This document shows, in pieces, positions 1-64,000 of a stretch of DNA of 64,000 nt. The stretch lies in IMG/VR virus record IMGVR_UViG_3300032931_001151, positions 124,001 through 188,000 of that record; one strand, 5' to 3'. The translations under genes were made by a program, and so were the position numbers. Within the stretch, counting starts at the first letter, position 1. Every line of letters starts with the position of its first letter. The notes beneath the pieces are model-generated. The model was not told the origin of the DNA, did not search any database, and was given only the letters and a program-made list of their open reading frames with translations.

Positions 1-21
1 TATTTCCGTATAATGACATTT

Positions 22-681
22 TTAAACCTTTTTAATAACATATCTATCGGATGGAACTATACCGGAATGCACCCATGTAATTGGTAATATAATCTTATCC
101 GGTTCACTTTCTTTTAGTTGAATTTGGCCTATTGATGCGGGATGTAAATCTTTTATTTCCATTTCAAATACTTTTTCTTGGTGATTATTCAATATAAGTA
201 ATGTGCCATTTACATAGAATCTCTTATAATACTCATATTCTTGAAACTTCATATGTTCTTCGGGATTATGTGCCGCCAATAACCAAAAATACATTAATCT
301 ATATACAAACCAATCTTCATCATTCATTACATTCATTGTTAAATCGCCAAACTCCAATTTACCCATAACATGCTTTACCGTAGCCATTTGAGTTTGCATA
401 GATGCATACCCCACGTTCATTTCTGGCAAGTCTACATTTTGTACAAATAATAAAAAGTTTTTAAGGTCAGTATTTCGTTCTACGAAAACTTCTTGTCTTA
501 TTTTCTCTAACTCTATATTATTCTTTCCAAATTGCAATTGTAAGTTTAATAAATATTCATCTGTAAATTTAGAAAGAAGATAACTAGTTGGAATGGAATC
601 TAATATGAATATATACTTATTAGTATGAGATTCATTAATGAGTAACTCTGAATTAAATACTATTTGATCACAAATGGCCAT
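22..681 (-). CDS. gp3: Tail terminator / tail completion protein (T4 gp3-like, tail-tube fold)
   Basis: Segment 'VQNVDLPEMNVG...KLEFGDLTMNVMNDEDWFVYRLMYFWL' resembles T4-like gp3; tail/baseplate context. Confidence 0.6.
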   Translation of the reverse strand: MAICDQIVFNSELLINESHTNKYIFILDSIPTSYLLSKFTDEYLLNLQLQFGKNNIELEKIRQEVFVERNTDLKNFLLFVQNVDLPEMNVGYASMQTQMATVKHVMGKLEFGDLTMNVMNDEDWFVYRLMYFWLLAAHNPEEHMKFQEYEYYKRFYVNGTLLILNNHQEKVFEMEIKDLHPASIGQIQLKESEPDKIILPITWVHSGIVPSDRYVIKKV

Positions 682-690
682 AAAATATCC

Positions 691-1077
691 TTAATAAAGA
701 TCCATTAGTCTAAAATAAGTAACTTTTACATCACTCATAGTAGTTGAAGGTGCTCCAGAAGTACCAGAAGTGCCGGATGTCCCCGATGTTCCGGGGGTTA
801 AGGTGGTTGTAAGTCTAACTATAACTCGATATACGCCTTTAATCCACGATTCATCAGTTTGGAGTCTATATGAGTACCATCCAGGTCTTGAATATATTTG
901 ATCCATTTGCGTGGAAACTAATAAGTTATCTTCAGTGTCATGAATCTCTATGGTAGCTCCGTCTGCCCAACGATAATCATTGGACTCGGGGGGAATAGAT
1001 TGGTCAACATATGGCTTATTACTCACTTCAATGGTAACACTCTGTCCAATTCGTATTGCGATATCTTTTGCGTACAT
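691..1077 (-). CDS. Hypothetical virion protein, beta-rich, with (GTS)4 loop
   Basis: 128-aa ORF co-oriented in the baseplate operon; GTSGTSGTSGTSG at 754-792. Confidence 0.55.
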   Translation of the reverse strand: MYAKDIAIRIGQSVTIEVSNKPYVDQSIPPESNDYRWADGATIEIHDTEDNLLVSTQMDQIYSRPGWYSYRLQTDESWIKGVYRVIVRLTTTLTPGTSGTSGTSGTSGAPSTTMSDVKVTYFRLMDLY

Positions 1078-1086
1078 ATAAGTCCT

Positions 1087-1293
1087 TTAGGCAATAAAGT
1101 ATATATCTATTTTATTAGTTTCAAAAATTATTAAATCTGATATTAGTGGTTGATATTTTGTTGTATCTTCTATGGGGATAATAGGAGTTACTGGAACTAT
1201 AGGAGTTGGACTAATGCATTCCTCAACCTCATGGGTATTGCCCCAATCGGCCCACCAACTTCTATTATTAGCATTAGGTACTTCGTCCGTCAT
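1087..1293 (-). CDS. Hypothetical protein (Pro/Ile-rich)
   Basis: 68-aa ORF tightly packed between co-oriented genes. Confidence 0.5.
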   Translation of the reverse strand: MTDEVPNANNRSWWADWGNTHEVEECISPTPIVPVTPIIPIEDTTKYQPLISDLIIFETNKIDIYFIA

Positions 1294-1294
1294 A

Positions 1295-2749
1295 TTAACT
1301 ACCTTTAAGTTGTGAATTAGAGGATAAGGTACTTATCCTTGGTATAAAGTTATTTATCCGTTTAGAATCTATTAAGAAGTATGAATCTCTAACTAATTCA
1401 ATCTCGGATACGGCTTTACCACTTGAGGATATCTTATCGGTAATACTCCATATAACCCAATCCCCCGAATTCATTAAGTCTATCCCAACCGATTTATCGG
1501 AACTTGGTAATGTTATATTTACTTTTTCTCCTGGATTTCTAAATTCATTTGCATAGGAATATATAACTATTCTATTTGCTCCAAGCATTATTCTTTTACT
1601 ATATAAATTTCTAAAGTAGTTTTGTACTTGATTTGTATCATATGAGGTAGCACCCATAAATGTATTGTTAATGGAAGACCATTGATTTCCCCAAGATTTC
1701 TTATTTGCTTCCTTTTGATACACACTCCACATGCCCAATCCAGAATATGATTGTAAGAAATTCTCAAATGTGGTTGAGAAATATGAAGTTCCCCCTATTG
1801 CATCTCTACCTACAATAGTTTCCCCATTCATACCAAAGAAAAGCATACTACCATCGAATGATTTTTGCATTCTACCTAAAATAACATCTTGAGGACTATA
1901 ATCTTTGTCTTTTCCATCGGCTGGAGATTTGAATTGTTGTGGAGTTGTATTTTCCGTGCCCGGAGTAGGATCACGGAGCATTTGGTCAGATCTTTGAGAA
2001 GAAAATTGTCTAAATGCCTTTCCCTTCAACAAATTAAATATTGAGTTATAATGAATTGTTTGGTGCTTCATTGAGCTAACGGTGGTAGACATGTCATCTT
2101 GTCTAATAGTAAGAACATAAAACGGCTCATTGTTTGTAGTAACCGCAAACTTTTGTAAGTATTTTAATGTTTTTATTAATGTCCAATTAGGAACCCAAAA
2201 GTCTATTAACCCTTTAGTTGGTTGAGGTTTTGCTATATTGTAGTAATCTTCAATAAAATTAATTCCCTTTAAACTATCATATACTATATCAGAAATTGCG
2301 GCTTGATTATTGGGGTATGTTTTATAAATTGAAGAATTACTAAACATTTCAAATGCTGGAAATTCAACTAAATGAATAACCATAAATTTACTACCAGGAT
2401 TCGCATTAATTAAATTAAAGTTATCTACCATTTGTATGTCAAATACTCTAAAATAAACTATTTTTTCTCCGGTGTTTTGGTCACTTGCTTTATTCTTATA
2501 TCTTACCCCTATAATCTCATTTCCAGTAAACGGAGTTGATTCCGCTAATTGAGTTTGATCGTGTAATACTATTTTACCAATTTTAAAATATTGATCTAGC
2601 GAATCCGTTATTTCTACCCCGATTACGTTTGGCAACATAGTCCCAGTAGAAAATAATTTATGACCATCAAGACCTTTTGCGAAGTCTTGCATTCTAACCA
2701 TGCTCACTCCATATGAGCAACTTTCAACTAGTGTAGAAACTTCATTCAT
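1295..2749 (-). CDS. Baseplate hub protein (gp27-like)
   Basis: 'EITDSLDQYFKIGKIVLHDQTQLAESTPFTGNEII' is typical of T4-like hub N-termini; follows the gp53-like gene. Confidence 0.6.
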   Translation of the reverse strand: MNEVSTLVESCSYGVSMVRMQDFAKGLDGHKLFSTGTMLPNVIGVEITDSLDQYFKIGKIVLHDQTQLAESTPFTGNEIIGVRYKNKASDQNTGEKIVYFRVFDIQMVDNFNLINANPGSKFMVIHLVEFPAFEMFSNSSIYKTYPNNQAAISDIVYDSLKGINFIEDYYNIAKPQPTKGLIDFWVPNWTLIKTLKYLQKFAVTTNNEPFYVLTIRQDDMSTTVSSMKHQTIHYNSIFNLLKGKAFRQFSSQRSDQMLRDPTPGTENTTPQQFKSPADGKDKDYSPQDVILGRMQKSFDGSMLFFGMNGETIVGRDAIGGTSYFSTTFENFLQSYSGLGMWSVYQKEANKKSWGNQWSSINNTFMGATSYDTNQVQNYFRNLYSKRIMLGANRIVIYSYANEFRNPGEKVNITLPSSDKSVGIDLMNSGDWVIWSITDKISSSGKAVSEIELVRDSYFLIDSKRINNFIPRISTLSSNSQLKGS

Positions 2750-3171
2750 TAAATATTTCCGCCCTTTGCGTTTACTTCGTCATTGATAGCCTTTATTCGT
2801 TTCATCTCTGATATTATACTCGAAATATATTGTATTTTTAATATATTAATAACTCCATTATTCAAATTCTTATTTACTACATCGTCAATATATGTAAAAG
2901 GATCTTCTACGTTATTAACTATTAAAGTTATCCACCATAACCTATCGGATTGATAAAATAATTTTGCTAGTCTTTCTAATGTGTCTTCTTGAGTCGGCCT
3001 ATATAAAAAAGTTGGCAATCTATTATTGCTACCACGAGTTATGTTATCAATTTGATATGCGTCCCATATATCTAAACTATTTTGTGCTATTTGAGAAGAG
3101 TCATAAACTATTTCAGAGAATAGATTTACGAAACTTTCTTGTGGTACATTTTTTTTATTATTAACAATCAT
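2749..3171 (-). CDS. gp53: Baseplate wedge protein gp53-like (LysM-like)
   Basis: 'DTLERLAKLFYQSDRLWWITLIVNNVEDPF' motif. Confidence 0.75.
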   Translation of the reverse strand: MIVNNKKNVPQESFVNLFSEIVYDSSQIAQNSLDIWDAYQIDNITRGSNNRLPTFLYRPTQEDTLERLAKLFYQSDRLWWITLIVNNVEDPFTYIDDVVNKNLNNGVINILKIQYISSIISEMKRIKAINDEVNAKGGNI

Positions 3172-3179
3172 AAGAACCT

Positions 3180-4382
3180 TTAAGGATTGTTTTGACGGTT
3201 ATTTGAACCGTATTGATTTTGTAATACAATGAAATCATCAGAGAATAACGGCTCAGAAGTCTTAAGTTGTAATTCACATTCCGCAATAGCTGGATATGCT
3301 ATGTTAGCATTACTTAAAGATGCCTCCGTGATAGTTTGCCCTTGTCCTAAAGAATTCTTTAATGATGGGCCAGATCCGTCAATTGAAACCCTAAACTTAT
3401 ATCTAAATTTAGTTATGTAACAATTCTTATAACTAAATAATCCCCCATTGTGAAATACATTAACATATGCGGGAGGTTTTGAAACGAATACTCTAAATCC
3501 AGGATTAATAGCAGACATTTTAGCTTCTATATCCATATCACTTTGACCTTTAGGCGGTTGTCCTTGTGAATCGGTTCCATTTACACCCGTTGGAGTTTGT
3601 GGAATTATATTCATTGATTTTCCAAAACTATTTAATGCTCCATTAATTCCGGGAGTTGTAGTATTATCTCTTTTAGGATATGAAATTTGGGTAAGTAACA
3701 TTATAGGATCATATATATCTCTAATAAAATTTTCTTCCCCGCCGGCGGTGAATAGTACGAATGGTATAGTTATACTTTGCTTCTCGGTATATTGATATGT
3801 CTCAACAAAATCTCTTCTTCTATTAGGAGTCGCTTCAAATGGCCCAGTAATACCACTAGCACCTTTTGCTAAATTCTCAAATTTAGTTCTAGTATCATCT
3901 ATTCCGCCTATTATTTTAGACGCACCATCTAAAATTTGATCAAATATACTAGGATTTTTGTCCCAGTTGTGAACGTGTTCAATTTCAACTCCAATCGCAC
4001 CGTCGTCTGGTTGAGTTGGAGAGATATGAATCTCATATAGTGGTTCTGGTGGAGAGGTTGATGATCCATCCGCATTAGTCCCATAAGAATACTTACTTAT
4101 TATAGACCCATTAGCTCCCTTTTCAGTAGTTGTCTTAAATGGTTGATTAGTTAATACTTGTATTACTATATCACGGGGATTGAATAAATCATGCGTTTTT
4201 AAATTCATTAATGATTGTGCTTGCGACGTATCACCAAATTTTTTATATTGAACACCTATAGAAGATGATGCTTCTCTATTACTATTAGCAGGAGAACTTC
4301 CCGAATATTTTGTTGGAAATCTCTTTAATCCTACATCAGAACAAGCCTCGGGTGTTGGAAGGAATTTTTTAGTAACAGCCAT
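3180..4382 (-). CDS. Baseplate-tail tube junction protein (gp48/gp54-like)
   Basis: Lies between tape measure and gp53; C-terminal 'CYITKFRYKF...IAECELQLK' tube-like strands. Confidence 0.45.
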   Translation of the reverse strand: MAVTKKFLPTPEACSDVGLKRFPTKYSGSSPANSNREASSSIGVQYKKFGDTSQAQSLMNLKTHDLFNPRDIVIQVLTNQPFKTTTEKGANGSIISKYSYGTNADGSSTSPPEPLYEIHISPTQPDDGAIGVEIEHVHNWDKNPSIFDQILDGASKIIGGIDDTRTKFENLAKGASGITGPFEATPNRRRDFVETYQYTEKQSITIPFVLFTAGGEENFIRDIYDPIMLLTQISYPKRDNTTTPGINGALNSFGKSMNIIPQTPTGVNGTDSQGQPPKGQSDMDIEAKMSAINPGFRVFVSKPPAYVNVFHNGGLFSYKNCYITKFRYKFRVSIDGSGPSLKNSLGQGQTITEASLSNANIAYPAIAECELQLKTSEPLFSDDFIVLQNQYGSNNRQNNP

Positions 4383-4385
4383 AAA

Positions 4386-6491
4386 TTATCTCCTACCCAA
4401 TAAGCCAGTAGCAATCATTTTAGCAATGCTCATTTGATCATCTTGAGTTTGCCCATGTGATTTTGATGTTTGTGGAATATCATCTATTTTTTTAATTATT
4501 TCGGATAATGTTTTCATTATAATATCACTTGGAGACTCTTTTTTATTCGGTTTAGCGGTTGTAGTTCCGCCAGTGTACATACTTGTATAACTTTGAGTTA
4601 TGCTTTCGTAAAATGAAGGGGTTTCCATAGTATCCATCTTATAACTTATATCACTAACAATATCTTTAATTTCAATATTTTGATCTTTGATATCTATAAT
4701 AGCTTTAAATAATTCCGAATTATTTAGCATAGAACTAAAAGAGTTATCATCAATATTAAATGTTTTCTTTAAGAATGCCAACCCTTGCTCATTTAATGGT
4801 ATAGCAGCCTCCGGACCCGCCTCTGCGAATACCGCACGCATAGGTTGTAATGCTATCTTACCTTCAGCGAACCAATTCATGGGATTTATGGTATCTACTA
4901 CACTCTTTCCCCAACTTGCCAATTTATCTGTTACTGCGGAGAATTTCTCAGCTACAATATTGCCAACTTTAGAAGCGGCTTGTGATATCATTTTAGCAGG
5001 ATTAGAAATGAATTCCCAAATACTATTAATTATACCAGAAATGAAATCCCATCCAGATTTAAATGCTTCCCATATCCATGAAATAACGACCATTAAAGTC
5101 TTTGTTATCCAATCAATTACGGGTTGTAGATAAGTATTCCAAAGACCGACTATCTTATCAACCCACGGTTTTATATGCTCTTCATAGAACGCAAAAGCCC
5201 ATTTAAACAGTTTATATAACATATACCCAATTATTAATACTACGGCAATTATAATTATTCCCGCAATTGATGATATTAGACTTAATACGGTTATAAATGC
5301 CAACATTGGTGTTATCACCCCAATTAAATATGCCAATATGCTAAACACTAATGGTACTATGAAAAATAGCGTAGTAAACAATAACACTCCGGTCATTAGT
5401 AAAGTTGCTGCACTAAATAAAACAACTGCCATAAGTAAAGGTATTAAAAAGAATACAACTGCGAATATGGTAGCAACTACTAATAATGCCATTATTGAAG
5501 CTATGAGTAGCAATTCCAAAACAGTAAATATCATAAATGCGAATAAAGTCATTACAACTAAGAATACGGTAGCCATTGTCGTCATTGCAATTATAAACAA
5601 TGAAGCCATAAGAGTGATTGCCGTTATTGCTACCGATGCCATAAATCCAACTATTATACCTACTATAGTCAATAAACCCGTAACTATAGCCGTTGCTAAT
5701 GAAAATAGTAATGTAATTACTGTTGTCGCTAGTGCAAATACTAACGATACTATAGTGGTAGTCAAAGTAAACAAGAATGTTATAACTGATAATGTCAATG
5801 AGAATAAAAAGGATATAACCGTCATTAGTAATTCAAATGCTATTACTACTATCTCCATAATAAATCTAATAACCGTCATTATCATCTCACCAACAAATTT
5901 AATAGCATCTATTAATGGATCAAATAACTTCTTAACATATTCCATTATTTTAGCAACGGGATTGAATGATGCTAACTTAGAAGAAAATGAAGATATAGCA
6001 CCCTTAATGCTCGTAAAAGCACTTGATAGTGCTTTAATTGGTGCAATATTTTGAACTTTAGTTTTTATAGTTTCTGATAATTGCTCAATTACACTTTTGC
6101 TAAATGATATAGCTTTGAGTGGAGCCGACATAACATTACTAACGCTTGTTGCTATATTTTTATATAATATACTTGATGTATTGTTTAATCCTGCTTGAAT
6201 TGACGCCATAGTATCATAATTAGTGCCAACCTTATTATTAATATTCTCTATTATTTTCTTTTGTTCTTTAATAGGAAACTCTTCAAATCCTATTTCTTTT
6301 TTAAATTTATTAACTAATTCATCTCTTTCTTTAATAAATTCATTAGATTTCGGATCTAATCTAGTTGATAGATCGTCCAATGTGCTTTTTAATTTATTAA
6401 ATTTATCATCAATGTCGGCATTAGGCTTAGATGAAGGGATTACTCTCCTCATCAAATCTCCAGCCATTGATGCTGTTATTGTTCCTGCCAT
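4386..6491 (-). CDS. Tape measure protein
   Basis: Long helical protein with 11-residue periodicity, Trp-spaced repeats and the C-terminal 'AEAGPEAAIPL' motif; follows the tube and chaperone genes; has its own late promoter. Confidence 0.75.
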   Translation of the reverse strand: MAGTITASMAGDLMRRVIPSSKPNADIDDKFNKLKSTLDDLSTRLDPKSNEFIKERDELVNKFKKEIGFEEFPIKEQKKIIENINNKVGTNYDTMASIQAGLNNTSSILYKNIATSVSNVMSAPLKAISFSKSVIEQLSETIKTKVQNIAPIKALSSAFTSIKGAISSFSSKLASFNPVAKIMEYVKKLFDPLIDAIKFVGEMIMTVIRFIMEIVVIAFELLMTVISFLFSLTLSVITFLFTLTTTIVSLVFALATTVITLLFSLATAIVTGLLTIVGIIVGFMASVAITAITLMASLFIIAMTTMATVFLVVMTLFAFMIFTVLELLLIASIMALLVVATIFAVVFFLIPLLMAVVLFSAATLLMTGVLLFTTLFFIVPLVFSILAYLIGVITPMLAFITVLSLISSIAGIIIIAVVLIIGYMLYKLFKWAFAFYEEHIKPWVDKIVGLWNTYLQPVIDWITKTLMVVISWIWEAFKSGWDFISGIINSIWEFISNPAKMISQAASKVGNIVAEKFSAVTDKLASWGKSVVDTINPMNWFAEGKIALQPMRAVFAEAGPEAAIPLNEQGLAFLKKTFNIDDNSFSSMLNNSELFKAIIDIKDQNIEIKDIVSDISYKMDTMETPSFYESITQSYTSMYTGGTTTAKPNKKESPSDIIMKTLSEIIKKIDDIPQTSKSHGQTQDDQMSIAKMIATGLLGRR

Positions 6492-6532
6492 TAAATTACC
6501 TTTTTAGTTAATATTCATACATATACAAAGAG

Positions 6533-6540
6533 TATTTATA
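6533..6540 (-). promoter_or_regulatory. T4-type late promoter TATAAATA (tape measure operon)
   Basis: Exact consensus upstream of 6491. Confidence 0.7.
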
Positions 6541-6545
6541 ATAAT

Positions 6546-6833
6546 TTAATGCTTCTTTAGTTCGTTGGCACCAGAATTGGTTCCATATGCCCCGGCGATA
6601 GTCTTACAAATAACTTCGACCGCTTTATTAGCAAATTCAAAGGTGTTTTCTATGAACTTCTTCTTTTGTTCATTATCATCTGTATATTTTTTCTTGAAAA
6701 AGATTCTAAAAAATTCAAACTCAAGGTGATCAAGCTCGTTGATTTGATCTATATTTAATAAACCATTAGACCACACAAGTAACTCAATAATTTGGTTTAT
6801 CGCATTACGATACCCCAAATCAAAGGTCATCAA
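6546..6833 (-). CDS. Tail/baseplate assembly chaperone (gp51-like); possible -1 frameshift extension of the upstream gene
   Basis: Small ORF in the -1 frame directly after the gp26-like gene; TGATG stop/start overlap; no close SD. Confidence 0.55.
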   Translation of the reverse strand: MMTFDLGYRNAINQIIELLVWSNGLLNIDQINELDHLEFEFFRIFFKKKYTDDNEQKKKFIENTFEFANKAVEVICKTIAGAYGTNSGANELKKH

Positions 6834-7627
6834 CTGATAAAAAAAACGGCTACGTTAACCTCCTCTTGAGAAGTATGCTCACAATTAGTACAAGTGAAAC
6901 TAAATGGCAAAGTTACACCAAATTCAAGAGATTCTACATAATCCGTAATAACTTTTAAGTCATTTGAGGTTAAATTGTCCATAAATGACACTTTTTCACC
7001 AATATCCTTGAAGTCAACCTTTTGAGGCTCGCCACCCCCTATTTTAATATATACATTTTTAATAACCGCAGCAAGAATAGCAAATTGCTTATCGGTCATT
7101 GTTTTTAGTTTATTCTTTTTTATATATTCTTCACTTTGGATTTCATCGCTTCTCGTAACAACGCCTAATTCTAATACTAATTGATTATCCCCATTTTTAA
7201 TATTAATTTTAGCATTTTCCCCATCACCCTCATAGAATTTTAAATTTAAACTATCAGTTTTAAATGATATATTCTTATTTACAAATTCACATTTTGGGCA
7301 TTGGTGTGCTATTTTGCATTCCTCTTCACCGTTTGCAACTCTAATGTAGACAAGTATTTGTTGTCTTTCTTGGGTTGTCAACTCTTTTGGATTAAACTCA
7401 CCACCATCTGGTAACTCAACATACTTCATAATTATATCATCAAGTACACTATTGACTATAATCTCATTTTTACTTTCAATAGACTTTAGAAGTTCTTTTT
7501 TATCTTTTACTTTTAGCGGCCTAACTAGAATTGTTTTTCGTGAATAGCACAACTCTATAGACATTTGTGCTGAAATAACGGATTGAGAATAGGCTTTCTT
7601 GAGATCTGTAATAGAAATAGTTGACAT
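6830..7627 (-). CDS. gp26: Baseplate hub assembly / tail chaperone (gp26-like)
   Basis: 'VRPLKVKDKKELL', two CxxC pairs and C-terminal 'FF'; T4 gp26-like architecture. Confidence 0.7.
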   Translation of the reverse strand: MSTISITDLKKAYSQSVISAQMSIELCYSRKTILVRPLKVKDKKELLKSIESKNEIIVNSVLDDIIMKYVELPDGGEFNPKELTTQERQQILVYIRVANGEEECKIAHQCPKCEFVNKNISFKTDSLNLKFYEGDGENAKINIKNGDNQLVLELGVVTRSDEIQSEEYIKKNKLKTMTDKQFAILAAVIKNVYIKIGGGEPQKVDFKDIGEKVSFMDNLTSNDLKVITDYVESLEFGVTLPFSFTCTNCEHTSQEEVNVAVFFIS

Positions 7628-7680
7628 AATAAATCTCCTTTATTATTAATTATAACATAAATTGTATTTTTATTCAATAA

Positions 7681-7709
7681 AATAAGCCAACTTTTTTAGT
7701 TGGCTTATT
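7681..7709 (-). terminator. Intrinsic terminator after the tail tube gene
   Basis: 12-bp stem AATAAGCCAACT/AGTTGGCTTATT. Confidence 0.75.
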
Positions 7710-7734
7710 CTATATAAGCAAATTTTAAATACTT

Positions 7735-8391
7735 TTAGAATACGTTTTGGACTTGTAATCCGAACGTTCCAGCAATTGAGCCAATAGTTCCGCTAACTGT
7801 CGCCGCAACTGATCCAATTCCAGTGTCAACCGATATACCAACGAAGAACGAGTCCGCATTTGCATTGGTTCCAGATCCGGCCATGGTCCAATAATCATAT
7901 GTAAATTCAACTTCAAATTGCTCTGGTTGTTCTCCACCTTCTTGGGCAACTTCAATATTTCCGACTTTTGTGGGGAACATACCAACGAATTGGTATTGAA
8001 CTACCGATTGTGACATTCTATCAAGTTGAACAACTTTAATGTTATCAGCCTTATATTCAATCGGAGCACCATTTCTCATAATTGAGGGGTCGTATTCTCT
8101 TTGCATCCATCCAACCAATTTATTACGGATTGAGTGACCTTCATCACAAAGAAACTTAACTGACCATTTTCCGTCAAATTGAGCAGTATGAGCGATACGC
8201 CACTTTTGAGTTTGGAATGGCACTTCAACGGTCCCAATAGTATACTCGGGAAGTGTAGTAGATCTTGCGAATGCTGTTACTTTTTCGTCAGACGCAAGAT
8301 AGGGAATGCTAATAAGGAATAAGTACGGACGAGAGATATCTCTTATTACATTACCAAATTGTTTAATATTTTGAATTCCATTTAGAGCCAT
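7735..8391 (-). CDS. gp19: Tail tube protein gp19
   Basis: 'RPYLF', 'TTLPEYTIGTVEVPF', 'GMFPTKVGNI', 'EQFEVEFTYDYW'; directly after the sheath gene. Confidence 0.9.
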   Translation of the reverse strand: MALNGIQNIKQFGNVIRDISRPYLFLISIPYLASDEKVTAFARSTTLPEYTIGTVEVPFQTQKWRIAHTAQFDGKWSVKFLCDEGHSIRNKLVGWMQREYDPSIMRNGAPIEYKADNIKVVQLDRMSQSVVQYQFVGMFPTKVGNIEVAQEGGEQPEQFEVEFTYDYWTMAGSGTNANADSFFVGISVDTGIGSVAATVSGTIGSIAGTFGLQVQNVF

Positions 8392-8415
8392 AGTAATTCT
8401 CCTTTAATTTTTAGA

Positions 8416-10362
8416 TTATCCGTTTGATACGACTTCGGAGAAACTAACTCCGGTAGATACCGCAGTGAAAGTTAATGTAATAAATTCTGCAACTCTATTT
8501 GGCTTAACCATGATTTGAGCAACGAATTCGTTATTATCAATAACATCTGGGGTATTATTTGATGTATCGCAAACAACTTTATAGTCTGTTATACCTCTTT
8601 GCGACTTAATTCCGGATAAGAATGAATTGGCTAAACTTGAGAATCTTGCTCTTGTGAAGTCATCATTGAATTCAAAGATAAGGAATCTTGCCATCTTTTC
8701 AATGCTTCTTTCCATATTAAGGAATAGTCTACGAACATTGATACGATCGAATGCGGTTGGAGCAGCCGAAAGTGTCTTTTGACCCCAAATAACAACCCCT
8801 TGTCCAAAGAAATTTGGAATTGGATTGATTCTATTTGAATACATTACGTCTCTTTGGGCTTGATTTGGATTAATAGCAACCGCATTTATTCCACTAATGA
8901 TACCACGATTCAATCCAGCGGGTGCCCACCATTGAGCGTTGTTGAAATCTACATCTGCAATTATTTGACCAACATAACCAGCAACGGGAACCCAACGATT
9001 TACTTGATTATATTTGTCATAAATATTAAAATATTGTCCATATATTGCTGAATATGAAGAATTAATATTTAACGATCCCAATGGATCTCCACCTTGGACA
9101 TATGCTTTCATCAAAGAGTATGCATTTGCATAAGGCTTTGAATTGTTTATATTAAACATTTTTGATGCGGGCATACTTAAAATTGAGAAACAATCTTTAC
9201 GGATTTGACTTGAAATGAAATCAAGAGTTCTCTTAAGATCGTCAACATATCCTGGATCTAAAAGAAGATCTATTTCAAGAGTTTCTTTATTGGTGAAATT
9301 ATTAAACCATTGTTCTGAGATTTCACCCGTTAAGTTTCCAAGACTTGAACTTAATGAGTCCGCACCCATTAGATTGAATTGACCAGTTGATTGAACTATA
9401 ACGCCGTCTGCACCACTCTCTGACCCATCAACGAAGAAGTAGATATAACTACTTGCCCCATTTATAACAAGAGGACCAAAATCTCTATTTCCTTGACTAT
9501 CAACACTATCTGCATTTTTTGAAACTAAGAATTGTTCTACGAGAGATCCGGCAGGACTCCACACATATACGGCAAATTTATCTTGTTGCGCTATACCAAA
9601 TGCCGTAGCTGGAACTACTGAAGTATCCATTTCTATAATTGGACCAGTTTCAAATGAAACGTATTCAGAAAGTAAAGTTGTATTAATAGCATAATCGTTA
9701 TTAACATCAATTAATTCATCTCTTAATAACGGACTATCGGAAAGATAAGGAACAGCGGGGGATGAGGTTGTGGATGGAGTTCCATTGTACCAAGTTTCTC
9801 CAAGTGTTTGTAAATCATCTAGTGAAACAGCTTGAGAAATTTCTTCTTTGAATTGCTTTAGAAGATCATAATCTAAAGCACTTATAATAGATACTTTAAC
9901 TCCATCATAGTAAGGTCCAGCACCAACTGCGTAAACGTGGAACATTTCACTATCAAGAAGTTCTACATTTCCATCAATCGCTTCATGAGCAGAAATATTG
10001 TCATATGAAAGGGGATAATCGGAAACTGGTTTTTGAGTTGGAAGAATTGTTAAGTTTGCACCCGACAATCCAACCGTGGCACCCGCACAAAGGGTATTTG
10101 CATTTTCTGTTCTAACAACATAAAGTTTATTACTTCCACCTAAGAAGGCGGCGGATGTAAAGAAGTGTGGATAATTTACAGCGTCCGGTTGGCCGAATGT
10201 ATTAACATAGTCTTGCTCATCCGAGACAAGAGTTACAACATTAATAGGACCTTTTTCGGCAGCTACAACTATAGCACCGACCGAACTTGTTACGCTTGGA
10301 ATTCTTAGTGTTTCGTTCGTCTCTACTATTGCTACGCCGGGAGATTGAAGTACTATTGCCAT
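8416..10362 (-). CDS. gp18: Tail sheath protein gp18
   Basis: 'SPGVAIVE', 'WWAPAGLNRG', 'WGQKT', 'FDRINVRRLF', 'FEFND' sheath motifs. Confidence 0.95.
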   Translation of the reverse strand: MAIVLQSPGVAIVETNETLRIPSVTSSVGAIVVAAEKGPINVVTLVSDEQDYVNTFGQPDAVNYPHFFTSAAFLGGSNKLYVVRTENANTLCAGATVGLSGANLTILPTQKPVSDYPLSYDNISAHEAIDGNVELLDSEMFHVYAVGAGPYYDGVKVSIISALDYDLLKQFKEEISQAVSLDDLQTLGETWYNGTPSTTSSPAVPYLSDSPLLRDELIDVNNDYAINTTLLSEYVSFETGPIIEMDTSVVPATAFGIAQQDKFAVYVWSPAGSLVEQFLVSKNADSVDSQGNRDFGPLVINGASSYIYFFVDGSESGADGVIVQSTGQFNLMGADSLSSSLGNLTGEISEQWFNNFTNKETLEIDLLLDPGYVDDLKRTLDFISSQIRKDCFSILSMPASKMFNINNSKPYANAYSLMKAYVQGGDPLGSLNINSSYSAIYGQYFNIYDKYNQVNRWVPVAGYVGQIIADVDFNNAQWWAPAGLNRGIISGINAVAINPNQAQRDVMYSNRINPIPNFFGQGVVIWGQKTLSAAPTAFDRINVRRLFLNMERSIEKMARFLIFEFNDDFTRARFSSLANSFLSGIKSQRGITDYKVVCDTSNNTPDVIDNNEFVAQIMVKPNRVAEFITLTFTAVSTGVSFSEVVSNG

Positions 10363-10400
10363 TGTGGATTCTCCTTTAAAGGTAATGTCTCGCTAAATCA

Positions 10401-10445
10401 TATTTATAAGCAAAACAAATACTTTATCGGTTACTAGTATTTATA
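10401..10445 (-). promoter_or_regulatory. Tandem T4-type late promoters (sheath/tube)
   Basis: TATAAATA at 10401-10408 and 10438-10445. Confidence 0.75.
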
Positions 10446-10458
10446 CAAAATGGCTTTT

Positions 10459-12198
10459 TTAATCTTCGGATTGCATCTCTTTTTCAAAATTTTCCATGTC
10501 TTGTTCTGGACTTGTATAGCCATCCATGTTGAATATTTTCTTAAAATCACTCAATACTTCTTCGTCTTGAACTTCTTCGGGTCGAGTAGATTGTTGAACT
10601 ACTATTTTACTATAAAAATCATTTTTATTATCATCCCACCACTTTGACCTTAACATATATGATACCCAGTAACTTGCGGCTACTTGGTCGTCCATATTGC
10701 CATTCCCACGTTTAGCAGCAAACTTGCCCGGCTTATTACCCTCTTCATATATTCTTAATTCAACTAATATTGAATTAGCATATATCTTACATACATCACC
10801 TTCAACGTCTTCTTTGAAATTAGTAGTTGCCAAAGGCTTTGTTTGAGCATTGGCGTTTACGCCTAATGTTTGGTTGTCATAATCGTAATAAACGTTCTCG
10901 TAGCCCTTTTCCATATATATTTCGTTTAATAGAATGACGCCTAATCCGGTTCCATTATTTTCACATATAATAGAAGCATTATTATATCTTTTAGCTATAG
11001 TTTGTGCAATAGAAGCAAAATCAAATACATTTATATCATTTCTCTTGTATAGTGCTGCTAATTCATAGTAACCTTCTGTATAGTAATTAGTTACATCATA
11101 TATCGCAACCACCGAATTATCGCTTCCTGCTCCGGAAGATACGTCAAGACCTGCAATATATACTCTTCCGGGTTGAGGGTTAGACCATATGTTGAACCAT
11201 TGACTTTCTTGCTTAATAGGGGTCTTTATCATCTTACCCAACGAATCAAGAGCCGCACCACTTAATAAGGTCTTTGAAGAACCCTCAAATTTACATTCAT
11301 ACTCTTGCAACCACGACTGTAAGGAGCCGAGAGCCGCTATAGTGTCTTTCTTAAATTGCTCATCTCTACCCGGAACCTCCCACCATTCTACTTTGAATGG
11401 AGCAAACGGATAAGTACCATCTTGTTTATTAGCACTTTGCCAAATCTCGTAAAATAGGCCGGCTGGACCATTTGGAGTAGACACCAATATAACTTGACCT
11501 TTATTTCCAATAATTGGAAAATTTGATTTCCAAAATTTATCCGCAATATTCTTAGGAACGAATGCGAATTCATCACAAAAAAGTATCTTAGCCGAGAAAC
11601 CACGCAAGGCATTTTCGGAAGTCGCTGCGCCAAATATTGCCGACCCATTTTCAAATTCTATCTTTGTGTTATTATATTCCGTAACACCTGGCTTCATAAA
11701 TGCGGGCAATCCCTCGTATGCTTTACGAATATCGTCAAGAATTTCAATGGCATTCTTTTGCTTATTAGCCAAAACTGCTATATTGCAATGCTCGTTGAAT
11801 ATAGCCGACCAAAGTAGATATATACAAGAAGTTGTAGTGTTATGACTCACTAAACCATTAGAATAAAATTCATGCTCTTCCGAATCTACTTCAACGTCAT
11901 ACATATTCTCTTCATATCCAAGATTTGATATGTAATTACATGCATAATACCCAACGTCCGTTTCAATTAAAGTTCCAATTTGAATGTCTTGTAAATATAT
12001 CGGAGTATGATCTATTGTATAAAGAATATGTGTATCGGCGGCTTTTAATTCATCTCCGTTAACCAACTTAATGTGCCATACTTCATATGGTATAGTCTTC
12101 ATTACCTTATTGATATTTTTAAATCCTTGTGGAGTTTTTATAAGATAGTTAGAAGGTACGGTAAATACTTCTTCAAATTTTCGTATCGGTTGTTCCAT
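10459..12198 (-). CDS. gp17: Terminase large subunit, C-terminal part, preceded by split-intein IntC (aa 1-120)
   Basis: Intein block F/G 'MYDVEV...FYSNGLVSHN' followed by Thr+1; then 'LFCDEFAFV' Walker B, 'STPNG', 'QEYEC' and nuclease 'GLDVSSGAGSD'. SD GAGGA. Confidence 0.92.
   Translation of the reverse strand: MEQPIRKFEEVFTVPSNYLIKTPQGFKNINKVMKTIPYEVWHIKLVNGDELKAADTHILYTIDHTPIYLQDIQIGTLIETDVGYYACNYISNLGYEENMYDVEVDSEEHEFYSNGLVSHNTTTSCIYLLWSAIFNEHCNIAVLANKQKNAIEILDDIRKAYEGLPAFMKPGVTEYNNTKIEFENGSAIFGAATSENALRGFSAKILFCDEFAFVPKNIADKFWKSNFPIIGNKGQVILVSTPNGPAGLFYEIWQSANKQDGTYPFAPFKVEWWEVPGRDEQFKKDTIAALGSLQSWLQEYECKFEGSSKTLLSGAALDSLGKMIKTPIKQESQWFNIWSNPQPGRVYIAGLDVSSGAGSDNSVVAIYDVTNYYTEGYYELAALYKRNDINVFDFASIAQTIAKRYNNASIICENNGTGLGVILLNEIYMEKGYENVYYDYDNQTLGVNANAQTKPLATTNFKEDVEGDVCKIYANSILVELRIYEEGNKPGKFAAKRGNGNMDDQVAASYWVSYMLRSKWWDDNKNDFYSKIVVQQSTRPEEVQDEEVLSDFKKIFNMDGYTSPEQDMENFEKEMQSED
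11839..12198 (-). mobile_element. Split intein C-fragment (IntC, 120 aa)
   Basis: Block B-like 'AADTHIL'; terminal His-Asn codons at 11844-11839; +1 residue Thr (ACT, 11838-11836). Confidence 0.9.
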
Positions 12199-13354
12199 TT
12201 AATTCCTCATTTATTAAATTAACACAATAGTTAATTATAGCATGTTTGTCTTTTTTATAGTCCTTTTCTTTAATATGTATTATTTTTAAAGTAGGATTGA
12301 ATTTTATAATGTTTTCTTCTCTAATTCTATCCCTTTCTTGATTTCCCCTCTTTTCCCCGTGCCAATAATCCCCGTCAAATTCAATACATAGGTTAATTGA
12401 GGGAATAAAAAAATCAAGAAACATCATTTTCTTTTCGGGGGTTATTATCATATATTCAAAATTATCTCCAAATGGATTAATTATGTCTTCATTTTTCCGA
12501 GTTGCATAGTACACTTTTAATTCGTAAGGCAAAAATGACATTATGCTATTAAATAAATCTTGGGATATTTGCGAATAACCCTTACCATTATTCATCTTGG
12601 CTCTTGCTATTCTTTCAATTTCCTCGTCTGGTTTATTTAATAATGTTTCTTGCCATTTATTTTGTCTTTCTTTCCATCTTTTAATTCCCTCTTCCTCACC
12701 AAATTTTTCAATCATTATCTTTTTTGAAAATGTTTGTTGTCTCTCATGAACTTTTTGTTTTGCTTCTTGCTCGGAATATCCCTTTAGTACCCAATATCTC
12801 TCTGATGATGTTGACAAATGGTAGTCCGGATTTTCTTCTTTTCTTTTGGTGAGAGTATCCATCGCCCGTTCTATTCTATTGGTGTTTTTTGCATACCATG
12901 CAGTACTACAAGAAAAGCTACAAAAATCATTAAATCCCCTATCAAATCTAAATCCGTTCTTCTTTCCACATTGCTTACAATGGGTAAAATCTATAGGTTT
13001 CATCATATATTTAATATAATACTCTTCTGTTACCATATTATGTTTCTTTAAATGTCTACTTAAATTTTTCAAAGAGTCAAACAATTCCCCACATTCTTCA
13101 CATTTTATGGTTTTAATAGATTCTCTTCTCTCTTGTTCTAATTCTCTTGTAGATTTTATACTATGTACTTTTTTCTTGTGAGTAGCAAGAGAGATTTTAG
13201 TAGTGCATTTCTCTCCACACACATCGCATATAAAAGGAACTATTCCTTCATATTTCTCAAAATATTCTGCTATATTACACTTATGCACATCTCTTAAGTG
13301 TTGATATAAACAAACATAATTTGGGAACTCTTTATTACATAATTTACAAAGCAT
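12173..13354 (-). mobile_element. Free-standing putative homing endonuclease: C2H2 zinc fingers plus Vsr/DUF559-like PD-(D/E)xK domain
   Basis: Three CxxC...HxxxH fingers, a CxxC...CSxxC motif and C-terminal 'LDFFIPSINLCIEFDGDYWHG'; lies between the two terminase halves. Confidence 0.8.
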
Positions 13355-13374
13355 AGTTATTCTCCTTCATAGTA

Positions 13375-13394
13375 TATTTATATTAGTATACCAT
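13375..13394 (-). promoter_or_regulatory. Late promoter plus extended -10-like site upstream of the endonuclease and TerL-C
   Basis: TATAAATA at 13375-13382 with TGGTATACT just upstream. Confidence 0.65.
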
Positions 13395-13408
13395 ATAGGA
13401 AAGAAAGT

Positions 13409-13756
13409 TTAAATACTTTTTATCATATTGAAAAATTCTCCAATTTCTATCTTTTCAATTTTACCACTTATTTTGTCTAATATTTCAACATATTGTTGAG
13501 ATTGAACACATTTTCCACTTTGTCTACCACTCATAACAACTTTGTGACGATTTCCAACGAAATGCTCAAGTAGCCTTTCTTGGAACTCTCTTAAGTTAAT
13601 TACATGTTCTCCCGCATCACTAATAACCTTATAGTAATTGTTAGCAAAATATTTTATGTCTTGTTTACATCTTAAAATTTCGATAACTTGTTCTTCAGTT
13701 AAATTTCTAGTTTGATTTGGCTTTATAACTCCATTTTCATCATATGTAATTGGCAT
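13409..13756 (-). CDS. gp17: Terminase large subunit, N-terminal part (aa 1-82), fused to split-intein IntN (aa 83-115)
   Basis: 'EILRCKQDIKYFANNY', 'LREFQ' Q-motif and Walker A 'GRQSGK', then Cys1 'CVQSQQYVEI...IEIGEFF'. Confidence 0.9.
   Translation of the reverse strand: MPITYDENGVIKPNQTRNLTEEQVIEILRCKQDIKYFANNYYKVISDAGEHVINLREFQERLLEHFVGNRHKVVMSGRQSGKCVQSQQYVEILDKISGKIEKIEIGEFFNMIKSI
13412..13510 (-). mobile_element. Split intein N-fragment (IntN, 33 aa)
   Basis: Begins with Cys (TGT, 13510-13508) immediately after the Walker A Lys; block A-like pattern. Confidence 0.85.
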
Positions 13757-13765
13757 AAATTTATT

Positions 13766-14320
13766 TTATTCCTTTCTAACTTCTGCTTTAACTTCTATTG
13801 TTTTTGGGGAAGACTTTCCTGCTACATTTATTTGTTTCATTAAATCTTGTAATGTTCCTGTAAATGCTATATTTTGTGTTATACTGGCAGGACCGTCTCT
13901 TTTCGCTTCTATCTTTTGTCTCTCTATAGCAAATTCTTTTTCTTTAATATCTATATCTCTATAACTATCGGCGGCAGATACTACCGCATTACTTAAAGTA
14001 GCTATCACTTCAACATATCGAGGTGAAGGATCAATTTCCATTTCGCTTTTAGTCATTTGTAGAAGACCGAATCCCTCAAGAGCCAATTCTTTATACATAT
14101 TTTTTGCGAAGGCATCACCCTCTAAACTTCCCATTTTTTCTAACTTCTCTTTAATTGCTTTTGCTTGTTCTTGACGTTCTTCAATTTTATCAAGAGCATC
14201 TTCACTAGGGGAAGATTCAATAGATCCACTATCTAAATCTGATAGATCGTTAACATTAGATGATATACCTAATGATTTTTCTATCTTTTTTTCGGACAAT
14301 GACTTTATTCTTTCACTCAT
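13766..14320 (-). CDS. gp16: Terminase small subunit gp16
   Basis: 'PSPRYVEVIATL' and 'TQNIAFTGTLQDL' motifs; position between gp15 and gp17. Confidence 0.75.
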   Translation of the reverse strand: MSERIKSLSEKKIEKSLGISSNVNDLSDLDSGSIESSPSEDALDKIEERQEQAKAIKEKLEKMGSLEGDAFAKNMYKELALEGFGLLQMTKSEMEIDPSPRYVEVIATLSNAVVSAADSYRDIDIKEKEFAIERQKIEAKRDGPASITQNIAFTGTLQDLMKQINVAGKSSPKTIEVKAEVRKE

Positions 14321-14328
14321 AAAACCCT

Positions 14329-15435
14329 TTAAATTTGTAAGGGTGGTGGCCCTATTGTATTATTCCAATCCTCATACTCTTGTGGTGCCTTCGGGTCTGG
14401 CATAACCGGAGCCTCCGGATTTAAACTATTATAATAATTATACGACAAATTTCCCGATTCTGGCCACAAATATCTTAGTGGGGGATTATGAGTATCTTGA
14501 AATTGCCCTATTGTTATATCAATTTCACCTTTACCAGAATTGCTAGTAGGAGTAAACACAACCTTATTTTGATTTTGCCAAGTATCTACATTAATAATAT
14601 AATTAGCACCACTTATTTGAGCTGTAGCACTACTTGATTGGTCTAAATCTGCTATTCTTGATAGTAATGTAGCATCAACTCCATACATTAGAGAACCACT
14701 TACTCCAGTAGTTATAACCTCGCCATGTGCTCTTAAACTACTTGATTTACTCATATCCGCAATACTTATACGAGTTACAAAAATCTCTTTATCAAAGTAA
14801 ATTGGCTTATATAAATTACATTCTACGGTAAATGATAGATTCCATTGTAGTAATCTTCTATCCGGCTCATTTAATTCAGAAACGAAATTTGGATTAACAC
14901 TATTCAATCTAACCATACATTTACGTTCAGACTCTACTCCACGCTCTTTCAATGAAATATATAGTTCTGGGGCAAAAAATGGCAATAGATTTTCAAGTAT
15001 CTGCACTCCATCATCCATGTACTTAGTCCACAATACAACTTCCATTTCAAGAGAATATGGGACCGTTTGAAAGTCATAATTTTTAACTCTTGTTTGACCC
15101 GTTGATGTATCTAAATATTCAATAAATAGATTTCTCTTTTGAAGTTGGCCACGCATTCTTTCCGGAACCCACGAAATACCATTCCAAGCAACGCTAATTT
15201 TTGGCAATGTATTATCCACTTCCGCACGATCTTTTCCTAATTGAACCGTTAGTGCTGAAATAACTTTCTCTTTTGGAGAAAGAATAACAGGAACGGTTTT
15301 ATAACCAATTATTTGTCCATATTGAGGGGAATTTCTATCCTTCTCGTATATGTGAAGCCGAATGTCCTCAAATAACTCAGCAAATGCTGCTATATGACTC
15401 CAAATTGTTCTATAGTAATAGACTGTGCGGCTCAT
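14329..15435 (-). CDS. gp15: Tail sheath stabilizer / completion protein gp15
   Basis: 'YYYRTIWSHIAAFAELF', 'VPVILSPKEK', 'QILENLLPFFAP'; probable start at 15435 (ATGA overlap with gp14). Confidence 0.85.
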   Translation of the reverse strand: MSRTVYYYRTIWSHIAAFAELFEDIRLHIYEKDRNSPQYGQIIGYKTVPVILSPKEKVISALTVQLGKDRAEVDNTLPKISVAWNGISWVPERMRGQLQKRNLFIEYLDTSTGQTRVKNYDFQTVPYSLEMEVVLWTKYMDDGVQILENLLPFFAPELYISLKERGVESERKCMVRLNSVNPNFVSELNEPDRRLLQWNLSFTVECNLYKPIYFDKEIFVTRISIADMSKSSSLRAHGEVITTGVSGSLMYGVDATLLSRIADLDQSSSATAQISGANYIINVDTWQNQNKVVFTPTSNSGKGEIDITIGQFQDTHNPPLRYLWPESGNLSYNYYNSLNPEAPVMPDPKAPQEYEDWNNTIGPPPLQI

Positions 15436-16175
15436 AAATCTCCCCATCCATTCCATATTTCTCTATTGTGGACTATCGCAACATCTTTAGCCGCTTTAGT
15501 GATCTCGGAAGCGTCCCCTTTATTTGCATCTTGACTCGGTTGAGGTACTTGATACTTATCTGCAATTCTCCCCGATCCATCGCTTACAAGGGCATCTGCT
15601 GGGGCATTAGGAACAAGATTACCTTGAGAATCCACAACTCCGTATTGTTCCCCTCGACCTTCCGTAGCGGGGGAAATCTCGGCTTCTTTACAAGTTAAAT
15701 CGTAACAAGTTCTACGACCAAATACATTTCCTTTGGTTCCCAATGTAGTTAAAACCACGTTAGTCACTTCAAATTTCAACTTTGAGTTATTCGGAAACAT
15801 AAATAAGTCACCTGGAAGTGGATCTCTATTAAATCCTATAAGACGTTTCCAAGTATTGATATGAAGATACATTGAGAAATCCACCGTATTTAATTGTCCA
15901 AATCCGTTAAAAAGCAATGATTCTTCAACGGTTCCATCTTTTAAAATAGTTGTAAGTTGCCTCTTGTCTTGATATTTCTTAGTATCATCTTCTCCAAATA
16001 TACGATCTTTATTAGGATCGGTTATTTGATGGAAGTAATCAATTGGCAACCCATATATTCCAAAATATTCAGCAATCATATTGTCAAGGTACTCTATCTC
16101 AGTACCTTGATTTATTTCTCCAGTAAACTGGGGAAAATATTCTTTATAACTTAAAGGATGTTGAAGTCCGCTCAT
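15432..16175 (-). CDS. gp14: Neck protein gp14
   Basis: 'DRIFGED', 'PLPGDLFMFP', 'YDLTC'; synteny 13-14-15. Confidence 0.8.
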   Translation of the reverse strand: MSGLQHPLSYKEYFPQFTGEINQGTEIEYLDNMIAEYFGIYGLPIDYFHQITDPNKDRIFGEDDTKKYQDKRQLTTILKDGTVEESLLFNGFGQLNTVDFSMYLHINTWKRLIGFNRDPLPGDLFMFPNNSKLKFEVTNVVLTTLGTKGNVFGRRTCYDLTCKEAEISPATEGRGEQYGVVDSQGNLVPNAPADALVSDGSGRIADKYQVPQPSQDANKGDASEITKAAKDVAIVHNREIWNGWGDL

Positions 16176-16182
16176 AAAAATT

Positions 16183-17184
16183 TTAACCTACGAAGAAATC
16201 GGTCGGAGTGTTGAAGGAATTGTCTCTAATTTGTTCTTCTAAATCTTTAATTTCTTCTTTTGCTTCTGCTAGATAGAAGTCCCAATCAATTGTTACGCCA
16301 CCTGGAAATACCGCATCTTTGTACAACTTGCCATTATAAGCAATTTGTTTCTTCGCTAAAGCGCATGCATACCTTCTAACCCACATATGTTCGTACATCC
16401 ATTCTTCACTAACTCTTGCCCAAACACCAATTACTATAAATCCGTCTCTTGGTGGTGCTGGAGAGAATCTTACTTTTCTTTCTTGCTCTAAAAACTGCAT
16501 TCTCATTTTAACAGTGAACATTTGTTTAACCATTTCAAGATATTGAAGGCTCATCATGTAACTTACTAAATCAACTCCACCACCTGCGCCACGAACACCA
16601 CCACGAGTACCAAACGCATCAAATCCGGGAGTTCCACCTGGAACGAATAATCCCGTAGTAGTTGCAGTTCCCATACCACCACCCAAACCACCGACACCCC
16701 CTAAACCAAAATTACCAAAAGCCGATTGCCAAGCAGATGTATCTAATAAACTCTGGTCGTCATTAGATGCTCCAGCATTGACATTTCCATAATTTTTTGA
16801 ACTACCACCCGAACTTAAAAAATCAGACAATGCTATAACACTTCTAGGCAATTGATACTCTTGCTTGTATCGCATAATCGCACCAGCGGAAGTATTAATT
16901 GACATGCTTGTCGGATTGTTTCTAATATCCGAATTCTTTATTAATCTAGTATCTTTATCTTGTAATAAATTAGTATTCTCAATTTCGCAATCGCCCTTAG
17001 TCCATATAATAGCCATTTGCTCTTCATTACCAATCCCACCCATAAATTCACCACCATACAACACGGCTTCATCAATTACGTCGTCTAATTGCTCTGGAGC
17101 CAAAGGAATCGCTCTAAGTATTGGAGCACCCAATCTTCTTCTAATCCAATCCGCTAATTCCTGCTTTTTGTTGTATATTTGCAT
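16183..17184 (-). CDS. gp13: Neck protein gp13
   Basis: 'ELADWIRRRLGAP', 'WVRRYACALAK', 'PGGVTI', C-terminal 'FFVG'; contains a Gly-rich insertion. Confidence 0.85.
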   Translation of the reverse strand: MQIYNKKQELADWIRRRLGAPILRAIPLAPEQLDDVIDEAVLYGGEFMGGIGNEEQMAIIWTKGDCEIENTNLLQDKDTRLIKNSDIRNNPTSMSINTSAGAIMRYKQEYQLPRSVIALSDFLSSGGSSKNYGNVNAGASNDDQSLLDTSAWQSAFGNFGLGGVGGLGGGMGTATTTGLFVPGGTPGFDAFGTRGGVRGAGGGVDLVSYMMSLQYLEMVKQMFTVKMRMQFLEQERKVRFSPAPPRDGFIVIGVWARVSEEWMYEHMWVRRYACALAKKQIAYNGKLYKDAVFPGGVTIDWDFYLAEAKEEIKDLEEQIRDNSFNTPTDFFVG

Positions 17185-17189
17185 TTAAT

Positions 17190-17723
17190 TTATAAATCCT
17201 TTATAATTCCCTTTATAAACTTTACCAAGTCCCATTTAGTTTTGGGTACATGTGAAAAATCTATATTTGCTTCCGTTAATAATTTGATACTTTGATCTTT
17301 TGTTACAGAAAACCATTCTTTATTTGTTAACTTCTTTAGTTCTTTTAACTTATCAATATTCACTTCAATTGATGGAGTAGGTGGAATTGCTCTATCAATT
17401 TCTTCTTGTCTACTCTTTTCTATTGATTCGTAGAAATTTACAACTTCTTTTATTTGATCATCTTCGGATTTCCCCTCATTCCACGAAGGAGAGTCCATTT
17501 GTATTACTTTTGGTTCATATGAAGGACGTTGTATAGGTTGTGGCATCGGTTTTGGTGCAACAACTCTTTGTTGATTCATAAGAGCTTGTGACGGTTGTTT
17601 GAGATACATCCATCCACCCTCTCGATGTTCCATAATAGCATCATAATCGGCTTTTATTATATCGCCGGTTTTAATGTTACCTATTGGTGGCCCAACTCTT
17701 TTAAAAAAGCCTATTCTTGCCAT
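17190..17723 (-). CDS. Hypothetical late protein with possible C-terminal HeH/LEM-like motif
   Basis: Late promoter upstream; 'TKDQSIKLLTEANIDF...TKWDLVKFI'. Confidence 0.5.
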   Translation of the reverse strand: MARIGFFKRVGPPIGNIKTGDIIKADYDAIMEHREGGWMYLKQPSQALMNQQRVVAPKPMPQPIQRPSYEPKVIQMDSPSWNEGKSEDDQIKEVVNFYESIEKSRQEEIDRAIPPTPSIEVNIDKLKELKKLTNKEWFSVTKDQSIKLLTEANIDFSHVPKTKWDLVKFIKGIIKDL

Positions 17724-17741
17724 AATGGTCCCTTTCTAATG

Positions 17742-17749
17742 TATTTATA
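17742..17749 (-). promoter_or_regulatory. Late promoter (neck/terminase operon)
   Basis: TATAAATA. Confidence 0.7.
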
Positions 17750-17754
17750 AGAAT

Positions 17755-18045
17755 TTAAACGGCGTTCAATTCGGAAATTTCTCGCTTAAGATCCGATATT
17801 TCTTTTTCGGTATCTTCCATAGCCCTTTCGGCTTCCATTCTTTTTGTCGCATGCGATATGTCCAATTTTAAAGTAAATTGTGCCACGTCTTGCTTTGCAT
17901 ACCATAAAGCCTCTTCAAGTTGATCAATATGCTCCTTAAGAGATTGAATCTTCCACTGGCGTTGCTCTTGAGTCATCTCGTGTGGAGTAAGAGGCTTAGG
18001 TTTAATTCTAATAGGACCGGTTAATTTAATAATTCTCTCAGACAT
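17755..18045 (-). CDS. Hypothetical coiled-coil protein
   Basis: Strong SD AAGGAG and extended -10 TGTTATAAT upstream. Confidence 0.6.
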   Translation of the reverse strand: MSERIIKLTGPIRIKPKPLTPHEMTQEQRQWKIQSLKEHIDQLEEALWYAKQDVAQFTLKLDISHATKRMEAERAMEDTEKEISDLKREISELNAV

Positions 18046-18080
18046 ATAATATCTCCTTTAAGGAGTATTATAACATATTA

Positions 18081-19889
18081 TCAACAAATCATATTAAATC
18101 TCATATGTCCACAATCATAAATTCTAAATAATCCATTATCTCTCGCAAGTTGTTCTTCGGTTTTCGTGGGATCCCCTTTAAATATCTCTATTAGTTTTTG
18201 TTTTGTATAAGCAAATCTATGCTTTCTTTCAAATGAAGTCCCCTCTCCAACATAATAGTATCCTGGACGAGTATTATAGTCATATGTAAATCCTAGTTTC
18301 TCGTATACTCCACCATTACCCCATCTCAAGTCACAAAATGTTATTAATCTACTATTTTTATGCCCTTCCTTAAATGCTTTAAGTAACTTATTAGCTCCAC
18401 CCATAACTATTGAATCTAATTTAGAACAAAATCTATTTAATTCCCAGTCGTACACATCAATAGATCCTCTCTTTACGATTGACGGTTTGCTAAAAGTCAT
18501 CACGGCAATTAGATCGTCTTTATTAAATAGACCATAAGCAATGTGGGATTTTCCTTGTCCTTGTATATGATTTTCTTCGCAAAACTTTAATGCTATGATA
18601 TTATCTATTTGTTCACAAGTAGTCTCTCTTGCTCCAATTTTATTTTTTGTTTTACCAAAAATATGTGATAATCTCGATTGACAAATATTCTTCTTGAGTC
18701 CCCATTCATCACTAAATATGGTAACTAATCTAATTCCTTTTTCTTTACATTTCTCAAACTTATCCTTATGATAATTAGGATCTACTTTATATTCCGTAGA
18801 ATGCCAATTCAAGCCACAAAATTCAATAGCCGTTTTTGTTTGCTCGTCGTAAATATCTAACTCTAATGGGCTTATAATACTCCTATTGTCATTAGAAATT
18901 TTTCGTCCTAATAGTCCCTCTAAATAATCTTGAACTTCGGTTTGTTGTTTTCTTTTAGTTCCTTTAAAACATTCTGGACATGATAGGTTGTATCTATTAG
19001 CATTTATTTTCTCCCAACTTTTAGAAAATTCATGTCCACAATTATTACATTTAAAGTCTATTGGGGTTGAAATGTTTGAATAAAATTTTGGATTTTTTGG
19101 AAATATATTGCTTGTTTTAAATACTTCAATTGCATGATCGTATAACTTCTTTCTATTAAAAATTTTAGCACATTGTAAGCATTTTACCCCTTTTATAAAA
19201 AGATTAAACGGCGGCTCTTCTTTCACATATCCACAAGTTTTACATTGAAACACTCCTTTATGTCTTGTACCATTATATTTGACAATATGCCAATTTGATG
19301 TTTTAAATTTTTCAACAAGTGTATCTGTTAATGCTTTATTTAGGGTAGTCGGAAGTAACTCTATAGGTTCTATAATAGGAGTCGAGTTATCTTTAATGTC
19401 TTCAATAAATATTTCTACTTTTTTCATCGGCATTAGACCAAAATTTTCTATTTTACACGATTCGCATACGTGTACTTTTCCTATATTATTCCTCTCCCAA
19501 TGAAACAAGGCTTTTATACTATCCTCTTTCCCACATTTTTTACAAATTATATTTAAAACGTCGTCCCATCTACTATAAAAATCTTTTTTCGGATAATATT
19601 CCAAATTATTAGAGTCGCAATATTTTTGTATTAACTCTTTTGGTATTTGTTTTTCGGCATTTCGCTTTTCAGTATTACAATGCGGACACCCTTTACTTAA
19701 ATCAATATTTTTACCTTCTATATTTGATATACTTTTAACGAATATATGTGATGGATTTTGAGAACATCTTAATTTTAAAAGCATATTCTTATTGAAGTTT
19801 TGAATATCTACTTTCTCTACAATTTCACAACCTTTGTTTATAATATACTTTTTAGTTAATTCTTCAAAACTTGGCTTTGGTCTTGGCAT
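18081..19889 (-). mobile_element. Hef-like free-standing endonuclease (zinc-ribbon repeats, PD-(D/E)xK domain, C-terminal 'NHIQG...YDCG' domain)
   Basis: Multiple CxxC ribbons; 'ELDIY...AIEFCGLNWHS', 'IFSDEW', 'WELNRFCS', 'RIYDCG'; downstream of gp23; start at 19889 inferred from SD. Confidence 0.75.
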
Positions 19890-19935
19890 TAATGTTTTCC
19901 TTTTTTGGTCTATAGATATATTATAAATCCAAAAT

Positions 19936-19967
19936 AAAAAAGGCAAGGGTTTTATCCCCTGCCTTTT
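19936..19967 (-). terminator. Intrinsic terminator after the major capsid gene
   Basis: AAAAGGCAAGGG/CCCCTGCCTTTT stem with U-tract on the minus strand. Confidence 0.75.
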
Positions 19968-19996
19968 CTAACTTACTACTATCTAACTATTTAGAA

Positions 19997-21352
19997 TCAG
20001 TAGAGACTACCGGCCAACGATGAAGCGGTTAAGCCACGAACGTCGATGTAACGATAGTATAATTCTGAACCAAAGAGGTTGTTAGCGATGGCATAACGTG
20101 TCATTACGCCGACTCTTGGTTGGAATTCTTCTTGACCGACTGCACGGCTGAACATGAGGGGGATGTATGGGCAGTAGATTAATCCTGCGTCATTGTCCTT
20201 TGGTCCCTTATATCCAACTACGGCATAATCGTTAACAGCGAACATATCACGGTAGACCGTGAAGCGTCCGATGGTTCCGACTTTAGCAACGCCCGAGGTT
20301 TCGGTTGCAAGGTTGGTGGCAACACTTGAAATTGCGAATTGTGCAAGAGATTCTAGAGCGGCGATAACGCCAGGTGAAGCGAGAATAAAGTTACCAGCGC
20401 CTCTACGGGTTGATTGAGCGATTTCGTTAGAAGCCTTCAAGCAAGTGGTGTAGAGGGTACGGAACTTCTCTTGTTCCCAACGACCATCAGCTGAACCAAC
20501 TTGGTTCGCTTGGTAGTTCCAAACGAGAACGCCGCCAACTTGACCGATGGCGATGAGGTTATTCTTAACTTCAGCGTCAATTTCGGCTGAAACTTCATAA
20601 GCAAGCAAGTCGGTCATCTCTTCTTCGATGTCGACTCCGTGCATATGAGCCAAGTCTTGTTGAGCTTCAAGTGACCAACGAGCTTTGAGCTTACGAGTCT
20701 TAGCTCTGATCTCTTGTTGTTCAACTGAGAGACTCATCTCTCTCATTTGCATTGCACCATTGTATAGTGCGGCATTGGTGTCAACTCCACCTGGGAAGTT
20801 ACCAGTCGCAAGACGTTGCTCAGTGTTGAGTAATTCGCCTTGTTCTGTTGAGTAGCCCCACTTGTTTTGTTGTGCGTTATCTCCACCAACGATATTGGAG
20901 GTTGCTCCAAAGTCGGATGATGTAGGAACGGTTGGGCCAGCGCCAGCGTTTGCTGAGGCGGGATTTGAACCAGAGTACAACGAGTAAACGGTGTTATATC
21001 CAGCTTCGGCTCCGGCAGTTGCGCCGCCGCCGGTTGAGGCGTAGCGATAGCGTAGAGCATAAGCTAGACCAACTGGGGTACTCATGGGCTGAACGCCAAC
21101 GAGGTCATTGGATACTAATTCTGGGAATACACGAGCAACGAGAGGCATAACGATGGGCTTGAATTGAGCCACGCCTTGACTATTGAAGCCAGGTCCGTTA
21201 TTTCCAGCGGTTGAGGATGTACCCGCAGCTTCTGCGAAGTATTTGGTTTGAGCTTCAAGAAGTTTGCTGGTGATTACACGCTTACGCTCGCTCTTGATGT
21301 GCTTGGTCATTGGTGCCCATTTTTCCATGAGCTTTTCGGTTGCTTTCGACAT
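19997..21352 (-). CDS. gp23: Major capsid protein gp23
   Basis: 'LVGVQPMSTPVGL', 'AKTRKLKARWSLEAQQDL', 'YCPYIPL', 'FQPRVGVMTRY'; probable maturation site FAE41|A. Confidence 0.97.
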   Translation of the reverse strand: MSKATEKLMEKWAPMTKHIKSERKRVITSKLLEAQTKYFAEAAGTSSTAGNNGPGFNSQGVAQFKPIVMPLVARVFPELVSNDLVGVQPMSTPVGLAYALRYRYASTGGGATAGAEAGYNTVYSLYSGSNPASANAGAGPTVPTSSDFGATSNIVGGDNAQQNKWGYSTEQGELLNTEQRLATGNFPGGVDTNAALYNGAMQMREMSLSVEQQEIRAKTRKLKARWSLEAQQDLAHMHGVDIEEEMTDLLAYEVSAEIDAEVKNNLIAIGQVGGVLVWNYQANQVGSADGRWEQEKFRTLYTTCLKASNEIAQSTRRGAGNFILASPGVIAALESLAQFAISSVATNLATETSGVAKVGTIGRFTVYRDMFAVNDYAVVGYKGPKDNDAGLIYCPYIPLMFSRAVGQEEFQPRVGVMTRYAIANNLFGSELYYRYIDVRGLTASSLAGSLY

Positions 21353-21394
21353 TTGAAATATCTCCTTTAGAGAGGTTGTTTGTTGTTTATAACT

Positions 21395-22537
21395 TTAGTT
21401 GTCCTTGGACATTCTAATTTGACGATTTAGTGTTCCTGCCCATTCTGCCATTTCTGGATTTTGGGATATTACACCTTCGGAAAGGATCTCAGCTTTAAGT
21501 TTTTCAACTTTCTTTTGAGCGGCCTCGCCTAACACGACCGGTTTTTTCTCAACGGGTTTAGATTCACTTGAGGTTATTGGGCGACTTGGTGCGCTTTCAG
21601 TAAGGATAATATCCTTAATTGCAGCGAACTTGTCTTCCATTTCTTCAGCCTTGTAAGACTCAAGAACCTTTTGTGTTTTTCTTCTTTGGGCAACGGTCAT
21701 GCCCTCAGTTAATTCAAAGAGTTTGGCTTTCTTTTTCAACTCTTGAACTTCCGATGTTAGATGAACAATGTCCTTTGTTTTAGCATTTACGCTTTCGGAC
21801 AACTTTTCATTTGCTACCTGTGCTTCCTTGACAAGTTTATATGAAGCATCATCTAGTTTGATATAATTCTTACCAAATGTTGCTACTATACCCTCAACAA
21901 GTGGCTCATAAGCAGCCAATTTTGTTGCAGACTCCATAATACTTTCAGGAATTGATTTCTTAAGTTCCGATTCCAAGAATGCGGATACTTTTTCAACCAT
22001 TTCTTCCTTAAATGCACCAACCTCTTCTTGCAAGGTCTGCTCTTGCTTACTTGAATGGTTTCCGGCTTCCTCAAGGACTACGGATTCCAAAACTTGTTTG
22101 TAATTTCCAGCTTCTTCCATTACAATAGATTCAAGACTTGATTTGTAAGAAGCGGCTTCTTCCGCAACTATCTTCTCAAGTGATTCTCTATATGTTGAAG
22201 CTTCTGTACGAATAGTATTTTCCACTTCTTCACGATATCCATTTACTTCCTCAAGCATAATGGCTTCTTTAGCTACCATTGCTTCTGCTAACTCTTTAGC
22301 AAAATTTTGTGCTTCGGATTTTAGAATTGCTTCTTTTTCTTCAAATTGATTCTTTAAATCTTGAGCAGCTTCAAGAAGAGTTGCTTCATTTTTAGCACTC
22401 TCCTCTACTATAGCCTTTGCTCTTGCTTCAACCAATTGGTTGATTAAAGATTCAGTATGTGTTCGAACTTCATCCGATTGAAGTTTCTCGGTAATTCCGA
22501 GATTCTCGAATAGTTTTTCTATAACTGTTTTTTCCAT
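21395..22537 (-). CDS. gp22: Prohead core (scaffold) protein gp22
   Basis: Glu-rich coiled coil between gp21 and gp23; 'LTEGMTVAQRRK'. Confidence 0.8.
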   Translation of the reverse strand: MEKTVIEKLFENLGITEKLQSDEVRTHTESLINQLVEARAKAIVEESAKNEATLLEAAQDLKNQFEEKEAILKSEAQNFAKELAEAMVAKEAIMLEEVNGYREEVENTIRTEASTYRESLEKIVAEEAASYKSSLESIVMEEAGNYKQVLESVVLEEAGNHSSKQEQTLQEEVGAFKEEMVEKVSAFLESELKKSIPESIMESATKLAAYEPLVEGIVATFGKNYIKLDDASYKLVKEAQVANEKLSESVNAKTKDIVHLTSEVQELKKKAKLFELTEGMTVAQRRKTQKVLESYKAEEMEDKFAAIKDIILTESAPSRPITSSESKPVEKKPVVLGEAAQKKVEKLKAEILSEGVISQNPEMAEWAGTLNRQIRMSKDN

Positions 22538-22558
22538 ACTAGAGTCTCCTAATAATTA

Positions 22559-22566
22559 TATTTATA
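22559..22566 (-). promoter_or_regulatory. Late promoter (gp22/gp23)
   Basis: TATAAATA; a TATAAACA variant lies at 21384-21391 before gp23. Confidence 0.7.
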
Positions 22567-23269
22567 ATGATTTATTAAAATCTTTAAAGAATTTTGTAAG
22601 TGCCTCGGTTAAATACGCATTAACTTCTTTTTTTGGCAAATAAGATAGGGTTTTATCAAGGTTTTCATATGCTCTCGCTTGAACTTCTTGATATTTTCCA
22701 GAATCAATTATATAATTTCTGCTCTCGCAAATGCCTCTTACCCAACCTTGTGGGGCAGAAGGATCTGCGACTATATCAATAGCAACCAAGTCAAATTCAA
22801 CTACCTTATCGCCGGGTCCATTATATGATTCATCTAATGCACCCATACCACGAGTTGATACTCCTAATTTGCAATTAGAATTTAATATAGTATTTGCTAT
22901 TCTTCCATTTGCGGTATCAAGTAATTGACACTTTCCTAATACATCATTGCCTTCCCATCTCATCTCGGCTACATAATGTGAGACTCTATCTAGATTAATT
23001 TCAACGCCTTCGGGATGTCCTAGTTCACCGTATGATCTATATGCTCCTGGAATAACTCTATCTTTTATATACTTTTCTACTACTGGAACCATAACGGATT
23101 TTGGATAATTTCTACCATTTCTATTTTCTATTTCGGTTTGAATTAGTCTTGCTTCAAATTTAGCAAGCCCCATTTTACCGCCGGCAGTTTCTTCCGTAAA
23201 TACCTTTATGATACCACCATCGGATGATTCATCATAACGATTTTCAACGATGAGTTTGTGATATCTCAT
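22562..23269 (-). CDS. gp21: Prohead protease gp21
   Basis: 'NRNGRNYP', 'GELGHP', 'INLDRVSH', 'GVSTRGMG', 'DIVADPSAP'. Confidence 0.95.
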   Translation of the reverse strand: MRYHKLIVENRYDESSDGGIIKVFTEETAGGKMGLAKFEARLIQTEIENRNGRNYPKSVMVPVVEKYIKDRVIPGAYRSYGELGHPEGVEINLDRVSHYVAEMRWEGNDVLGKCQLLDTANGRIANTILNSNCKLGVSTRGMGALDESYNGPGDKVVEFDLVAIDIVADPSAPQGWVRGICESRNYIIDSGKYQEVQARAYENLDKTLSYLPKKEVNAYLTEALTKFFKDFNKSL

Positions 23270-24324
23270 TACTTAGTCTCTCTTACTTTTTTAGCGATAT
23301 CTTCCGCTAAAGATTTTTGATATTGTACTTTTCTATCGCTAATCATTGAATTGACACAAGAATTGGCCATTTCTTTGATGGTTTCTTTCGCTTCAACATA
23401 TCTATCTTTGGCAATATGCTCAAGGAAAGTTTCAATAGTTGCTCCAAGTTTTTGTCTTTCAGTCATTTTTTTCTTTGCCTCTTGTAAAAATATATCGTTT
23501 ACTTTTCTATCAAAATTAGTTTTAACTTCTAGCCAAAATTTTCTTGAACTACGAACGTGTTGTCCCTTCTCTTGTTCTTCAACGCACTCTTTCCATATTT
23601 TTTCTAATGAATTTACTCCAATATCGCTATTTCTTGAGGTTTTTGAAAGATATAAATTAATAGATTCGTCAAACTTCTTCCAATCTGTGGTTTTTCTATC
23701 ATATTTCTTTTTATCTTTTTCAACTTTTTTAGCGGGAGGCATATGTTTATTTCCTTTGCGGTCTTTTCCCGCACCGGCGGCTTTTACTTGCTTTAGTTCT
23801 TCTTTTTTACTTTTCTTTTCCATTATTGCAACATCTGCGGGTGATTTTTCTACCCCAGTTAAAATTCCATCATCTTTTGGATCTGATGCTCCGGGTAAAT
23901 TTCCTTGTGGTGGAATTTTACTAGTCATAGGAGGTTCATCTAATTTAGTGGAGTTTTCTTCTACTGGAGGAACTACATTAACTCCCGGAACGGTTTCAGG
24001 TAATCCTTGAGGGGTTCCGTGTGAAACTCCACTTGGAGGTAATGGCGATGCCACGATTAGTGAAACGGCGGATGGCTCACCCATTGGGAGTTGTGAAGTT
24101 GGACCATCTAATGGAGTGGGGGTTTCCGGAGCATTTGGATCCGCAACAACTCCATGTATATTTGCCATTTCTTCATCTATAACTTTATCAAGATTGAATT
24201 CCTCTTCTTCCTTTTTGAAAGTCTCGGGATTTCTATCTTGCTTGTTGGCAGTGGCGTAATATATTTGCTTACCTTTTTCTTTACCATATTGGTCTTGAAA
24301 TTTCTTTATAATTTCTTCGGGCAT
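23269..24324 (-). CDS. Prohead core protein with C-terminal gp67-like domain and long disordered N-terminal region
   Basis: Between gp20 and gp21; C-terminal 'FLEHIAKDRYVEAKETIKEMANSCVNSMISDRK' resembles T4 gp67. Confidence 0.5.
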   Translation of the reverse strand: MPEEIIKKFQDQYGKEKGKQIYYATANKQDRNPETFKKEEEEFNLDKVIDEEMANIHGVVADPNAPETPTPLDGPTSQLPMGEPSAVSLIVASPLPPSGVSHGTPQGLPETVPGVNVVPPVEENSTKLDEPPMTSKIPPQGNLPGASDPKDDGILTGVEKSPADVAIMEKKSKKEELKQVKAAGAGKDRKGNKHMPPAKKVEKDKKKYDRKTTDWKKFDESINLYLSKTSRNSDIGVNSLEKIWKECVEEQEKGQHVRSSRKFWLEVKTNFDRKVNDIFLQEAKKKMTERQKLGATIETFLEHIAKDRYVEAKETIKEMANSCVNSMISDRKVQYQKSLAEDIAKKVRETK

Positions 24325-24353
24325 ATATAAAACTCCTTGTGACTATTTAATAT

Positions 24354-24361
24354 TATTTATA
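24354..24361 (-). promoter_or_regulatory. Late promoter
   Basis: TATAAATA upstream of 24324. Confidence 0.7.
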
Positions 24362-24374
24362 TAGATGATATGAA

Positions 24375-25985
24375 TTATGCGGGAGGTTCTGCTTCACTAC
24401 TACCACCTTCTTCTGCTAATGCCGCTTCTTCAGCTATTAATAATTCTTGGTTCTTGTCCCAATCATCATCTGAAACTTCAAGGAACTTCTTAGCAACCCA
24501 TTCACGAGAAAGCATAGGCTTCTCAGTATTAATAAGACTACTATATGTATCGAATCTTTGGTGATTGATTTCATCAATTTTTGCTTGGAAGAACTTATCA
24601 AATAGATTATTACTATGCATATGAACCGCTATATCTTCTTGAGTTATACCAAATTCTTTTGTTATTCCTCTAAGTTCTAAATGATATATAAAGGCTTGTT
24701 TAAATAAATTAGCAAATCTCTTTGAATATTGTTTTACTTGTTTGGAGAAACTTACTTCCTCTCTTGTAATATCCGAAGTATCGCCAATACTAAATCCCGT
24801 ATCGGATTGGTATCTCTTGAGCGGTATAGATAAGCCTCTAAACATTTTATCTCTAAAGTATATTACATCATCCATTTGTCCAAGATTTTCGCCGCCGGCT
24901 AATGTATCTATTTTTGATTGTCTACCACCATTAAATACCGGGAACCAATAATCTTCCGTCATAGCCATAACATCTAATCCGTCAGTAGCCTCTCCGGTTC
25001 TTGGATCAAATAACTTTCTTTGACGATATTTAATAATTAAGTCTTTAATATATTGTTCGGCTTTCCCTTTTGGTAGATTTCCGACATCAATATTAAATAC
25101 TCTTCTTTCTGGAGCACGAACTAGTCTATATATGACCAAAGAGTCTTCAAGTTGCTTAAGGCGCTTATAAGTAGTTTTAGCGGGTTCTAAGAAACTTAAG
25201 ACTACTTTGTCGTCTTCCGTTTGATTGTATTCAAATAATCCAGAATTAGCATAAGCAACCATTCCACTATCTAATGCAAGAATATTCGATTCCGTTTTGT
25301 ACGCAAAGGATGATATCTTATCTATTTCCAAGTCATCCCAAAGAGGATGCAATTTAGTAGTTCTCAACTTCTTCATCTTTTTGATACCATCTTGCGGATT
25401 TTCGTTGTCTATAACATTTTCAAATCCTATTTCTCCATCAACTATAAATTCTCTAAACCATTGAATAACATGCTCATCGGCTTGAATGATATCATATATT
25501 AGTCTATTCCATTCGGAAGTAATAGTTTTTCTAATATTGGCGTTGCTTTTTAAAGCGTCGGACTTGATTATCAAATCCATGAATTTACCTTCATCATCAC
25601 AATTTACGGCTTCTAGAACATATTGATCTACGGCGAATTGTATTTCCGGATATTTAGCCATTTCACGATAGAGTGCTAATCGTTGTTCTTTACTAGCTTC
25701 CACCGAATAAACATAGTTGTTATATACATCTATCATTCCACCAAATGCGCCAGCGGCACTAAATCCTTCAAGATCGGTTACGGCCATTTGTTCTGCGGTT
25801 GGATCCGGCGAACGACTTCTCTTTAAGTGAGCAAATACGTTAAATCTATTTTTATAAACTGCTTCTTTTTGTGCTGGGGATAATTCAAGATTTGCTCTAT
25901 TTTTAGTAGATTGCATACCTTTTCTTCTTCCTCCAAAGAAGAACGAGCCGCCAAATCCGTATCCAAAGAAATTTCGTAAACCCAT
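24375..25985 (-). CDS. gp20: Portal protein gp20
   Basis: 'LEDSLVIYRLVRAPERRVFNIDVGNLPKGKAEQY', 'EDYWFP', 'ITREEVSF'. Confidence 0.97.
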   Translation of the reverse strand: MGLRNFFGYGFGGSFFFGGRRKGMQSTKNRANLELSPAQKEAVYKNRFNVFAHLKRSRSPDPTAEQMAVTDLEGFSAAGAFGGMIDVYNNYVYSVEASKEQRLALYREMAKYPEIQFAVDQYVLEAVNCDDEGKFMDLIIKSDALKSNANIRKTITSEWNRLIYDIIQADEHVIQWFREFIVDGEIGFENVIDNENPQDGIKKMKKLRTTKLHPLWDDLEIDKISSFAYKTESNILALDSGMVAYANSGLFEYNQTEDDKVVLSFLEPAKTTYKRLKQLEDSLVIYRLVRAPERRVFNIDVGNLPKGKAEQYIKDLIIKYRQRKLFDPRTGEATDGLDVMAMTEDYWFPVFNGGRQSKIDTLAGGENLGQMDDVIYFRDKMFRGLSIPLKRYQSDTGFSIGDTSDITREEVSFSKQVKQYSKRFANLFKQAFIYHLELRGITKEFGITQEDIAVHMHSNNLFDKFFQAKIDEINHQRFDTYSSLINTEKPMLSREWVAKKFLEVSDDDWDKNQELLIAEEAALAEEGGSSEAEPPA

Positions 25986-25987
25986 AT

Positions 25988-26596
25988 TTAAACCCTCTCA
26001 TCCGGTAGTTGTTTTTGTAAACTTACATGTTTTGGCGCAACATTAATTATAACATTAGCAGCATCAATATTTAAAGAAATGTTACCATTCGACACTTTAA
26101 GAAAATTATCCATTATAATTTTCATATTCTTAGGAGTATAACCCCTCCAATATTCTCTTAATAAATTAACATTTTTCATTTCATTATTTATTAATTTACG
26201 ACCTTTAACCATACTATACATGTCTAAATTCTCGTAAGTAAAAGCATTAGGACTATTATATGCTATATTTCTTTTAACTTTAGACATTTGATTAGTTTGT
26301 GGGTCTATTTTTTGGTCCCAATATACCTTTTCAAATCTTCTAAGAAACGATACCCCTATAGATGGTTGTTTATCCATGTAGAACATTCTAAGGTTTGGGC
26401 CATATATAAGATTATTAGTAGCATCATATCCAGCAAATACTATTAATGGATTAATAATCTCATCATCTCTATTTGCCCCAGTGTATCCAAAATATAATAT
26501 ATCACCCCTCTCCAAGCCTTCAGCCGAGAAGTTCCCAAATGCCATCTTTTTTATATACGGCTGTAATTTAGCATTTTTCGGTCTATCCCCAAACAT
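25988..26596 (-). CDS. DNA end protector gp2-like
   Basis: 'PLIVF...IYGPNLRMF' resembles gp2; adjacent to gp4; start at 26596 inferred from SD GGAGG and late promoter. Confidence 0.5.
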   Translation of the reverse strand: MFGDRPKNAKLQPYIKKMAFGNFSAEGLERGDILYFGYTGANRDDEIINPLIVFAGYDATNNLIYGPNLRMFYMDKQPSIGVSFLRRFEKVYWDQKIDPQTNQMSKVKRNIAYNSPNAFTYENLDMYSMVKGRKLINNEMKNVNLLREYWRGYTPKNMKIIMDNFLKVSNGNISLNIDAANVIINVAPKHVSLQKQLPDERV

Positions 26597-26613
26597 AGAA
26601 TCCTCCAAATATC

Positions 26614-26621
26614 TATTTATA
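26614..26621 (-). promoter_or_regulatory. Late promoter (gp2/portal)
   Basis: TATAAATA upstream of 26596. Confidence 0.7.
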
Positions 26622-26644
26622 ATAAATAACATTTAGGAGAAATT

Positions 26645-27133
26645 ATGAAAAAACCACACACCCATTTAAATGATAGAAAAGAAGGCTTTAAGCAAGATTA
26701 TTTCATTCCAAAAAATAAAGAAAAATACATAGGAACTTGGCCAATTACTTATCTTAGTTCGTGGGAACATAAATTCATGCGCTTTCTAGATATTAATGAA
26801 AATATACTTCAATGGGGAAGTGAAAGTATACAAATTAGATATATGTACTTTGACCCTATTAAAAAGACTCAAAGCGAGCACACCTACTTTCCAGACTTTA
26901 TTATAAGAATAAAGAAGTCCGAAACCGTCACGAGAACTCAAGTAATAGAAATAAAACCATTTAGAGAGACTAAAGCTCCTAAATTAGCCAAGAATAGAAA
27001 TACCAAGACAATGTTATACGAAGTGAAAACATATGCCAAGAATCAAGCAAAATGGGCCGCCGCTAAAGAATATTGTAGAGTTAGGGGTTGGGACTTTGTA
27101 GTGATAACGGAAAAGGATTTACCGAATTGTTAG
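26645..27133 (+). CDS. gp4: Head completion protein gp4 (TnsA-like nuclease fold)
   Basis: 'KYIG...YLSSWEHKFM', 'WGSE', 'YFPDF', 'IEIKP', 'NQAKWAAA', 'VITE'. Confidence 0.9.
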   Translation: MKKPHTHLNDRKEGFKQDYFIPKNKEKYIGTWPITYLSSWEHKFMRFLDINENILQWGSESIQIRYMYFDPIKKTQSEHTYFPDFIIRIKKSETVTRTQVIEIKPFRETKAPKLAKNRNTKTMLYEVKTYAKNQAKWAAAKEYCRVRGWDFVVITEKDLPNC

Positions 27134-27995
27134 GATTTAATTTTTTGAGTATCTTTTCAATCTTTCCAATCTTATAAAACATATCTCTCATTTTATGTTT
27201 AACTATATAATCATAAAATCCTTTTGACGAGGCTGGATGAGCGTCATCAACAACTTTTTCTAATATATCAATAAGTTGGGCCGGGGTTTTAGTTAAATCT
27301 ATTAATTTTTTATTTCTATTATAATTTTTAACTAACTCGGTTGGTCCACCTTCTGGAGTTGTTTCTTTTAGTAATTCGTCTAATTTCCCAGACTCTATTA
27401 ATTCGGCGCTTCGTACTTTACCCAAACCTACACGAATCGAAGGTATATTATCCGAATTCTTATCACCCATTACAATCTTTCTCTCAAGATGAAATATAGG
27501 ATTGTCGAACTCAATGTATGTTTTCTTTAATGGGCAATATATTTTTGTATTTGGATATCTCAACAATTGAACGAAATCCGAGTCAGATGAAATAATTAAC
27601 TTTTCATCATTGATATTCTTTCTAACTAAATATGAAATAATATCATCTGCCTCAAGCCAATCTACTTGAAGGACATAAAAAGGAAAACTAGATTTAAATC
27701 CCATTTTAACTTCTTCAACTATTTCTTGGAATTGGTTCCAATCAATATCAGTTTTTTCTTTTGCGGCGGCTCTATGTGCCTTGTAAGGCTCATAGAACTT
27801 CTTACGCCAATTTCTTGGAGCATCACAACAAATAAAAACTTTATTAGGTTCAAATTTTTCAACATTATATAAAACGCTTGTTATAATTGCGTGACGTAAA
27901 ATACCGTAACCATTAGACTTTAGATCCGGTCCTAATTGGTGAACATTTCTATAACAAATATTAGATAAGTCTATATATAGATGTTTTTCTGGCAT
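27081..27995 (-). CDS. rnh: T4-type RNase H / 5'-3' exonuclease
   Basis: 'WRKKFYEPYKAHR', 'LEADDII', 'SSDSDFVQL', 'GDKNSDNIP'. Confidence 0.9.
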   Translation of the reverse strand: MPEKHLYIDLSNICYRNVHQLGPDLKSNGYGILRHAIITSVLYNVEKFEPNKVFICCDAPRNWRKKFYEPYKAHRAAAKEKTDIDWNQFQEIVEEVKMGFKSSFPFYVLQVDWLEADDIISYLVRKNINDEKLIISSDSDFVQLLRYPNTKIYCPLKKTYIEFDNPIFHLERKIVMGDKNSDNIPSIRVGLGKVRSAELIESGKLDELLKETTPEGGPTELVKNYNRNKKLIDLTKTPAQLIDILEKVVDDAHPASSKGFYDYIVKHKMRDMFYKIGKIEKILKKLNPNNSVNPFPLSLQSPNP

Positions 27996-28033
27996 TGGAA
28001 TTCCTTTTCAATAGGATATATCCAAAAACAAAA

Positions 28034-28066
28034 AAATAAAGGGAGCCAATTAGGCTCCCTTTATTT
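28034..28066 (-). terminator. Intrinsic terminator
   Basis: AAATAAAGGGAGCC/GGCTCCCTTTATTT stem. Confidence 0.8.
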
Positions 28067-28089
28067 AGAACAACTAACTTATCTTTAGA

Positions 28090-28662
28090 TTACTTACCTT
28101 TATTGAGGCCCTTATTTGGTTCGTTTAGAGGTCCGTTTACTATTTTTTCGTTACCGGCAAGGCCGAGTATATTACGAACTTTGCTACGGAAATCGGCATA
28201 AGGTTCTGCGCCTTCTTTCGTTTCGCCGGTTTCAACTTTGGTTCCTTTTGCTGCTCCACCCTTTGAGGCTTCTTCAGCGCCTTCACCACGTTTAACGCCA
28301 CCATCTTCACCAGCCGCTTTCTTTGAGCCAATATCAGCTTTCTTTGCTTCGGGTTGGGCATCTTTGACGCCTTCGCCACGAGCAACGGGTTTTACTCCGT
28401 CGCCGGTAGCAGACTTGTCGCCATGCTCGGTTTCATTTTTTACTTCTACTTGTTCGCCCGTTTTTGCTTTTGTTCCAGTTGAGCCGGCTACATCAGCGCC
28501 GCCTGCGGCACCAACTTCACGGCTTACTTCGGTTGGCTTTTTATCGCCATATCCTTTTATGGGTTTAATGCCTTGACCGGCGGGGAGAGTATTGTAAGCT
28601 TCACCTTCGGTTAGATTTTTATAGGCTTTTCTGATTTCGCTGAGAGTTACATCTTCTTGCAT
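28090..28662 (-). CDS. Low-complexity Gly/Lys/Glu/Ala late protein (probable abundant internal head protein)
   Basis: Own late promoter, strong SD and terminator; GC-richer codon usage similar to gp23. Confidence 0.55.
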   Translation of the reverse strand: MQEDVTLSEIRKAYKNLTEGEAYNTLPAGQGIKPIKGYGDKKPTEVSREVGAAGGADVAGSTGTKAKTGEQVEVKNETEHGDKSATGDGVKPVARGEGVKDAQPEAKKADIGSKKAAGEDGGVKRGEGAEEASKGGAAKGTKVETGETKEGAEPYADFRSKVRNILGLAGNEKIVNGPLNEPNKGLNKGK

Positions 28663-28700
28663 TTTATTTCTCCTTAAAGAAGTATTGTTGTTCTAAATAT

Positions 28701-28708
28701 TATTTATA
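28701..28708 (-). promoter_or_regulatory. Late promoter
   Basis: TATAAATA; others in this block at 29772, 33175 and 34343. Confidence 0.7.
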
Positions 28709-28717
28709 TGAGATCGG

Positions 28718-29752
28718 TCAAATTTCATTTGACTCTTTTATGGCTCGTAGAAATAATCTTAAATTTGTTTGATAATTTGAATTTTCTTCCATTTTTATAT
28801 ACTCTTTTATTCCAGCCGATTCAACCCCTTGCTCTCTTGGAACTGGATTATCTATGTCCATTTTTGCTTTAGAAGGAGTAAACTCGGATATGTTAGATCC
28901 TTCAACACCTTGCTCTCTTGGAACTGGATTATCCACGTCCATTTTTACTTTAGAAGGGGCGAATTCTTTTATTCCAGACCCTTCAACACCTTGCTCTCTA
29001 GCCACTTCCGTTGGAGCCTTAGAATTTCCATCTTTATACCAAATAAAATCTTTCTTCTCACCTTTTCTATATAAGTTTTTGCCTTCCGGCTTTATTTGTG
29101 CTATTACCGCAACTTCTTCAGCCTTAATAGACGGATTTGTTAAAGGTTGAGTTGACGGTTCATTAGGAGCTGCGCCCAAAGTTTTTCCATCGTTATTAGA
29201 CCCTACACTATGGACAACATCTGGAGATTTTTCTGAAGTACCATTAGTATACGGTTGCTCTGTTTTTTGAGCTTCATCTAAACTATATGTTTTTGATGGT
29301 GTTGGAATTATATTAGAATCTATATGTTTTGTTGAAGTAGATAAAATATCTTTGTTTTCATGCATAAATTTTTGTACCGATTTTATAGTAGATTTTAATA
29401 TACCCTCAGATAATGAATCAACCCAATTTTTTAATTTAGTTTGAATATCTATAAAAATTGCCTCACTTGAGTCTTCCGATTTAAACTCTCTTAGACTTAA
29501 CTCGCTATTTGAATTATCTAACATAGTTGCATTATACACTATTTTATCTTTATTTTGTTCAATTTGCTCTTTAAGCCCATCCACATATGATTTTAAGTCC
29601 TGATCGGAGTCTTTATTTGTCCAAGAATCTAGTCTTTTGTTTATTATTTGTATAGCTTCATCATAAGATTCCACTTCTTTCTCAAATAGAAGACTTTCAT
29701 CTACTTGAGGTGATGTAACTTGACTAAATGATTCCGGATCGGTAAGTGCCAT
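28718..29752 (-). CDS. Hypothetical late protein with three 27-aa repeats
   Basis: 'REQGVE' repeats at 81-bp spacing; late promoter at 29772. Confidence 0.6.
   Translation of the reverse strand: MALTDPESFSQVTSPQVDESLLFEKEVESYDEAIQIINKRLDSWTNKDSDQDLKSYVDGLKEQIEQNKDKIVYNATMLDNSNSELSLREFKSEDSSEAIFIDIQTKLKNWVDSLSEGILKSTIKSVQKFMHENKDILSTSTKHIDSNIIPTPSKTYSLDEAQKTEQPYTNGTSEKSPDVVHSVGSNNDGKTLGAAPNEPSTQPLTNPSIKAEEVAVIAQIKPEGKNLYRKGEKKDFIWYKDGNSKAPTEVAREQGVEGSGIKEFAPSKVKMDVDNPVPREQGVEGSNISEFTPSKAKMDIDNPVPREQGVESAGIKEYIKMEENSNYQTNLRLFLRAIKESNEI
28800..29010 (-). repeat. 81-bp imperfect tandem coding repeat (about 2.5 copies)
   Basis: TCAAC(C/A)CCTTGCTCTCT recurs at 28821, 28902 and 28983. Confidence 0.85.
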
Positions 29753-29760
29753 AAAAACTC

Positions 29761-30252
29761 CTATTTTACATTATTTATAGTAATCGTTCCATAATGACCG
29801 ATACAAATTGAATCGGCTTTTCCGTCGTGTGGAACTTTACATCTTGCCGATTTTAATAAGTTCATAGTCGGGTATGTATCTTTTACGAAATCTATTGCTC
29901 CACTTTTCTCGTCGTGTATGTATTTTTCACCCAATACATTCTTTTTCCATTTTTGTGGAGATATTTCCTTATATTCTATCCCAAGACACTCACATACCCC
30001 CTTAACCACTCCAACTCCTTCTCCGAAATTCCAAATGGACGTTCTTCCCTGGCCGGCAAATGCATGAACATGTTCCAAGTATACTAATTCAACTTTATTG
30101 GTTTTTAGATAATTAGATAGTTCTTTACCGTTTATTTTATTTTTTCCGTTTTCCTTTTCTTCTATTGGCATAATGATACAATCAATAAGATTTGTATCAT
30201 TAAAGATAGAAATTCCACCACTAAAACCAGGATCAATCCCGCATATAATCAT
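29761..30252 (-). CDS. ruvC: RuvC-like Holliday junction resolvase
   Basis: 'ICGIDPGFSGGI', 'YLEHVH', 'NFGEGVG', 'SPQKWKK', 'HDGKADSICI'. Confidence 0.85.
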   Translation of the reverse strand: MIICGIDPGFSGGISIFNDTNLIDCIIMPIEEKENGKNKINGKELSNYLKTNKVELVYLEHVHAFAGQGRTSIWNFGEGVGVVKGVCECLGIEYKEISPQKWKKNVLGEKYIHDEKSGAIDFVKDTYPTMNLLKSARCKVPHDGKADSICIGHYGTITINNVK

Positions 30253-30267
30253 TTGTTCCCCTAAAAG

Positions 30268-30299
30268 AATAAACCTTCCCGATTAAAGGAAGGTTTATT
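30268..30299 (-). terminator. Intrinsic terminator
   Basis: AATAAACCTTCC/GGAAGGTTTATT stem. Confidence 0.7.
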
Positions 30300-30318
30300 G
30301 TAGTACATTATAGTAAAC

Positions 30319-31275
30319 TTATAGTCCTATATTGGTTCCAATATTAGTTAAACCAATTCCACCTTTGCTCCCGCTTCTATCACCCTCTTCTGCACTCTTT
30401 TTTGCAGTTTCTTCTAATTCTTTTTTCATCATTTCTTCATATGCATTGGATAAGTTACCCATTAATTCGCCACTATTCTCATTATACTCACCTTCGCCAA
30501 CATATCCATATGATTCATCAATAGCGGGATTTCCACGACTCGTGCAAGCATCTTCGTAAACTGAATGAATCTCTTCCATTGAATTTCCGCACATTTCGCC
30601 CAATGATTGTAGTGCGGCACCACGATCTCCATTTTCATGTAGACCATTTGATTTTATGTGATTATATAATTCGTTCTTTTCCATTATACGTGATTCTTGT
30701 TTTGGCATCATTTCGGGTTCCAATTCGGCAGGCCCCCCACAACCTTGGGCAGATTCTACTGAATTCATTTCCATAGTCTCATATATTTTTCTCAAGTCGC
30801 TAACACTATCTTCAAATCTTTCACGGTGTATTTCAACTCCCTCGATATGCTCAACAATCATTTCCGTTGGATTTACTATCATTTTTCTTAGACCACAACG
30901 AAGTCCAAATTTAGCAGAATCTTCGTTTAATTTAATTGATTCAATAATCCACTCACGATTCTTTATATTATTAATACAAACCGTATCACCAACTTTAAAT
31001 TCATTATACGATTCTGCTATTGAGTCGCCGTTTCCAGTCATTGAGCCTCCAAATTTTTTCCCGGTAGATCCTTTTACGCTATGTTTTCCTTTTGCTTTCT
31101 CGTCATCTTCGTCGTCTTCGTCATCTTCATTTCGCAAATTATTACCTTTTAATATTTCCGAATCTTTTACCATATCGTCCTTATCACCTTTTAGTAAAGG
31201 ATCTTGAGTAAAAGGGATAGGACCCTTTTTTACTCCGGCTACTAAATATTCACCTTCTTTAAGTTCTGTTTCCAT
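30319..31275 (-). CDS. Acidic hypothetical protein with SH3/KOW-like domain
   Basis: 'FKVGDTVCI...EWIIESI'; very Glu/Asp-rich. Confidence 0.55.
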   Translation of the reverse strand: METELKEGEYLVAGVKKGPIPFTQDPLLKGDKDDMVKDSEILKGNNLRNEDDEDDEDDEKAKGKHSVKGSTGKKFGGSMTGNGDSIAESYNEFKVGDTVCINNIKNREWIIESIKLNEDSAKFGLRCGLRKMIVNPTEMIVEHIEGVEIHRERFEDSVSDLRKIYETMEMNSVESAQGCGGPAELEPEMMPKQESRIMEKNELYNHIKSNGLHENGDRGAALQSLGEMCGNSMEEIHSVYEDACTSRGNPAIDESYGYVGEGEYNENSGELMGNLSNAYEEMMKKELEETAKKSAEEGDRSGSKGGIGLTNIGTNIGL

Positions 31276-31285
31276 ATATTATCCT

Positions 31286-33133
31286 TTAGGGCTGTACATT
31301 TGAATTGGGTAGGGTGTCTTCTATTGGGGAAATTTCAACATTCGGATTAGGTGCATCTTCGTATGCTATTCCGAATCCCTTTCCGCCGATTCTTTCTTCT
31401 GGGTCAAATGATTTATTTTTTTGTTCGGCGGGAGTTCCGCCTTTTGGCAATTGTATGGCACCGGATTTGTTAAAATTCTTTAAACTACTCGGAGTTCTTT
31501 TTGGGGGAGCAAGAGTTGCTTCCGGATCAAAATTTTCTATACCTTTTTGTTTTGCTTTAAATTTAGTAGGATCAAACATTCTATCTACTTGCAAAAGAGG
31601 AGCAGATTCGCCAATGCTCTTTTCTATCTTTTCCCATTCTTTTCTTAAATTGTCAGTACCACGTTCATAATGGTCTTCCATTTCGTCAAATCCTTGCCTA
31701 TCTGATAATTCTATATTTTCCATATTAGTTTCGGCGGTTTCGCCGTTATCAGACTCAAGCAATACCGTATCGCCTTGTATCTCCATTATAACCCAATGTT
31801 CGTTCTCAAATATTACATCTTGTCCTTGTTTATAATTTCCTAGTGGAATATCTTCAATTTCTCCAGGTTCTTCTTTTTCATCTTCAAATCCTGGATCTCC
31901 GAAATATGCACCTGGGGAATGTTGCGTGAAATTATTATTTGTGTTAAATGCCAACTCAGATTCTTCCGATGGTGGAATTGATGTTTCTGGAGTAAGTAAC
32001 TCGGGATCTATTCTGTCAATATTAGACTCGGTAACGGTTGGATTTTCCATATCTCTAGTGTCTACTTGAGAGTCGCCCATTTCTTTAGTAGACGTGCTTA
32101 TTGATTGATCTTTTTGGACATTTACTTCATCATGGGTAACTAATTCTGCATCTTCTTTCATGTTAATTCCACATTCTTGTAACATATTGCACGCCTCGTC
32201 GCATACGGTTTGCATGTCTTGCTTCATAGAAGTGATATCGCCATGTCCAATATTAGCATTAAGTTGTTCAGAGATAGTATCTACCGCTCTTCTAATATCG
32301 GGAGCACTATAATGTGCATTTACTTCATTTTGTAAATAATCATTAAGATTAGATTGTATATCATTTATAGCAGACTTTAATTTTTCAAGTATTTGAGCCT
32401 CTTGCTCTTCATGATCATGTCCTTCATCGGACCCATATTGTCTTTCTTGTTCTTCCGCATTATTAAGTAGATTTAAGGCATTTTTAAGACCTTCTACGTT
32501 ATTTTTGAGGGTAGCAAGGGCTAAATGCTCTATTTTTTCGGCGGCAGGAGCATTTTGATCAACCATGCCCATTGGATCCATCGCTTGAGAGCCATCTTCG
32601 GCATCAAACGTTTCGCTTGGGGTTTTTATTTCTATATCACTACCGACTCCAATTTCATCCTCATCATCATCATTTCCCACCATCATATTATTTTCTTGCT
32701 CTTCTTCTTCTTCTTCGGGATAATCAAAATCGGCATCATTTGGATTCTGTATATTATGGAATTCTATTAATTTTTCTATGCCTTCCATAATTGCAGAAAA
32801 GTCATACTCTTCTCTTAACCCGGCTTTATAATCCATATATAATTCGGTGGCAATGCTACTTAATCTTTCAATAAAGTCTTTAGTATATTCTGGACCGTCA
32901 TTAATATAGCCCTCTTTTATTTCACCAATAGCCGATGAAATAATAGCATCATTAAGATTTGATCTCATTCTCTTGATTATAGTTTCACAAAATAATCTAT
33001 AGTTTGGGGATGTATATGCTTCGTTGGTTACTTCTGAGAATTCGGAGCCGCAATCGTTACAAACATATTCTTCACTCAACATAGTTGGTGTGAATTCATT
33101 TGTATTTCCGCAGCAAGGACATTTTTTATCCAT
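31286..33133 (-). CDS. Acidic hypothetical protein with N-terminal zinc ribbon and SH3/KOW-like domain
   Basis: 'CPCCG...YVCNDCG'; 'YKQGQDVIFENEHWVIMEI'; late promoter at 33175. Confidence 0.55.
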   Translation of the reverse strand: MDKKCPCCGNTNEFTPTMLSEEYVCNDCGSEFSEVTNEAYTSPNYRLFCETIIKRMRSNLNDAIISSAIGEIKEGYINDGPEYTKDFIERLSSIATELYMDYKAGLREEYDFSAIMEGIEKLIEFHNIQNPNDADFDYPEEEEEEQENNMMVGNDDDEDEIGVGSDIEIKTPSETFDAEDGSQAMDPMGMVDQNAPAAEKIEHLALATLKNNVEGLKNALNLLNNAEEQERQYGSDEGHDHEEQEAQILEKLKSAINDIQSNLNDYLQNEVNAHYSAPDIRRAVDTISEQLNANIGHGDITSMKQDMQTVCDEACNMLQECGINMKEDAELVTHDEVNVQKDQSISTSTKEMGDSQVDTRDMENPTVTESNIDRIDPELLTPETSIPPSEESELAFNTNNNFTQHSPGAYFGDPGFEDEKEEPGEIEDIPLGNYKQGQDVIFENEHWVIMEIQGDTVLLESDNGETAETNMENIELSDRQGFDEMEDHYERGTDNLRKEWEKIEKSIGESAPLLQVDRMFDPTKFKAKQKGIENFDPEATLAPPKRTPSSLKNFNKSGAIQLPKGGTPAEQKNKSFDPEERIGGKGFGIAYEDAPNPNVEISPIEDTLPNSNVQP

Positions 33134-33188
33134 TTTTTAAACTCCCTTTAATGAAGCGTAATAATCTATATTCTTATTTATAATGCTT

Positions 33189-34307
33189 TTAAAATCCTTC
33201 TTCGGTGCCACTAGCCCCTTCGGGTGGAGTTTCGGACGCCGTAGATGATTCGCCACCCGAAGCAGATTCCGCACCACTAGTATCTTCCGGATTGGTTGGT
33301 TCTGCACTAGCACCGGATTCGGCTGACGCACTTCCGCCCGCACCACCACTAGTTGAACTACTAATAACCGGTTTCAATCCTATTTCTTCGCTAACTTCTT
33401 TTTGTGCTTCTTGTTGTCTATCCGAAACCCTATTTTGATATAACTCTCTCAAGTACATCTTTTTTAATAATTCCATAATAAAAATATAGTTTATATCTTT
33501 TTCGTCTTCTTCTTCGTCGCCAAATACCGACAAATCCGGAAATAGTGCTCTAAATGCTAGTAGATATTTCTCTCCCATAACTTTGAAATGTATCGTTCTA
33601 ACTAGATCTAAAATGTTTGCCAATTTATACTTATAACAAAAACTTTTTAATTCGTCCGGGTTTGGTCTTTCAAAATCCATAAGACAAATAGCTTTGATTA
33701 TTTGCCCCGACATTTTAGCATTACCTAAGAACTCAACGGGGGTGGTTTCTTTTGGCCTCCATGTAATAAATCCAATATTTAAATCTTGGTCAGAGAATTT
33801 TTTAGTTATTTCGTCTGTAGCATTATTATTCTCGGGAAAATCGTCAACGCTTAAAACTATTAATATATTTGCTCTTTGAAATGATTTTTTCAAATTATTA
33901 ATAGAATCTTTAAAATTTTCTTCTTTATCCGTATAATTTTGCTTTTCGTCGGTGGCTAATATTAAGTCTTTAAAGTCCAAAGGGAACATTCGTAACCCGA
34001 AAATCTTCGCAGTAATGAATTCTTTTTCGTCGTTAGTTAAATTGTATTTAAACTTATCTAATATAGCAGATTGGGAAGTTTTTTCTTCGTTACATATTAG
34101 ACCAAACTCTACTTTAGGTGAAAACTTATCTTTATGTTGTCCAGTTTGAACTACCTCTTTTATAAATTTCTTAATCTTCTCATGTTCATCCCTTGTAATA
34201 GGATCATATGTTCCACTAAATAATACAACATCCCATTGATCATTAGTTTTGGGTGTGTTGTTATTTATTCCACTCGCATTTCCAAAAAAAGTTTTAAATG
34301 TTGACAT
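33189..34307 (-). CDS. Degenerate cytidylyltransferase-like (HIGH-class) protein
   Basis: 'VVLFSGTYDPITRDEH' resembles the G-x-F-D-P-x-x-x-G-H motif; Ser/Gly/Ala tail; late promoter at 34343. Confidence 0.45.
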   Translation of the reverse strand: MSTFKTFFGNASGINNNTPKTNDQWDVVLFSGTYDPITRDEHEKIKKFIKEVVQTGQHKDKFSPKVEFGLICNEEKTSQSAILDKFKYNLTNDEKEFITAKIFGLRMFPLDFKDLILATDEKQNYTDKEENFKDSINNLKKSFQRANILIVLSVDDFPENNNATDEITKKFSDQDLNIGFITWRPKETTPVEFLGNAKMSGQIIKAICLMDFERPNPDELKSFCYKYKLANILDLVRTIHFKVMGEKYLLAFRALFPDLSVFGDEEEDEKDINYIFIMELLKKMYLRELYQNRVSDRQQEAQKEVSEEIGLKPVISSSTSGGAGGSASAESGASAEPTNPEDTSGAESASGGESSTASETPPEGASGTEEGF

Positions 34308-34319
34308 TATTACCCCGTA

Positions 34320-34676
34320 TTATTTTATATTGCTCAACAAAGTATTTATAAGTTCACGGTCTTTTCTTTTTAAAAATGGGGTCTTTACTAGTTCCCCGCC
34401 AACAACTATAAACTTTTGTCTTGTTAGTAATATATCATTATTTTCCCCTAGACCATAGAAATTCAAAAATTTACTAATTAATATAGCATTGTACACGTCA
34501 TCTTTTGAATTCTTTATAGAATAAATTAATATATCTATAAGCGGAGTTAAATCTTTATCAATATTTTTGAATAATTCCAATAACTCGGTTATCTTACTTT
34601 TAGTTAGAGAATACTCCTTTGCTTCTATATCATCTAACTTTAATTTCAGTTTCTCTTTTATTGAAGATTCTTCCAT
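34320..34676 (-). CDS. Hypothetical protein
   Basis: 118-aa ORF with SD GAGGA and TGGTATAAT upstream. Confidence 0.55.
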   Translation of the reverse strand: MEESSIKEKLKLKLDDIEAKEYSLTKSKITELLELFKNIDKDLTPLIDILIYSIKNSKDDVYNAILISKFLNFYGLGENNDILLTRQKFIVVGGELVKTPFLKRKDRELINTLLSNIK

Positions 34677-34693
34677 AATATTTCCTCATAATT

Positions 34694-34721
34694 TGGTATA
34701 ATAGGTAAGTTAATTATACCA
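34694..34721. promoter_or_regulatory. Overlapping divergent extended -10 promoters
   Basis: Inverted repeat TGGTATAAT...ATTATACCA between divergent genes (34676 minus, 34741 plus). Confidence 0.6.
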
Positions 34722-34740
34722 TATACAAGGAATATATTTT

Positions 34741-35211
34741 ATGGCCGAAAATGATAAGACAAATGAAGAAAAAAAGGCAATATTGGACGAACTTGATAAT
34801 AGATACAATGAAAAATATCAAGAAATAAAAAAAGAAATTGACGAAATGTTTAAAATCAATCAATTTGAATTGGCCGAAGAAAGTGTAAAACATGTATCAA
34901 AAATGCACTTCTATAATAGTAGACTTTCAGAAGAGAAAATGATGTTATTTAAGATTAAAAGAAAGATGGATGAAATTCATGGAGAATTATTTGAGAAATA
35001 TAGATTTAATAATAGTTTTAAAATAACTACTAAGGGTGAAGTAGAGGAATGGATAAATAGAGACATAAAATGGCAGAATATTAATACAAGATATGAAAAT
35101 CAAAAAATAATGGTAGATCATTATCAACGAGTAGTTGAAGCTATTAAGGATAAAGGGTATATGATTAAAAACTTAATTGACTTAAAAAAGATTGAACTAG
35201 GTCTTCGATGA
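34741..35211 (+). CDS. uvsY: Recombination mediator UvsY
   Basis: Helical ~150-aa protein upstream of uvsW; C-terminal 'IKDKGYMIKNLIDLKK' matches the UvsY pattern. Confidence 0.75.
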   Translation: MAENDKTNEEKKAILDELDNRYNEKYQEIKKEIDEMFKINQFELAEESVKHVSKMHFYNSRLSEEKMMLFKIKRKMDEIHGELFEKYRFNNSFKITTKGEVEEWINRDIKWQNINTRYENQKIMVDHYQRVVEAIKDKGYMIKNLIDLKKIELGLR

Positions 35212-36728
35212 GTCTAATTAGCAAAGATATATACATCGTAAAACTCAATAACGTTTGGGGTCAAATTTCATGTGAAGACTATGAAGTTATTGAAGGTGCA
35301 TATCAACAATTTGGTTTATTTGCAGATGGATATTTCTTTGATAAAAGATATAAGGCTGGTATATGGGATGGAAAGGTTCGAGGAGTTAGAAGAGATGGAA
35401 CGTTCTATCTTGGATTATATAAAGAAGTTAAAGACTATCTTGAAAAACAATCAGAATATTCATTACAAATAGATCCAAAGTTTATTTCTACCATTGAAGA
35501 TAAAGAAGAGTTAAAAGATGACTTAGTGATAGTTACTAATAAGATGTTAGATTCTGTTAAATGTGATCTCTCTCCTAGATATTATCAATGGCGGGCCGCA
35601 CTTAAGGCATATTATTATAAAAGAATGATAGTAGAGCATTGTACTAGTGCGGGTAAGTCATTAACTATTGCTATTATAATAAATTACATATTACATAAAA
35701 ATCCAAATTTTAAAATATTAATATTAGTCCCAAGGCTTGATCTTGTTGAACAAATGACCGAAGATTATACTAAATATGGAATTGATCCTAGTAAAATGGG
35801 AAAATTTACCGGAGAATTTAAAGATTTTAATGAACAAATAATAGTTAGTACTTGGCAAAGCATGAACTCTCAAAAATTTCTTTTGGGTAAATTTAATGCT
35901 ATTATAGCTGACGAATGTCACTCTTTAAAAGCTTCCGTAGTTAGATCGGTTGCGGAAGATGCTATTAATGCTGAGTATCGGATAGGAATGACTGGTACTA
36001 TGCCTGATCCGCCGGCAGAGCAAATGCTAATTAAAGGAGTTTTAGGTTTCGTCGGTGATATAGTTAAAGTAGCCGAATTGGCCGAACAAAAAATGATTGC
36101 GATACCGAAAATACATATACCTTATTTGAAATACTCTAAAGAAGATGTTAAGTCTATAGTGTCAGCACAAAAGAATCTTGAAGGAAGAGACGCTTATAGG
36201 TTTGAACAAGAGTTTTTATTTAATCACGATAAAAGAAATGAATTAATTTATAAAATAACTAAAAAGTTCATTCAACGAAAGCAAAATATTCTTATATTAG
36301 TTTCTAAACATGACCATTGTGAAAAAATTAAAGAAAAGTTAATGAGTAGGGGTATTATACCACTAGTAGTCACGGGCGAATTAAAAGATATGGGTGAAAG
36401 AAATAGAATTAGAAAATCATTAGAAGATGAAGGCGGGCAAGTCATATTAGCAACGGTTGGCGTTTATTCAACCGGTATTTCAATTAAGAGACTACATGCT
36501 ATAATATTTGCGGCGGCAGGTAAAAGTAAAATCCAAACATTACAATCTGTTGGTAGAGGTCTTAGACTAGATAAGAGGAATGACAAAACTCAATTATACC
36601 TTTACGACTTTGCCGATGATTTGAAATATTCTAATGACGGGTTAACAACCCGAATGGAATATTATGCTAGAAATGAGTTTAATGTTAAAATTAAGGAAAT
36701 AGATCTTTATGCCGAAATTCCAGAATAA
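35208..36728 (+). CDS. uvsW: SF2 helicase UvsW
   Basis: 'WDGK', 'TSAGKS', 'STWQS', 'DECH', 'GMTGT', 'LQSVGRGLR'. Confidence 0.93.
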   Translation: MSLISKDIYIVKLNNVWGQISCEDYEVIEGAYQQFGLFADGYFFDKRYKAGIWDGKVRGVRRDGTFYLGLYKEVKDYLEKQSEYSLQIDPKFISTIEDKEELKDDLVIVTNKMLDSVKCDLSPRYYQWRAALKAYYYKRMIVEHCTSAGKSLTIAIIINYILHKNPNFKILILVPRLDLVEQMTEDYTKYGIDPSKMGKFTGEFKDFNEQIIVSTWQSMNSQKFLLGKFNAIIADECHSLKASVVRSVAEDAINAEYRIGMTGTMPDPPAEQMLIKGVLGFVGDIVKVAELAEQKMIAIPKIHIPYLKYSKEDVKSIVSAQKNLEGRDAYRFEQEFLFNHDKRNELIYKITKKFIQRKQNILILVSKHDHCEKIKEKLMSRGIIPLVVTGELKDMGERNRIRKSLEDEGGQVILATVGVYSTGISIKRLHAIIFAAAGKSKIQTLQSVGRGLRLDKRNDKTQLYLYDFADDLKYSNDGLTTRMEYYARNEFNVKIKEIDLYAEIPE

Positions 36729-38553
36729 TAGTAAAAAAAGGATAGATATTATATATCAAGGAAGAAAGATAGTAATTCCAATTGGCGGATTTATTGAAGG
36801 ACCGCCACATTTAAAATTATATAAGGGACTTGAATTATGTATAGATGCTACTAATAAGGTAGCACTCAACTCCTCCAAAAAAATAGAGTCAACTTTAGAT
36901 ATAAACCAAGAGAATATAAACAACATAAATAAAACAATTCAATATATTAGCGATTATACGACTCTACCATCTATATCTATTTGTATATTAACAAAGAATA
37001 AATTACATTTTATCTCCGATTGCATAAATTCTATTCTTGATAAAGTTAAATATCCTAATACAAAAATATTGTTATTTGATACTGGAACAACCGAGCAAGA
37101 AGTTTTAAATTATTATAAAACACTTTCTAATACAAGAATACCTATTATTATTCATAATATAGGAAAATATCATTTTTCAACAAATTACAACGATGGAATA
37201 TTTAAATGCGTTGATACTGATTATTGTCTAATTCAAAATAATGATACTATTGCGTTGAATGATTACGTTAGTAAATTAATGAAAATTTCTATTATTGAAA
37301 AAGTGGGTGCTTGTGGACCTAGAATGTTATATAAAAATGGCACTATACAACACGACGGTCAATATATGTTTAACCATCAAGTAGGATCCGGATTTGTTAA
37401 TCCAGGCCATTTAGGAATGGGAAAATTACCATCTGAAGTTGGAGGAGGTAGACATCTAGTTGATGGCATAACTGCGGCAGGTCAACTTGTTAGAACTAAA
37501 TTATTTAAGAAATTAGGAGGATTTAATACTAATTTTAAAGACATCTATCAAGATGTCCATTTTAATATGACATTAAGAGGGAATGGATATATTTCTATTT
37601 GTGATAGAGATGCGGTAATTAATCACTATGACAATTCTTCTCGTAAAGATTCGTTTCATATACAGGAAGAAGTTGCAAAGATGTGGAAAGATAGTAACTA
37701 TCTATTCCATGAATTAATCCCTCGTGATGGCACATTACGGAATTTTAAAAGAAAAACGCCAATATTTAGCATTATTACATTAGTAAACGATAAAAAACAA
37801 TATATTGATTTTCTAGAAGATCTAAAAAATCAAAAATTTAATGGAATATTTGAAGTAATAGCCTTGCCAAATTTTAATGACGAATATAAAAGTGCAGCGG
37901 AAGCACTTAATGTTGGTAAAGATATAGCAGAAGGTGACTATGTAATGTATTGTCATCAAGATTTAAAAGTTCCATGTGATTGGCTTCTAAAAATATCAAA
38001 TAATATAAACTCATTAAATATGAAATCTATTGGGTTTCTTGGAATGGCTGGAGTTCTTTACAAAGAAGAAAATAATAAAAAGCAAGATGCTGCCATATTT
38101 CTTTCTAATTTAAATAGCAATAAACAAAAATTGTCGGATTACTATATGAAATTAGTGGGAGACAAACTTGAAGTTCAATGTTTAGACGAATTATGTATTA
38201 TAGGGTCTAGATCTGACCGCTATAGATTTGATGAGATTAATTTTGATCACTATCATTGGTATGGAGCCGACATATGCTTACAAGCATTGGTAGATAGTAG
38301 AAAGAATTATGCCATTAATGCCGAATGCTATCATTTATCCAATGGAGTATCCAATTTCAATAGAAGTGGGCATAGTGAAAAATATATAGAAGGTTCAAAA
38401 AAACTATATATTAAGTGGACACCTAAAATAAGTGAATTTAGAACAACTACCGCAACGTTCATTAAATCTACGAAAACTATTAAATTTTTAGTATATAAAG
38501 TATTACCAAATGAATTAAAAAAGAATTTTATTGAAACAATCTTAATGACTTGA
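36709..38553 (+). CDS. Two-domain GT-A (GT2) glycosyltransferase; first domain WbbL/rhamnosyltransferase-like
   Basis: Domain 1: 'ISICILTKN', 'LIQNNDT', 'VGACGPRML', 'FKKLGGF...YQDV'. Domain 2: 'FSIITLVN', 'ALNVG', 'YCHQDL', 'HWYGADICLQ'. Confidence 0.8.
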   Translation: MPKFQNNSKKRIDIIYQGRKIVIPIGGFIEGPPHLKLYKGLELCIDATNKVALNSSKKIESTLDINQENINNINKTIQYISDYTTLPSISICILTKNKLHFISDCINSILDKVKYPNTKILLFDTGTTEQEVLNYYKTLSNTRIPIIIHNIGKYHFSTNYNDGIFKCVDTDYCLIQNNDTIALNDYVSKLMKISIIEKVGACGPRMLYKNGTIQHDGQYMFNHQVGSGFVNPGHLGMGKLPSEVGGGRHLVDGITAAGQLVRTKLFKKLGGFNTNFKDIYQDVHFNMTLRGNGYISICDRDAVINHYDNSSRKDSFHIQEEVAKMWKDSNYLFHELIPRDGTLRNFKRKTPIFSIITLVNDKKQYIDFLEDLKNQKFNGIFEVIALPNFNDEYKSAAEALNVGKDIAEGDYVMYCHQDLKVPCDWLLKISNNINSLNMKSIGFLGMAGVLYKEENNKKQDAAIFLSNLNSNKQKLSDYYMKLVGDKLEVQCLDELCIIGSRSDRYRFDEINFDHYHWYGADICLQALVDSRKNYAINAECYHLSNGVSNFNRSGHSEKYIEGSKKLYIKWTPKISEFRTTTATFIKSTKTIKFLVYKVLPNELKKNFIETILMT

Positions 38554-38563
38554 AAGAATTATG

Positions 38564-38592
38564 TTGAAGAATATGTTTTTGGATTGTATAAT
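38564..38592 (+). promoter_or_regulatory. Sigma70-type promoter facing a long non-coding region
   Basis: TTGAAG-N17-TATAAT. Confidence 0.65.
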
Positions 38593-38597
38593 GAATA

Positions 38598-39110
38598 GGT
38601 CGCTCTTTAAAACTATCTTATCTAATGGAGATATAAAAGTACATTAGAGATTTTTAGACATCATTTTTATTAAAATGATTCCACGATGCTACATATAAGG
38701 TTATTATTATCCTTATATTCTGGAGAGAAGGGTTGGAGATCCTGTAGTATGGTACGCTAGTGATAGTCTACCCAACAAATTGCTTTGACGGTAATCATAT
38801 AGTTTAATTGATTACTAACACGCAAAAAAAATAAATTATACATAAAACTAATCAAAGTATAACTCCGCAACTTAGGAGTTTATTACCTCTACTTAAGCTA
38901 AAATCTTCTTTAGTGGCTACTAATTAACCAAAGTGGTGGAAGTAACTAAAAAGAAATAAAAGTTCGTGTAACTTGAAATAACTAGTAAAAAGCCTTCTTA
39001 AAAGAAAATGTAAATAAAATAACACGGAAGGATTTTAAGGAAGAATTGTTTTTAATTTTGTTTTATATAATAGATAATAAAAAACCACCATATTGTGTAT
39101 GGTGGTTTAA
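38598..39110 (+). ncRNA. Candidate structured non-coding RNA (or transcription-activated origin)
   Basis: About 510 nt without a credible ORF, downstream of a promoter, with multiple hairpins; family not recognised. Confidence 0.35.
39082..39108. terminator. Terminator hairpin (best U-tract on the minus strand; possibly bidirectional)
   Basis: AAACCACCATA/TATGGTGGTTT stem. Confidence 0.75.
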
Positions 39111-39131
39111 TTTAATAAATATGTTAATGTA

Positions 39132-40952
39132 TTATATAATTTTATCTATTGAAGTAAATTCATTCTTTTTAATTAAATGTATAATACTATCAAATATTTC
39201 TTCACCCAGTTCTTTTTTATGTGAAATAATGTAAATACATTTATCAGGACAATTAGTTTTAAATCCATTCTTTAAATGCTCTAAAAATGATTCGGCTCCT
39301 ACGGTATCCAATGATGTATCAAGTACTTCATCAAGTACTAATATATTTGTATCAATTGAATTTCTCTCTTTTGATACATCCATTAAAGCAAGAAGTAATG
39401 CTAAATCTATTCTTTTCTTTTCTCCACCAGAAAACGACTCGTATGATCTTATATCTTTATTTCTTGCTATTAATTTTTCTTTTAGTTCACTATCAAACGT
39501 AATAGTATAATCGGAACCTAACATTGATAAGTAAAAATTAACTTTTTTGTTCAAAATAGGTAATACTTTCATCGTTACATATTTTCTTACACCATCTTCT
39601 CCAAGTAAACCTCTAATAAATTTATTGTACTTAAAGTCTTTTTGGGCAATATTAAATTTTTCTTCGGCTAATTTAACTAAATTTTCTAATTTATTATATT
39701 CTTGTTGGGATATAATCTCTTTTATTTCAAGTTTTCTTTTAATTTCTCTTTCTAAGTTATCATTAGAATTTTTAATTGACATTTCTAATTCACGAATTTT
39801 ATTTTTAGCCATTCGTAATTTATCAACATTATCTTCAAGTTTTGAAATTTTTTCTGTTATTAATTTTGAATTTGTATAACATTCGTTAATAAATGTAGTA
39901 TATTCATTAATTTTTTTATTTAAGTCGTTAACTTTAAGTTTTAAATTATTAACATATTCGGTAATTAATGGATTATTGGTTGAAGTTTGGCATAGCGGAC
40001 AATGTTCCGTATGTTCAAGTTTAGCCAATACACTATTATTCATTTTTATTTCTGTTTCTAATTTTGATTTATCATTAATATAACCATTTCGTTTAATTGT
40101 AATATCATTAAGTTCTTTCTTCAATGTATGAAGTAAATCATCAAAATTGACATCTTTAATTTTTTCTTCTATCTTATTTTTATTAATTTCAAATGATTGT
40201 ATTTCATCTTTTAAATCTTGAATTCTTTTTTGTTTATCCGTTTCAAACTTCAAAGTTTCAATAAGCAATGACTCTCTTCTATCTTTAGTTAAAGAAAGAG
40301 TATTAACCGCATTCTTTAGATCATTTTCAAGTACTGTTATATCACTTTTGGCATTTAGATGTTTAGTTTTAGCCTTATCACTCATTCTTCCATAGATTGA
40401 AAGAGATAGAATGTCTTCTAACACCGATCTTTTAGATGCAGGATCCATACTTAAAAATGGTACAGAGTGGTTTACATTTAAAATAATCATATTAGTGAAG
40501 CAAGTAAAACTAATTTTTATTTTTTCTTCAAGTAACGATTGGGTGTGTTTAATACTGTCCAATTGAATTTCATTGTCATCTTCCCAAACATCTGGGTTAA
40601 TTTCCCAATCCTTTATATCCTTTTCCCAAATTTTCAATAAATTCGGTTTAATTCCTCTTTCGATTTTATAAGCTTTATCTCCAATTTTGAAAGTTCCACT
40701 TAATAAACATCCATCACCATTTGTAGTATTAATAATTTCATCTTTATTAATATTTCTTAATGTTTTACCATAAAGTAAGTATGTTAACGATTCGGCTAAT
40801 AAAGTAGTTTTACCAATACCATTTCTTATAGTAGTATTTGGGACTAAATTGCCGGTTACAGCATGTATTCCCGGAGTATATTTGAAGGTTGTTGGAATAT
40901 TTCCAAAAGATAGAAAGTTTTGGATAGTTATATCAATGAACTCTAATTTCAT
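39132..40952 (-). CDS. gp46: Recombination endonuclease subunit gp46 (Rad50/SbcC-like)
   Basis: 'QNFLSFGN', Walker A 'NGIGKT', zinc hook 'CPLC', 'FSGGEK', 'LDEVLD'. Confidence 0.95.
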   Translation of the reverse strand: MKLEFIDITIQNFLSFGNIPTTFKYTPGIHAVTGNLVPNTTIRNGIGKTTLLAESLTYLLYGKTLRNINKDEIINTTNGDGCLLSGTFKIGDKAYKIERGIKPNLLKIWEKDIKDWEINPDVWEDDNEIQLDSIKHTQSLLEEKIKISFTCFTNMIILNVNHSVPFLSMDPASKRSVLEDILSLSIYGRMSDKAKTKHLNAKSDITVLENDLKNAVNTLSLTKDRRESLLIETLKFETDKQKRIQDLKDEIQSFEINKNKIEEKIKDVNFDDLLHTLKKELNDITIKRNGYINDKSKLETEIKMNNSVLAKLEHTEHCPLCQTSTNNPLITEYVNNLKLKVNDLNKKINEYTTFINECYTNSKLITEKISKLEDNVDKLRMAKNKIRELEMSIKNSNDNLEREIKRKLEIKEIISQQEYNKLENLVKLAEEKFNIAQKDFKYNKFIRGLLGEDGVRKYVTMKVLPILNKKVNFYLSMLGSDYTITFDSELKEKLIARNKDIRSYESFSGGEKKRIDLALLLALMDVSKERNSIDTNILVLDEVLDTSLDTVGAESFLEHLKNGFKTNCPDKCIYIISHKKELGEEIFDSIIHLIKKNEFTSIDKII

Positions 40953-40953
40953 A

Positions 40954-42033
40954 TTAGTCCCCCTCTTTCAATGATTCGCTATAAATCTCCATAAGATAAC
41001 TCTTTAACTCCGTTTTATCTATTCCATCTTCGTCTATATCAAGATTTTCTACACATTCCATTAGTAAACTAAATGGATCGCTAATTTTAGTAATATCTAT
41101 ATCGGAATCCTCTACTATTGAATCAATAATAGTGTTTTCTACTTCAAAAGTTAAAGATTCCATGCTTTCTAGTTTTGCTCTTGCTTTTATAAGCCACGAC
41201 TCATCAACTTTTTTATCAATCATAAATTTAATATGATTTCCCTTAATCTTCTTTAAAATAGTCATATTTTTAGTTTCAACATCATTAATGAATACCTTAA
41301 CAAATTCTGGGCTTTTGTCATTTTTTATAAAAGTGTGTTTTTCTTCATCTATATCCCAAATATTAATACCTTTGTCGTCACCATAGTCGCCCCAATTTTG
41401 TTGAAATGGGCATCCTAAATAGGTAACATTATCAATAGTATTCCTTATATGGTAATGTCCAGTAAATACTTTTTTAAAGTTCTTAAATGCTGATATTGGT
41501 AAATTTTCAGTGTCATAAGTACCTCTACTTATTTCAAACCCTCTTACTTCAAAGTGACCTAAACAAAGATCATAGAATACATCATTCGATGAAGTTGATA
41601 GAAAATGAGTATGTTCATTGCCACCCGGAACCAACCAAGGATATGTAATTATTTTTTTGCCGTTTATAGTTTCCGTGGTTACTTTATCAATAATTTCAAT
41701 ATTACCTATATGCCTTAAACAATCAATTGAATTAACATCAATTCTATTTTTATAGTAAATATCGTGATTTCCTAATAATATTTTGAATTTTACGTTAGGT
41801 CTATTGGTTTTATACCATCTAAAGGCATCCATAGCCACTGAAAGGGTTCTTACATTAATATTATTGCGACAATCAAATAAATCACCCAATATTCTTACGT
41901 CGGTTATTTTTTGATTATCTAACACATCAAGAAAAGTCTCGGTTAATAACTTTTTAATTATTTCTAGATATGTTTCACTATTATTACGGCACCCGAAGTG
42001 AATGTCGCTTATTAATGCTATTTTATATCCCAT
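40954..42033 (-). CDS. gp47: Recombination endonuclease subunit gp47 (Mre11/SbcD-like)
   Basis: 'SDIHFG', 'GDLFD', 'GNHD', 'GHFE', 'GHYH'. Confidence 0.95.
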   Translation of the reverse strand: MGYKIALISDIHFGCRNNSETYLEIIKKLLTETFLDVLDNQKITDVRILGDLFDCRNNINVRTLSVAMDAFRWYKTNRPNVKFKILLGNHDIYYKNRIDVNSIDCLRHIGNIEIIDKVTTETINGKKIITYPWLVPGGNEHTHFLSTSSNDVFYDLCLGHFEVRGFEISRGTYDTENLPISAFKNFKKVFTGHYHIRNTIDNVTYLGCPFQQNWGDYGDDKGINIWDIDEEKHTFIKNDKSPEFVKVFINDVETKNMTILKKIKGNHIKFMIDKKVDESWLIKARAKLESMESLTFEVENTIIDSIVEDSDIDITKISDPFSLLMECVENLDIDEDGIDKTELKSYLMEIYSESLKEGD

Positions 42034-42102
42034 ATCCTATCCCCTTATCTATAGTTCCATTTGTTAATTATAGGTCCAAGAAACGGGGATAAAAATGAAA
42101 TA

Positions 42103-42558
42103 TTAAAGGTCTTCGGCAATAGAAAATGATAATTTTTGAAGAGATACTTTATCTTGATTTTTAATTAAGGCGTCTTTAACCTTACTTTGATGTTTCTCTT
42201 TGTACATAACTTGAATAAATGCTCTTACTATTATAGTAGTACAGTAGCTAAAAGCATCGGTTGGTTTTCCCTCTCTCGTTTTTCTAGTTGGATCGTAATT
42301 ATGACTATATTTTAGAAGATGTAATAGAGCCGTCCCTTCCATATCAGATTTATACGTATAGTCTTTAAAATTATGGGCACTTGATACTCTAGATACATGT
42401 AACATGAATAATTCACCAAGTCTATCGGTGGCTTTACCAGTTTTAGTATATTTTATCAATTCATTAGAATATTCGTCTTTATCAATATAATACCGTGATT
42501 CGTCAGAGAACGTTCTTCTTTTTCTTAGAATAATTCTCTTCTTTTCTTTTTTGGACAT
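42103..42558 (-). CDS. gp55: Late transcription sigma factor gp55
   Basis: 'NFKDYTYKSDM', 'KYSHNYDP', 'AFSYCTTIIVRAF...KEK'; synteny 55-47-46. Confidence 0.88.
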   Translation of the reverse strand: MSKKEKKRIILRKRRTFSDESRYYIDKDEYSNELIKYTKTGKATDRLGELFMLHVSRVSSAHNFKDYTYKSDMEGTALLHLLKYSHNYDPTRKTREGKPTDAFSYCTTIIVRAFIQVMYKEKHQSKVKDALIKNQDKVSLQKLSFSIAEDL

Positions 42559-42585
42559 ATAATATCTCCTTATAGATTTAACTAT

Positions 42586-42654
42586 ATTATAACATTAAGA
42601 TACAATATATTGTAAATTATTTAGTTATAAAATTTACGAACTATGTGTTATAAT
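42586..42654. promoter_or_regulatory. Divergent extended -10 promoters (TGTTATAAT on both strands)
   Basis: Minus-strand site at 42594-42586 before gp55; plus-strand site at 42646-42654 before the glycosyltransferase. Confidence 0.6.
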
Positions 42655-42682
42655 ATTTTTATTAATACCTTGAAAGGAATTT

Positions 42683-43726
42683 ATGACTACTCAAAATCAA
42701 CCTGATAAAAATATTGTTAACTTTCCATCAGACAAGAATGGGTGTGGATATTATAGAACATTTATACCCTATGGCTATTTAGCTTGTAAATATAATTATA
42801 ATGTTACGAACCTAATGGAATTCGTATTTGATTTAAATTTTATAGCAAGATCGCAATCTATAAGATTTCAACGTCAAGTAACAGAAGCACAAAAGAAAGT
42901 AGTTTTTGAGTATAAAAAAGTAATTCAACGAGTTGGCGCAAAAACTAAGTTAATTTACGAGATTGACGATAATGTACATGAAATTATGCCGTCCAATATA
43001 GTAGCATATCAATTCTACACCGAGACGAAAAAGAATAATATGCTTCAGATTATGAGGAATGTTGATAAAGTAACCTTTAGTACACAATTCCTTAAAGATT
43101 ATTACAAAGAGAGATTTGGCATTGAAAATTCTATAGTTGTTCCAAATTATCTACCAAAATTCCTTTGGGGTGGAGCCGGTAAGAGAGATAAGTACAAAAA
43201 AGGATCAAAGCCAAGAATTTTATGGGCAGGTTCCGCCTCGCACGTAGGAAAAGGGGGAGATTTAGAATTCTTATTACCTTTAATTAAGAAGACGAAGGAT
43301 GAGTTTGAATGGGTATTCTTTGGTGTAATTCCCCCAGAATTAACTGGTCAATTTGAATTCCACAATTGGTCGGATTTTTATTCTTATCCCGCCGCACTAG
43401 ACGCTATTAATGCGGATATAGCTTTAGCTCCAATTTGTGATAATGCTTTCAATTATGGAAAATCCGATTTGAAATTGCTTGAATATGCGGCATTAGGTCT
43501 TCCCGGAGTATACTCATCAATAGGTGATGGTCTAGGCCCATACGATCTAGTTGAAGGTATTCCATGTGTTAAAAATAATATGGATGAGTGGTATCAAGCT
43601 ATTAAAGGGCTAACTAGCGATCAAGCAAAATGGGATGCGGCACTTCAAGCATCACAAAGAGAATTATCAAAGCGTTGGTTAGAGGATGAGAGTAATATAA
43701 AAGTTTACCACGATGTACATTCTTGA
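42683..43726 (+). CDS. GT-B fold (GT4-like) glycosyltransferase
   Basis: 'GCGYYR', 'YEIDD', 'VVPNYLP', 'ILWAGSASH', 'DIALAP...FNYGKSDLKLLEYAALGLP'. Confidence 0.8.
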   Translation: MTTQNQPDKNIVNFPSDKNGCGYYRTFIPYGYLACKYNYNVTNLMEFVFDLNFIARSQSIRFQRQVTEAQKKVVFEYKKVIQRVGAKTKLIYEIDDNVHEIMPSNIVAYQFYTETKKNNMLQIMRNVDKVTFSTQFLKDYYKERFGIENSIVVPNYLPKFLWGGAGKRDKYKKGSKPRILWAGSASHVGKGGDLEFLLPLIKKTKDEFEWVFFGVIPPELTGQFEFHNWSDFYSYPAALDAINADIALAPICDNAFNYGKSDLKLLEYAALGLPGVYSSIGDGLGPYDLVEGIPCVKNNMDEWYQAIKGLTSDQAKWDAALQASQRELSKRWLEDESNIKVYHDVHS

Positions 43727-43741
43727 TAAAAGGAATATAAA

Positions 43742-44143
43742 ATGGATGACCCAACGAATGTATTAGTTGACCAAGAAGTATCCGATGCCATATCAAAAAG
43801 ATGTGCTGAAGAAAAAAGAAAAGAAGAAATTCGTCAAGAAATGAAGATGGCAGACGCAAGAGCGAAAATGAAAAATAAAAATGTTGTAAATGATGCAAAA
43901 GTAATAGCTCAACCATCGGAAATTGTCCAACCAACAAAAAAAGAAGAAATTTCCGAGCCGATTAAGGTAGAAAACGGAGAAGAGTTGGTAACTAAACAAA
44001 AATTAGTGGAAGTTGTTGGCGGAATAAACAAAAGTTTTGCATGGTTAGAGAAGTTTATACAAGCACAAAATACGCAAAATGCAAAAGTTAATAAATTTAT
44101 TTCAGATATTTCAAAGGCAATTGAAGAATATAATAAAAAGTAA
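43742..44143 (+). CDS. Hypothetical protein
   Basis: SD AAGGA; coiled-coil-like. Confidence 0.6.
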   Translation: MDDPTNVLVDQEVSDAISKRCAEEKRKEEIRQEMKMADARAKMKNKNVVNDAKVIAQPSEIVQPTKKEEISEPIKVENGEELVTKQKLVEVVGGINKSFAWLEKFIQAQNTQNAKVNKFISDISKAIEEYNKK

Positions 44144-44203
44144 TTTCTATTTTTGATTTTGGATTTATATTATGGTCATCACCTAATGAAAAGGAGTATA
44201 TGT

Positions 44204-44593
44204 ATGGGTAAAAAACCTAACGACGTTGAAGAAGATAAGAAACCACCAAAACCAAAGAAAATTTTTATGTTAACATATGAATTTTGGGACGATGGCGAAG
44301 TGACTTGTTCTAGAATAGAAAAGGTCCCTCAAGAAAGAGGTGCTCCAAAAAATCTTCCTTATTTTGAAGAGAATAAATTAGATTTTGTTACTTCTCTTAA
44401 GTCAAGGTTGGCCAAGGATAAATATGAAATTTTCCAAGAGGTTATAAAAGCAATTTCAATAACGGAAGATGAAATTAAGCATTTTTATGCTCCAACTACA
44501 AAAAAAGTAATGACCAAAGAGGACGCTGATATAGTTAGCGAAGTTAACAAAAAAGATTCTAAAGTAGATGGGTTTGATTTTGAAGAAAAATGA
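44204..44593 (+). CDS. Hypothetical protein
   Basis: Start at 44204 after SD AAGGAG. Confidence 0.6.
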   Translation: MGKKPNDVEEDKKPPKPKKIFMLTYEFWDDGEVTCSRIEKVPQERGAPKNLPYFEENKLDFVTSLKSRLAKDKYEIFQEVIKAISITEDEIKHFYAPTTKKVMTKEDADIVSEVNKKDSKVDGFDFEEK

Positions 44594-44600
44594 AATAATT

Positions 44601-44670
44601 TAAAATTATTTAAAATTATTTAAAATTATTTAAAATTATTTAAAATTATTTAAAATTATTTAAAATTATT
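44601..44670. repeat. Perfect tandem repeat (TAAAATTATT)x7
   Basis: Seven exact 10-bp copies read directly from the sequence. Confidence 0.95.
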
Positions 44671-44671
44671 T

Positions 44672-44708
44672 AAATAAAGGGGAAGTAAATCTTCCCCTTT
44701 ATTTTTTT
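44672..44708 (+). terminator. Intrinsic terminator upstream of the DNA polymerase gene
   Basis: AAATAAAGGGGAAG/CTTCCCCTTTATTT stem followed by a T-run. Confidence 0.85.
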
Positions 44709-44773
44709 GTTCTTGGATGTTAAATAGGTAATACATCAAGACGAAACCCCGTCTTACTCAATAGGATATAAAA

Positions 44774-47650
44774 ATGTATTCATCTATCTACTTTAATAGG
44801 TCTAAATCTATAATCCATCTATGGGAATATATTGATGGAGTAAAAACCCATAATACATTTGAGGCTCCACTCTATTTTTACAAACAAGATAAAGATGGTC
44901 CTTTTACTTCAATATATGGCGAAAAACTAAAAAAAGTTGAATGTAAAACATATAACGAATATCAAGAGAAGATTGAAAATCTCAAAAAGATGGGTAAAAA
45001 GTTATATGAATCCGACGTTTCAATAGATTCTAAATTTATTATTGATCATTACATAGGACAAGATTTACAACCACCAAAATTCAATATACACTTTATTGAT
45101 ATTGAGGTTCATTCTGAGGATGGATTTCCTTCACCCGACGAAGCAAAACATCCTATTACGGTTATAACCGTGTGGTCAACAAAGCACGAAAAATTTTTCA
45201 TTTTTGCTGAAAAAGATTTTGAAGTTAATTTTCTTCGTGAAGGTGAGAGTTGTCAAAAAATAATTTGCTCCGATGAGGCTGGCAGATTAAGGGAATTCGT
45301 TAATTTTATCAATGAAGAGCATCCGGATGTGATTTCCGGGTGGAACTCGGATGGATTTGATATACCATATATTATTCGTAGAACAGAACAATTATGTGGA
45401 GAACGATGGGTAAAAAAGTTAAGTCCTATTGGGGTAGTTAGAGAAGTGGAAATGACCGTAGGAAAAGGTGCAAACAAAAAGAAAGAAAAAAGATTCATAA
45501 TTGGGGGAATTAATTGTCTTGATCTATTATGGGTTTATAGAAATTATACTTTCTCGGATAGAGAAAACTATAGATTGGGATATATAGCCGAACTTGAGAT
45601 AGGGGAAACGAAGCTTGAGTATGACGGATCTTTGTCGGATCTATATAAAGACTGGCAAAAGTATATGGAATATAACGTTCAAGATACTCGTCTTTTAAAA
45701 TTAATTGAACAAAAACTTGGATATCTTGGTTTATTATTTACCTTTTGTTATGGATGCCGTGTTCCATTTGATCAATATAGTAAAACTACAAGAGTCCTTG
45801 ATGGGGCTTTTATCTCGGAACTATCAAGAGAAGGCATAATTCTCCCCGATGTAAATAGAGACATCACGGACGTTCAATATCCTGGTGGGTTCGTGAAGGA
45901 TCCGGATAGAGGTGTTCACGATTGGATTATGTCGTTTGACGCAACCTCGCTTTATCCATCAATTATGATGAATTGGAATATAAGCCCCGAAACTAAATAT
46001 GCCGTATTAAATAAGAAATTTATTGATGCTACCGTTGAAGCATATCGTGGGGTTTCGCTTAACGATGATTTAAAATTTAATCTTCCGGGAAAAGCACAAA
46101 ATAAAACAATTTATGAAATAGTATCATATGTAAGACAAAAAGGATTGAAAGAGGTAAACAAAGAAGACGGTGGAATACATGGTTTATTTAATGACGAACC
46201 TATAAAGCACATAACAAATGCTTTAGCTAATCTTCCATATGAAAACATTGAGGTATATTTTAATAATGAATTAACTAACATAGTTAATGTCGTAAAGATT
46301 ATAAAAGATAAGAACTTATGTCTATCTGGAAATGGGATTTTATATACTCAAGATAAGATCGGGGTTATTCCAAGATTCGTTAAAATATGGTTTGATAAGA
46401 GAAAAGAATATAAAAAGAAAATGCTTGAAGCCGAAACTCTAGGTGATAAAGATAAGAAGAAATACTACGATTTACTCCAATTAAATTTTAAGATTCTAAT
46501 TAATAGCGTATATGGTTATTTAGGTACTTGCCATTCAAGGTTCTACGATTTTGATAATGCTGTGGCGGTTACGATAAATGGTCAAAATATTATTAAAGAT
46601 GCATCATATTCTATTGAAAACTTCTTTCTTAATAAATGGTCAACCCATTTCATGGGAGAAAAGTTAAAAGCAAGTAACTTTGAAGGTGTTATTACATATA
46701 ACGATACGGATAGCGTATATGTAAATGGTGGAAGAATTATTAATAGTATTAAAGCAATAGACATGAACTCTTATGACATGAATAAAATAAAGAACTTTAT
46801 AATATTTGGAAAGCCATATTCCAATGAAGATTTGTACGATATCCACGAAGAAAAAGGTAAGAAGAATCTAAAAATAAAAGAACAATTTAAAAAATTAGAA
46901 GATAACGCTAAAAGTATTCAAAATATTATTCAAAAACTTATAACGGACTCCATGATACATTTAACGACTATAAAATTTAATTGTAAAGAAAATAAAATCT
47001 TCTTCAAGAGAGAGGCGGTTGCAAGGCGAGCTGGGTTCTTACAACGAAAGAGATATGTTGCATGGGTTCTTAATAATGAAGGAGTTGAATGTGATAAGAT
47101 GAAATGTGTTGGGGTTGAAATGGTTAGATCTTCAACCCCATTATTCATTCAAGATGTTCTTGAAGATGTTGTTTTTGATATGTTGAAGTATAAATCTCTT
47201 GAAAAAAGCGATGAAAAGGTAAAAGATATTAGAGATAAATTTCTTAAGGCTCCTATAGAACAAATCTCATTTCCAAGAGGTATTCATGGGATGGACAAAT
47301 ATGAAGAAGGCGGTGAAAGTGAAAATAAATCCCAACCCATTCATGTTAGAGCGTCTATGTTATATAATGATATGATAAGTTCAAATCCTATACTTAAAAA
47401 TAAATATAATTTAATTAAGAATGATTCAAAGTTAAAATTCATATATATGAAACCATCGGCTATCTTTAGATCAAATGTTATTGCTTTCGTCGATAAATGG
47501 CCTAAAGAGTTTAATCTTGAAGCCAATATTGATAAAGATTTACAATTTGAAAAGACTTTTATTATGCCTATGACACAGTTTTATGAGTTGTTTGGCTGGA
47601 CTATGCCAAATTTAAAAAATGTAGATGTTTCTGATCTATTCGTTTTTTAA
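44774..47650 (+). CDS. gp43: Family B DNA polymerase gp43
   Basis: Exo 'DIEV', 'GWNSDGFDIPY', 'YNVQD'; pol 'DATSLYPS', 'KILINSVYG', 'YNDTDS'; C-terminal clamp-binding-like 'VSDLF'. Confidence 0.97.
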   Translation: MYSSIYFNRSKSIIHLWEYIDGVKTHNTFEAPLYFYKQDKDGPFTSIYGEKLKKVECKTYNEYQEKIENLKKMGKKLYESDVSIDSKFIIDHYIGQDLQPPKFNIHFIDIEVHSEDGFPSPDEAKHPITVITVWSTKHEKFFIFAEKDFEVNFLREGESCQKIICSDEAGRLREFVNFINEEHPDVISGWNSDGFDIPYIIRRTEQLCGERWVKKLSPIGVVREVEMTVGKGANKKKEKRFIIGGINCLDLLWVYRNYTFSDRENYRLGYIAELEIGETKLEYDGSLSDLYKDWQKYMEYNVQDTRLLKLIEQKLGYLGLLFTFCYGCRVPFDQYSKTTRVLDGAFISELSREGIILPDVNRDITDVQYPGGFVKDPDRGVHDWIMSFDATSLYPSIMMNWNISPETKYAVLNKKFIDATVEAYRGVSLNDDLKFNLPGKAQNKTIYEIVSYVRQKGLKEVNKEDGGIHGLFNDEPIKHITNALANLPYENIEVYFNNELTNIVNVVKIIKDKNLCLSGNGILYTQDKIGVIPRFVKIWFDKRKEYKKKMLEAETLGDKDKKKYYDLLQLNFKILINSVYGYLGTCHSRFYDFDNAVAVTINGQNIIKDASYSIENFFLNKWSTHFMGEKLKASNFEGVITYNDTDSVYVNGGRIINSIKAIDMNSYDMNKIKNFIIFGKPYSNEDLYDIHEEKGKKNLKIKEQFKKLEDNAKSIQNIIQKLITDSMIHLTTIKFNCKENKIFFKREAVARRAGFLQRKRYVAWVLNNEGVECDKMKCVGVEMVRSSTPLFIQDVLEDVVFDMLKYKSLEKSDEKVKDIRDKFLKAPIEQISFPRGIHGMDKYEEGGESENKSQPIHVRASMLYNDMISSNPILKNKYNLIKNDSKLKFIYMKPSAIFRSNVIAFVDKWPKEFNLEANIDKDLQFEKTFIMPMTQFYELFGWTMPNLKNVDVSDLFVF

Positions 47651-47651
47651 A

Positions 47652-49094
47652 TTATTTTATATCCGGGGTGGATCCTCCCATTTTACTCCAAGTATCACCC
47701 GCTTGTTGGAGATAATCATTTAATCCCCCTAATATATTCTTAACAAATCTACCAGATAAAATGCCATCGACTACTTTAAATGAAGCTCCGACAGCTTTAA
47801 GCCAAGCAAACCCTTTAGCATAGTTTACTTTAGATACAAGTTTAGATTCAACGTCTTTAAATTTATTTTGTGGCTTTCCTTTACTAATAACAAATGCTTT
47901 AGTTAAAGGTTTGTTATTAATAGAGTTATCAATAATTTTTGCTTTTGTATTTCCATCAAAATTAACCAATTGAATATGCATCATCTTCGTTCCCGAAGAT
48001 TTAGCTTCTTTAGTATCTTCAATTTGCGCTTTAATATCAACTATTTCTTTAATTGCTTCTTCAAATTGCGGACTACTAGCTTTTTCTTCCAAAGCTTTTC
48101 TTAAAGCGGTATTTCCCATAACTTTTGTATACATAACATCGGTTTTTTCTTTTTGTATAGCATCCGCATTAACTTTAGTATTTAAAGGCGATCCACTTTT
48201 TAGATTAGAACATATTTGTGCTATTTTATTCTCATATATAGTTGTAGCCTTTTCAACATTTCTATCTGCTTGATAATATCCGAATTGAATACATTCCGTA
48301 ATAGTCGCCCTATCTAATATTAAATCAACTAATTTTACTACCACTTCTTTTCCCTTTTCTGGTCCGTCAGTATATACTACTTTAGCCGTTCCATTTTTTT
48401 CGTCAATATATTTAGGTGGAAGTTTATTATCTTTAGTATCAATTGGGGGTTTCGGGTCTTCAATTTGTTTGGGGTCTTCCGAGGTGGAATCAGGAGTAGA
48501 GGTCGGAGCATTGAGATCTTCCGCCGCTTCGTAAAACAAAGACGATATATGTTCTTTTAACTCTTTGATATTATTATCTTTAGGCGCATTCATATCAACG
48601 AACTTCACATGATACTTATCAATTTTAATCTTTCCTTCTAATTGTTCTGGTTTTTTGAGTTTATTTAATAGCGTTTCGGTGTCAACGTACCATACCATAT
48701 CTCCGGGAGTAGCATCTTTTGATGTTGACATAGTTTCAGAATCTTCCGCTTCTTTCATATAAAAAGATTCGCTCACTACTTTTTTAATTTTACTTTTTAT
48801 TTTTTTCTTTTTTGTTTTCTTATCAACCATAGATTTAGGTCCAATTACTTTTGTAATCTCGTCATGAGTCGGAGACTGGCTAATGGGTGTATCATCTATT
48901 TTTCCGCCAACTTGAGTTACTTTTTTATCCATACTAATTTTGTTCAATGCGTCTCCTACTACTAAAGAGGGATTATCAAATCCAGATTTTATATCACTTA
49001 CGGCACCTTTAAATTTACTCCAAATTCCTTCCTTTTTATTAGAATCCGCCTCATTTTTTTGTTCTTCTAATAATGTCTTGAAAAAGTCTTCCAT
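47652..49094 (-). CDS. Hypothetical late protein (possible internal head protein)
   Basis: Antisense gene between gp43 and uvsX; late promoter at 49168; N-terminus 'MEDFFKTLLEE'. Confidence 0.55.
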   Translation of the reverse strand: MEDFFKTLLEEQKNEADSNKKEGIWSKFKGAVSDIKSGFDNPSLVVGDALNKISMDKKVTQVGGKIDDTPISQSPTHDEITKVIGPKSMVDKKTKKKKIKSKIKKVVSESFYMKEAEDSETMSTSKDATPGDMVWYVDTETLLNKLKKPEQLEGKIKIDKYHVKFVDMNAPKDNNIKELKEHISSLFYEAAEDLNAPTSTPDSTSEDPKQIEDPKPPIDTKDNKLPPKYIDEKNGTAKVVYTDGPEKGKEVVVKLVDLILDRATITECIQFGYYQADRNVEKATTIYENKIAQICSNLKSGSPLNTKVNADAIQKEKTDVMYTKVMGNTALRKALEEKASSPQFEEAIKEIVDIKAQIEDTKEAKSSGTKMMHIQLVNFDGNTKAKIIDNSINNKPLTKAFVISKGKPQNKFKDVESKLVSKVNYAKGFAWLKAVGASFKVVDGILSGRFVKNILGGLNDYLQQAGDTWSKMGGSTPDIK

Positions 49095-49167
49095 TTTATC
49101 CTCATTTTAGTGATACCAAGTTTGTATTGGTTTTTGGATTTATGTGCGATATAATAACTACAATTCA

Positions 49168-49175
49168 TATTTATA
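49168..49175 (-). promoter_or_regulatory. Late promoter for the antisense gene 47652-49094
   Basis: TATAAATA within the uvsX leader. Confidence 0.6.
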
Positions 49176-49192
49176 CAAAAGGAGAAATTGAT

Positions 49193-50350
49193 ATGGCTAG
49201 AAAATCATCCACCCCAGAAGATGGCGAAGCAAAACAAAGTAAGTCTTTAATTGCAGATTTCTTAAAGAAATCACAAATAAAAGGACTTGAAATGGCGAGT
49301 GTGTTAAGCACTAGTCTTCTTTCAAACGTGTCGGAATGGGTTAGTACCGGTAGTCTATCTCTTAATAAGATAATATCTGGTGATATCTATAAAGGTTTAC
49401 CAAGAGGTAGAATTATGGCCTTTGCTGGACCTTCTGGTGTCGGTAAAACCTATTTACTTATGTCTTCAGCAAGAGAAGCTCAAAAACAAGGATATACTAT
49501 ATTAGTATTAGATTCGGAAAACGCTTTTGACGCTGACTCTTTTCGAAGACTCGGCGGAAATCCTGACGAGGTTCTGCATTTCCCGGTTATAACTGTTACG
49601 GAGTGCCGTAATAAATGTGTTCAAATAATGGACGAATGGATGAAACTTCATCCCGAGTCAAAGTTGTTTATTATAGTGGACTCATTAGGTGGACTAACTA
49701 CGGAAAAGGTATTTGAAGATATAGAAAAGGATGAAGGTAAGGCCGACATGGGTAATAGAGCCAAACAACTTCGTGAGATGGCTAAAGTATTCACTAATTA
49801 TATTGCCAAGCATCAAGCTATCATGATCGTTTCCAATCACACGTATGAGCAACCACCCCCAAATCCAAAAATGCCACCCGTTGTTAAATTTGGTGGCGGT
49901 GAGGGATTTGTATATGCTACTTCTGGCATAGTATTCTTAAAAAAGAGTCAAATCCGTGAAGAAGAAGTTGACGCTCAAGGCAATTCCGTTAAGGTTAAAA
50001 AGGGAAATATTCTCAAAGCAACCGCTGAAAAAAATAGATTCGTCCCAGAAGGCATGGTTGGGGAGATTTATCTTTCGTTTGAAACCGGACTTAATAAGTG
50101 GTATGGATTACTTAATGATGCGCTTGAAGCACAATTAATAACTGAGCCGTCTCAAGGTTGGTATCACTTTGCACACCAAGAAGGCAATGTTAGAAAGAAA
50201 GAATTATATAAAACGGCAAATTGGGTTGGATTAATTGATAAGTTGGCTGAACATATTAGAAATAAATACAAATATACCAAATTTACTACCGATGAAGAGA
50301 TTGAGGCTACCTTGGGGTCAGTAGAAAAAGAAGAAGATAAAGGCGATTGA
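49193..50350 (+). CDS. uvsX: RecA-like recombinase UvsX
   Basis: 'STGSLSLN', 'GLPRGRI', 'GPSGVGKT', 'LDSENA', 'VDSLG', 'ADMG', 'SNHTY'; start at 49193 by SD. Confidence 0.93.
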   Translation: MARKSSTPEDGEAKQSKSLIADFLKKSQIKGLEMASVLSTSLLSNVSEWVSTGSLSLNKIISGDIYKGLPRGRIMAFAGPSGVGKTYLLMSSAREAQKQGYTILVLDSENAFDADSFRRLGGNPDEVLHFPVITVTECRNKCVQIMDEWMKLHPESKLFIIVDSLGGLTTEKVFEDIEKDEGKADMGNRAKQLREMAKVFTNYIAKHQAIMIVSNHTYEQPPPNPKMPPVVKFGGGEGFVYATSGIVFLKKSQIREEEVDAQGNSVKVKKGNILKATAEKNRFVPEGMVGEIYLSFETGLNKWYGLLNDALEAQLITEPSQGWYHFAHQEGNVRKKELYKTANWVGLIDKLAEHIRNKYKYTKFTTDEEIEATLGSVEKEEDKGD

Positions 50351-50375
50351 CATATAGTTATTTTGGAACTATAGT
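50347..50375 (+). promoter_or_regulatory. Sigma70-type promoter for the helicase gene
   Basis: TTGACA-N17-TATAGT. Confidence 0.75.
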
Positions 50376-50405
50376 TAGAATTATCAACCAAGGAGGTAGC
50401 GGCGA

Positions 50406-51833
50406 GTGTCGGACAACAATATTCAATATTATATTTTAAACGGGCTTCTATCAATAGAAGATTATGCGTCTAAATATATTGATAAAATAGATGCCTCGCA
50501 TTTTGCAATAGAAATGCGACCAATTATAAAGGGGATTCAGAAGTTCCATTTAAAGAACTTGAAAATCCCCTCAATTGGCATCCTTATTGATAGAGTTATT
50601 CCAGTAATTACGAAAAATGATCCAGAGCAACAACAAAAATGTGAAGATATAATTCAATCCGCAATGGCTATTGAGTTTAAGAAAAATGACTTTTATGATT
50701 GGTTAAAAACGGAAACTAATGAGTTTATCAAGAAACAACGAGTTATTGATGCTTTGATGAAAGCCGTAGATATTGTAAATAACGGTGACGTGGACGAAGC
50801 CAAAAAACTAATGGATGAGGCTTATCAAATTACATTTGATGATAATCTCGGATTAGATTATTTTGGAAATTTAGAAGATAGAATGAAAAGACTTAAAACT
50901 GGAGCAAACATAATTAATACTGGATTAGAAATACTTAATAATATGATTGGTGGTGGTTGGAGAAATAAGTCATTAATAGTGTTTGGTGCTGGAACTAACG
51001 TAGGTAAAACTCTAATTTTAAGTGATATATCATTTAAGTTAATAAAGCAAGGTCTTAACGGATTATATGTAACTCTTGAAATTTATGAAGATAGTTTGGC
51101 GAATAGAATAGATGCTAATTTATCTAATATTGAATTAAGTGAGTTACCTTCAAATGTTGATTATTTAATGCAAAAAATATTAGAAGAAAAGAAAAACGCC
51201 GAAGCTTCGGGTAATCCGTTTGGAAGATTTATTATCAAAGAATTCCCACCTGGCATTAATTGTAATACTATTCTTTCTACCATTAGAGAATTAAATCTTA
51301 AACAAGGATTTAAACCGGATTTCCTTGTGATAGATTATATTGGATTATTGGCTCCAAATGGAAAAACTGCCGATAATTCTTTTACGGATTTAAAGAAAGT
51401 ATCGGAACAAGTTAGAACTCTATCGTCAATGTTGAATATTCCCGTATTTACCGCCCAACAAACAAATCGTGATAGTTACGGGTTGAGTGAAATCGGACTT
51501 GAATCCACCTCGGAATCAATGGGTATACCTTTTACCGCCGATATTATGATTATGTGTTCACGGACGAAAGATATGGAAGAAGAAAATCAAATGTATTGGT
51601 ATATAGCCAAGAGTAGATTTAGTAAAAATAACGTTGGATTCTTTGTAAATGTTGAATATCCATATATGAGAATATCTGAAACTAACGTATCTATCCAAAA
51701 TATATCCCAAAATGTATCTACAAAACCCAAGGCTGAAAAAAGAAAAGTTGAAGTAAACTTTTCTTCTCATTCCCCAAATATTAGCGGAGGCATAGATGAA
51801 ACCGAAGAATGGACAAAGACAATTAACTTATGA
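50406..51833 (+). CDS. gp41: Replicative DnaB-like helicase gp41
   Basis: 'AGTNVGKT', 'YVTLE', 'IIKEFP', 'VIDYIGL', 'TAQQTNR', 'SESMG', 'KSRF'. Confidence 0.93.
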   Translation: MSDNNIQYYILNGLLSIEDYASKYIDKIDASHFAIEMRPIIKGIQKFHLKNLKIPSIGILIDRVIPVITKNDPEQQQKCEDIIQSAMAIEFKKNDFYDWLKTETNEFIKKQRVIDALMKAVDIVNNGDVDEAKKLMDEAYQITFDDNLGLDYFGNLEDRMKRLKTGANIINTGLEILNNMIGGGWRNKSLIVFGAGTNVGKTLILSDISFKLIKQGLNGLYVTLEIYEDSLANRIDANLSNIELSELPSNVDYLMQKILEEKKNAEASGNPFGRFIIKEFPPGINCNTILSTIRELNLKQGFKPDFLVIDYIGLLAPNGKTADNSFTDLKKVSEQVRTLSSMLNIPVFTAQQTNRDSYGLSEIGLESTSESMGIPFTADIMIMCSRTKDMEEENQMYWYIAKSRFSKNNVGFFVNVEYPYMRISETNVSIQNISQNVSTKPKAEKRKVEVNFSSHSPNISGGIDETEEWTKTINL

Positions 51834-52086
51834 CGAAATAGCTCGTAAGTACGATATGACCCCCGCCAAAGCACATTCGGTGGTCAAACAAGCATACAAT
51901 AAAATGGTCAAAGCATTGATAGAAAGAGAAAAAATAAATATTTTTGATGCAATTTTAGCACTTCGAGAATATTTTAATATGTCAGAGCAAGAAGCATATG
52001 ATAAACTAACCGACGAACATAAAGAATTATTAAAAGAATATGCTATAAAAGAGTTTGATATAAGATCAAAGAAAGGCAAGGCGTAA
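51796..52086 (+). CDS. Late transcription co-activator gp33-like with N-terminal sigma4-like HTH
   Basis: C-terminal half 'INIFDAILALREYFNMSEQEAYDKLTDEHKELLKEYA' is gp33-like; T4 synteny 33-59-32; SD GGAGG. Confidence 0.55.
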   Translation: MKPKNGQRQLTYDEIARKYDMTPAKAHSVVKQAYNKMVKALIEREKINIFDAILALREYFNMSEQEAYDKLTDEHKELLKEYAIKEFDIRSKKGKA

Positions 52087-52087
52087 A

Positions 52088-52678
52088 GTGATTCCGCACG
52101 ATCTATTTAAATTATGCATGGGGTGTTTACATAGATCGTGTGGCACTACTATACAAGATTTTAACGAGTCTAAACATTATAATTTTTTTAATATGCTACT
52201 TAAATATTTTAAAAATGAATTGAAGTTTAATAGTATACAAATAAGACAATATGTAACGGTATTAGCCAAAATACATGAAAATAGTTTTGACCCTTGGAAG
52301 TTAGATTCTCAAGAATACTTTAATGATTTTAAGGCTTGGTATAAAGTCAACTCCTCTAAAGATGCTTACTTAAATAATGTTAAAGAAAGCGTTAAGACCA
52401 TAATAAAATTTTGTAAAACGAAAAAAATAAAAAAGTTAGAAGACTATGTAAAGAATTGGGGTGTAACACATTATATCTCCGGAGTGCTTAACGAAAACGT
52501 CGCATATGCAATAGGTTTACATGAACTTACTCTATCTAAACCTGAAAAATTTATGGTAAAAAGATTTTTGAAGAATGTTCCAATGATAAAAGAGAGACTT
52601 GAGAGAGAAGGTCGCTTAAAAGTATTATTAGAAGATGAAATAAAACAAGCCAAAGAAATGTTGATTTGGATTTCTTGA
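52088..52678 (+). CDS. Helicase loader gp59-like
   Basis: Size and position between the gp33-like gene and gp32; weak sequence support. Confidence 0.45.
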   Translation: MIPHDLFKLCMGCLHRSCGTTIQDFNESKHYNFFNMLLKYFKNELKFNSIQIRQYVTVLAKIHENSFDPWKLDSQEYFNDFKAWYKVNSSKDAYLNNVKESVKTIIKFCKTKKIKKLEDYVKNWGVTHYISGVLNENVAYAIGLHELTLSKPEKFMVKRFLKNVPMIKERLEREGRLKVLLEDEIKQAKEMLIWIS

Positions 52679-52689
52679 CTTGCTATAAT
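52661..52689 (+). promoter_or_regulatory. Promoter for gp32
   Basis: TTGATT-N17-TATAAT with extended TG. Confidence 0.7.
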
Positions 52690-52778
52690 AAATAAAGAAT
52701 GAGTTGGGAATGTTTCCCGATTTCTATATCTAGTTAGAAGTATCTAACGTATCCAATATATCCCAAAAGGAAATATCC

Positions 52779-53756
52779 ATGTCAAAATTCGACACATTAT
52801 CCCAAAACACTAAATTTGAAGAACTTCGCCAGAAACTTCAAAAGCAACGCACCGATGCTGAAAATAAAAAGAACGGTGGGACTACCCGAGATGATACTTG
52901 GAAGTTTCTTCCCGAGCTTCCAGCCGATAAGCCAAGTGCAAAATACACACTAAGAATTCTACCAAATCGCCACGATATGGAATCGTCATATCCTTGGATT
53001 GATGGTTATTTCCATATGTTCCGTAGAAGCGATGGTAAGTTCATCTATACTATGTGTCCTACTACGGTGGACGAAAAAGCCCCATGTCCAATTTGTGAAA
53101 AAGCTAAAAAACTATTCGCAACTAAAGATAAAGCAGACGAGGATGCCGCTTTTAAACTCTATAGAAAACAACGCTTCTTCGTTAACGTTTACGTAAAAGC
53201 GGATCCGAGAGTTGGCGAAACCAATCAAGCAGGTAAAGTCGTTGTATACGAATTTGGTAAGAAATTATTTGATAAGTTCTCGGATGCTATTCTTGAGCAA
53301 CAACTTGAAATTGTTAATACTTTAAACGGACACGATTTCATGCTTGTACTTAAGAAACAAGGCGAATATACAAACTATGATAGTTCGCTATTCGTTGCTA
53401 AAGAAAGTGTAGTCCATGAAGAGGAAGAAGAGTTGAATAAGATTTATGATTCGATAATTAATCTTAAAGAGAAAGTTATAGGTCGTGGACCGCAAACTTA
53501 CGAGAAACTTCAAGAGATGCTTACTGGTCAACCCGCTAATGGGGCTTCAGTATCAAATGCTCCTAAAGTTTCAATTACGAGTGATTCGGCTAAAGGTGGA
53601 GCAAAGGTAATTGAAAAGCCATCAGAAGGGGTAGTTCCCGACGAAGCCGCATTCAATGAAGGTCTTGGTGCTAAACCAAAGGTAGAAACGAAAGTAAAAG
53701 CCGATGTCGCTAAAAAGAGCGACGATGACTTTGACTTTGATTTTGATGAAAAGTGA
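52779..53756 (+). CDS. gp32: Single-stranded DNA-binding protein gp32
   Basis: 'LRILP', 'CPTT...CPIC', 'GKVVVYEFGKKLFDK', 'NYDSS'; acidic/aromatic C-terminal tail. Confidence 0.93.
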   Translation: MSKFDTLSQNTKFEELRQKLQKQRTDAENKKNGGTTRDDTWKFLPELPADKPSAKYTLRILPNRHDMESSYPWIDGYFHMFRRSDGKFIYTMCPTTVDEKAPCPICEKAKKLFATKDKADEDAAFKLYRKQRFFVNVYVKADPRVGETNQAGKVVVYEFGKKLFDKFSDAILEQQLEIVNTLNGHDFMLVLKKQGEYTNYDSSLFVAKESVVHEEEEELNKIYDSIINLKEKVIGRGPQTYEKLQEMLTGQPANGASVSNAPKVSITSDSAKGGAKVIEKPSEGVVPDEAAFNEGLGAKPKVETKVKADVAKKSDDDFDFDFDEK

Positions 53757-53777
53757 TAATCTTATAAAATAGGATAT

Positions 53778-53814
53778 AATAAAGGGGTGCTCAATTGAGT
53801 GCCCCTTTATTTTT
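53778..53814 (+). terminator. Intrinsic terminator after gp32
   Basis: AATAAAGGGGTGCTC-AATT-GAGTGCCCCTTTATTTT. Confidence 0.8.
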
Positions 53815-53826
53815 GAAAGGAACTAA

Positions 53827-54852
53827 ATGGATAAAGTTTTAATATTGACTGGAATGGCCGGATTTATAGGAATGAATGTATTAAAAGAAATGGCAAAAGA
53901 TGAAAATTTTATAAAATCATATAAAGATGTAATTTCTATAGATAAAATGGGATATGCTACCAAATATAACGATGCCGAATATAAAAAAATATGCGATTTG
54001 CATTGTATTAATATAATTAACATAAATATTAACGATTTACCTAAATCTAAATATAAATTAGAATATAAAGACGTTAAATATGATATTTTAGATATGGCTT
54101 CAGAATCGCATGTTGACAATAGCATACTAGATCCCTTTTCAATATATAATCAAAATACATCAATACCAGCAAAGTTACTTGAGTGGATTGGAAAAGAAAA
54201 TTGGAAAAATATTGGAACATATTACCATATTAGCACTGACGAAATATACTCAGAAATACCTTTAAATAAAGTAAATGATGATAAAAATTGGTTTAAAATC
54301 GATGACTCATTTAAGCCGAACAACCCATATTCAGCGTCAAAGGCGGCACAAGATTGTTTCTTAATAGCAATGAGACATACCTTTGGGTTAAATGTCAAAT
54401 TTATTAGGATGGCGAATCAAGTTGGCACATTCCAACATATAGAAAAAATGGTTCCCGCAAGCACATTAAGAATTTTAAAAGGCGAGGCTATAAAGATTTA
54501 TGGAGAGGGATTAAATGTCCGTCAATGGACCCCTGTTAATGTGACGGCTAAAATAATAGTTGATATATTAAGAGAAAAAGTTATCTTTAATGATATATTA
54601 CACATTGCTTATAGATACGGGATATATAACAATAATGAAATTTCAAATTTGATATCGGAATGCATGTTAGACTTTGGGTATAATGCTAAAATAGAATATA
54701 TTGAAGATAGATTGGGGCATGATTCCGCATACGCATTGGATACAACTCCAATAGTTGATGAATATTTTGAAGAAATAATAAACTTCAAAGACTACTTAAA
54801 ATCAACTATTGAGTTCTATGTTAAAAATAAAGAATTATATTTAGGAAAATAA
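53827..54852 (+). CDS. rmlB: dTDP-glucose 4,6-dehydratase
   Basis: 'GMAGFIG', 'DKMGYA', 'ASESHVDNSI', 'ISTDE', 'YSASK', 'GEGLNVRQW', 'DRLGHD'. Confidence 0.9.
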   Translation: MDKVLILTGMAGFIGMNVLKEMAKDENFIKSYKDVISIDKMGYATKYNDAEYKKICDLHCINIINININDLPKSKYKLEYKDVKYDILDMASESHVDNSILDPFSIYNQNTSIPAKLLEWIGKENWKNIGTYYHISTDEIYSEIPLNKVNDDKNWFKIDDSFKPNNPYSASKAAQDCFLIAMRHTFGLNVKFIRMANQVGTFQHIEKMVPASTLRILKGEAIKIYGEGLNVRQWTPVNVTAKIIVDILREKVIFNDILHIAYRYGIYNNNEISNLISECMLDFGYNAKIEYIEDRLGHDSAYALDTTPIVDEYFEEIINFKDYLKSTIEFYVKNKELYLGK

Positions 54853-54853
54853 A

Positions 54854-56152
54854 ATGAAAACCGTAGCACATAAAAATATACATAATTGGTGGGATGGAAA
54901 AGTTATTATTGATGAAGTTAGGGAATATATAGACGATCGAGGATCGTTGACGGAATTGTGGAGAACTGATGACGAGGTAATGTGCGAAGACCCATATTGC
55001 CCGCAAATGTCATATTGGTCAATAACAAAGCCATATGTAATGCGTGGAATGCATCAGCATTCAATGGCTCAATGTGACTGGTTCTATACTTTCAAAAGTA
55101 AAATGGTGTATCAATTATATAACGAAGAAACTAAAGAGATGCGATGCTATTTCACCAATCCTAATGCTATAACAAGAGTTAAAGTGTCGCCCCCTATAAT
55201 TCACGGATATAGATCCCTAGAAAATAGAGATATAGTTACCGCAAATTTCCCATCTTCGCTATTCATGGGGGAGAATAAAAAAGAACCGATTGATGAAATT
55301 AGATGGGAAGATAAATTTAAGGATGTACCCGTAGTCTTCATTTTTGGCGCTAATGGTAGATTGGGTAAAGCTTTAACAAAATCTTTTTTTGATAATATGG
55401 GGTTTTGTACTTATGAGGTAGTTCCATGCTATGAGAAACTTAATAGTGTTGAAGAAGTTTCAAAATTGTTTAAGACACTTGAGGCATTGTTTAAAGGTAG
55501 AAAACTATATTTCTTTAATTGTGCTGCGCTAACAAATGTTCAAGATAAAAATACACTTTTTGATATTTGGGAATGGGCTAATGCTAAAATGCCATCATAT
55601 ATGGCAAACTATTGCGTTGCCAATGATTGGAAATTTATAGGGTTTAGCACGGATTATATATATCAAAATAGCGAAGAAACTAAAAATAATTATACGTTAT
55701 CAAAGAAGTTATTTGAGAAATTAATTGAGACTAATTCAAGAAATGATGGGATATCTATATTAAGAGTAGCAAATCTCTATTCAAAAGACCCTAATGATGT
55801 TCATAATGCCATTATTAAGTTTTGTAATGTTATAAAATCGTGTAAAGAAGCAACTATAGACCCAAAATTAAGTATATTCCCAACAAACGTAGAAATATTA
55901 TCTTTTAAAATTGTTGGATTATTTAAAAATTCATCATTTGATCATATGGATTGCAAGTATTTCAATATAATACCGAAAAAATATAAACTTGATAATTTTA
56001 TATCCACGTTCTTTCCTAACACTCCGATTAAAACTATTGACTCTAAATTAACTCCGTGGGATATAAAATTTGAAACCGATAAAGAGCCAATTAAATTAAA
56101 TATAGGTCAATCGGAAAATGCCATCCAAAATATAATTTCATTAAATAGTTAG
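54854..56152 (+). CDS. rmlCD: Fused dTDP-4-dehydrorhamnose 3,5-epimerase / reductase (RmlC-RmlD)
   Basis: RmlC cupin: 'DDRGSLTELW', 'VMRGMHQH', 'IHGY'. RmlD: 'GANGRLG', 'NCAALTNV', 'STDYIY', 'YTLSK'. Confidence 0.85.
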   Translation: MKTVAHKNIHNWWDGKVIIDEVREYIDDRGSLTELWRTDDEVMCEDPYCPQMSYWSITKPYVMRGMHQHSMAQCDWFYTFKSKMVYQLYNEETKEMRCYFTNPNAITRVKVSPPIIHGYRSLENRDIVTANFPSSLFMGENKKEPIDEIRWEDKFKDVPVVFIFGANGRLGKALTKSFFDNMGFCTYEVVPCYEKLNSVEEVSKLFKTLEALFKGRKLYFFNCAALTNVQDKNTLFDIWEWANAKMPSYMANYCVANDWKFIGFSTDYIYQNSEETKNNYTLSKKLFEKLIETNSRNDGISILRVANLYSKDPNDVHNAIIKFCNVIKSCKEATIDPKLSIFPTNVEILSFKIVGLFKNSSFDHMDCKYFNIIPKKYKLDNFISTFFPNTPIKTIDSKLTPWDIKFETDKEPIKLNIGQSENAIQNIISLNS

Positions 56153-56165
56153 AATGTCATATTAG

Positions 56166-56173
56166 TATAAATA
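56166..56173 (+). promoter_or_regulatory. Late promoter for the lipoprotein gene
   Basis: TATAAATA 22 nt upstream of the ATG. Confidence 0.7.
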
Positions 56174-56194
56174 CTAGTAAAAGGAATTACTATT

Positions 56195-57037
56195 ATGAAA
56201 AATATTAAATATATAGCAATGGGATATTTATTAGCAACAATAACCTTTGTTTTACTTAGTTGTGCTGATAATAGACCCATACAACAACCAGAAACTAAAC
56301 CGGAACAACAAATAGCGACCAATGTTCCGCAAGCACCAAAGGAAACTAAAACTCCATTGGAGCAGAAAATAGATGCTTTACAAAAGCAACTTGATGTATT
56401 AAATACAAAAGCGGATACGGCAGCGTCATCCGGAAATAAAGTAGATCAATTAACTGCCGAAAAAGATGCATTGTTAATAAAAACTCAATTAGCAGAAGCA
56501 TATGCCACGGAATGGAAGAATAACGCTGCCGCCTATAGTAGTCAAGGAAAAGAAAAAGAAAAAGAGTTAGCACAAGCAAAACTTGATGCTTGGAAGGTAA
56601 AACTTTGGTGGATGGCTGGGATTTGTGGGTTTTTAGCTATAGTTAGTGCGGGATTGGCTTGGGGAATGCCATTACTTAGACCTATAGCAAAAAAGGCAGC
56701 AATTATATTTGCGGCTATAGCTGGATTGATGTTATTTGTAGCGGAAAGTATATCAACAATTGCTTGGCTATTAGGATTAGTTCCATATATTATAGGTATT
56801 GCGGTTGTGATAGCAATGATATACATAGTAGTTGGCCTCTATCATTGGTGGTTAGATCACCATAGTTTATCTCAAGTCATACAAGCAATTGATCCTATTA
56901 AAACTCAAGTTTCCAACTTTGGAGAACATATGGAAAAGAATCTTGATTCGTCTTTAATAAAAAATATAGATAAGTATAGAGTTGGATTGGGAATAAAAAA
57001 AGTAAAATCTAAAATTCTAGATATACCGCAAAAGTGA
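56195..57037 (+). CDS. Late lipoprotein with coiled coil and three C-terminal TM helices (spanin/lysis candidate)
   Basis: Signal peptide II 'MKNIKY...FVLLS|C'; coiled coil; three hydrophobic segments; TATAAATA at 56166. Confidence 0.55.
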   Translation: MKNIKYIAMGYLLATITFVLLSCADNRPIQQPETKPEQQIATNVPQAPKETKTPLEQKIDALQKQLDVLNTKADTAASSGNKVDQLTAEKDALLIKTQLAEAYATEWKNNAAAYSSQGKEKEKELAQAKLDAWKVKLWWMAGICGFLAIVSAGLAWGMPLLRPIAKKAAIIFAAIAGLMLFVAESISTIAWLLGLVPYIIGIAVVIAMIYIVVGLYHWWLDHHSLSQVIQAIDPIKTQVSNFGEHMEKNLDSSLIKNIDKYRVGLGIKKVKSKILDIPQK

Positions 57038-57059
57038 AAAATAAATAATTTTATTTATT

Positions 57060-57097
57060 AAAACTCTAGTTAGAAATAACTAGAGTTTTTCTTTTTT
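57060..57097 (+). terminator. Intrinsic terminator
   Basis: AAAACTCTAGTTA/TAACTAGAGTTTT stem plus T-run. Confidence 0.75.
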
Positions 57098-57128
57098 GGA
57101 TATAGTATAGAGGTATATAGGAGATATT

Positions 57129-59009
57129 ATGACTAATGTGAATGATGTAAAGATACTCACCGATAATGACCATGTGTTATTACGAAGTGAAATGTACATT
57201 GGAACTGTTAGTTTAGAAAAACAACCTTTTTTCGTTCCAATAAATGATAAATTTAAAATTAAAGAAATTAATAATATTCCCGGACTATATAAAATAGTAA
57301 ATGAGATAATTGATAATGCTATCGATGAACATCAGAGAGGATTTTGTAGTGAGATTTGGATTTCGGCTGATACCGAAGAAGGAATTTATTCAGTAAAAGA
57401 CAACGGAAGAGGAATAAGCCCGGATAAACATGAGTGTGGCAAACATGTGCCCGAAGTTCTATTCACAATGTTAAGATCTGGTACTAATTTTGATGATAGT
57501 AAAAGAAATACACTGGGAATGAATGGAGTTGGAGCGGCACTAACTAATATATTTTCCACTAAATTTACGGTTGAAATACACCGTGATAACAAAATTTATA
57601 TTCAAACATATTCAAATAATAATAAAGATATCTCGTCGCCCCAAATATTAAAAGAAAAAACGAAACAAACTGGAACAAAAGTAACATTTATCCCCGATCA
57701 AAACATATTCAAAACCACTCTTAACCCGTTATTATTAAAAAAGAGATGTTTAGAGTTGGCCTACATGTTCCCCGAATTAACTATTAATCTTAGAGTTAAT
57801 GGGGAGACGGAAACATATAAAGGAAAAGACTTTGAAGAATTAGTAAAAATGTTTGGTGAAGAATACTATATATTAGATGAAAAGAAACTTGGGGTTAGAT
57901 TAGCCATAGTAAAAGGTGATGGTGAATCGTTCTCACACTTTTCAATAGTAAATGGAGCAGATACTATTAGAGGCGGAACCCACGTTGATTACATAAAAGA
58001 TTGCATAATTGATAAATTAAAAGAAGTCATAAAAAAAGAATATAAATTAGAAGCCACTTCAATTGACCTAGCTAAACATTTACATATTGTTAATTTTCTA
58101 AAAATGAATGCCCCTAGATTTGATAGTCAAACAAAAGAAAAATTGTCATCTTCTAAGGAGGATATTGCTAAGATATACGATCCTTTATTTACGACACGTA
58201 GAATTAATATGATACTTGATTCTATGAAGGGTTTAATAAATCAAATACACGAATCATTAATGTCAAAAAATGAAGCAAGGGAATTAGCGGATCTTAAAAA
58301 AGCACAAAAAGATATAAAATCAAAAAAAGTCGCAAAATTAATTGATTGTTCATCAAAAGATAGAAAAAATTGCACAATATTTCTAACTGAAGGAGATTCG
58401 GCTGTTGCAGGGTTATCGGCTATTAGAGACACTAAACATCATGCGGGTCTACCCTTGAGAGGTAAAGTGCTAAATGTGTCTGGAATGACACCTAAAGATA
58501 TTATAGAAAATAAAGAAATACAAACCCTTATGGGGGTTATTGGATTGGAATTTGGAAAATCTCCTATAACAATATCAAGAGGCAAACCAGATTTGAATGG
58601 TCTGAGATATGGTAATATTTCCATATTGACCGACGCTGACCATGATGGTAGTGCCATTAGGTGTTTATTGATTAATTTTTTCTTTAGATTTTGGCCAGAA
58701 TTATTTGAACATGGGTTTATAACCATTTCAGAGGCTCCGCTATATGAGGTCATAGAAAAGAAATCTGGAAAACAAGAATTTTTTTATGATAAGATAGAAT
58801 TTACTAGTTTCTTAAAAGGAAAGAATTCTTTAGATTATGAAATAAGTTATTTTAAAGGTCTTGGTTCATGTGATAAGAACGGATGGGATTTTTTCATAAA
58901 CAAAAAACCTAAAATGTATAAGGTTGATAAAGACGAGCAATCAAAATCAAAATTATTAATGGCATTTGGAGATGATGCGGATTTAAGAAAGCAATGGCTC
59001 CGTAAATAA
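57129..59009 (+). CDS. gp39: DNA topoisomerase II large subunit (gp39+gp60 equivalent, GyrB/ParE-like)
   Basis: 'EIIDNAIDE', 'DNGRGI', 'GMNGVG', 'TEGDSA', 'PLRGK', 'TDADHDG', 'YFKGLG'. Confidence 0.95.
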   Translation: MTNVNDVKILTDNDHVLLRSEMYIGTVSLEKQPFFVPINDKFKIKEINNIPGLYKIVNEIIDNAIDEHQRGFCSEIWISADTEEGIYSVKDNGRGISPDKHECGKHVPEVLFTMLRSGTNFDDSKRNTLGMNGVGAALTNIFSTKFTVEIHRDNKIYIQTYSNNNKDISSPQILKEKTKQTGTKVTFIPDQNIFKTTLNPLLLKKRCLELAYMFPELTINLRVNGETETYKGKDFEELVKMFGEEYYILDEKKLGVRLAIVKGDGESFSHFSIVNGADTIRGGTHVDYIKDCIIDKLKEVIKKEYKLEATSIDLAKHLHIVNFLKMNAPRFDSQTKEKLSSSKEDIAKIYDPLFTTRRINMILDSMKGLINQIHESLMSKNEARELADLKKAQKDIKSKKVAKLIDCSSKDRKNCTIFLTEGDSAVAGLSAIRDTKHHAGLPLRGKVLNVSGMTPKDIIENKEIQTLMGVIGLEFGKSPITISRGKPDLNGLRYGNISILTDADHDGSAIRCLLINFFFRFWPELFEHGFITISEAPLYEVIEKKSGKQEFFYDKIEFTSFLKGKNSLDYEISYFKGLGSCDKNGWDFFINKKPKMYKVDKDEQSKSKLLMAFGDDADLRKQWLRK

Positions 59010-59064
59010 ACTACTTTTATTCTATGATTTTGGACTTACGATGTGGGTATAAGGAGTTTATAAA

Positions 59065-59838
59065 ATGAGTGAATTTAATATACAAGCGACTCTTACGGAT
59101 AAACAAGCAAAGGACTTTTTTACTCCATTAAACGATATTTTGAGAAATTGTGGCCAAAAAGTTGTAATTAGATTTTTCAAAGAGAAGAAAATAATTATTA
59201 AGACTATTACTGAGCAACGAGATTTAATTCAATTTGTTAACTATAATGATAGTATTTCTTCTCTTTTCAATATAGAGAATGATTATAGAACTGGAATTTA
59301 TGACTTAAGTGAATTTGTTAATCTTTTCAAGATATTTGACACGGGATTAGATTTTAAGTATCACGCAAATGAGAAAAAAATAGAGTTAAGCAATAATGTT
59401 AACGGTGAGGATCAATCCCTTCAATACTATATTTGCGACGAAACTGTAGTCCCAAAGCCACCCGAAGGCATTGATTTTTCGAAGATTACATGGTCCACTT
59501 CATTTGTTTGGAATATCTCTAAATACGATACTCTTTTTAATGCAATGAAGAGTCTTAAATATCCCAATATAATTATAGTAGGAAAGAAGGACGAAAAGCA
59601 TCTAACGGTTTCAATTACCGAAAGTGATATCAAAACTACTACTTTTAAATCAAAGATAAATCTTGATGCTCCTATAGTATCAAGCTTCAATATAATTGTT
59701 GATAAGGCTAAATTCATCAACATAGTATCAAGTAGTATAAAAGAGTTTAATATTAATATATGTGAAAGATTGCTACATTTCAAGGGGAAGTCTGACATTT
59801 GTGATGTAGAATATATGCTTTCACCTTTGAAGAAATGA
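59065..59838 (+). CDS. gp45: Sliding clamp gp45
   Basis: 'GIYDLSEFVNL' motif; immediately upstream of the clamp loader. Confidence 0.75.
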   Translation: MSEFNIQATLTDKQAKDFFTPLNDILRNCGQKVVIRFFKEKKIIIKTITEQRDLIQFVNYNDSISSLFNIENDYRTGIYDLSEFVNLFKIFDTGLDFKYHANEKKIELSNNVNGEDQSLQYYICDETVVPKPPEGIDFSKITWSTSFVWNISKYDTLFNAMKSLKYPNIIIVGKKDEKHLTVSITESDIKTTTFKSKINLDAPIVSSFNIIVDKAKFINIVSSSIKEFNINICERLLHFKGKSDICDVEYMLSPLKK

Positions 59839-59848
59839 GAAATATAAT

Positions 59849-60748
59849 ATGTCCGATTTACTTGTAGAAAAATATAGACCTACTACTTTATCCGATATTA
59901 TTCTATCGGAACAACTTAAAGAGAAGTTTAAAGAATATATTGACCAAAAGTATATTCCTCACATACTTTTAAATGGGCCACCGGGAATAGGGAAAACTAC
60001 GATAGCTAAAATACTAGCTAAAAGTATAACCGAAGATTATTTATTTGTATGTGCGAGCGATCACAATTCGGTTGAGGATATTCGTGGTAAAGTAAAAGGG
60101 TTTTGTATTACGATGGGATTCTCAAAATTTAAAATAGTTATTCTAGATGAATGTGATGCCATATCATTAAATGGCCAAATGATGTTGAGAAATCTAATGG
60201 AAGAGTTTCATGAAACTTGTAGGTTTATATTGACTTGTAATCTTGGAGAGAAAGTTTTAGATGCCGTGAAATCTAGATGTCAATCTTTTGATTTAGTTGC
60301 CCCGGATATGAAAAGTGTTGCTATGAGATGCATGGAGATATTAAAGAGTGAAAATATAAAATGTGATAATAAAGAAGATATTAAATCATTAGTAAAGAGA
60401 TTTTACCCAGATATTAGAAGAGTAATTAATAACTTACAAAAGATGACTACTAACGGGGAGTTTAAATATACAGAATCAAAATCGTTGGAAGACCAAGATA
60501 TACTAATAGAATCTTTAAAAAATGGAGATTTAAAAAAGATATACAAAGAAATTCTCGGCCCTGGTTGCGATTATATATCATTATATAGAATTCTTTTTGA
60601 TAGATGCGACGAGATATCGGAGAGCCAAAAGATAGAAATTATGTTAATTGTTGGCGATTTTCATAAATATCACGGATTGGTAATTGATCCACAGATACAT
60701 TTTAAGACTTGTTTACTAACTATCGCTAAATTAATATTCAAAAAGTAA
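59849..60748 (+). CDS. gp44: Clamp loader large subunit gp44
   Basis: 'VEKYRP', 'GPPGIGKTT', 'ILDECD', 'FILTCN', 'SRC', 'PDIRRVIN'. Confidence 0.95.
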   Translation: MSDLLVEKYRPTTLSDIILSEQLKEKFKEYIDQKYIPHILLNGPPGIGKTTIAKILAKSITEDYLFVCASDHNSVEDIRGKVKGFCITMGFSKFKIVILDECDAISLNGQMMLRNLMEEFHETCRFILTCNLGEKVLDAVKSRCQSFDLVAPDMKSVAMRCMEILKSENIKCDNKEDIKSLVKRFYPDIRRVINNLQKMTTNGEFKYTESKSLEDQDILIESLKNGDLKKIYKEILGPGCDYISLYRILFDRCDEISESQKIEIMLIVGDFHKYHGLVIDPQIHFKTCLLTIAKLIFKK

Positions 60749-60818
60749 TAGTTTTGTGGTAGAATATACAATGGAATTTCTAAAAACTATAAAAAACTTC
60801 TTTAAAAGGACTTTAAAC

Positions 60819-61520
60819 ATGGAATTATATCTTGTTACTATTGATACAACTTTCTCTCAAAAATTAGGGAAGTCTTTGCAAAATTACGGCATTTGCTTGG
60901 CTAGTGATCCCAACAATGCACGAGAAAGATTTATACAACCTCTTCGTACAAGAGTTCCACCCAACGTTCTTGCAGATATATATCCATATGTATATGCCTA
61001 TAAATTGAGTGACATAACAGAAACAATTAATGACCAACATCCTATGTGGGCATATGTTTCTAATTCTCAAAATAGAAGCGTTGGACAACAAACAAAATAT
61101 CCATTTTTTGTACCAGTTCCTAATACAATAGAATCCCCGCCTCCAATTCAAGAAGTCCAACCTACCGCACCCCCAATTCCTATCGTTGAAGAGTTTAAAG
61201 CCCCCGATGGAGTAACGGATCCGGTCCAATTAGCTATGTTGAAGACTATGTATGATATGGCCAAAGAAATAAAGAGCTTAAAATCCGCTCCTTCCAACCC
61301 TCAAACAGGCTCAAAAGTATCAATACTTGATTTGGAGTCCCAATTTCGTGCACCACCTCCAGCATCTATTATGCCGGGGTCTTCACCTCTTAATGTTAAT
61401 TCTATACCCGTTCCACAAGTTCCACATGTTACTTCATTTCCTAAAGGAAAAATTGACCGTGAAACGAAAGCAAGGTTAGAACAAAATATGCGACCAAGTA
61501 ACTTTGAAGTTATAGATTGA
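60819..61520 (+). CDS. Hypothetical Pro-rich protein inserted between gp44 and gp62
   Basis: SD AAGGA before ATG at 60819; TGGTAGAAT upstream. Confidence 0.6.
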   Translation: MELYLVTIDTTFSQKLGKSLQNYGICLASDPNNARERFIQPLRTRVPPNVLADIYPYVYAYKLSDITETINDQHPMWAYVSNSQNRSVGQQTKYPFFVPVPNTIESPPPIQEVQPTAPPIPIVEEFKAPDGVTDPVQLAMLKTMYDMAKEIKSLKSAPSNPQTGSKVSILDLESQFRAPPPASIMPGSSPLNVNSIPVPQVPHVTSFPKGKIDRETKARLEQNMRPSNFEVID

Positions 61521-61531
61521 TATAATAAATT

Positions 61532-61966
61532 ATGGCAAAGCGTGAAGGACTATCAAAGCAAATAAAAGAGAAGCCAACAAATTATCTTTTTGAAATTTTA
61601 AATGATATTAAAGTTTATAAAAAAGGTAATTTGTTGGATATTTCGGAGTATGAAAGAGCATTTGATAAGTTTATAATTATGAAGTTTCTTTCTATGAATG
61701 ACGAAATTTGTGAAATAATTAATTATGTTAATGATTTTCATGATATTTTATCTAAAAAACAACTTTATAAATTACTAATTGAAATAGTTCCTATCACAAA
61801 ATCATATGACCCGTATATAAAGTCGGATGTTGAGGTTATTGAAGATGGGGCAAAGAAAGTTGCGGAATATTACGAATGTTCTCTTAAAGATGCTAATGAA
61901 TATATAAAAATTATGGGGTCAGATTGGTTAGTGCTTTTAAATGGAAAATTTGGACGTACAATATAA
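61532..61966 (+). CDS. gp62: Clamp loader small subunit gp62
   Basis: 'FDKFIIMKFLSM', 'VAEYYECSLKDANEYI'. Confidence 0.8.
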   Translation: MAKREGLSKQIKEKPTNYLFEILNDIKVYKKGNLLDISEYERAFDKFIIMKFLSMNDEICEIINYVNDFHDILSKKQLYKLLIEIVPITKSYDPYIKSDVEVIEDGAKKVAEYYECSLKDANEYIKIMGSDWLVLLNGKFGRTI

Positions 61967-62005
61967 ATAATGATTGATATAAAACCTTATAAGGATTGAA
62001 ATTAT

Positions 62006-62410
62006 ATGAATGATTTAGATATTATTAATAAGATTGGAATAAAAGTTCTTTTAAAGGCCGACTATCCGATAGTGTGTGAAACTCTTGAAAGAATTGGCAT
62101 AGTTAATAAAATCGAAAAAAAGATATTCCCAAGTTGCTATTGTATAAAATATCAAGACCAAGAAGGTAGTGAATGTTATAGAATATGCCACTTCAAGGAG
62201 ATGTTTTTGCTCCAAAATAAAGAATCAACTTTCAATGATCTTGACAAGGTTCGTAGAAATACAATTGGATATTTGCTTCAATCATGGAATCTAATTGAAG
62301 CACTTAATCCGGATGATATTGCAGATATTCTAAATAGAAAAATACCAGTTGTTCCTTACAAAGAAAAGAAAGACTATAGAATAATACATAAATTTAGAAA
62401 TATTCATTAA
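62006..62410 (+). CDS. regA: Translational repressor RegA
   Basis: 'VCETLERIGI', 'ICHFKEMFLL', 'RRNTIGYLLQSWNLI'. Confidence 0.9.
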   Translation: MNDLDIINKIGIKVLLKADYPIVCETLERIGIVNKIEKKIFPSCYCIKYQDQEGSECYRICHFKEMFLLQNKESTFNDLDKVRRNTIGYLLQSWNLIEALNPDDIADILNRKIPVVPYKEKKDYRIIHKFRNIH

Positions 62411-62449
62411 TTCCGTTTTTCCAACAATTTAGTTGGATGTGAAAATATT

Positions 62450-63577
62450 ATGTCATATGTGAAATTACCAAGTTATGCTATTAAAACTTCATTTTTTAGG
62501 GTGATGCATACGCAATCGCCGGTAGAATCCCGTCACTCTTTCTTATTATTAAGTTGTAAATGTCCTCTATGTGGGGACTATAAGAGAAGAATGTACCTAA
62601 GAGAATATCCGGGCGATTATCTTCTATTTTGCCATAATTGTGGATACTCAAGGCCATATGGTCTATATTTAAAAGACGAGAAACCCGATGAAATAGAGAA
62701 TTTAAAAGAATATTTTCTTAAGTCTATTAGCGACGGTTCGGCATTTAAACCTAAATCAAATATAATTGAAAAAGAACCTAAAAGTAAATTTGATGAAGTA
62801 AATTATAAATTAAGAAAGTATTTATCTTTTAGATCATTCCCTATATTTGATGAACAACCTAATGAGAAAAAAGAGAAATTTAGGCAACTATGTCTAAATG
62901 AGATGAAAAGACGAAAAATATCCGAAGAAATCTATTCCGATTTTTATTGCATTACTAAAGGTCCATTAAAGGGATATCTAGGCATTCCATTTTTTGATAG
63001 AGAACAAAAGAATCTTATTCATATTCAAGGTAGAAGAATGTTTAAGCCTAAAGATGAGTATGAGGAAAGTTGTTGTCCAAAGTACCTATTCTTAAAAGAT
63101 TCCGAAGAAGACATTATGCTTGATAAAAAATATATATGGGGACAATGGAACGTTGATAGAAGTAAAGAGGTAATCGTAAATGAGGGAACTCTAAATGCTG
63201 GATTTTACGATAATGGTATAGCAACGTGTGGCGCAAGAGTATCTTCTTCTTTTATATCAAAGTTAAAAACTGAATATCCTAAAAGAATTTGGGCATTTGA
63301 TAATATATGGAACGACGAAACAGGTAGAGAATTAACCATATCATTATTACATTCCGATGAAACGTGTTTTATTATACCAAAGGAATTTAAGGCTAAAGAT
63401 GGAAATGACTTGGCTTTGGAAATGAATGTTGATAAAATTCCTATGGACTTCGTTATGAAGAATACCTATAAAGGAAAGTCGGGACTTATAAAATTGAGCC
63501 TAATGGATGAAAGAATATCTCAAATAATTAAATATCAAATTAAAAATATTGAAAGAAAGAGTAATTATGCAAATTAG
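62450..63577 (+). CDS. gp61: DNA primase gp61
   Basis: 'CPLCGD', 'FCHNCG', 'IPFF...IQGR', 'VNEG', 'FDN', 'KDGND'. Confidence 0.88.
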   Translation: MSYVKLPSYAIKTSFFRVMHTQSPVESRHSFLLLSCKCPLCGDYKRRMYLREYPGDYLLFCHNCGYSRPYGLYLKDEKPDEIENLKEYFLKSISDGSAFKPKSNIIEKEPKSKFDEVNYKLRKYLSFRSFPIFDEQPNEKKEKFRQLCLNEMKRRKISEEIYSDFYCITKGPLKGYLGIPFFDREQKNLIHIQGRRMFKPKDEYEESCCPKYLFLKDSEEDIMLDKKYIWGQWNVDRSKEVIVNEGTLNAGFYDNGIATCGARVSSSFISKLKTEYPKRIWAFDNIWNDETGRELTISLLHSDETCFIIPKEFKAKDGNDLALEMNVDKIPMDFVMKNTYKGKSGLIKLSLMDERISQIIKYQIKNIERKSNYAN

Positions 63578-64000
63578 TGATATCATAGAAGGCCAATATA
63601 AGCCATTTAGTCATTATGTGATTGAATCTCGTGCCATTCCAAAAATAGCGGATGGCCTAAAGCCAGTAGAAAGAAGATCACTTTGGGCAGCTAAAAAAGT
63701 AGCGGCGAAAGAGTGGTGCAAAGTTAGTAAGTTGGCAGGCGCAACTATGAGCAATCACCCCCACGGAAATATGTCAATTGAAGCCACTATATCTTCTATG
63801 GCTCAAGACTTTGCCGGAGCCAACAACGTCCCGTTCTTTGACGGAAAAGGAACCTTTGGGTCGAGATTAACCGGATCGGGAGATGGATATGCATCGGCAC
63901 GTTATGTTGCCGTCAAACTATCCGACAACTTTTATAAGTACTTTGATGTTGATTCGGATTTGGTTCCATTTGTGCCTAATTATGACGAGACGGATAAAGA
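63567..64000 (+). CDS. gp52: DNA topoisomerase II medium subunit gp52 (GyrA/ParC-like), truncated by the window edge
   Basis: ATG at 63567 reads MQISDII...SRAIPKIADGLKPVERR...HPHG...ASARY (catalytic Tyr motif); not in the supplied ORF track. Confidence 0.9.
   Translation, partial: MQISDIIEGQYKPFSHYVIESRAIPKIADGLKPVERRSLWAAKKVAAKEWCKVSKLAGATMSNHPHGNMSIEATISSMAQDFAGANNVPFFDGKGTFGSRLTGSGDGYASARYVAVKLSDNFYKYFDVDSDLVPFVPNYDETDK

Follow-up and report, generated by a model that had tools for sequence, protein, structure and literature searches.

Comparative evidence supports a run of eight T's at the very end of a T4-family "baseplate hub" gene as a conserved programmed -1 ribosomal frameshift site that would fuse this gene to the small gene after it, and this would make these poorly understood proteins the T4-type counterpart of the G/GT tail assembly chaperones of phage lambda. 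The gene lies on the minus strand of a 64,000-nt stretch (positions 124,001 to 188,000, hereafter the window) of IMG/VR record IMGVR_UViG_3300032931_001151, and no fusion product has been observed; the evidence comes from sequence comparison and structural modelling without protein, ribosome-profiling or RNA data.

The slip site and its surroundings

The features of the locus, with positions in the window, are as follows.

8416-10362, minus strand: tail sheath gene (Phage_sheath_1 and Phage_sheath_1C domains; phrog_23, E 3e-99)
7735-8391, minus strand: tail tube gene, the upstream neighbour (phrog_45, E 1e-38)
6830-7627, minus strand: gp26/gp51-family gene of 265 aa, the 0-frame 'G-like' product, with two CxxC pairs (C110/C113 and C246/C249), ending EEVNVAVFFIS
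6859-6865, minus strand: Shine-Dalgarno-like GAGGAGG, a candidate upstream stimulator
6839-6846, minus strand: T8 run, with the in-phase slippery heptamer T_TTT_TTT at 6845-6839
6830-6832, minus strand: 0-frame stop TGA, two codons after the heptamer, overlapping an ATG at 6830-6828
6546-6839, minus strand: -1 frame extension, the 'T-like' part, of 97 codons (YQLMTFDLGY...ELKKH) plus the stop
6780-6829, minus strand: 3' hairpin, a candidate downstream stimulator (outer stem 6829-6825/6785-6780, main stem 6822-6815/6795-6788, inner stem 6812-6807/6803-6798)
4386-6491, minus strand: tape measure protein gene of 701 aa, the downstream neighbour (phrog_58, E 3e-13)

The upstream gene ends GTT TTT TTT ATC AGT TGA, and the GAGGAGG motif lies 12 nt before the T-run and 13 nt before the heptamer. 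The downstream ORF is in the -1 frame and is open from 6854 (a -1 frame TAA lies at 6857-6855) to its stop at 6548-6546, and a slip after the second Phe codon gives VAVFF-YQLMTFDLGY, exactly as an earlier note on this sequence had read it. No GGAG/GAGG/AGGA motif lies within 20 nt upstream of the ATG, although 32 of 52 long ORFs in the window have one. The upstream gene is a member of PF12322 (64.2 bits against a cut-off of 24.5, covering residues 25-254), which contains both T4 gp26 and T4 gp51, and it also matches the phrog_150 baseplate hub profile (E 6e-18). The earlier note had named the pair as gp26-like and gp51-like, but the downstream 95-aa ORF is not a full gp51 and at best corresponds to the C-terminal ~50 residues of that protein.

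Conservation of the site among relatives

Close cultured relatives were not found, as a tblastn search of the window protein against 50,697 phage records gave nothing and blastn gave only sheath-gene similarity, and relatives were instead drawn from IMG/VR, metagenomes and protein clusters. In 22 distinct homologous CDS sharing 39-100% aa identity, 58 of 62 conserved degenerate codon columns use 2-6 codons and only the four consecutive codons GTT TTT TTT ATC never vary. In contrast, other conserved Phe columns in the same genes are TTC:TTT 16:6, 7:14 and 16:6. Junctions that used TTC codons or varied in relative frame would have counted against the frameshift proposed in the earlier note, but in 34 loci of the window's clade, with six more added later, every junction reads GTT TTT TTT in the same -1 relation. 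Furthermore, the three codons between the slip site and the ATG change only synonymously in the -1 frame; five nucleotide versions of the 9 nt after the T-run all encode Tyr-Gln-Leu in that frame, while the 0 frame changes Ser to Asn. The Ile codon is always ATC, whose C starts the -1 frame Gln codon, and the 0-frame stop is TAA or TGA in relatives, both of which keep Leu in the -1 frame. Moreover, a relative (locus L218) has ATA in place of the ATG. The -1 ORF itself is conserved in 20 relatives with 61% mean column identity.

Candidate stimulatory elements are present on both sides of the site, although their effect on slippage is inferred. A GGAG/GAGG/AGGA motif lies 8-20 nt upstream of the heptamer in 24 of 25 distinct clade loci, against 6.5% of same-size windows in the same genes, and the Glu codon here is GAG 17:4 while most other conserved Glu columns prefer GAA. 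The 3' hairpin has an MFE of -18.8 kcal/mol (z -4.3) and is the most stable of 148 60-nt windows in its own locus, and across 14 loci the site averages -16.4 against a background of -7.8 kcal/mol (Mann-Whitney p 6e-10). However, RNAalifold over 19 clade sequences gave no consensus structure, and although 88% of cells pair in 10 close relatives, only one pair shows a compensatory change, so the hairpin is supported by stability and covariation support is thin. In addition, the main stem starts 16 nt after the heptamer (the outer stem 9 nt), which is longer than the usual 5-9 nt spacer.

Similar sites are found in two distant subfamilies, including cultured cyanophages. In 78 of 80 loci of a cyanophage/pelagiphage-like subfamily and 80 of 80 of another, the gene ends NNT TTT TTY plus 0-2 codons plus stop, followed by a -1 ORF of 53-74 codons that mostly has no early ATG; the first Met is at median position 19 or 32, and seven loci have none. 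TTC is allowed in the last codon, which fits X_XXY_YYZ, and in the cyanophage-like subfamily the +1 frame runs about 4 codons past the stop in most loci. The -1 ORF profile matches T4 gp51 residues 205-246 (hhalign probability 95%, E 3.9e-8), and phrog_634 ('baseplate hub assembly catalyst') hits the -1 ORF of Synechococcus phage S-RIM8 (9e-30), the gp51 C-terminus (8e-11) and the extension of P0126 (8e-6), which like T4 gp51 is a natural in-frame long form. Homology of the window's own extension to the gp51 C-terminus is only weak, as no Pfam or PHROG hit was obtained even at loose thresholds (for phrog_634, none at E <= 1), BLASTP against T4 gp51 was not significant, and the profile match to the merged -1 ORFs of the sister subfamilies, in the same register, has an E of 3.9e-4 and a probability of 36%.

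Programmed frameshifting and its alternatives

With fairly high confidence, these findings are best explained by a programmed -1 ribosomal frameshift. In this reading most ribosomes translate the 265-aa protein and stop at TGA, while a minority slip back one base when the two tRNA-Phe sit on T_TTT_TTT, read TAT CAG TTG ATG in the -1 frame and make a fusion of 263 + 97 = 360 aa; the GAGG-type motif and the hairpin probably raise the slip rate, as in E. coli dnaX. It should be noted that U_UUU_UUU is a weaker shifter than A_AAA_AAG in E. coli (PMC5009743), and the host here is unknown. The arrangement is inferred to be ancestral to a very large part of the PF12322 family, and T4 itself appears to encode the short and long forms as two separate paralogous genes, 26 and 51. 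There is one PF12322 gene in the window's genome, in S-RIM8, in SP-15 and in a complete 169-kb phage, but two in T4.

The alternative named in the earlier note, simple translational coupling in which ribosomes terminate at TGA and reinitiate at the overlapping ATG, is consistent with the TRATG overlap in nearly all clade members and with the absence of an SD for the small ORF, which is typical of coupled genes. Nevertheless, coupling alone is unlikely, as it gives no reason for the nucleotide invariance of GTT TTT TTT 9 nt upstream when every other conserved codon drifts, for the purely synonymous -1 frame changes upstream of the ATG, for the ATA of L218, or for sister subfamilies in which the homologous ORF has no ATG for a median of 19-32 codons while that upstream stretch is conserved and homologous to in-frame gp51 sequence. 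Coupling may still operate in addition to frameshifting, and the small ORF could also be made on its own by reinitiation, since an ATG overlaps the stop in all but one locus of the window's clade. Transcriptional slippage, in which RNA polymerase adds one extra U in the U8 run, would give exactly the same product as a -1 ribosomal shift, and homopolymer runs of about 9 may support polymerase slippage in bacteria. This is also improbable, although it could not be judged on RNA reads, as most sites in the two sister subfamilies are only six T's long (T_TTT_TTC in 42 of 78 and 51 of 61 distinct loci) and are always in the X_XXY_YYZ phase with the preceding codon forced to end in T, which fits ribosomal tandem slippage and is too short for efficient polymerase slippage. 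In the window's clade T8 follows automatically from Val (GTN) plus the heptamer, and the flanking SD-like motif and hairpin are features of ribosomal frameshift cassettes.

Least likely is that the T-run is conserved for a reason unrelated to recoding, such as a U-rich translational enhancer for the small ORF, a protein-level need for Val-Phe-Phe combined with AT-rich codon bias, or a recurrent homopolymer assembly error that hides a single fused gene. The genome is about 32% GC, and FF near the C-terminus is conserved as protein across the family, including T4 gp26, where it is TTC TTT and no extension follows. However, codon bias fails because other conserved Phe columns in the same genes use TTC more often than TTT and conserved Val columns use all four codons. 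Similarly, assembly error fails because more than 30 independent contigs from different samples and assemblers give T8 and the same frames, and sister subfamilies with T6 runs show the same frame relation, while an enhancer role cannot apply where no ATG follows.

Relation to tail assembly chaperones and to T4

The proposal in the earlier note that the pair is equivalent to G/GT is supported by gene position, by the predicted N-terminal fold and by natural in-frame long forms, although the chaperone function is inferred. In the window and in relatives the order is tube, PF12322 gene, small ORF and tape measure, with an ORF of 677-905+ aa following the small ORF in relatives. An AF2 model of the window protein (pLDDT 89) places residues 1-103 closest to the HK97 tail assembly chaperone 2ob9 (Z 6.9, 96 of 104 residues aligned), the top hit of 48,161 chains, followed by YqbN 3klu (5.4) and 3fgx (4.8), with the first unrelated match at Z 3.8. 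These Z values are moderate, and Foldseek against the PDB and a profile search of PDB sequences gave no match. By analogy, the short form would coat the tape measure protein and the rare long form would add a second binding function.

As in lambda gpG/gpGT and the conserved frameshift of long-tailed phages (Levin, Hendrix & Casjens 1993; Xu, Hendrix & Duda 2004; summarised in PMC5009743), the two ORFs overlap, the -1 shift is a few codons before the stop of the first and the second part is short. In contrast, the first ORF is about twice the length of a usual tail assembly chaperone, belongs to PF12322 and has a second domain with two CxxC pairs, the slip site is U_UUU_UUU and not G_GGA_AAG, an SD-like motif lies upstream and a hairpin downstream, an ATG overlaps the stop, and the family is annotated as 'baseplate hub'. 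The E. coli dnaX cassette has the same three-part layout of an internal SD-like element about 10-14 nt upstream, a homopolymeric X_XXY_YYZ heptamer and a 3' stem-loop (PMC5009743), but its heptamer is A_AAA_AAG, its shift truncates the protein whereas the shift here would extend it by 97 residues, and the hairpin spacer here is longer (9-16 nt).

The T4 proteins gp26 and gp51 both keep the two CxxC motifs of the window protein, and gp26 keeps the FF near its C-terminus while gp51 has Val-Phe at the equivalent position. T4 has two separate genes and no slip site; gp26 ends GAG TTC TTT GAG TTA CTA TAA and is followed by gene 25, gp51 carries its extension in frame, and neither is next to the tube gene. 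It is somewhat more likely than not that the PF12322 'baseplate hub' proteins are the missing G/GT-type chaperones of the T4 superfamily and of several other large myoviruses, that their ancestral expression mode is one gene with a -1 frameshift at U_UUU_UUY just before the stop, and that T4 and its close relatives replaced the frameshift with a gene duplication in which gp26 is the short form and gp51 the in-frame long form. The G/GT frameshift is regarded as nearly universal in long-tailed phages, but to our knowledge no equivalent has been named for T4-type phages, and gp26 and gp51 ("subunit" and "assembly catalyst" of the hub) have only proposed chaperone or cofactor roles (PMC9024508). 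No description of a gp26/gp51 frameshift was found in full-text literature searches or in PMC3037559, PMC9024508 and PMC5009743, a survey that did not extend to what Xu et al. 2004 says about T4. If this reading holds, it would give these proteins a concrete function and partner, the tape measure protein gp29, would correct the annotation of the many phage and metagenome genes that end in this site (the family has about 1,100 representative clusters at 50% identity), and would show recoding and gene duplication as interchangeable ways to make a short and a long form of one protein.

It would also explain why cyanophage and vibriophage 'gp51' genes look like C-terminal stubs. Cyanophage gp51 was noted to be only ~20% of the T4 length, without explanation (Sullivan et al. 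2010, PMC3037559). In S-RIM8, for example, the single PF12322 gene ends AGT TTT TTC GGA TAG with a 66-codon -1 ORF followed by a long ORF, and the annotated 45-aa 'gp51' starts at an internal Met. In these cyanophage pairs the heptamer may end in C, no ATG overlaps the stop, and the -1 ORF is shorter (53-70 aa) and clearly matches phrog_634, whereas the window's extension does not.

Some lineages may have switched to a +1-frame version. In the Thornevirus phages Bacillus phage SP-15 and Listeria phage LIS04 the order is sheath, tube, PF12322 gene, unannotated conserved ORF and tape measure, and a T6 run sits on the FF codons near the end of the gene. However, the conserved ~80-residue extension is in the +1 frame and the base before the run is A or G, so the recoding event must be +1, -2 or a deletion-type slip and is not a -1 tandem shift.

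The junction and its genomic setting

The window is part of a 214-kb virus record of about 32% GC, and it encodes a T4-type major capsid protein (Pfam Gp23, E 6e-99), gp15 and a T4-type terminase. On the minus strand, the genes are arranged in the following order.

8416-10362, minus strand, tail sheath gene
7735-8391, minus strand, tail tube gene
6830-7627, minus strand, gene for a 265-aa protein
6546-6833, minus strand, small ORF
4386-6491, minus strand, gene for a 701-aa tape measure protein

The 265-aa protein is a clear member of PF12322 T4_baseplate (64 bits against a cut-off of 24.5), and its gene ends GTT TTT TTT ATC AGT TGA. The heptamer T_TTT_TTT is in the X_XXY_YYZ phase, and the small ORF lies in the -1 frame and is open from five codons before the T-run, with an ATG that shares its A with the stop codon. 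A slip after the second Phe codon would give ...VAVFF-YQLMTFDLGY..., a 360-aa product. Furthermore, a Shine-Dalgarno (SD)-like GAGGAGG lies 13 nt upstream of the heptamer. Every element of the observation made in the earlier note, namely the T-run before the stop, the SD-like motif upstream, the open -1 frame and the position between the tail tube and tape measure genes, is confirmed.

The tape measure protein has a central stretch of roughly 250 residues (about 190-440) made almost entirely of hydrophobic residues (I, V, L, F, A, T, M), which is unusual in length for a tape measure protein. The large terminase gene (10459-13756, minus strand) is in pieces: a 115-aa ORF (13409-13756) ends just after ...GRQSGKC, a 393-aa ORF with C2H2 zinc fingers and an endonuclease-like C-terminus follows (12173-13354), and a 579-aa ORF (10459-12198) has first ~120 residues that end ...LVSHNT, with a weak Intein_splicing hit, before the Terminase_6N domain. 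This looks like a fractured gene with split-intein halves and a free-standing homing endonuclease between them. Similarly, a 621-aa ORF (18081-19946, minus strand) with many CxxC zinc-ribbon repeats and a weak Mom-family match (PF25680, E 2.5e-4) sits inside the structural gene block next to the capsid gene and may be another mobile endonuclease-type insertion.

Conservation of the T-run and its flanking signals

To examine whether the T-run reflects more than codon bias, homologues of the 265-aa protein (57 clusters down to 39% identity) and their DNA were collected from IMG/VR, metagenomes and assemblies. All 34 loci that contain the junction read GCN GTT TTT TTT AT(C/G) NNN T(A/G)A TG, and six more loci do the same, except that one has ATA in place of the ATG. 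As a control, a codon alignment of 22 distinct genes was used, with 62 columns in which a degenerate amino acid is at least 90% conserved. Of these columns, 58 use between two and six codons, and the only invariant ones are four consecutive codons, Val-Phe-Phe-Ile = GTT TTT TTT ATC. The other conserved Phe columns use TTC as often as or more often than TTT, and conserved Val columns use all four codons, so the run is held by selection on the nucleotides. The earlier note had proposed that TTC codons or variable frames in relatives would count against its reading, and this test fails to refute it.

The 9 nt between the run and the ATG occur in five versions (ATCAGT/ATCAGC/ATCAAC/ATCAAT with TAA or TGA), and all five encode Tyr-Gln-Leu in the -1 frame, although the 0 frame changes Ser to Asn. 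One subclade has Tyr-Val-Leu. The Ile codon is always ATC, never the ATT or ATA that these AT-rich genomes prefer elsewhere, and its C is the first base of the -1 frame Gln codon. No start codon lies between the -1 frame stop and this stretch. The locus with ATA (L218, positions 1769-1795), a relative with 62% identity to the window protein, keeps GTTTTTTTT ATCAGTTGA but lacks the overlapping ATG that all others have, and the gene caller started its small ORF at the TTG Leu codon. This is limited evidence, as only a few substitutions are involved, but it is consistent with translation entering the -1 frame at the run.

A GGAG/GAGG/AGGA motif sits 8-20 nt upstream of the heptamer in 24 of 25 distinct loci, compared to 6.5% of equal windows in the same genes. 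The Glu codon that forms it is GAG 17:4, whereas most other conserved Glu columns favour GAA. The phage uses such motifs before 32 of 52 long ORFs, so its host reads them. In addition, the 60 nt after the slip site fold with a mean of -16.4 kcal/mol, against -7.8 for 1,939 other windows of the same loci (Mann-Whitney p 6e-10), and the hairpin of the window itself (-18.8 kcal/mol, z -4.3) is the most stable of 148 local windows. Different subclades form the hairpin with different sequences, which is why RNAalifold found no common structure. Within the subclade of the window, 88% of cells pair but only one pair shows a two-sided change. The layout of SD-like motif, heptamer and hairpin is the same as in dnaX, although that these elements stimulate slipping here is inferred.

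Distribution across the family and the link to T4

A profile search found 1,146 representative clusters, and of the 139 full-length proteins among the 150 best, 104 end within three residues of an FF dipeptide. DNA from two distant subfamilies shows what this means. In 78 of 80 loci of a cyanophage/pelagiphage-like group, and in 80 of 80 of a second group, the gene ends NNT TTT TTY, then 0-2 codons, then a stop, and the codon before FF always ends in T whatever amino acid it encodes (AGT, TCT, AAT, GAT, GGT, GCT). The -1 frame extension is 53-74 codons long, while in the cyanophage-like group the +1 frame runs only about four codons past the stop in most loci. The first Met of the -1 ORF is at median position 19 or 32, and seven loci have none, yet the stretch before it is conserved and the ORFs of the two subfamilies align from residue 3-5 onward (hhalign probability 98%, E 5e-13). 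The cultured cyanophage S-RIM8 shows the arrangement plainly: its 'gp26' ends AGT TTT TTC GGA TAG, and the annotated 45-aa 'gp51' is the ATG-trimmed tail of a 66-codon -1 ORF. However, the frame relation is not uniform in the most distant branches, as a 25%-identical relative (L020, 3400-3802) ends ...PTFLWPSARR and has an overlapping ORF of about 110 codons in the +1 frame and no T-run heptamer.

T4 gp26 and gp51 are both PF12322. The former ends ...KEFFELL with TTC TTT, which is not slippery, and is followed by gene 25, whereas gp51 carries a 48-residue in-frame extension. The -1 ORF profile of the cyanophage-like subfamily aligns to gp51 residues 205-246 with probability 95% (E 3.9e-8). Independently, phrog_634 matches the S-RIM8 -1 ORF (9e-30), gp51 residues 195-249 (8e-11), and the C-terminal extension of a natural 325-aa long form, the protein P0126 (8e-6). 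P0126 lies in tandem with a 273-aa short paralogue after the tube genes of its locus (L133, 2762-4564), which is the duplicated short-plus-long state, as in T4 but with the genes adjacent. Genomes that have the slip site carry one PF12322 gene, while T4 carries two. The T4 record (NC_000866; 1303-1590 of locus L021) also annotates a second product of gene 26, called 26' (95 aa), from an in-frame internal start, so T4 gene 26 also yields two related proteins by a different route. T4-type gp51 homologues (protein clusters P0206-P0297) carry a second precomputed Pfam family, PF28602, beside PF12322.

It has been recorded that cyanophage and marine vibriophage gp51 lack the first ~200 residues, without explanation (Sullivan et al., 2010; PMC3037559), and a frameshift fusion from 'gp26' explains it. 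The extension of the window itself is longer, with 97 residues and a conserved ...EFIKNTFEFAKK.VE.ICKTIAGAFG... tail. It matches the merged sister profile only weakly, although in the same register (E 3.9e-4, probability 36%), and it has no phrog_634 hit, so calling it gp51-like, as the earlier note did, is plausible but not shown.

Alternative explanations and predicted function

Translational coupling alone, polymerase slippage, codon bias, assembly error and a U-rich enhancer were each weighed, and none explains the whole pattern. Reinitiation at the overlapping ATG may coexist with frameshifting in the clade of the window. Because the last heptamer base may be C in the two distant subfamilies, and the run is then only six T's long, tandem ribosomal slippage fits better than polymerase slippage, although some polymerase slippage on U8 cannot be excluded without RNA data. 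The frameshift itself is considered likely. No published description of it was found in the searchable literature or in a 2016 review of recoding (PMC5009743).

An AlphaFold model of the 265-aa protein is confident (pLDDT 89). Foldseek found nothing in the PDB, but an exhaustive structural alignment against 48,161 chains put the HK97 tail assembly chaperone first (2ob9, Z 6.9, 96 of 104 residues, model residues 1-103), followed by YqbN (3klu, Z 5.4) and 3fgx (Z 4.8). The first hit that we do not take for a relative is at Z 3.8, and lactococcal phage p2 ORF12 appears lower in the list. These Z values are moderate, but the three leading hits are taken to be phage tail chaperone-type proteins, which for YqbN and 3fgx is presumed from their genomic context, and the best one covers a whole domain. 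Together with the gene position, this supports a G/GT-like chaperone role, in which the binding partners of the two parts are inferred from lambda (PMC5009743). The wider reading, in which gp26/gp51 are the G/GT equivalent across the family and T4 uses duplication instead of recoding, is held with less confidence than the frameshift, and we regard it as somewhat more likely than not.

The gene position also holds in Bacillus phage SP-15 and Listeria phage LIS04. In both (5690-5950 of the SP-15 locus, L043, and 5680-5945 of the LIS04 locus, L044) the PF12322 gene at the chaperone position has GAA/GAG TTT TTT on its FF codons, and a conserved ~80-residue ORF without a start codon, unannotated or only partly annotated in both records, follows in the +1 frame. 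This suggests a +1, -2 or deletion-type recoding variant of the same system.

Follow-up and report, generated by a model that had tools for sequence, protein, structure and literature searches.

The 393-amino-acid product of an open reading frame (ORF) in a T4-like phage is probably a free-standing member of the EDxHD (Vsr-like) homing endonucleases, encoded inside an atypically split intein of the large terminase (gp17/TerL). We hold this reading, jointly with the homing mechanism proposed below, with somewhat more confidence than doubt. The window is the whole stretch of DNA that was analysed, 64,000 nucleotides in length, and the sequence elements that the original prediction had named in it were all found where it placed them (Table 1). 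Earlier papers had already described fractured genes of this layout, endonucleases of the Vsr-like family and the atypical split of the terminase intein, so that the locus as a whole is no discovery. What is new, within the literature searched, is the DNA-binding part: C2H2 zinc fingers serving in this role in an EDxHD homing endonuclease were not found in that literature.

Table 1. Coordinates in the window of the endonuclease gene, its domains, its expression signals and the flanking terminase and intein segments.
Feature	Position	Strand	Details
TerL C-extein	10459..11838	(-)	from Thr+1 (TTTSCIYLLW...); Terminase_6N (E 8.5e-16) and nuclease domains
IntC	11839..12198	(-)	120 aa; block B ...AADTH...; C-terminal GLVSHN; Intein_splicing E 7e-4
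Endonuclease ORF	12173..13354	(-)	393 aa
Endonuclease stop codon	12173-12175	(-)	
Overlap of endonuclease 3' end and IntC-TerL-C start	12173..12198	(-)	26 nt; Shine-Dalgarno GAGGA at 12204..12208
Vsr-like / EDxHD nuclease domain	12176..12589	(-)	residues 256-393; D314, E325, D327, H332, D342
Helical middle domain	12590..12907	(-)	residues 150-255; conserved; no family match
Cys4 zinc ribbon with FCS motif	12908..12979	(-)	C126, C129, C145, C149
Zinc finger 3	13040..13102	(-)	residues 85-105; C85, C88, H101, H105; then helix TEEYYIKY
Zinc finger 2	13163..13228	(-)	residues 43-64; C43, C46, H59, H64; C43 and C46 at least 90% conserved
Zinc finger 1	13283..13348	(-)	residues 3-24; C3, C6, H19, H24; then helix NIAEYFEKY
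Shine-Dalgarno of endonuclease, AGGAGA	13361..13366	(-)	paired within the hairpin
RNA hairpin (predicted)	13361..13402	(-)	15 pairs; 5' arm includes TGGTATACT; 3' arm pairs with the Shine-Dalgarno
T4-type late promoter TATAAATA (predicted)	13375..13382	(-)	21 nt before the endonuclease ATG; in hairpin loop and 3' arm
IntN	13412..13510	(-)	33 aa; Cys1 ... IKSI; stop codon 13409-13411
TerL N-extein	13511..13756	(-)	82 aa; C-terminal Walker-A residues SGRQSGK

Domains of the endonuclease

From the N to the C terminus the protein consists of three C2H2 fingers, a Cys4 ribbon of the FCS type, a conserved helical domain and a nuclease of the Vsr fold (full-length AF2 model, mean pLDDT 86.6). Pfam and the model agree on an N-terminal DNA-binding region followed by a C-terminal nuclease, built with modules other than the NUMOD/HTH motifs for which the family is known from the literature searched. 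The expectation of a homing-endonuclease-type gene, with zinc fingers at its N terminus and a Vsr-like PD-(D/E)xK nuclease at its C terminus, is borne out by Pfam, the model and the fold matches.

The nuclease motif IEFDGDYWHG, predicted to be Vsr/DUF559-like, was confirmed in this ORF. Its residues E325, F326, D327, G328, Y330, W331 and H332 are unchanged across 26 homologues, as is D314, and a Vsr motif occurs in all 120 of the best relatives listed (of more than 200). The isolated domain was modelled with pLDDT 85.9, and fold comparison matched it to a DUF559 protein (3hrl, Z 10.2), I-Bth0305I (3r3p, Z 9.7, rmsd 3.4, 98 of 98 residues aligned) and Vsr (1cw0, Z 8.1). The top Foldseek entries were AbaSI, I-Bth0305I and PvuRts1I, with probability 0.97 for 3r3p, and the full-length model gives the same nuclease-fold matches. 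The PD-(D/E)xK fold, whose absence from a structure prediction had been named beforehand as grounds for rejecting the prediction, is present. A match to PHROG 3339 (homing endonuclease) was also found (7.6e-10). Searched by sequence against solved structures, both as a single sequence and as a 26-sequence profile, the domain returned nothing relevant and no match to 3r3p; its link to the Vsr and I-Bth0305I structures is by fold comparison only. A statistically weak hhalign alignment to E. coli Vsr (E 0.013, single-sequence template) pairs D314 with D51, E325 with F62, Y330/W331 with F67/W68, H332 with H69 and D342 with D97, and the aligned residues are those named for the family (PMC2677866).

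All three fingers have the classical ligand spacing CX2CX12HX3-4H. Pfam recognizes them, with three stretches per family, as zf-C2H2_4 (PF13894; 35.0 bits, cut-off 27) and as zf-C2H2 (PF00096; 33.6 bits, cut-off 25.2), the best C2H2 stretch being residues 84-105 (finger 3). Among all ORFs of at least 60 aa in the six frames of the 214-kb genome, the three-finger pattern is unique to this one. The fingers are modelled as strand-strand-helix units with pLDDT of about 90 or higher, and the model matches C2H2 arrays. Fingers 1 and 3 retain the hydrophobic core, with Phe fourth and Leu tenth in the spacer; finger 2 has Cys in the place of the Phe. Short linkers of the TGEKP type are the eukaryotic poly-finger arrangement. 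Here they are absent: neighbouring fingers are 18 and 20 residues apart, counted from last His to first Cys, and both linkers contain an extra helix (H28-36 and H69-79 in the model). The fingers, which had been called eukaryote-style, therefore deserve that name for their ligand spacing but not for their linkers.

As a single domain, finger 3 with the helix that follows it finds bacterial Ros as its best match (34.6 bits in one stretch), and the best single eukaryotic finger listed reaches about 22 bits. A family profile of the same region matches Ros 2jsp_A at E 9.8e-8. The Pfam score for ROS_MUCR (PF05443), 21.9 (E 1.9e-4), is below the cut-off of 25.4, and all three fingers have the 12-residue spacing. 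The Ros spacing is CX2CX9HX3-4H, and a Ros finger packs against the helices that follow it. Finger number ranges from zero to four among the best 120 relatives (of more than 200), and in 76 of these 120 the second Cys and first His of a lone finger are 9-11 residues apart, with no 12-residue finger present, which falls in the Ros spacing range. As judged from these matches, finger 3 and TEEYYIKY may form a Ros/MucR-like module.

The predicted CxxC...CSFSC motif corresponds to C126-x2-C129...F144-C145-S-F-S-C149. It is kept in relatives, with the consensus CKxCG...DFCxFSCST, and the Pfam matches of the ribbon in relatives are weak (YacG/Zn-ribbon). Residues 147-272 are helical in the AF2 model, in agreement with the helical linker of the original prediction, but the word linker is a poor fit, since no other region of the protein is as strongly conserved (dN/dS 0.04 for residues 121-254, zinc ribbon included). 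Searches of the middle domain against PDB and Pfam gave no family and only weak zinc-ribbon matches, and in a fold search with the full-length model the matches to the nuclease domain predominated. We presume that it is a DNA-binding or spacing module.

Split terminase intein and expression signals

The upstream ORF ends in ...SGRQSGK/CVQS... and the downstream ORF reads ...GLVSHN/TTTS..., which places the endonuclease gene within a split TerL intein. The insertion point is directly after the Walker-A lysine, and the set of motifs of a class 1 HINT split intein is complete (C1 in CVQS..., ...AADTH..., and ...MYDVEVDSEEHEFYSNGLVSHN followed by T). Spliced exteins would read GRQSGK/TTTSCIYLLW, matching the uninterrupted terminase of locus L008. 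Contiguous inteins occur at the same TerL site, and IntN aligns with their first beta-hairpin. These homologous inteins are 151-183 aa long, and the split position is their variable loop. The proposal that the endonuclease drove the intein split is the published model of Dassa et al. 2009, with which the contiguous homologues appear compatible.

The 54-nt gap upstream of the endonuclease (13355..13408) contains both TGGTATACT (13385..13393) and TATAAATA on the minus strand, as the original prediction had it. The role of late promoter assigned to TATAAATA is supported by its placement in the genome, where 14 of 15 copies are located 19-76 nt upstream of a same-strand ORF start and nine fall in the intergenic 5.4% of the sequence. 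The total number of copies is at chance (15 vs 18 expected); their placement is beyond chance. Of the 13 loci listed that carry the endonuclease, 8 have the motif upstream of it. From this distribution, TATAAATA seems to behave as a genuine late promoter in this genome. A promoter role for TGGTATACT is unsupported, because sigma-70-like matches are at chance (21 in the scan vs 20.0 expected in shuffles); this sequence belongs to the 5' arm of a predicted hairpin.

The predicted hairpin has a folding energy of -13 kcal/mol (z -2.94), and one of 200 shuffles folds equally well. Across four loci, a small number of sequences for such a count, 85.5% of cells are paired, vs 40-62% with slid partners, and there are two compensatory pairs. 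Statistical support is confined to the window, since loci L001, L009 and L091 have z values of -0.02 to -1.26. A 51-nt fold beginning within the promoter is insignificant (z -0.77), and a consensus fold of the region from six loci gives no structure because the sequences are too heterogeneous. Thus folded, the window sequence would place the late promoter TATAAATA in a hairpin that buries the ribosome-binding site. At the other end of the gene, the start codon of IntC-TerL-C is located inside the endonuclease reading frame, with the same 26-nt overlap in L001. The overlap and its Shine-Dalgarno suggest translational coupling of endonuclease and IntC-TerL-C. Given this stop/start overlap, it is plausible that the insert provides signals for TerL-C expression; the original prediction had proposed that its late promoter could also drive TerL-C.

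Distribution of the element and proposed homing

A word search recovered more than 200 metagenomic homologues of the endonuclease, and the genomic contexts examined (about 15 loci) are all at the same terminase site. For ten family proteins looked up by identity, the gene mostly lies between a short upstream ORF, itself after gp15/gp16-type genes, and a Terminase_6N ORF. The weaker of these loci are L006, which is fragmented downstream with Terminase_6C alone at its end, and L002, which is cut at its end. The context of L091 is also weak, as a 1.9-kb fragment with no family matches on record. Five further loci have the same arrangement, which persists at this site in relatives with as little as about 33-50% protein identity. 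When GenBank phages were searched with the locus by megablast, none matched. Scanning viral contigs with a single TerL-N protein found none, and an alignment query was needed to recover TerL-N relatives among them.

Close relatives precisely lack the whole IntN-endonuclease-IntC unit. Two intein-less loci, L007 and L008, align with the window up to exactly 13511, in the last Walker-A codon, and their alignments restart at 11832 and 11841, only a few bases from the first C-extein codon at 11838. Element-bearing and empty alleles differ by about 25% of nucleotides, so there has been no recent transfer of the element. In a tree of the exteins, the window and L001, which carry the element, group with L007 and L008, which do not (100/100), and the element-bearing L009 is nested among the empty L027, L028 and L030. 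The pattern of presence and absence requires four changes, at least three of which are forced by the starred branches. It could also be explained by repeated precise loss. No palindrome or obvious target was seen in the junction DNA of empty alleles, where conservation is at codon level only.

We propose that the endonuclease would be made late in infection. Its zinc modules and helical domain would bind the DNA that flanks the cleavage site, leaving the cut to the Vsr-like domain. The substrate would be an element-less terminase allele, most probably that of a co-infecting relative whose Walker-A region is uninterrupted; cutting at the Walker-A codons of alleles that lack the intein is plausible and fits the precise presence/absence pattern. 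Recombinational repair could then copy the whole IntN-endonuclease-IntC unit, so that endonuclease and split intein would spread together, and the phage would tolerate the insertion because protein trans-splicing rebuilds TerL.

The substrate might instead be the loop of a contiguous, endonuclease-less mini-intein. The endonuclease would then spread only among intein-bearing alleles, and the intein-less pattern would reflect independent gain and loss of the intein. The contiguous inteins at this site, whose variable loop is exactly where the split falls, point in that direction, as does a clade in which contiguous alleles and split alleles with and without the endonuclease are neighbours (L018, L080, L071, L072, L078). 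However, the contiguous-intein alleles belong to clades other than the finger-bearing clade of the window, whose nearest endonuclease-less alleles also lack the intein, and the edges of presence and absence match the intein boundaries and not those of the endonuclease. We consider this target improbable.

Selection on the endonuclease is as strong as on TerL: between the window and L001, dN/dS is 0.10 in the endonuclease and 0.08 in the TerL-C fragment, as compared with 0.43 in gp16. Such strong purifying selection could stem from a role other than homing. An active nuclease may be retained for its benefit to the phage, for instance by cutting the terminase of co-infecting relatives (marker exclusion, as by the T4 seg and mob genes), or its 3' end and promoter may be needed for IntC-TerL-C. 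The persistence of the arrangement in distant relatives would agree with this, as would the obligatory overlap and the lack of TATAAATA from the endonuclease start to TerL-C, which tie TerL-C expression to the insert, and the case of Cr30, a cultured Caulobacter phage in which a related endonuclease with a single finger is free-standing, immediately upstream of a terL that is intact. Dependence of TerL-C would constrain the 3' end and the promoter only, not the whole frame, and split alleles without the endonuclease exist (L053, L072, L080), which argues that TerL-C expression does not require it. Exclusion could, moreover, go together with homing, and retention for such a benefit seems to us as unlikely an account as a mini-intein target. 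Homing endonuclease genes often degenerate once fixed, and the protein could be a decaying inactive remnant or a DNA-binding regulator without nuclease function; some finger ligands are lost in relatives such as P0012 and P0019, and some relatives have Asn where D342 aligns. The window protein, by contrast, keeps every catalytic and zinc-ligand residue, purifying selection is seen in all three regions of the endonuclease, and the Vsr motif is constant among the best relatives listed. Loss of nuclease function is accordingly very improbable, and homing into intein-less alleles is the reading that we prefer.

Comparison with known systems

Dassa et al. 2009 already reported a fractured gp17 locus with an unusually long IntC, and described Vsr-like endonucleases in fractured genes, late promoters placed in hairpins and downstream genes whose starts overlap (PMC2677866). 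The window shares with that locus a conserved phage gene broken by a split intein and a free-standing endonuclease gene between the halves, all on one strand. It shares with the description in that paper TATAAATA in a hairpin upstream of the endonuclease and the overlap of the endonuclease with the downstream gene. The earlier locus differs in being a metagenome fragment, and the text of the paper does not state the type of endonuclease in it; for the Vsr-like proteins that text names NUMOD-3 as the only N-terminal DNA-binding motif, and the terms C2H2 and finger do not occur in it (PMC2677866). The intein itself resembles the split large-terminase inteins GOS-TerL and AceL-TerL, with IntN of 37 and 25 aa and IntC of 115 and 104 aa (33 and 120 aa in the window). 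Its splice-junction residues are Cys1/Thr+1, those of GOS-TerL Ser1/Cys+1 and those of AceL-TerL Cys1/Cys+1 (PMC11766414). Architecture and host gene suggest that the window intein is homologous to this type.

I-Bth0305I, the EDxHD prototype, likewise joins an N-terminal DNA-binding region to a C-terminal Vsr-like nuclease with the same catalytic set, and the fold match above covers its whole crystallised domain (3r3p; PMC3239194). It cleaves its own empty allele beside the insertion site (PMC3239194). Unlike the window endonuclease, it is encoded by a group I intron in the recA gene of a Bacillus phage and has NUMOD/helix-turn-helix motifs (PMC3239194), in place of which the window protein, encoded within a split intein, has its three C2H2 fingers, the FCS ribbon and a helical domain of no known class. 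Ros/MucR proteins (2jsp; PF05443) share the order of a finger followed by an ...EEYxxKY helix; the 12-residue spacing, the repetition of the domain and the fusion to a nuclease set the window protein apart. The Hef-type endonucleases of T4-like and Campylobacter phages and AGS81079 of Caulobacter phage Cr30 are distant homologues by tblastn. Their genes are free-standing beside or between intact genes, with no split intein and with one finger or none. AGS81079, which adjoins terL, combines a single finger of short spacing with the helical domain and IEFNGDFWH, at 30% identity over 259 residues.

The finger-bearing family allows a bolder reading, which we offer tentatively and regard as rather unlikely: a natural lineage of modular zinc-finger nucleases, in which C2H2/Ros-like fingers grew from one to three or four before an EDxHD nuclease while the target gene stayed the same. 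Growth in finger number within a single-target family would suggest that the fingers set or extend specificity, and this specificity might be readable and swappable across natural variants. Were this so, programmable nucleases could be built on a compact scaffold derived from phages, and the family would be a system in which to study the retargeting of homing endonucleases. The comparative data also yield natural empty, contiguous-intein and endonuclease-less split alleles as substrates, and with these the long-standing model in which inteins are broken by free-standing endonucleases can be tested directly at a single site.

Engineered zinc-finger nucleases combine a C2H2 array with FokI, and R2 retrotransposon proteins combine C2H2 fingers with a restriction-like endonuclease. 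The original prediction of a natural architecture resembling zinc-finger nucleases was correct in that C2H2 fingers and a Vsr-fold nuclease occur in one ORF; like both systems, the window protein has N-terminal C2H2 fingers and a nuclease of restriction-enzyme fold, and R2 proteins appear in both the finger matches and the nuclease-fold matches. It differs from R2 proteins in having no reverse transcriptase. The engineered nucleases have TGEKP linkers, whereas with the long, helix-containing linkers found here triplet-by-triplet reading is not expected. Taylor et al., who described the I-Bth0305I structure, put forward the EDxHD domain as a possible nuclease for artificial zinc-finger fusions (PMC3239194). 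Such a finger-nuclease fusion occurs in nature, and with relatives that carry zero to four fingers, at one site in every context examined, the contribution of each finger to recognition can be addressed.

The split terminase intein and its expression signals

The endonuclease had been predicted to lie within a split intein of the large terminase subunit (gp17/TerL), and its surroundings agree: IntN is short, IntC is long, and a free-standing gene separates them. The splicing motifs are intact. The joined exteins read GRQSGK/TTTSC..., identical to uninterrupted relatives, and both intein pieces align over their full length with contiguous 151-183-aa inteins at the same site in other T4-like phages, the break falling in a variable-length loop after the first beta-hairpin. 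Based on the flanking ORFs, the extein join and this alignment, we identify an atypically split intein with a free-standing gene in between. The endonuclease stop and the IntC-TerL-C start overlap by 26 nt, as in the closest relative (L001), and GAGGA lies 5 bases upstream of the IntC-TerL-C ATG.

The whole record (G000; 214,200 bp, GC 33%) is labelled 'provirus' by its source. This label looks doubtful, because the window shows a T4-like virion module with late promoters, TerL, and sheath- and gp13/14/15/16-like neighbouring ORFs (relatives' genes match those Pfam families).

Two promoters had been proposed in the 54-nt gap upstream of the endonuclease. The late one is supported by a copy of the T4-type motif TATAAATA. 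Although this motif occurs in the window at chance frequency (15 copies, 18 expected), the copies are placed in a clearly non-random way: 14 sit 19-76 nt ahead of an ORF start on the same strand, and nine are intergenic, though intergenic sequence makes up 5.4% of the window. Those 14 copies can be used to map candidate late promoters in the phage. Of the 13 listed loci with an endonuclease, 8 also have the motif ahead of it. The second motif, TGGTATACT, gained no support as a sigma-70 promoter from a promoter scan and instead lies within the 5' arm of a hairpin. The gap folds into 15 pairs (-13 kcal/mol, z -2.94), with UUUCCU paired to the Shine-Dalgarno AGGAGA and the late promoter in the loop and 3' arm. 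Across four loci, a small sample, 85.5% of pair positions are kept paired (40-62% with partners slid), including two compensatory changes. In read-through transcripts the ribosome-binding site would be hidden in the hairpin; late transcripts, starting inside it, would leave the site exposed.

Features of the terminase locus in the window and of related elements elsewhere
Feature	Position	Strand	Description
TerL-N + IntN ORF	13409..13756	-	82 TerL residues to Walker-A SGRQSGK, then Cys + 32 residues
TGGTATACT	13385..13393	-	
TATAAATA copy	13375..13382	-	21 nt before endonuclease ATG
Endonuclease ORF	12173..13354	-	single ORF, 393 aa
IntC-TerL-C ORF	10459..12198	-	120 residues ending GLVSHN, then TTTSCIYLLW... 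+ Terminase_6N domain
Sheath gene	8416..10362		two TATAAATA copies ahead
Other TATAAATA copies	6533, 10401, 10438, 17742, 22559, 24354, 28701, 29772, 33175, 34343, 49168	-	19-76 nt upstream of ORF starts
Other TATAAATA copies	56166, 61962	+	19-76 nt ahead of ORF starts on the same strand
Second terminase break, closest relative	L001:6160-9275		334-aa piece, 332-aa DUF7487 ORF (E 5.4e-23), 387-aa piece
Free-standing ORF, relative L005	L005:1817-3529		570 aa; HTH, Ros-like finger, IEFNGVFWH
TerL-C ORF, relative L005	L005:5094-8147		1017 aa; in-frame intein with LAGLIDADG domain
Second Vsr-motif ORF, same record	G000:C1 about 108894-110054 (L004:616-1776)	+	386 aa, IEFDGKQH; outside window
Homologue, Caulobacter phage Cr30	L093:3363-4385; KF301602.1 97991-99013		340-aa 'hypothetical protein'
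Interrupted UvsX, Vibrio phage vB_VmeM-32	L094:295-1355		SegG-like endonuclease; HintC domain in downstream piece

Zinc modules, helical domain and nuclease

The coordinates originally predicted match exactly one minus-strand ORF, whose domains run from fingers through a Cys4 unit and a helical region to a C-terminal domain with IEFDGDYWHG. With 26 aligned homologues as input, AlphaFold2 gave a confident full-length model (mean pLDDT 86.6). All three proposed fingers were recovered as CX2CX12HX3-4H units (C3/C6/H19/H24, C43/C46/H59/H64 and C85/C88/H101/H105), as was the CxxC...CSFSC motif, a Cys4 unit (C126, C129, C145, C149) with an F-C-S signature C-terminal to them. Three stretches match both zf-C2H2_4 (35.0, curated cut-off 27) and zf-C2H2 (33.6, cut-off 25.2) in Pfam, and searches of solved structures, by sequence and by fold, matched C2H2 arrays including ZFP568, CTCF, PRDM9 and Zif268. 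No second ORF with the three-finger pattern was found among all six-frame ORFs of at least 60 aa in the 214-kb genome.

The description of these fingers as eukaryote-style applies in part. Their ligand spacing is classical, and fingers 1 and 3 have the Phe/Leu hydrophobic core; unlike eukaryotic TGEKP arrays, however, they lie 18 and 20 residues apart, with an extra helix after each finger in the model. In a profile search, finger 3 together with the helix after it (...H-x3-H-NMVTEEYYIKY) aligned in one stretch with the Ros domain of bacteria (34.6 bits, E 9.8e-8), against about 22 bits for the top-scoring single eukaryotic finger among the alignments shown. Among the best 120 of 208 relatives, a C2H2-type motif occurs at least once in 110. 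In 76 it is a lone finger with 9-11 residues separating its second Cys from its first His, and 12-residue fingers are absent; only 19 have at least two 12-residue fingers, with three or four in six. Because of the Ros match and these counts, the window endonuclease appears to be part of a sub-branch that lengthened and multiplied a prokaryotic-type finger.

The region predicted as a helical linker is indeed helical but no mere linker, as the protein is most strongly constrained here. In a comparison of the window with L001 (nucleotide identity 75%), dN/dS is 0.04 for the ribbon plus helical domain, 0.18 for the fingers, 0.105 for the nuclease domain and 0.10 for the whole endonuclease, with 0.08 for the TerL-C fragment and 0.43 for gp16. 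The invariant residues of the helical domain are Q206, F209, G219, G223, W227, R230, Q231 and W234, and PDB and Pfam searches matched it to no known family.

For the nuclease domain, the Pfam matches (PvuRts1I-like_N, MTES_1575) fall below their cut-offs, DUF559 appeared in relatives only, and no PDB entry was matched by sequence. A model of the domain alone (pLDDT 85.9) has the PD-(D/E)xK-type fold expected of the Vsr-like nuclease originally proposed. It compares best with a DUF559 protein (3hrl, Z 10.2), followed by the I-Bth0305I catalytic domain (3r3p, Z 9.7, all 98 crystallised residues aligned), AbaSI (4par, Z 8.2) and Vsr (1cw0, Z 8.1); Foldseek ranked the same proteins at the top. In a profile alignment with E. 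coli Vsr, D314 corresponds to D51, E325 to F62, Y330/W331 to F67/W68, H332 to H69 and D342 to D97, the residue pattern that Taylor et al. name EDxHD (PMC3239194). The nuclease is a member of the EDxHD family.

States of the terminase site among relatives

A word search found the 208 endonuclease relatives, all metagenomic. In ten looked up by identity, the gene mostly lies between a short ORF following gp15/gp16-type genes and a Terminase_6N-matching ORF; three of the ten give weaker evidence (the downstream part of L006 is fragmented, L091 spans only 1.9 kb and has no recorded family hits, and L002 is truncated at its end). A scan with a TerL-N alignment added five loci of the same arrangement, and at the terminase site it recovered intein-less alleles, contiguous inteins, and split inteins with Vsr-like genes bearing either fingers or other N-termini. 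Three loci (L053, L072, L080) have an intein split at the same break point without an intervening gene, the gap being only 68-113 nt with no TATAAATA seen in it; they correspond to the 'endonuclease lost' stage of the model of Dassa et al.

Two intein-less alleles, L007 and L008, are 95% and 92% identical to the window over the first 130 C-extein residues and precisely lack IntN, endonuclease and IntC. Their alignments break off at 13511 and start again at 11832 and 11841, a few bases at most from the first C-extein codon (11838). In the loci examined, the element occupies one site and is present or absent as a whole unit. In the extein tree, the window and L001, both carriers of the element, share a 100/100 clade with the empty alleles L007 and L008, and L009, another carrier, is nested among empty alleles. 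Element state needs four changes, at least three forced by well-supported branches, although repeated precise loss may also have produced this pattern. No target-like palindrome was seen in the empty-allele junction DNA.

The terminase of L001, whose endonuclease is 75% identical, is broken a second time by about 1.5 kb that the window lacks; compared at 11225..11336, the window is an empty allele of this second site. The P0004 contig has the same layout and the P0005 contig a similar 335-aa middle piece. L005 has three selfish elements in or beside one terminase gene, including a free-standing ORF between gp16 and TerL-N. The terminase of the viral contigs L019 and L020 is apparently in at least three pieces; IntN is longer there (65 aa), and two different ORFs are Vsr-like. 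The second Vsr-motif ORF of G000, with four ~70-aa DUF723/treble-clef-like repeats instead of fingers, is probably another free-standing endonuclease. The cultured phage Cr30 encodes a homologue with 30% identity over 259 residues, one short-spacing finger, the helical domain and IEFNGDFWH. Its gene is immediately followed by an uninterrupted terL, which suggests that the family started out free-standing, next to terL. For vB_VmeM-32, notes in the record describe an interrupted RecA-like (UvsX) gene; it lies near a distant homologue of the window endonuclease and is a possible further case of gene fracture in cultured phages.

Proposed homing, its alternatives and known systems

We lean towards homing as the reading of the whole. 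The endonuclease would be made late, its zinc and helical modules would bind DNA, and its Vsr-like domain would cut terminase alleles without the element, much as I-Bth0305I, the EDxHD prototype, cuts the empty allele beside its insertion site (PMC3239194). Recombinational repair would then copy the whole IntN-gene-IntC unit, and trans-splicing would make the insertion harmless. Every element differs by about 25% or more in DNA, so the data document no recent transfer.

The main rival holds that the endonuclease targets a contiguous intein gene in its loop region, the integration point emphasised by Dassa et al. (PMC2677866). One clade (L018, L080, L071) fits this, but the window clade does not, since its gene-less alleles also lack the intein. 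As a second rival, the endonuclease may be retained for phage competition or for IntC-TerL-C expression; low dN/dS would fit, and the endonuclease-less split alleles argue partly against dependence for expression. The gene is under selective constraint, and is unlikely to be a dead remnant.

The fractured-gene arrangement, the EDxHD nuclease and the GOS-TerL/AceL-TerL-type intein that are combined here are already known; C2H2 fingers in the EDxHD family are the part with no description in the literature searched, and a JGI record names one relative 'very-short-patch-repair endonuclease/uncharacterized C2H2 Zn-finger protein'. The intein shares its architecture with GOS-TerL (37/115 aa) and AceL-TerL (25/104 aa), which are in use in protein chemistry (PMC11766414). 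The locus has the arrangement of the fractured genes of Dassa et al., who, citing Aeh1, describe a hairpin that sequesters the ribosome-binding site (PMC2677866), exactly the promoter-in-hairpin device of the window gap.

Follow-up and report, generated by a model that had tools for sequence, protein, structure and literature searches.

Genes fractured by split inteins and accompanied by free-standing homing endonucleases were described by Dassa, London, Stoddard, Schueler-Furman and Pietrokovski (2009, PMC2677866), and their set includes one Lake Gatun locus similar to the myovirus gp17. In 15 of 16 loci of that paper, the endonuclease start is reported to be preceded by a hairpin, often with TATAAATA. 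Atypically split inteins of phage large terminases (TerL) are also known: AceL-TerL, GOS-TerL and the consensus Cat (PDB 6dsl) were reported in Thiel 2014, Bachmann and Mootz 2015 and Stevens 2018, cited in the review PMC13014065, and the +1 residue of the GOS TerL intein is Cys (PMC10189870). The class to which the present locus belongs is thus not new, as the earlier note on this DNA had already stated. The GK/T junction is regarded as the 'classic' P-loop site of inteins (PMC5050341).

The window analyzed here, the whole 64,000-nt stretch taken from the IMG/VR record IMGVR_UViG_3300032931_001151, carries a T4-type terL between gp16-like and gp18 genes. The computed anatomy of this terL, all on the minus strand, consists, in the order given by the list of open reading frames, of gene 1 (13409-13756; 115 aa, an 82-aa N-extein followed by a 33-aa IntN), a 54-nt spacer, a gene encoding a 393-aa endonuclease (12173-13354) and gene 2 (10459-12198; 579 aa, a 120-aa IntC followed by a 459-aa C-extein). 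The C-terminus of gene 1 reads VVMSGRQSGK followed by CVQSQQYVEILDKISGKIEKIEIGEFFNMIKSI and the stop codon, and the boundary between IntC and C-extein lies between residues 120 and 121 of gene 2 (FYSNGLVSHN/TTTSCIYLLW). The insert measures 1,672 nt, of which 54 nt are non-coding. The loci described in Dassa 2009 show the same order on one strand (host N-part with IntN, spacer, endonuclease, IntC with host C-part), with spacers of 27-51 nt versus 54 nt in the window. They also share a phage setting, a Vsr-related nuclease and an endonuclease 3' end that overlaps the start of IntC, by 26 nt in our case (12173-12198). Directly upstream of gene 1 lies a small terminase (gp16-like) gene (13766..14320, minus strand; phrog_445, E 4.6e-4), in a position that matches the one found in Delftia phage PhiW-14 and in Ackermannviridae, and directly downstream of gene 2 lies the tail sheath (gp18) gene (8416..10362, minus strand; phrog_23, 3e-99), preceded by two TATAAATA boxes (10401-10408 and 10438-10445).

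The two exteins correspond to the two parts of a single large terminase. The N-extein (13511..13756, minus strand) ends in the first half of Walker A (SGRQSGK), matches the terminase large subunit family phrog_5989 (E 5.9e-16), aligns with residues 100-166 of T4 gp17 and is 62% identical to the N-terminus of an intact 541-aa relative (P0002). The C-extein (10459..11838, minus strand; 459 aa plus stop) starts with Thr+1 (TTTSCIYLLW) and covers the rest of Walker A together with the ATPase and nuclease domains, as indicated by matches to Terminase_6N (E 8.5e-16) and, from residue 167 onwards, to T4 gp17 (3ezk_A, 1.8e-46). The features of a T4-type large terminase, namely Terminase_6 ATPase and nuclease domains, Walker A and a position between gp16 and gp18, are therefore all found in the locus. 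When placed on T4 gp17 structures, the RQSGK of gene 1 falls on RQLGK166 and the T121-T122 of gene 2 on T167-T168, so that the exteins meet at K166/T167 in Walker A with nothing lost or duplicated. Their sum (82+459 = 541 aa) equals the length of six uninterrupted relatives, which are 68-74% identical and read SGRQSGKT without a break. The contiguous reading in intact 541-aa relatives, to which the C-extein is 69-74% identical, is SGRQSGKTT(C/T)SCIYLLW, and a clean insertion is also seen in the DNA flanks. Since these intact relatives are contiguous and the same break occurs in independent assemblies, the arrangement is not due to chance.

IntN (13409..13510, minus strand; CVQS...IKSI, with the stop codon at 13409-13411) begins with Cys83 of gene 1, which is intein position 1 and immediately follows the Walker A Lys; this Cys1 is present in 11/11 aligned intein-bearing N-pieces. 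An ungapped alignment places IntN on residues 1-33 of a contiguous mini-intein from an Ackermannviridae-type TerL (P0114). Residues 17-120 of IntC cover the rest of this mini-intein, with about 22 aa remaining as a linker where the break occurs. From this alignment, the break may fall after the first helix, as at the S2 site of AceL-TerL and GOS-TerL. IntC (11839..12198, minus strand; MEQPIRKFEE...FYSNGLVSHN) has its own ATG preceded by GAGGA, and its start, MEQP.RKFE, is kept in homologs. It carries a block B A-D-T-H (H57), a block F MYD (M99-Y100-D101) and a block G S118-H119-N120/T121. In the PDB its sequence matches CatC (6dsl_B, 2.6e-5) and VidaL (6vgv_A, 5.4e-5), and a search with its AF2 model (IntC alone, pLDDT 87.5) returned VidaL (9e-8, TM 0.77) and then Cat as the top two Foldseek matches, those listed with E<=1e-3 being inteins or intein-like HINT (BIL) domains. 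IntC is thus an intein by sequence and by predicted fold. As expected for a class 1 intein, orthologs lack the insert and the two exteins together run colinear with the uninterrupted protein, and the location of a much shorter IntN (33 aa) and of IntC (120 aa) on separate polypeptides makes it naturally and atypically split. PDB, Foldseek and the alignments with contiguous homologs therefore agree with the claim of the earlier note that a split intein with a short IntN and a long IntC sits at Walker A. The ORF list and the endonuclease homologs bear out the nuclease gene that it placed between the halves, overlapping the IntC start, and the rebuilt product of 541 aa that it predicted has the length of the intact relatives; the comparison that it proposed with intact gp17 in relatives gave a contiguous SGRQSGKTT at 541 aa. 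Its description of a split terL with an endonuclease is confirmed in every detail.

The conservation of the splicing residues was computed over 149 split family members, in which the HN/T or HN/S columns are partly fixed by the pattern used to select the sequences. H57, D101, H119 and N120 are found in 149/149 (the HN columns being subject to this limit), the +1 residue is Thr in 97 and Ser in 52 (together 149/149, again in a partly fixed column), and block B reads A-D-x-H in 148/149, with Ala replacing the canonical Thr of TxxH, a motif that is therefore matched in part only. The Thr+1 junction and the AADTH block B pointed out beforehand are therefore both present, but they do not distinguish this intein from the others of its family. 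The non-canonical block B also weighs less as counter-evidence, since it is the rule in this family and since VidaL, an active intein, likewise has Ala at this position. As for the synthesizable 33-aa IntN, earlier presented as being of biotech interest, it is not short by current standards, which range from 11 to 30 aa (PMC13014065).

A likeness to AceL-TerL and GOS-TerL had also been proposed. It holds for the kind of intein: the window shares with AceL-TerL, GOS-TerL and Cat a phage TerL host, a natural split, an IntN of 25-37 aa and an IntC of more than 100 aa, and Cat IntC is homologous to the window IntC (E 2.6e-5; Foldseek rank 2). It does not seem to hold for the insertion site. The Cat C-extein starts with Cys-Glu, whereas the window intein lies in Walker A with Thr+1, and Cat aligns through SHA/CE with inteins at a second terL site (SHN/CEFLGSS, 8.8e-17), far better than with the window IntC. 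This second, Cat-type site is uninterrupted in the window (QEYECKFEGSS). Inteins of the AceL-TerL/Cat type thus appear, from these alignments, to occupy a different terL site with Cys+1, so that the window intein would be a distinct allele of a known kind. VidaL (PDB 6vgv) is the best structural match to the window IntC with a sequence identity of only 24%, and its IntN has 16 aa and is split after strand beta2 (PMC13014065), versus 33 aa in the window. The insertion point itself, between the invariant Lys and the nucleophilic Thr, is that of mycobacteriophage TerL1-a (Kelley 2016, PMC5050341) and of the Ackermannviridae TerL mini-intein (for example in Vibrio phage Kuja and Salmonella phage moki), the latter being homologous to the window intein over both IntN and IntC. 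In contrast to the window, these two inteins are single polypeptides that splice in cis, with no free-standing endonuclease gene inside. The gp17 of Delftia phage PhiW-14 (GQ357915) is interrupted at the same site by a member of the same split-intein family, with the gene order gp16, N-piece, IntC-gp17, gp18 as in the window, but its IntN is longer (about 42 aa) and the halves are separated by a 48-nt gap with no endonuclease. Since PhiW-14 is a cultured phage with the same split, phages with such a break are viable. The N-piece ORF of PhiW-14 lacks annotation in GQ357915.

As the 5' leader to the endonuclease gene, the 54-nt spacer (13355..13408, minus strand) contains a late-promoter-like TATAAATA box (13375-13382) and an AAGGAG ribosome-binding site (13362-13367), together with a hairpin (13363-13400) in which UCCU pairs with the AGGA of the ribosome-binding site. 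The RNA fold of the leader has a z of -3.2, none of 200 shuffled sequences being equally stable (0/200). A relative from an independent sample (L008) keeps the hairpin with one compensatory change (UCCU/AGGA to UCCC/GGGA), and a 26-nt leader core is identical in this relative although synonymous sites differ by 53-68%. A leader hairpin with TATAAATA that masks the ribosome-binding site is likewise found in the loci described in Dassa 2009.

The endonuclease, putatively a homing one, comprises three C2H2 zinc fingers (zf-C2H2, E 4e-8), a Cys4 element and a helical region, followed at the C-terminus by a putative nuclease domain with a Vsr/DUF559-like pattern (LDF...IEFDGDYWHG...RD..RE...H.KE), and it matches the homing endonuclease family phrog_3339 (7.6e-10). 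Its own nuclease domain falls below the Pfam cut-off (MTES_1575, E 0.011; PvuRts1I-like, 0.0023), and MTES_1575 is found in 26/37 and DUF559 in 15/37 of its homologs, among which D314, E325, D327, H332 and E363 are invariant. No sequence match of the nuclease domain was found in the PDB, even as a profile, and no match of the endonuclease profile to the solved I-Bth0305I or Vsr structures; Foldseek with the full-length AF2 model (pLDDT 89) returned zinc-finger structures only and no nuclease match. Because the protein itself is sub-threshold and its only Foldseek matches are zinc fingers, the assignment of the nuclease fold rests on the homologs. A weak link to a 'Hef-like homing endonuclease' was obtained by tblastn (H39, 6e-4). 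Like the Vsr-like I-Bth0305I/EDxHD endonucleases (Taylor 2011, PMC3239194), the window protein is bipartite, with a DNA-binding N-terminus and a putative C-terminal nuclease in which acidic and His residues are invariant, and it is tied to intervening sequences. Unlike them, its N-terminus is made of three C2H2 zinc fingers and a Cys4 element instead of NUMOD/HTH, and NUMOD motifs are also those reported for the endonucleases in Dassa 2009. These data suggest a putative fusion of C2H2 zinc fingers to a Vsr/DUF559-like nuclease.

We consider it very probable that this T4-type terL is fractured by a split class-1 mini-intein cassette with a homing endonuclease, and is restored by trans-splicing to a 541-aa TerL. 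In this model, a mobile cassette would have entered the Walker A loop between its Lys and Thr, the mini-intein being itself broken after its first ~33 residues by the free-standing homing endonuclease gene. The 393-aa zinc-finger/Vsr-like endonuclease would act as the mobility engine: a late-promoter-like box of its own would presumably drive its expression, with a hairpin masking its ribosome-binding site, and the enzyme would cut intein-less or endonuclease-less terL genes of co-infecting relatives, so that repair would copy the whole cassette into them. The computed distribution of the cassette is patchy. The three genes recur in independent samples, on L004, L006, L008 and other contigs, the endonuclease orthologs holding the same position in L004, L006 and L008; the IntC family counts 733 cluster representatives, most of them split, and the number of such breaks in the terL of close relatives is zero, one or two. 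On the extein tree of 51 TerLs, the cassette must have been gained or lost at least 7-8 times, and the window branches among six sequences that lack the intein. In very close TerL pairs, such as P0010 versus P0026 and the window versus P0002, the cassette is present in one member and missing from the other, which requires recent gain or precise loss. Also in favour of the model, the identity of IntC reaches 65-72% between phages that share only ~40% in their exteins.

It could be argued instead that the endonuclease is no longer homing and that the intein is inherited vertically, the protein being kept for excluding or out-competing other phages by cutting their terL, or for late-gene regulation. 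The strong purifying selection on the endonuclease (dN/dS of 0.06 versus L008, a rough estimate with dS near saturation) and the persistence of the split without any endonuclease in PhiW-14 both fit such a role. The endonuclease, at 41-44% between distant carriers, is no more conserved than the exteins (~40%); it has diverged in step with them, as expected for long co-residence, and the higher identity of IntC could thus reflect constraint and not recent transfer. The close pairs that differ in the cassette speak against this reading, which we regard as unlikely, and cutting of rivals and homing can coexist.

As regards the terminase itself, we infer from the sequences that its two halves are joined by trans-splicing. 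The N-extein-IntN (115 aa) and IntC-C-extein (579 aa) polypeptides would associate through IntN and IntC and complete the HINT fold, and splicing would proceed by an N-S acyl shift at Cys1, transesterification to the Thr+1 hydroxyl, cyclisation of Asn120 and an O-N shift, yielding a 541-aa TerL with the intact GRQSGKTT P-loop required by the packaging ATPase. A non-covalent assembly of the halves, through the intein fragments or alone, that works with no splicing, like the mobE-split Aeh1 NrdA, would have precedents in the genes-in-pieces of T4-like phages (PMC3045599) and could take advantage of the tight binding of split-intein fragments to one another. We hold it to be very improbable: the break lies inside the P-loop (GK/TT), where a continuous backbone is needed, residues that serve splicing only (Cys1, the block B His, the block F Asp and the terminal Asn) are invariant, and the Aeh1 case has no intein sequences.

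Joining at the RNA level, by a group I/II intron carrying the endonuclease ORF, was also considered, given that the terL of Vibrio phage ICP1 is spliced in this way (PMC10448857) and that group I introns too carry Vsr-like endonucleases (PMC2677866 and PMC3239194). No Rfam intron family was detected at E<=1 over 10000-14500 on both strands, just 54 of the 1,672 nt of the insert are non-coding, and the ends of the insert encode homologs of the ends of contiguous inteins, in frame with the exteins and each with its own stop or start. Moreover, both intein halves are under purifying selection as protein: relative to L008, dN/dS is 0.11 for IntN, 0.03 for IntC and 0.035 for the C-extein, rough values since dS is near saturation. 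An intron is accordingly a most improbable explanation. All the parts of the cassette are under strong purifying selection, and this relative, with 90% protein identity, has ORFs of exactly the same lengths (115, 393 and 579 aa) despite about one synonymous change per site; hence, although the window is a metagenomic contig and the terL of one relative (L005) has overlapping ORFs that look like a frameshift, a break due to mis-assembly, to a frameshifted contiguous intein or to a dead terL in a defective phage has almost no likelihood, the same arrangement being present in more distant assemblies and in an isolate genome (PhiW-14) and dN/dS being at most 0.11 for all parts. In the JGI annotation, the homolog of the N-piece in L008 is named 'predicted TIM-barrel enzyme'.

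Trans-splicing of the TerL halves thus remains our preferred reading. We would tentatively go further and suggest that the window might belong to a very large clade of split TerL P-loop inteins, maybe experimentally uncharacterised, with Cys1, Thr/Ser+1 and A-D-x-H, mobilised by a zinc-finger/Vsr-DUF559-like homing endonuclease that we did not find described. If true, this clade would provide short-IntN trans-splicing tools with no Cys at +1, maybe orthogonal to AceL, Cat and VidaL, as well as a zinc-finger-guided homing nuclease whose specificity could perhaps be read from its fingers. For protein engineering, the family offers many natural short-IntN split inteins with Thr or Ser at +1. Its annotation deserves attention, the small N-piece being routinely missed or misnamed and IntC-TerL fusions being labelled as whole terminases. 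With regard to the biology of these phages, a ligation after translation, within the ATP-binding loop, would be a prerequisite for DNA packaging, and the close relatives with zero, one and two terL breaks provide a clean natural series in which the splitting of inteins by endonucleases, and their spread, can be studied.

The large terminase gene of the window, of the T4 type, is carried on the minus strand as two genes with a putative endonuclease ORF between them. Gene 1 (13409-13756, minus strand, 115 aa in the ORF list) ends with ...VVMSGRQSGK|CVQSQQYVEILDKISGKIEKIEIGEFFNMIKSI* and is separated by a 54-nt spacer from the 393-aa endonuclease ORF (12173-13354, minus strand, also from the ORF list). 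The latter shares a 26-nt overlap with gene 2 (10459-12198, minus strand, 579 aa), which starts with MEQPIRKFEE... and reads ...FYSNGLVSHN|TTTSCIYLLW at residues 120|121. The N-extein, IntN, endonuclease, IntC and C-extein are 82, 33, 393, 120 and 459 aa long, respectively. A gp15-like tail sheath stabiliser gene and a small-terminase-like gene lie upstream of terL and a tail sheath gene lies downstream, which is the gene order gp15-gp16-gp17-gp18 known from T4-like myoviruses. The source of the window is an IMG/VR contig of 214 kb. Megablast found no near-identical DNA among GenBank phages, and the rest of the window contained neither endonuclease paralogs nor additional intein pieces.

Gene 1 matched phrog_5989 (terminase large subunit, E 5.9e-16), and gene 2 matched Terminase_6N and T4 gp17 (3ezk_A, 1.8e-46) from residue 121 onward. 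The T4 gp17 alignments placed ...RQSGK of gene 1 on ...RQLGK166 and T121-T122 of gene 2 on T167-T168, indicating that the exteins join within Walker A with nothing lost or duplicated. Comparison with intact gp17 in relatives, which the earlier note had proposed, gave the predicted result: the exteins sum to 541 aa (82+459), and a length of 541-542 aa is also that of the nearest relatives without an interruption (P0002-P0007, identity 68-74%), which have a contiguous MSGRQSGKT(T/V)(C/T)SCIYLLW and the same MPIKYD... N-terminus as gene 1. The DNA flanks of both exteins match the intein-less alleles codon for codon. In one intein-less relative (L005:1562-3174), terL appears as two overlapping ORFs of 326 and 232 aa, which suggests a frameshift or an error of sequencing rather than a fractured gene.

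In the 393-aa protein, C2H2 zinc fingers were detected at E 4e-8, together with a match of the ROS/MucR type and, at the C-terminus, weak matches to PvuRts1I-like and MTES_1575 nucleases; the protein also matched the 'homing endonuclease' family phrog_3339 (7.6e-10). The large protein database held 208 homologs, several labelled 'very-short-patch-repair endonuclease / C2H2 Zn-finger protein' by JGI. Among 37 aligned homologs, MTES_1575 was detected in 26 and DUF559 in 15, both being Vsr-type folds. Residues D314, E325, D327, H332 and E363 are invariant in the C-terminal block ...LDF...IEFDGDYWHG...RD..RE...H.KE. According to its AF2 model (pLDDT 89), the protein is made up of three zinc fingers, a Cys4 element, a long helical stretch and a C-terminal domain of the alpha/beta type. 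PDB sequence searches with the single sequence, the full-length profile or the nuclease-domain profile returned zinc-finger proteins or nothing, and no nuclease structure; Foldseek with the full-length model returned zinc-finger proteins only, the zinc-finger arrays swamping the search. We therefore call the enzyme no more than Vsr/DUF559-like and regard it as a probable relative of the EDxHD homing endonucleases (Dassa 2009, PMC2677866; Taylor 2011, PMC3239194). NUMOD motifs were reported in that family, whereas the window endonuclease carries zinc fingers in its DNA-binding part, a combination of domains that we did not find described. In co-infection, such an enzyme would cut empty or endonuclease-less alleles and thereby drive the cassette into them. 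It is possible that it also has a non-homing role, alongside homing.

Expression of the endonuclease may be restrained by its leader. The 54-nt spacer holds a strong AAGGAG site and a TATAAATA box (13375-13382, minus strand), and a hairpin (13363-13400, minus strand) pairs UCCU with the AGGA of the AAGGAG site. The fold has a z of -3.2 and was matched in stability by none of 200 shuffles. In L008, a related locus, the stem persists, UCCU/AGGA being replaced by UCCC/GGGA, and a 26-nt leader core is identical to that of the window, although synonymous sites of the flanking genes differ by 53-68%. The L006 locus has a different hairpin, likewise over the ribosome-binding site. Dassa 2009 described hairpins of this kind for 15 of 16 loci, in ten cases with TATAAATA, and linked them to the repressed translation of an endonuclease that fractures a gene of phage Aeh1 (PMC2677866); the hairpin of the window would similarly limit translation of the endonuclease. 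As a general signal TATAAATA was rejected, the total in the window (15 against 18 expected) not being above chance, and it was kept as a local feature only. Thirteen of the 15 boxes (6533-61969) are on the minus, coding strand, among them two (10401-10408 and 10438-10445) that closely precede the tail sheath gene.

When IntC alone was searched against the PDB, the best matches were CatC (6dsl_B, 2.6e-5) and VidaL (6vgv_A, 5.4e-5), two atypically split inteins with solved structures and experimental characterisation; other inteins matched more weakly, over block G. The AlphaFold2 model of IntC, built with 42 homologs, is all-beta (pLDDT 87.5), and Foldseek ranked VidaL (E 9e-8, TM 0.77) and Cat as its top PDB structures, the remaining matches listed with E<=1e-3 being inteins or intein-like HINT (BIL) domains. 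IntN alone gave only chance matches in the PDB, the query being too short, and it was therefore checked against a contiguous homolog. With eight extein residues added, it gave an ungapped alignment with the beginning of the P0114 mini-intein (ARQSGK|CVKGDTLVTVYD..., E 9e-7), the remainder of which aligned with IntC residues 17-120 (E 9e-21), leaving a linker of about 22 residues at the break. P0114 is a TerL of the Ackermannviridae type (e.g. Vibrio phage Kuja, Salmonella phage moki), in which the intein is contiguous. This alignment would place the break after the N-terminal strands and helix, at a position corresponding to the S2 split site reported for AceL-TerL and GOS-TerL (PMC13014065). 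The 33-aa IntN, put forward in the earlier note as a point of interest, is longer than several characterised IntN of 11 to 30 aa (PMC13014065). In the linker region beside the break, an R/K-K-F motif at IntC residues 6-8 (IntC, window 11839-12198) is kept across the family (K7 in 134/149, F8 in 127/149) and may contribute to the surface on which IntN docks.

A full HMMER search of 1.84 billion cluster representatives recovered 733 IntC-matching proteins at E<=1e-3, 315 of them at E<=1e-10. About two-thirds of the 150 listed have the split form (domain at the extreme N-terminus, SHN|T/S, TerL C-extein), and in the others the domain is internal, as in a contiguous intein. In an alignment of 149 split-form sequences, A54 and D55 were found in 148 and H57, D101, S118, H119 and N120 in all, the last three columns being partly fixed by the selection pattern; at +1, 97 sequences had Thr and 52 had Ser. 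The A-D-x-H block, called non-canonical in the earlier note, and the Thr+1 to which that note also pointed are thus real, but they characterise the family as a whole.

From the invariant Cys1, His57, Asp101, His119, Asn120 and Thr/Ser+1, and by analogy with the activity of Cat and VidaL, we infer that the intein is competent for splicing. The two polypeptides would be produced late, alongside the other packaging genes; IntN and IntC would associate, and class-1 splicing would link Lys82 to Thr+1, so that a TerL of 541 aa with a complete P-loop is formed. A non-covalent assembly of the TerL halves without splicing is unlikely, as the P-loop itself contains the break and residues needed only for splicing are invariant. 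To the extent that sequence allows, removal of the insert at the RNA level is excluded: a search for group I or II introns in Rfam at E<=1 yielded just a chance snoRNA match, the non-coding part is just 54 nt, and the ends of the insert are homologous to an intein as protein.

The anatomy of the split terL and its conservation are established. L008, from an independent JGI sample, has the same three genes with a 90% identical TerL and ORFs of 115, 393 and 579 aa; L004 and L006 have the same gene order with exteins about 40% identical, and the arrangement is also present on further contigs. Between the window and L008, pS was 0.53-0.71 and pN 0.035-0.097, with dN/dS of 0.09 (N-extein), 0.11 (IntN), 0.06 (endonuclease), 0.03 (IntC) and 0.035 (C-extein), values that are rough because dS is near saturation. 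This recurrence in independent data and the purifying selection exclude an artefact or decay. The L008 homolog of gene 1 (P0388, L008:3445-3792, 115 aa) is named 'predicted TIM-barrel enzyme' by JGI, which looks like a mis-annotation.

A split terL was also found in cultured Delftia phage PhiW-14 (GQ357915), so a phage with such a break is viable. An unannotated 155-aa ORF between gp16 and gp17 (L012:2985-3452) encodes the TerL N-extein and an IntN of about 42 aa (...ARQMGK|CVQGDTEIKL...), and the annotated gp17, 48 nt after it, starts with IntC (...YYTNGVASHN|TTTVAAF); the split is therefore absent from the record. No endonuclease lies between these halves.

Identity between the window and L004/L006 is 65-72% for IntC, 40-42% for the C-extein and 41-44% for the endonuclease. 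The higher IntC value would fit either a transfer of the intein from one lineage to another or a very strict constraint on IntC. On a tree of 51 C-exteins, the split or unsplit state needs at least 7-8 changes, and the window and P0001 fall within a well-supported clade with six intein-less sequences. Close relatives have no intein, site 1 (GK|T) only (window), site 2 (...E|C-x-F-x-G-S-S) only (L009) or both (P0018 contig). On the latter (P0018/P0270/P0390, ENA ERZ1426824), terL consists of three pieces, and the two ORFs that separate them differ from each other. The three-piece relatives are at 72-89% TerL identity; their first break is in Walker A with a zinc-finger endonuclease between, and their second, at ...E|C-x-FEGS, has an atypically split intein and a 329-332-aa DUF7487 ORF between. 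L009:4160-7164 has the second break only. On a 306-kb viral contig (L007:6013-8466), an IntC-TerL lies directly downstream of a P-loop kinase-like ORF, with no N-piece or endonuclease there; another locus of that genome may encode the N-piece. This TerL has a second split at QEYDC|C..., with an N-part tail of about 150 aa.

GK|T is a 'classic' P-loop insertion point for inteins (PMC5050341). A second intein, also homologous, is found in many TerLs of the set at ...E|C-x-F-x-G-S-S, where the window terL is uninterrupted (QEYECKFEGSS), and some TerLs have a third at Walker B. Cat, a consensus of the AceL-TerL type, matched the second-site intein at 8.8e-17, aligned through its Cys-Glu C-extein, and the IntC of the window at 2.6e-5 only. 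Judging by the Cat PDB chain and secondary citations, the characterised TerL split inteins thus seem to sit elsewhere in TerL, at a position with Cys+1. In four TerLs (P0024, P0027, P0028 and P0031, 866-884 aa), GK|T holds another kind of intein, about 330 aa long, with LAGLIDADG domains and Ala or Leu, not Cys, as first residue, so that this site serves at least two intein types that are unrelated to each other.

Fractured genes in which a split intein is combined with a free-standing endonuclease, including one gp17-like locus (PMC2677866), TerL inteins of the atypically split type (as cited in PMC13014065) and inteins in the P-loop of TerL (PMC5050341) have all been published, in agreement with the statement of the earlier note that the class is not new. 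Within this large family the window intein is a distinct allele, defined by its Walker A site, Cys1/Thr+1 and A-D-x-H. The locus is a sound and well-supported example, which holds no surprise for the specialist and is of some value for tool-mining and annotation.
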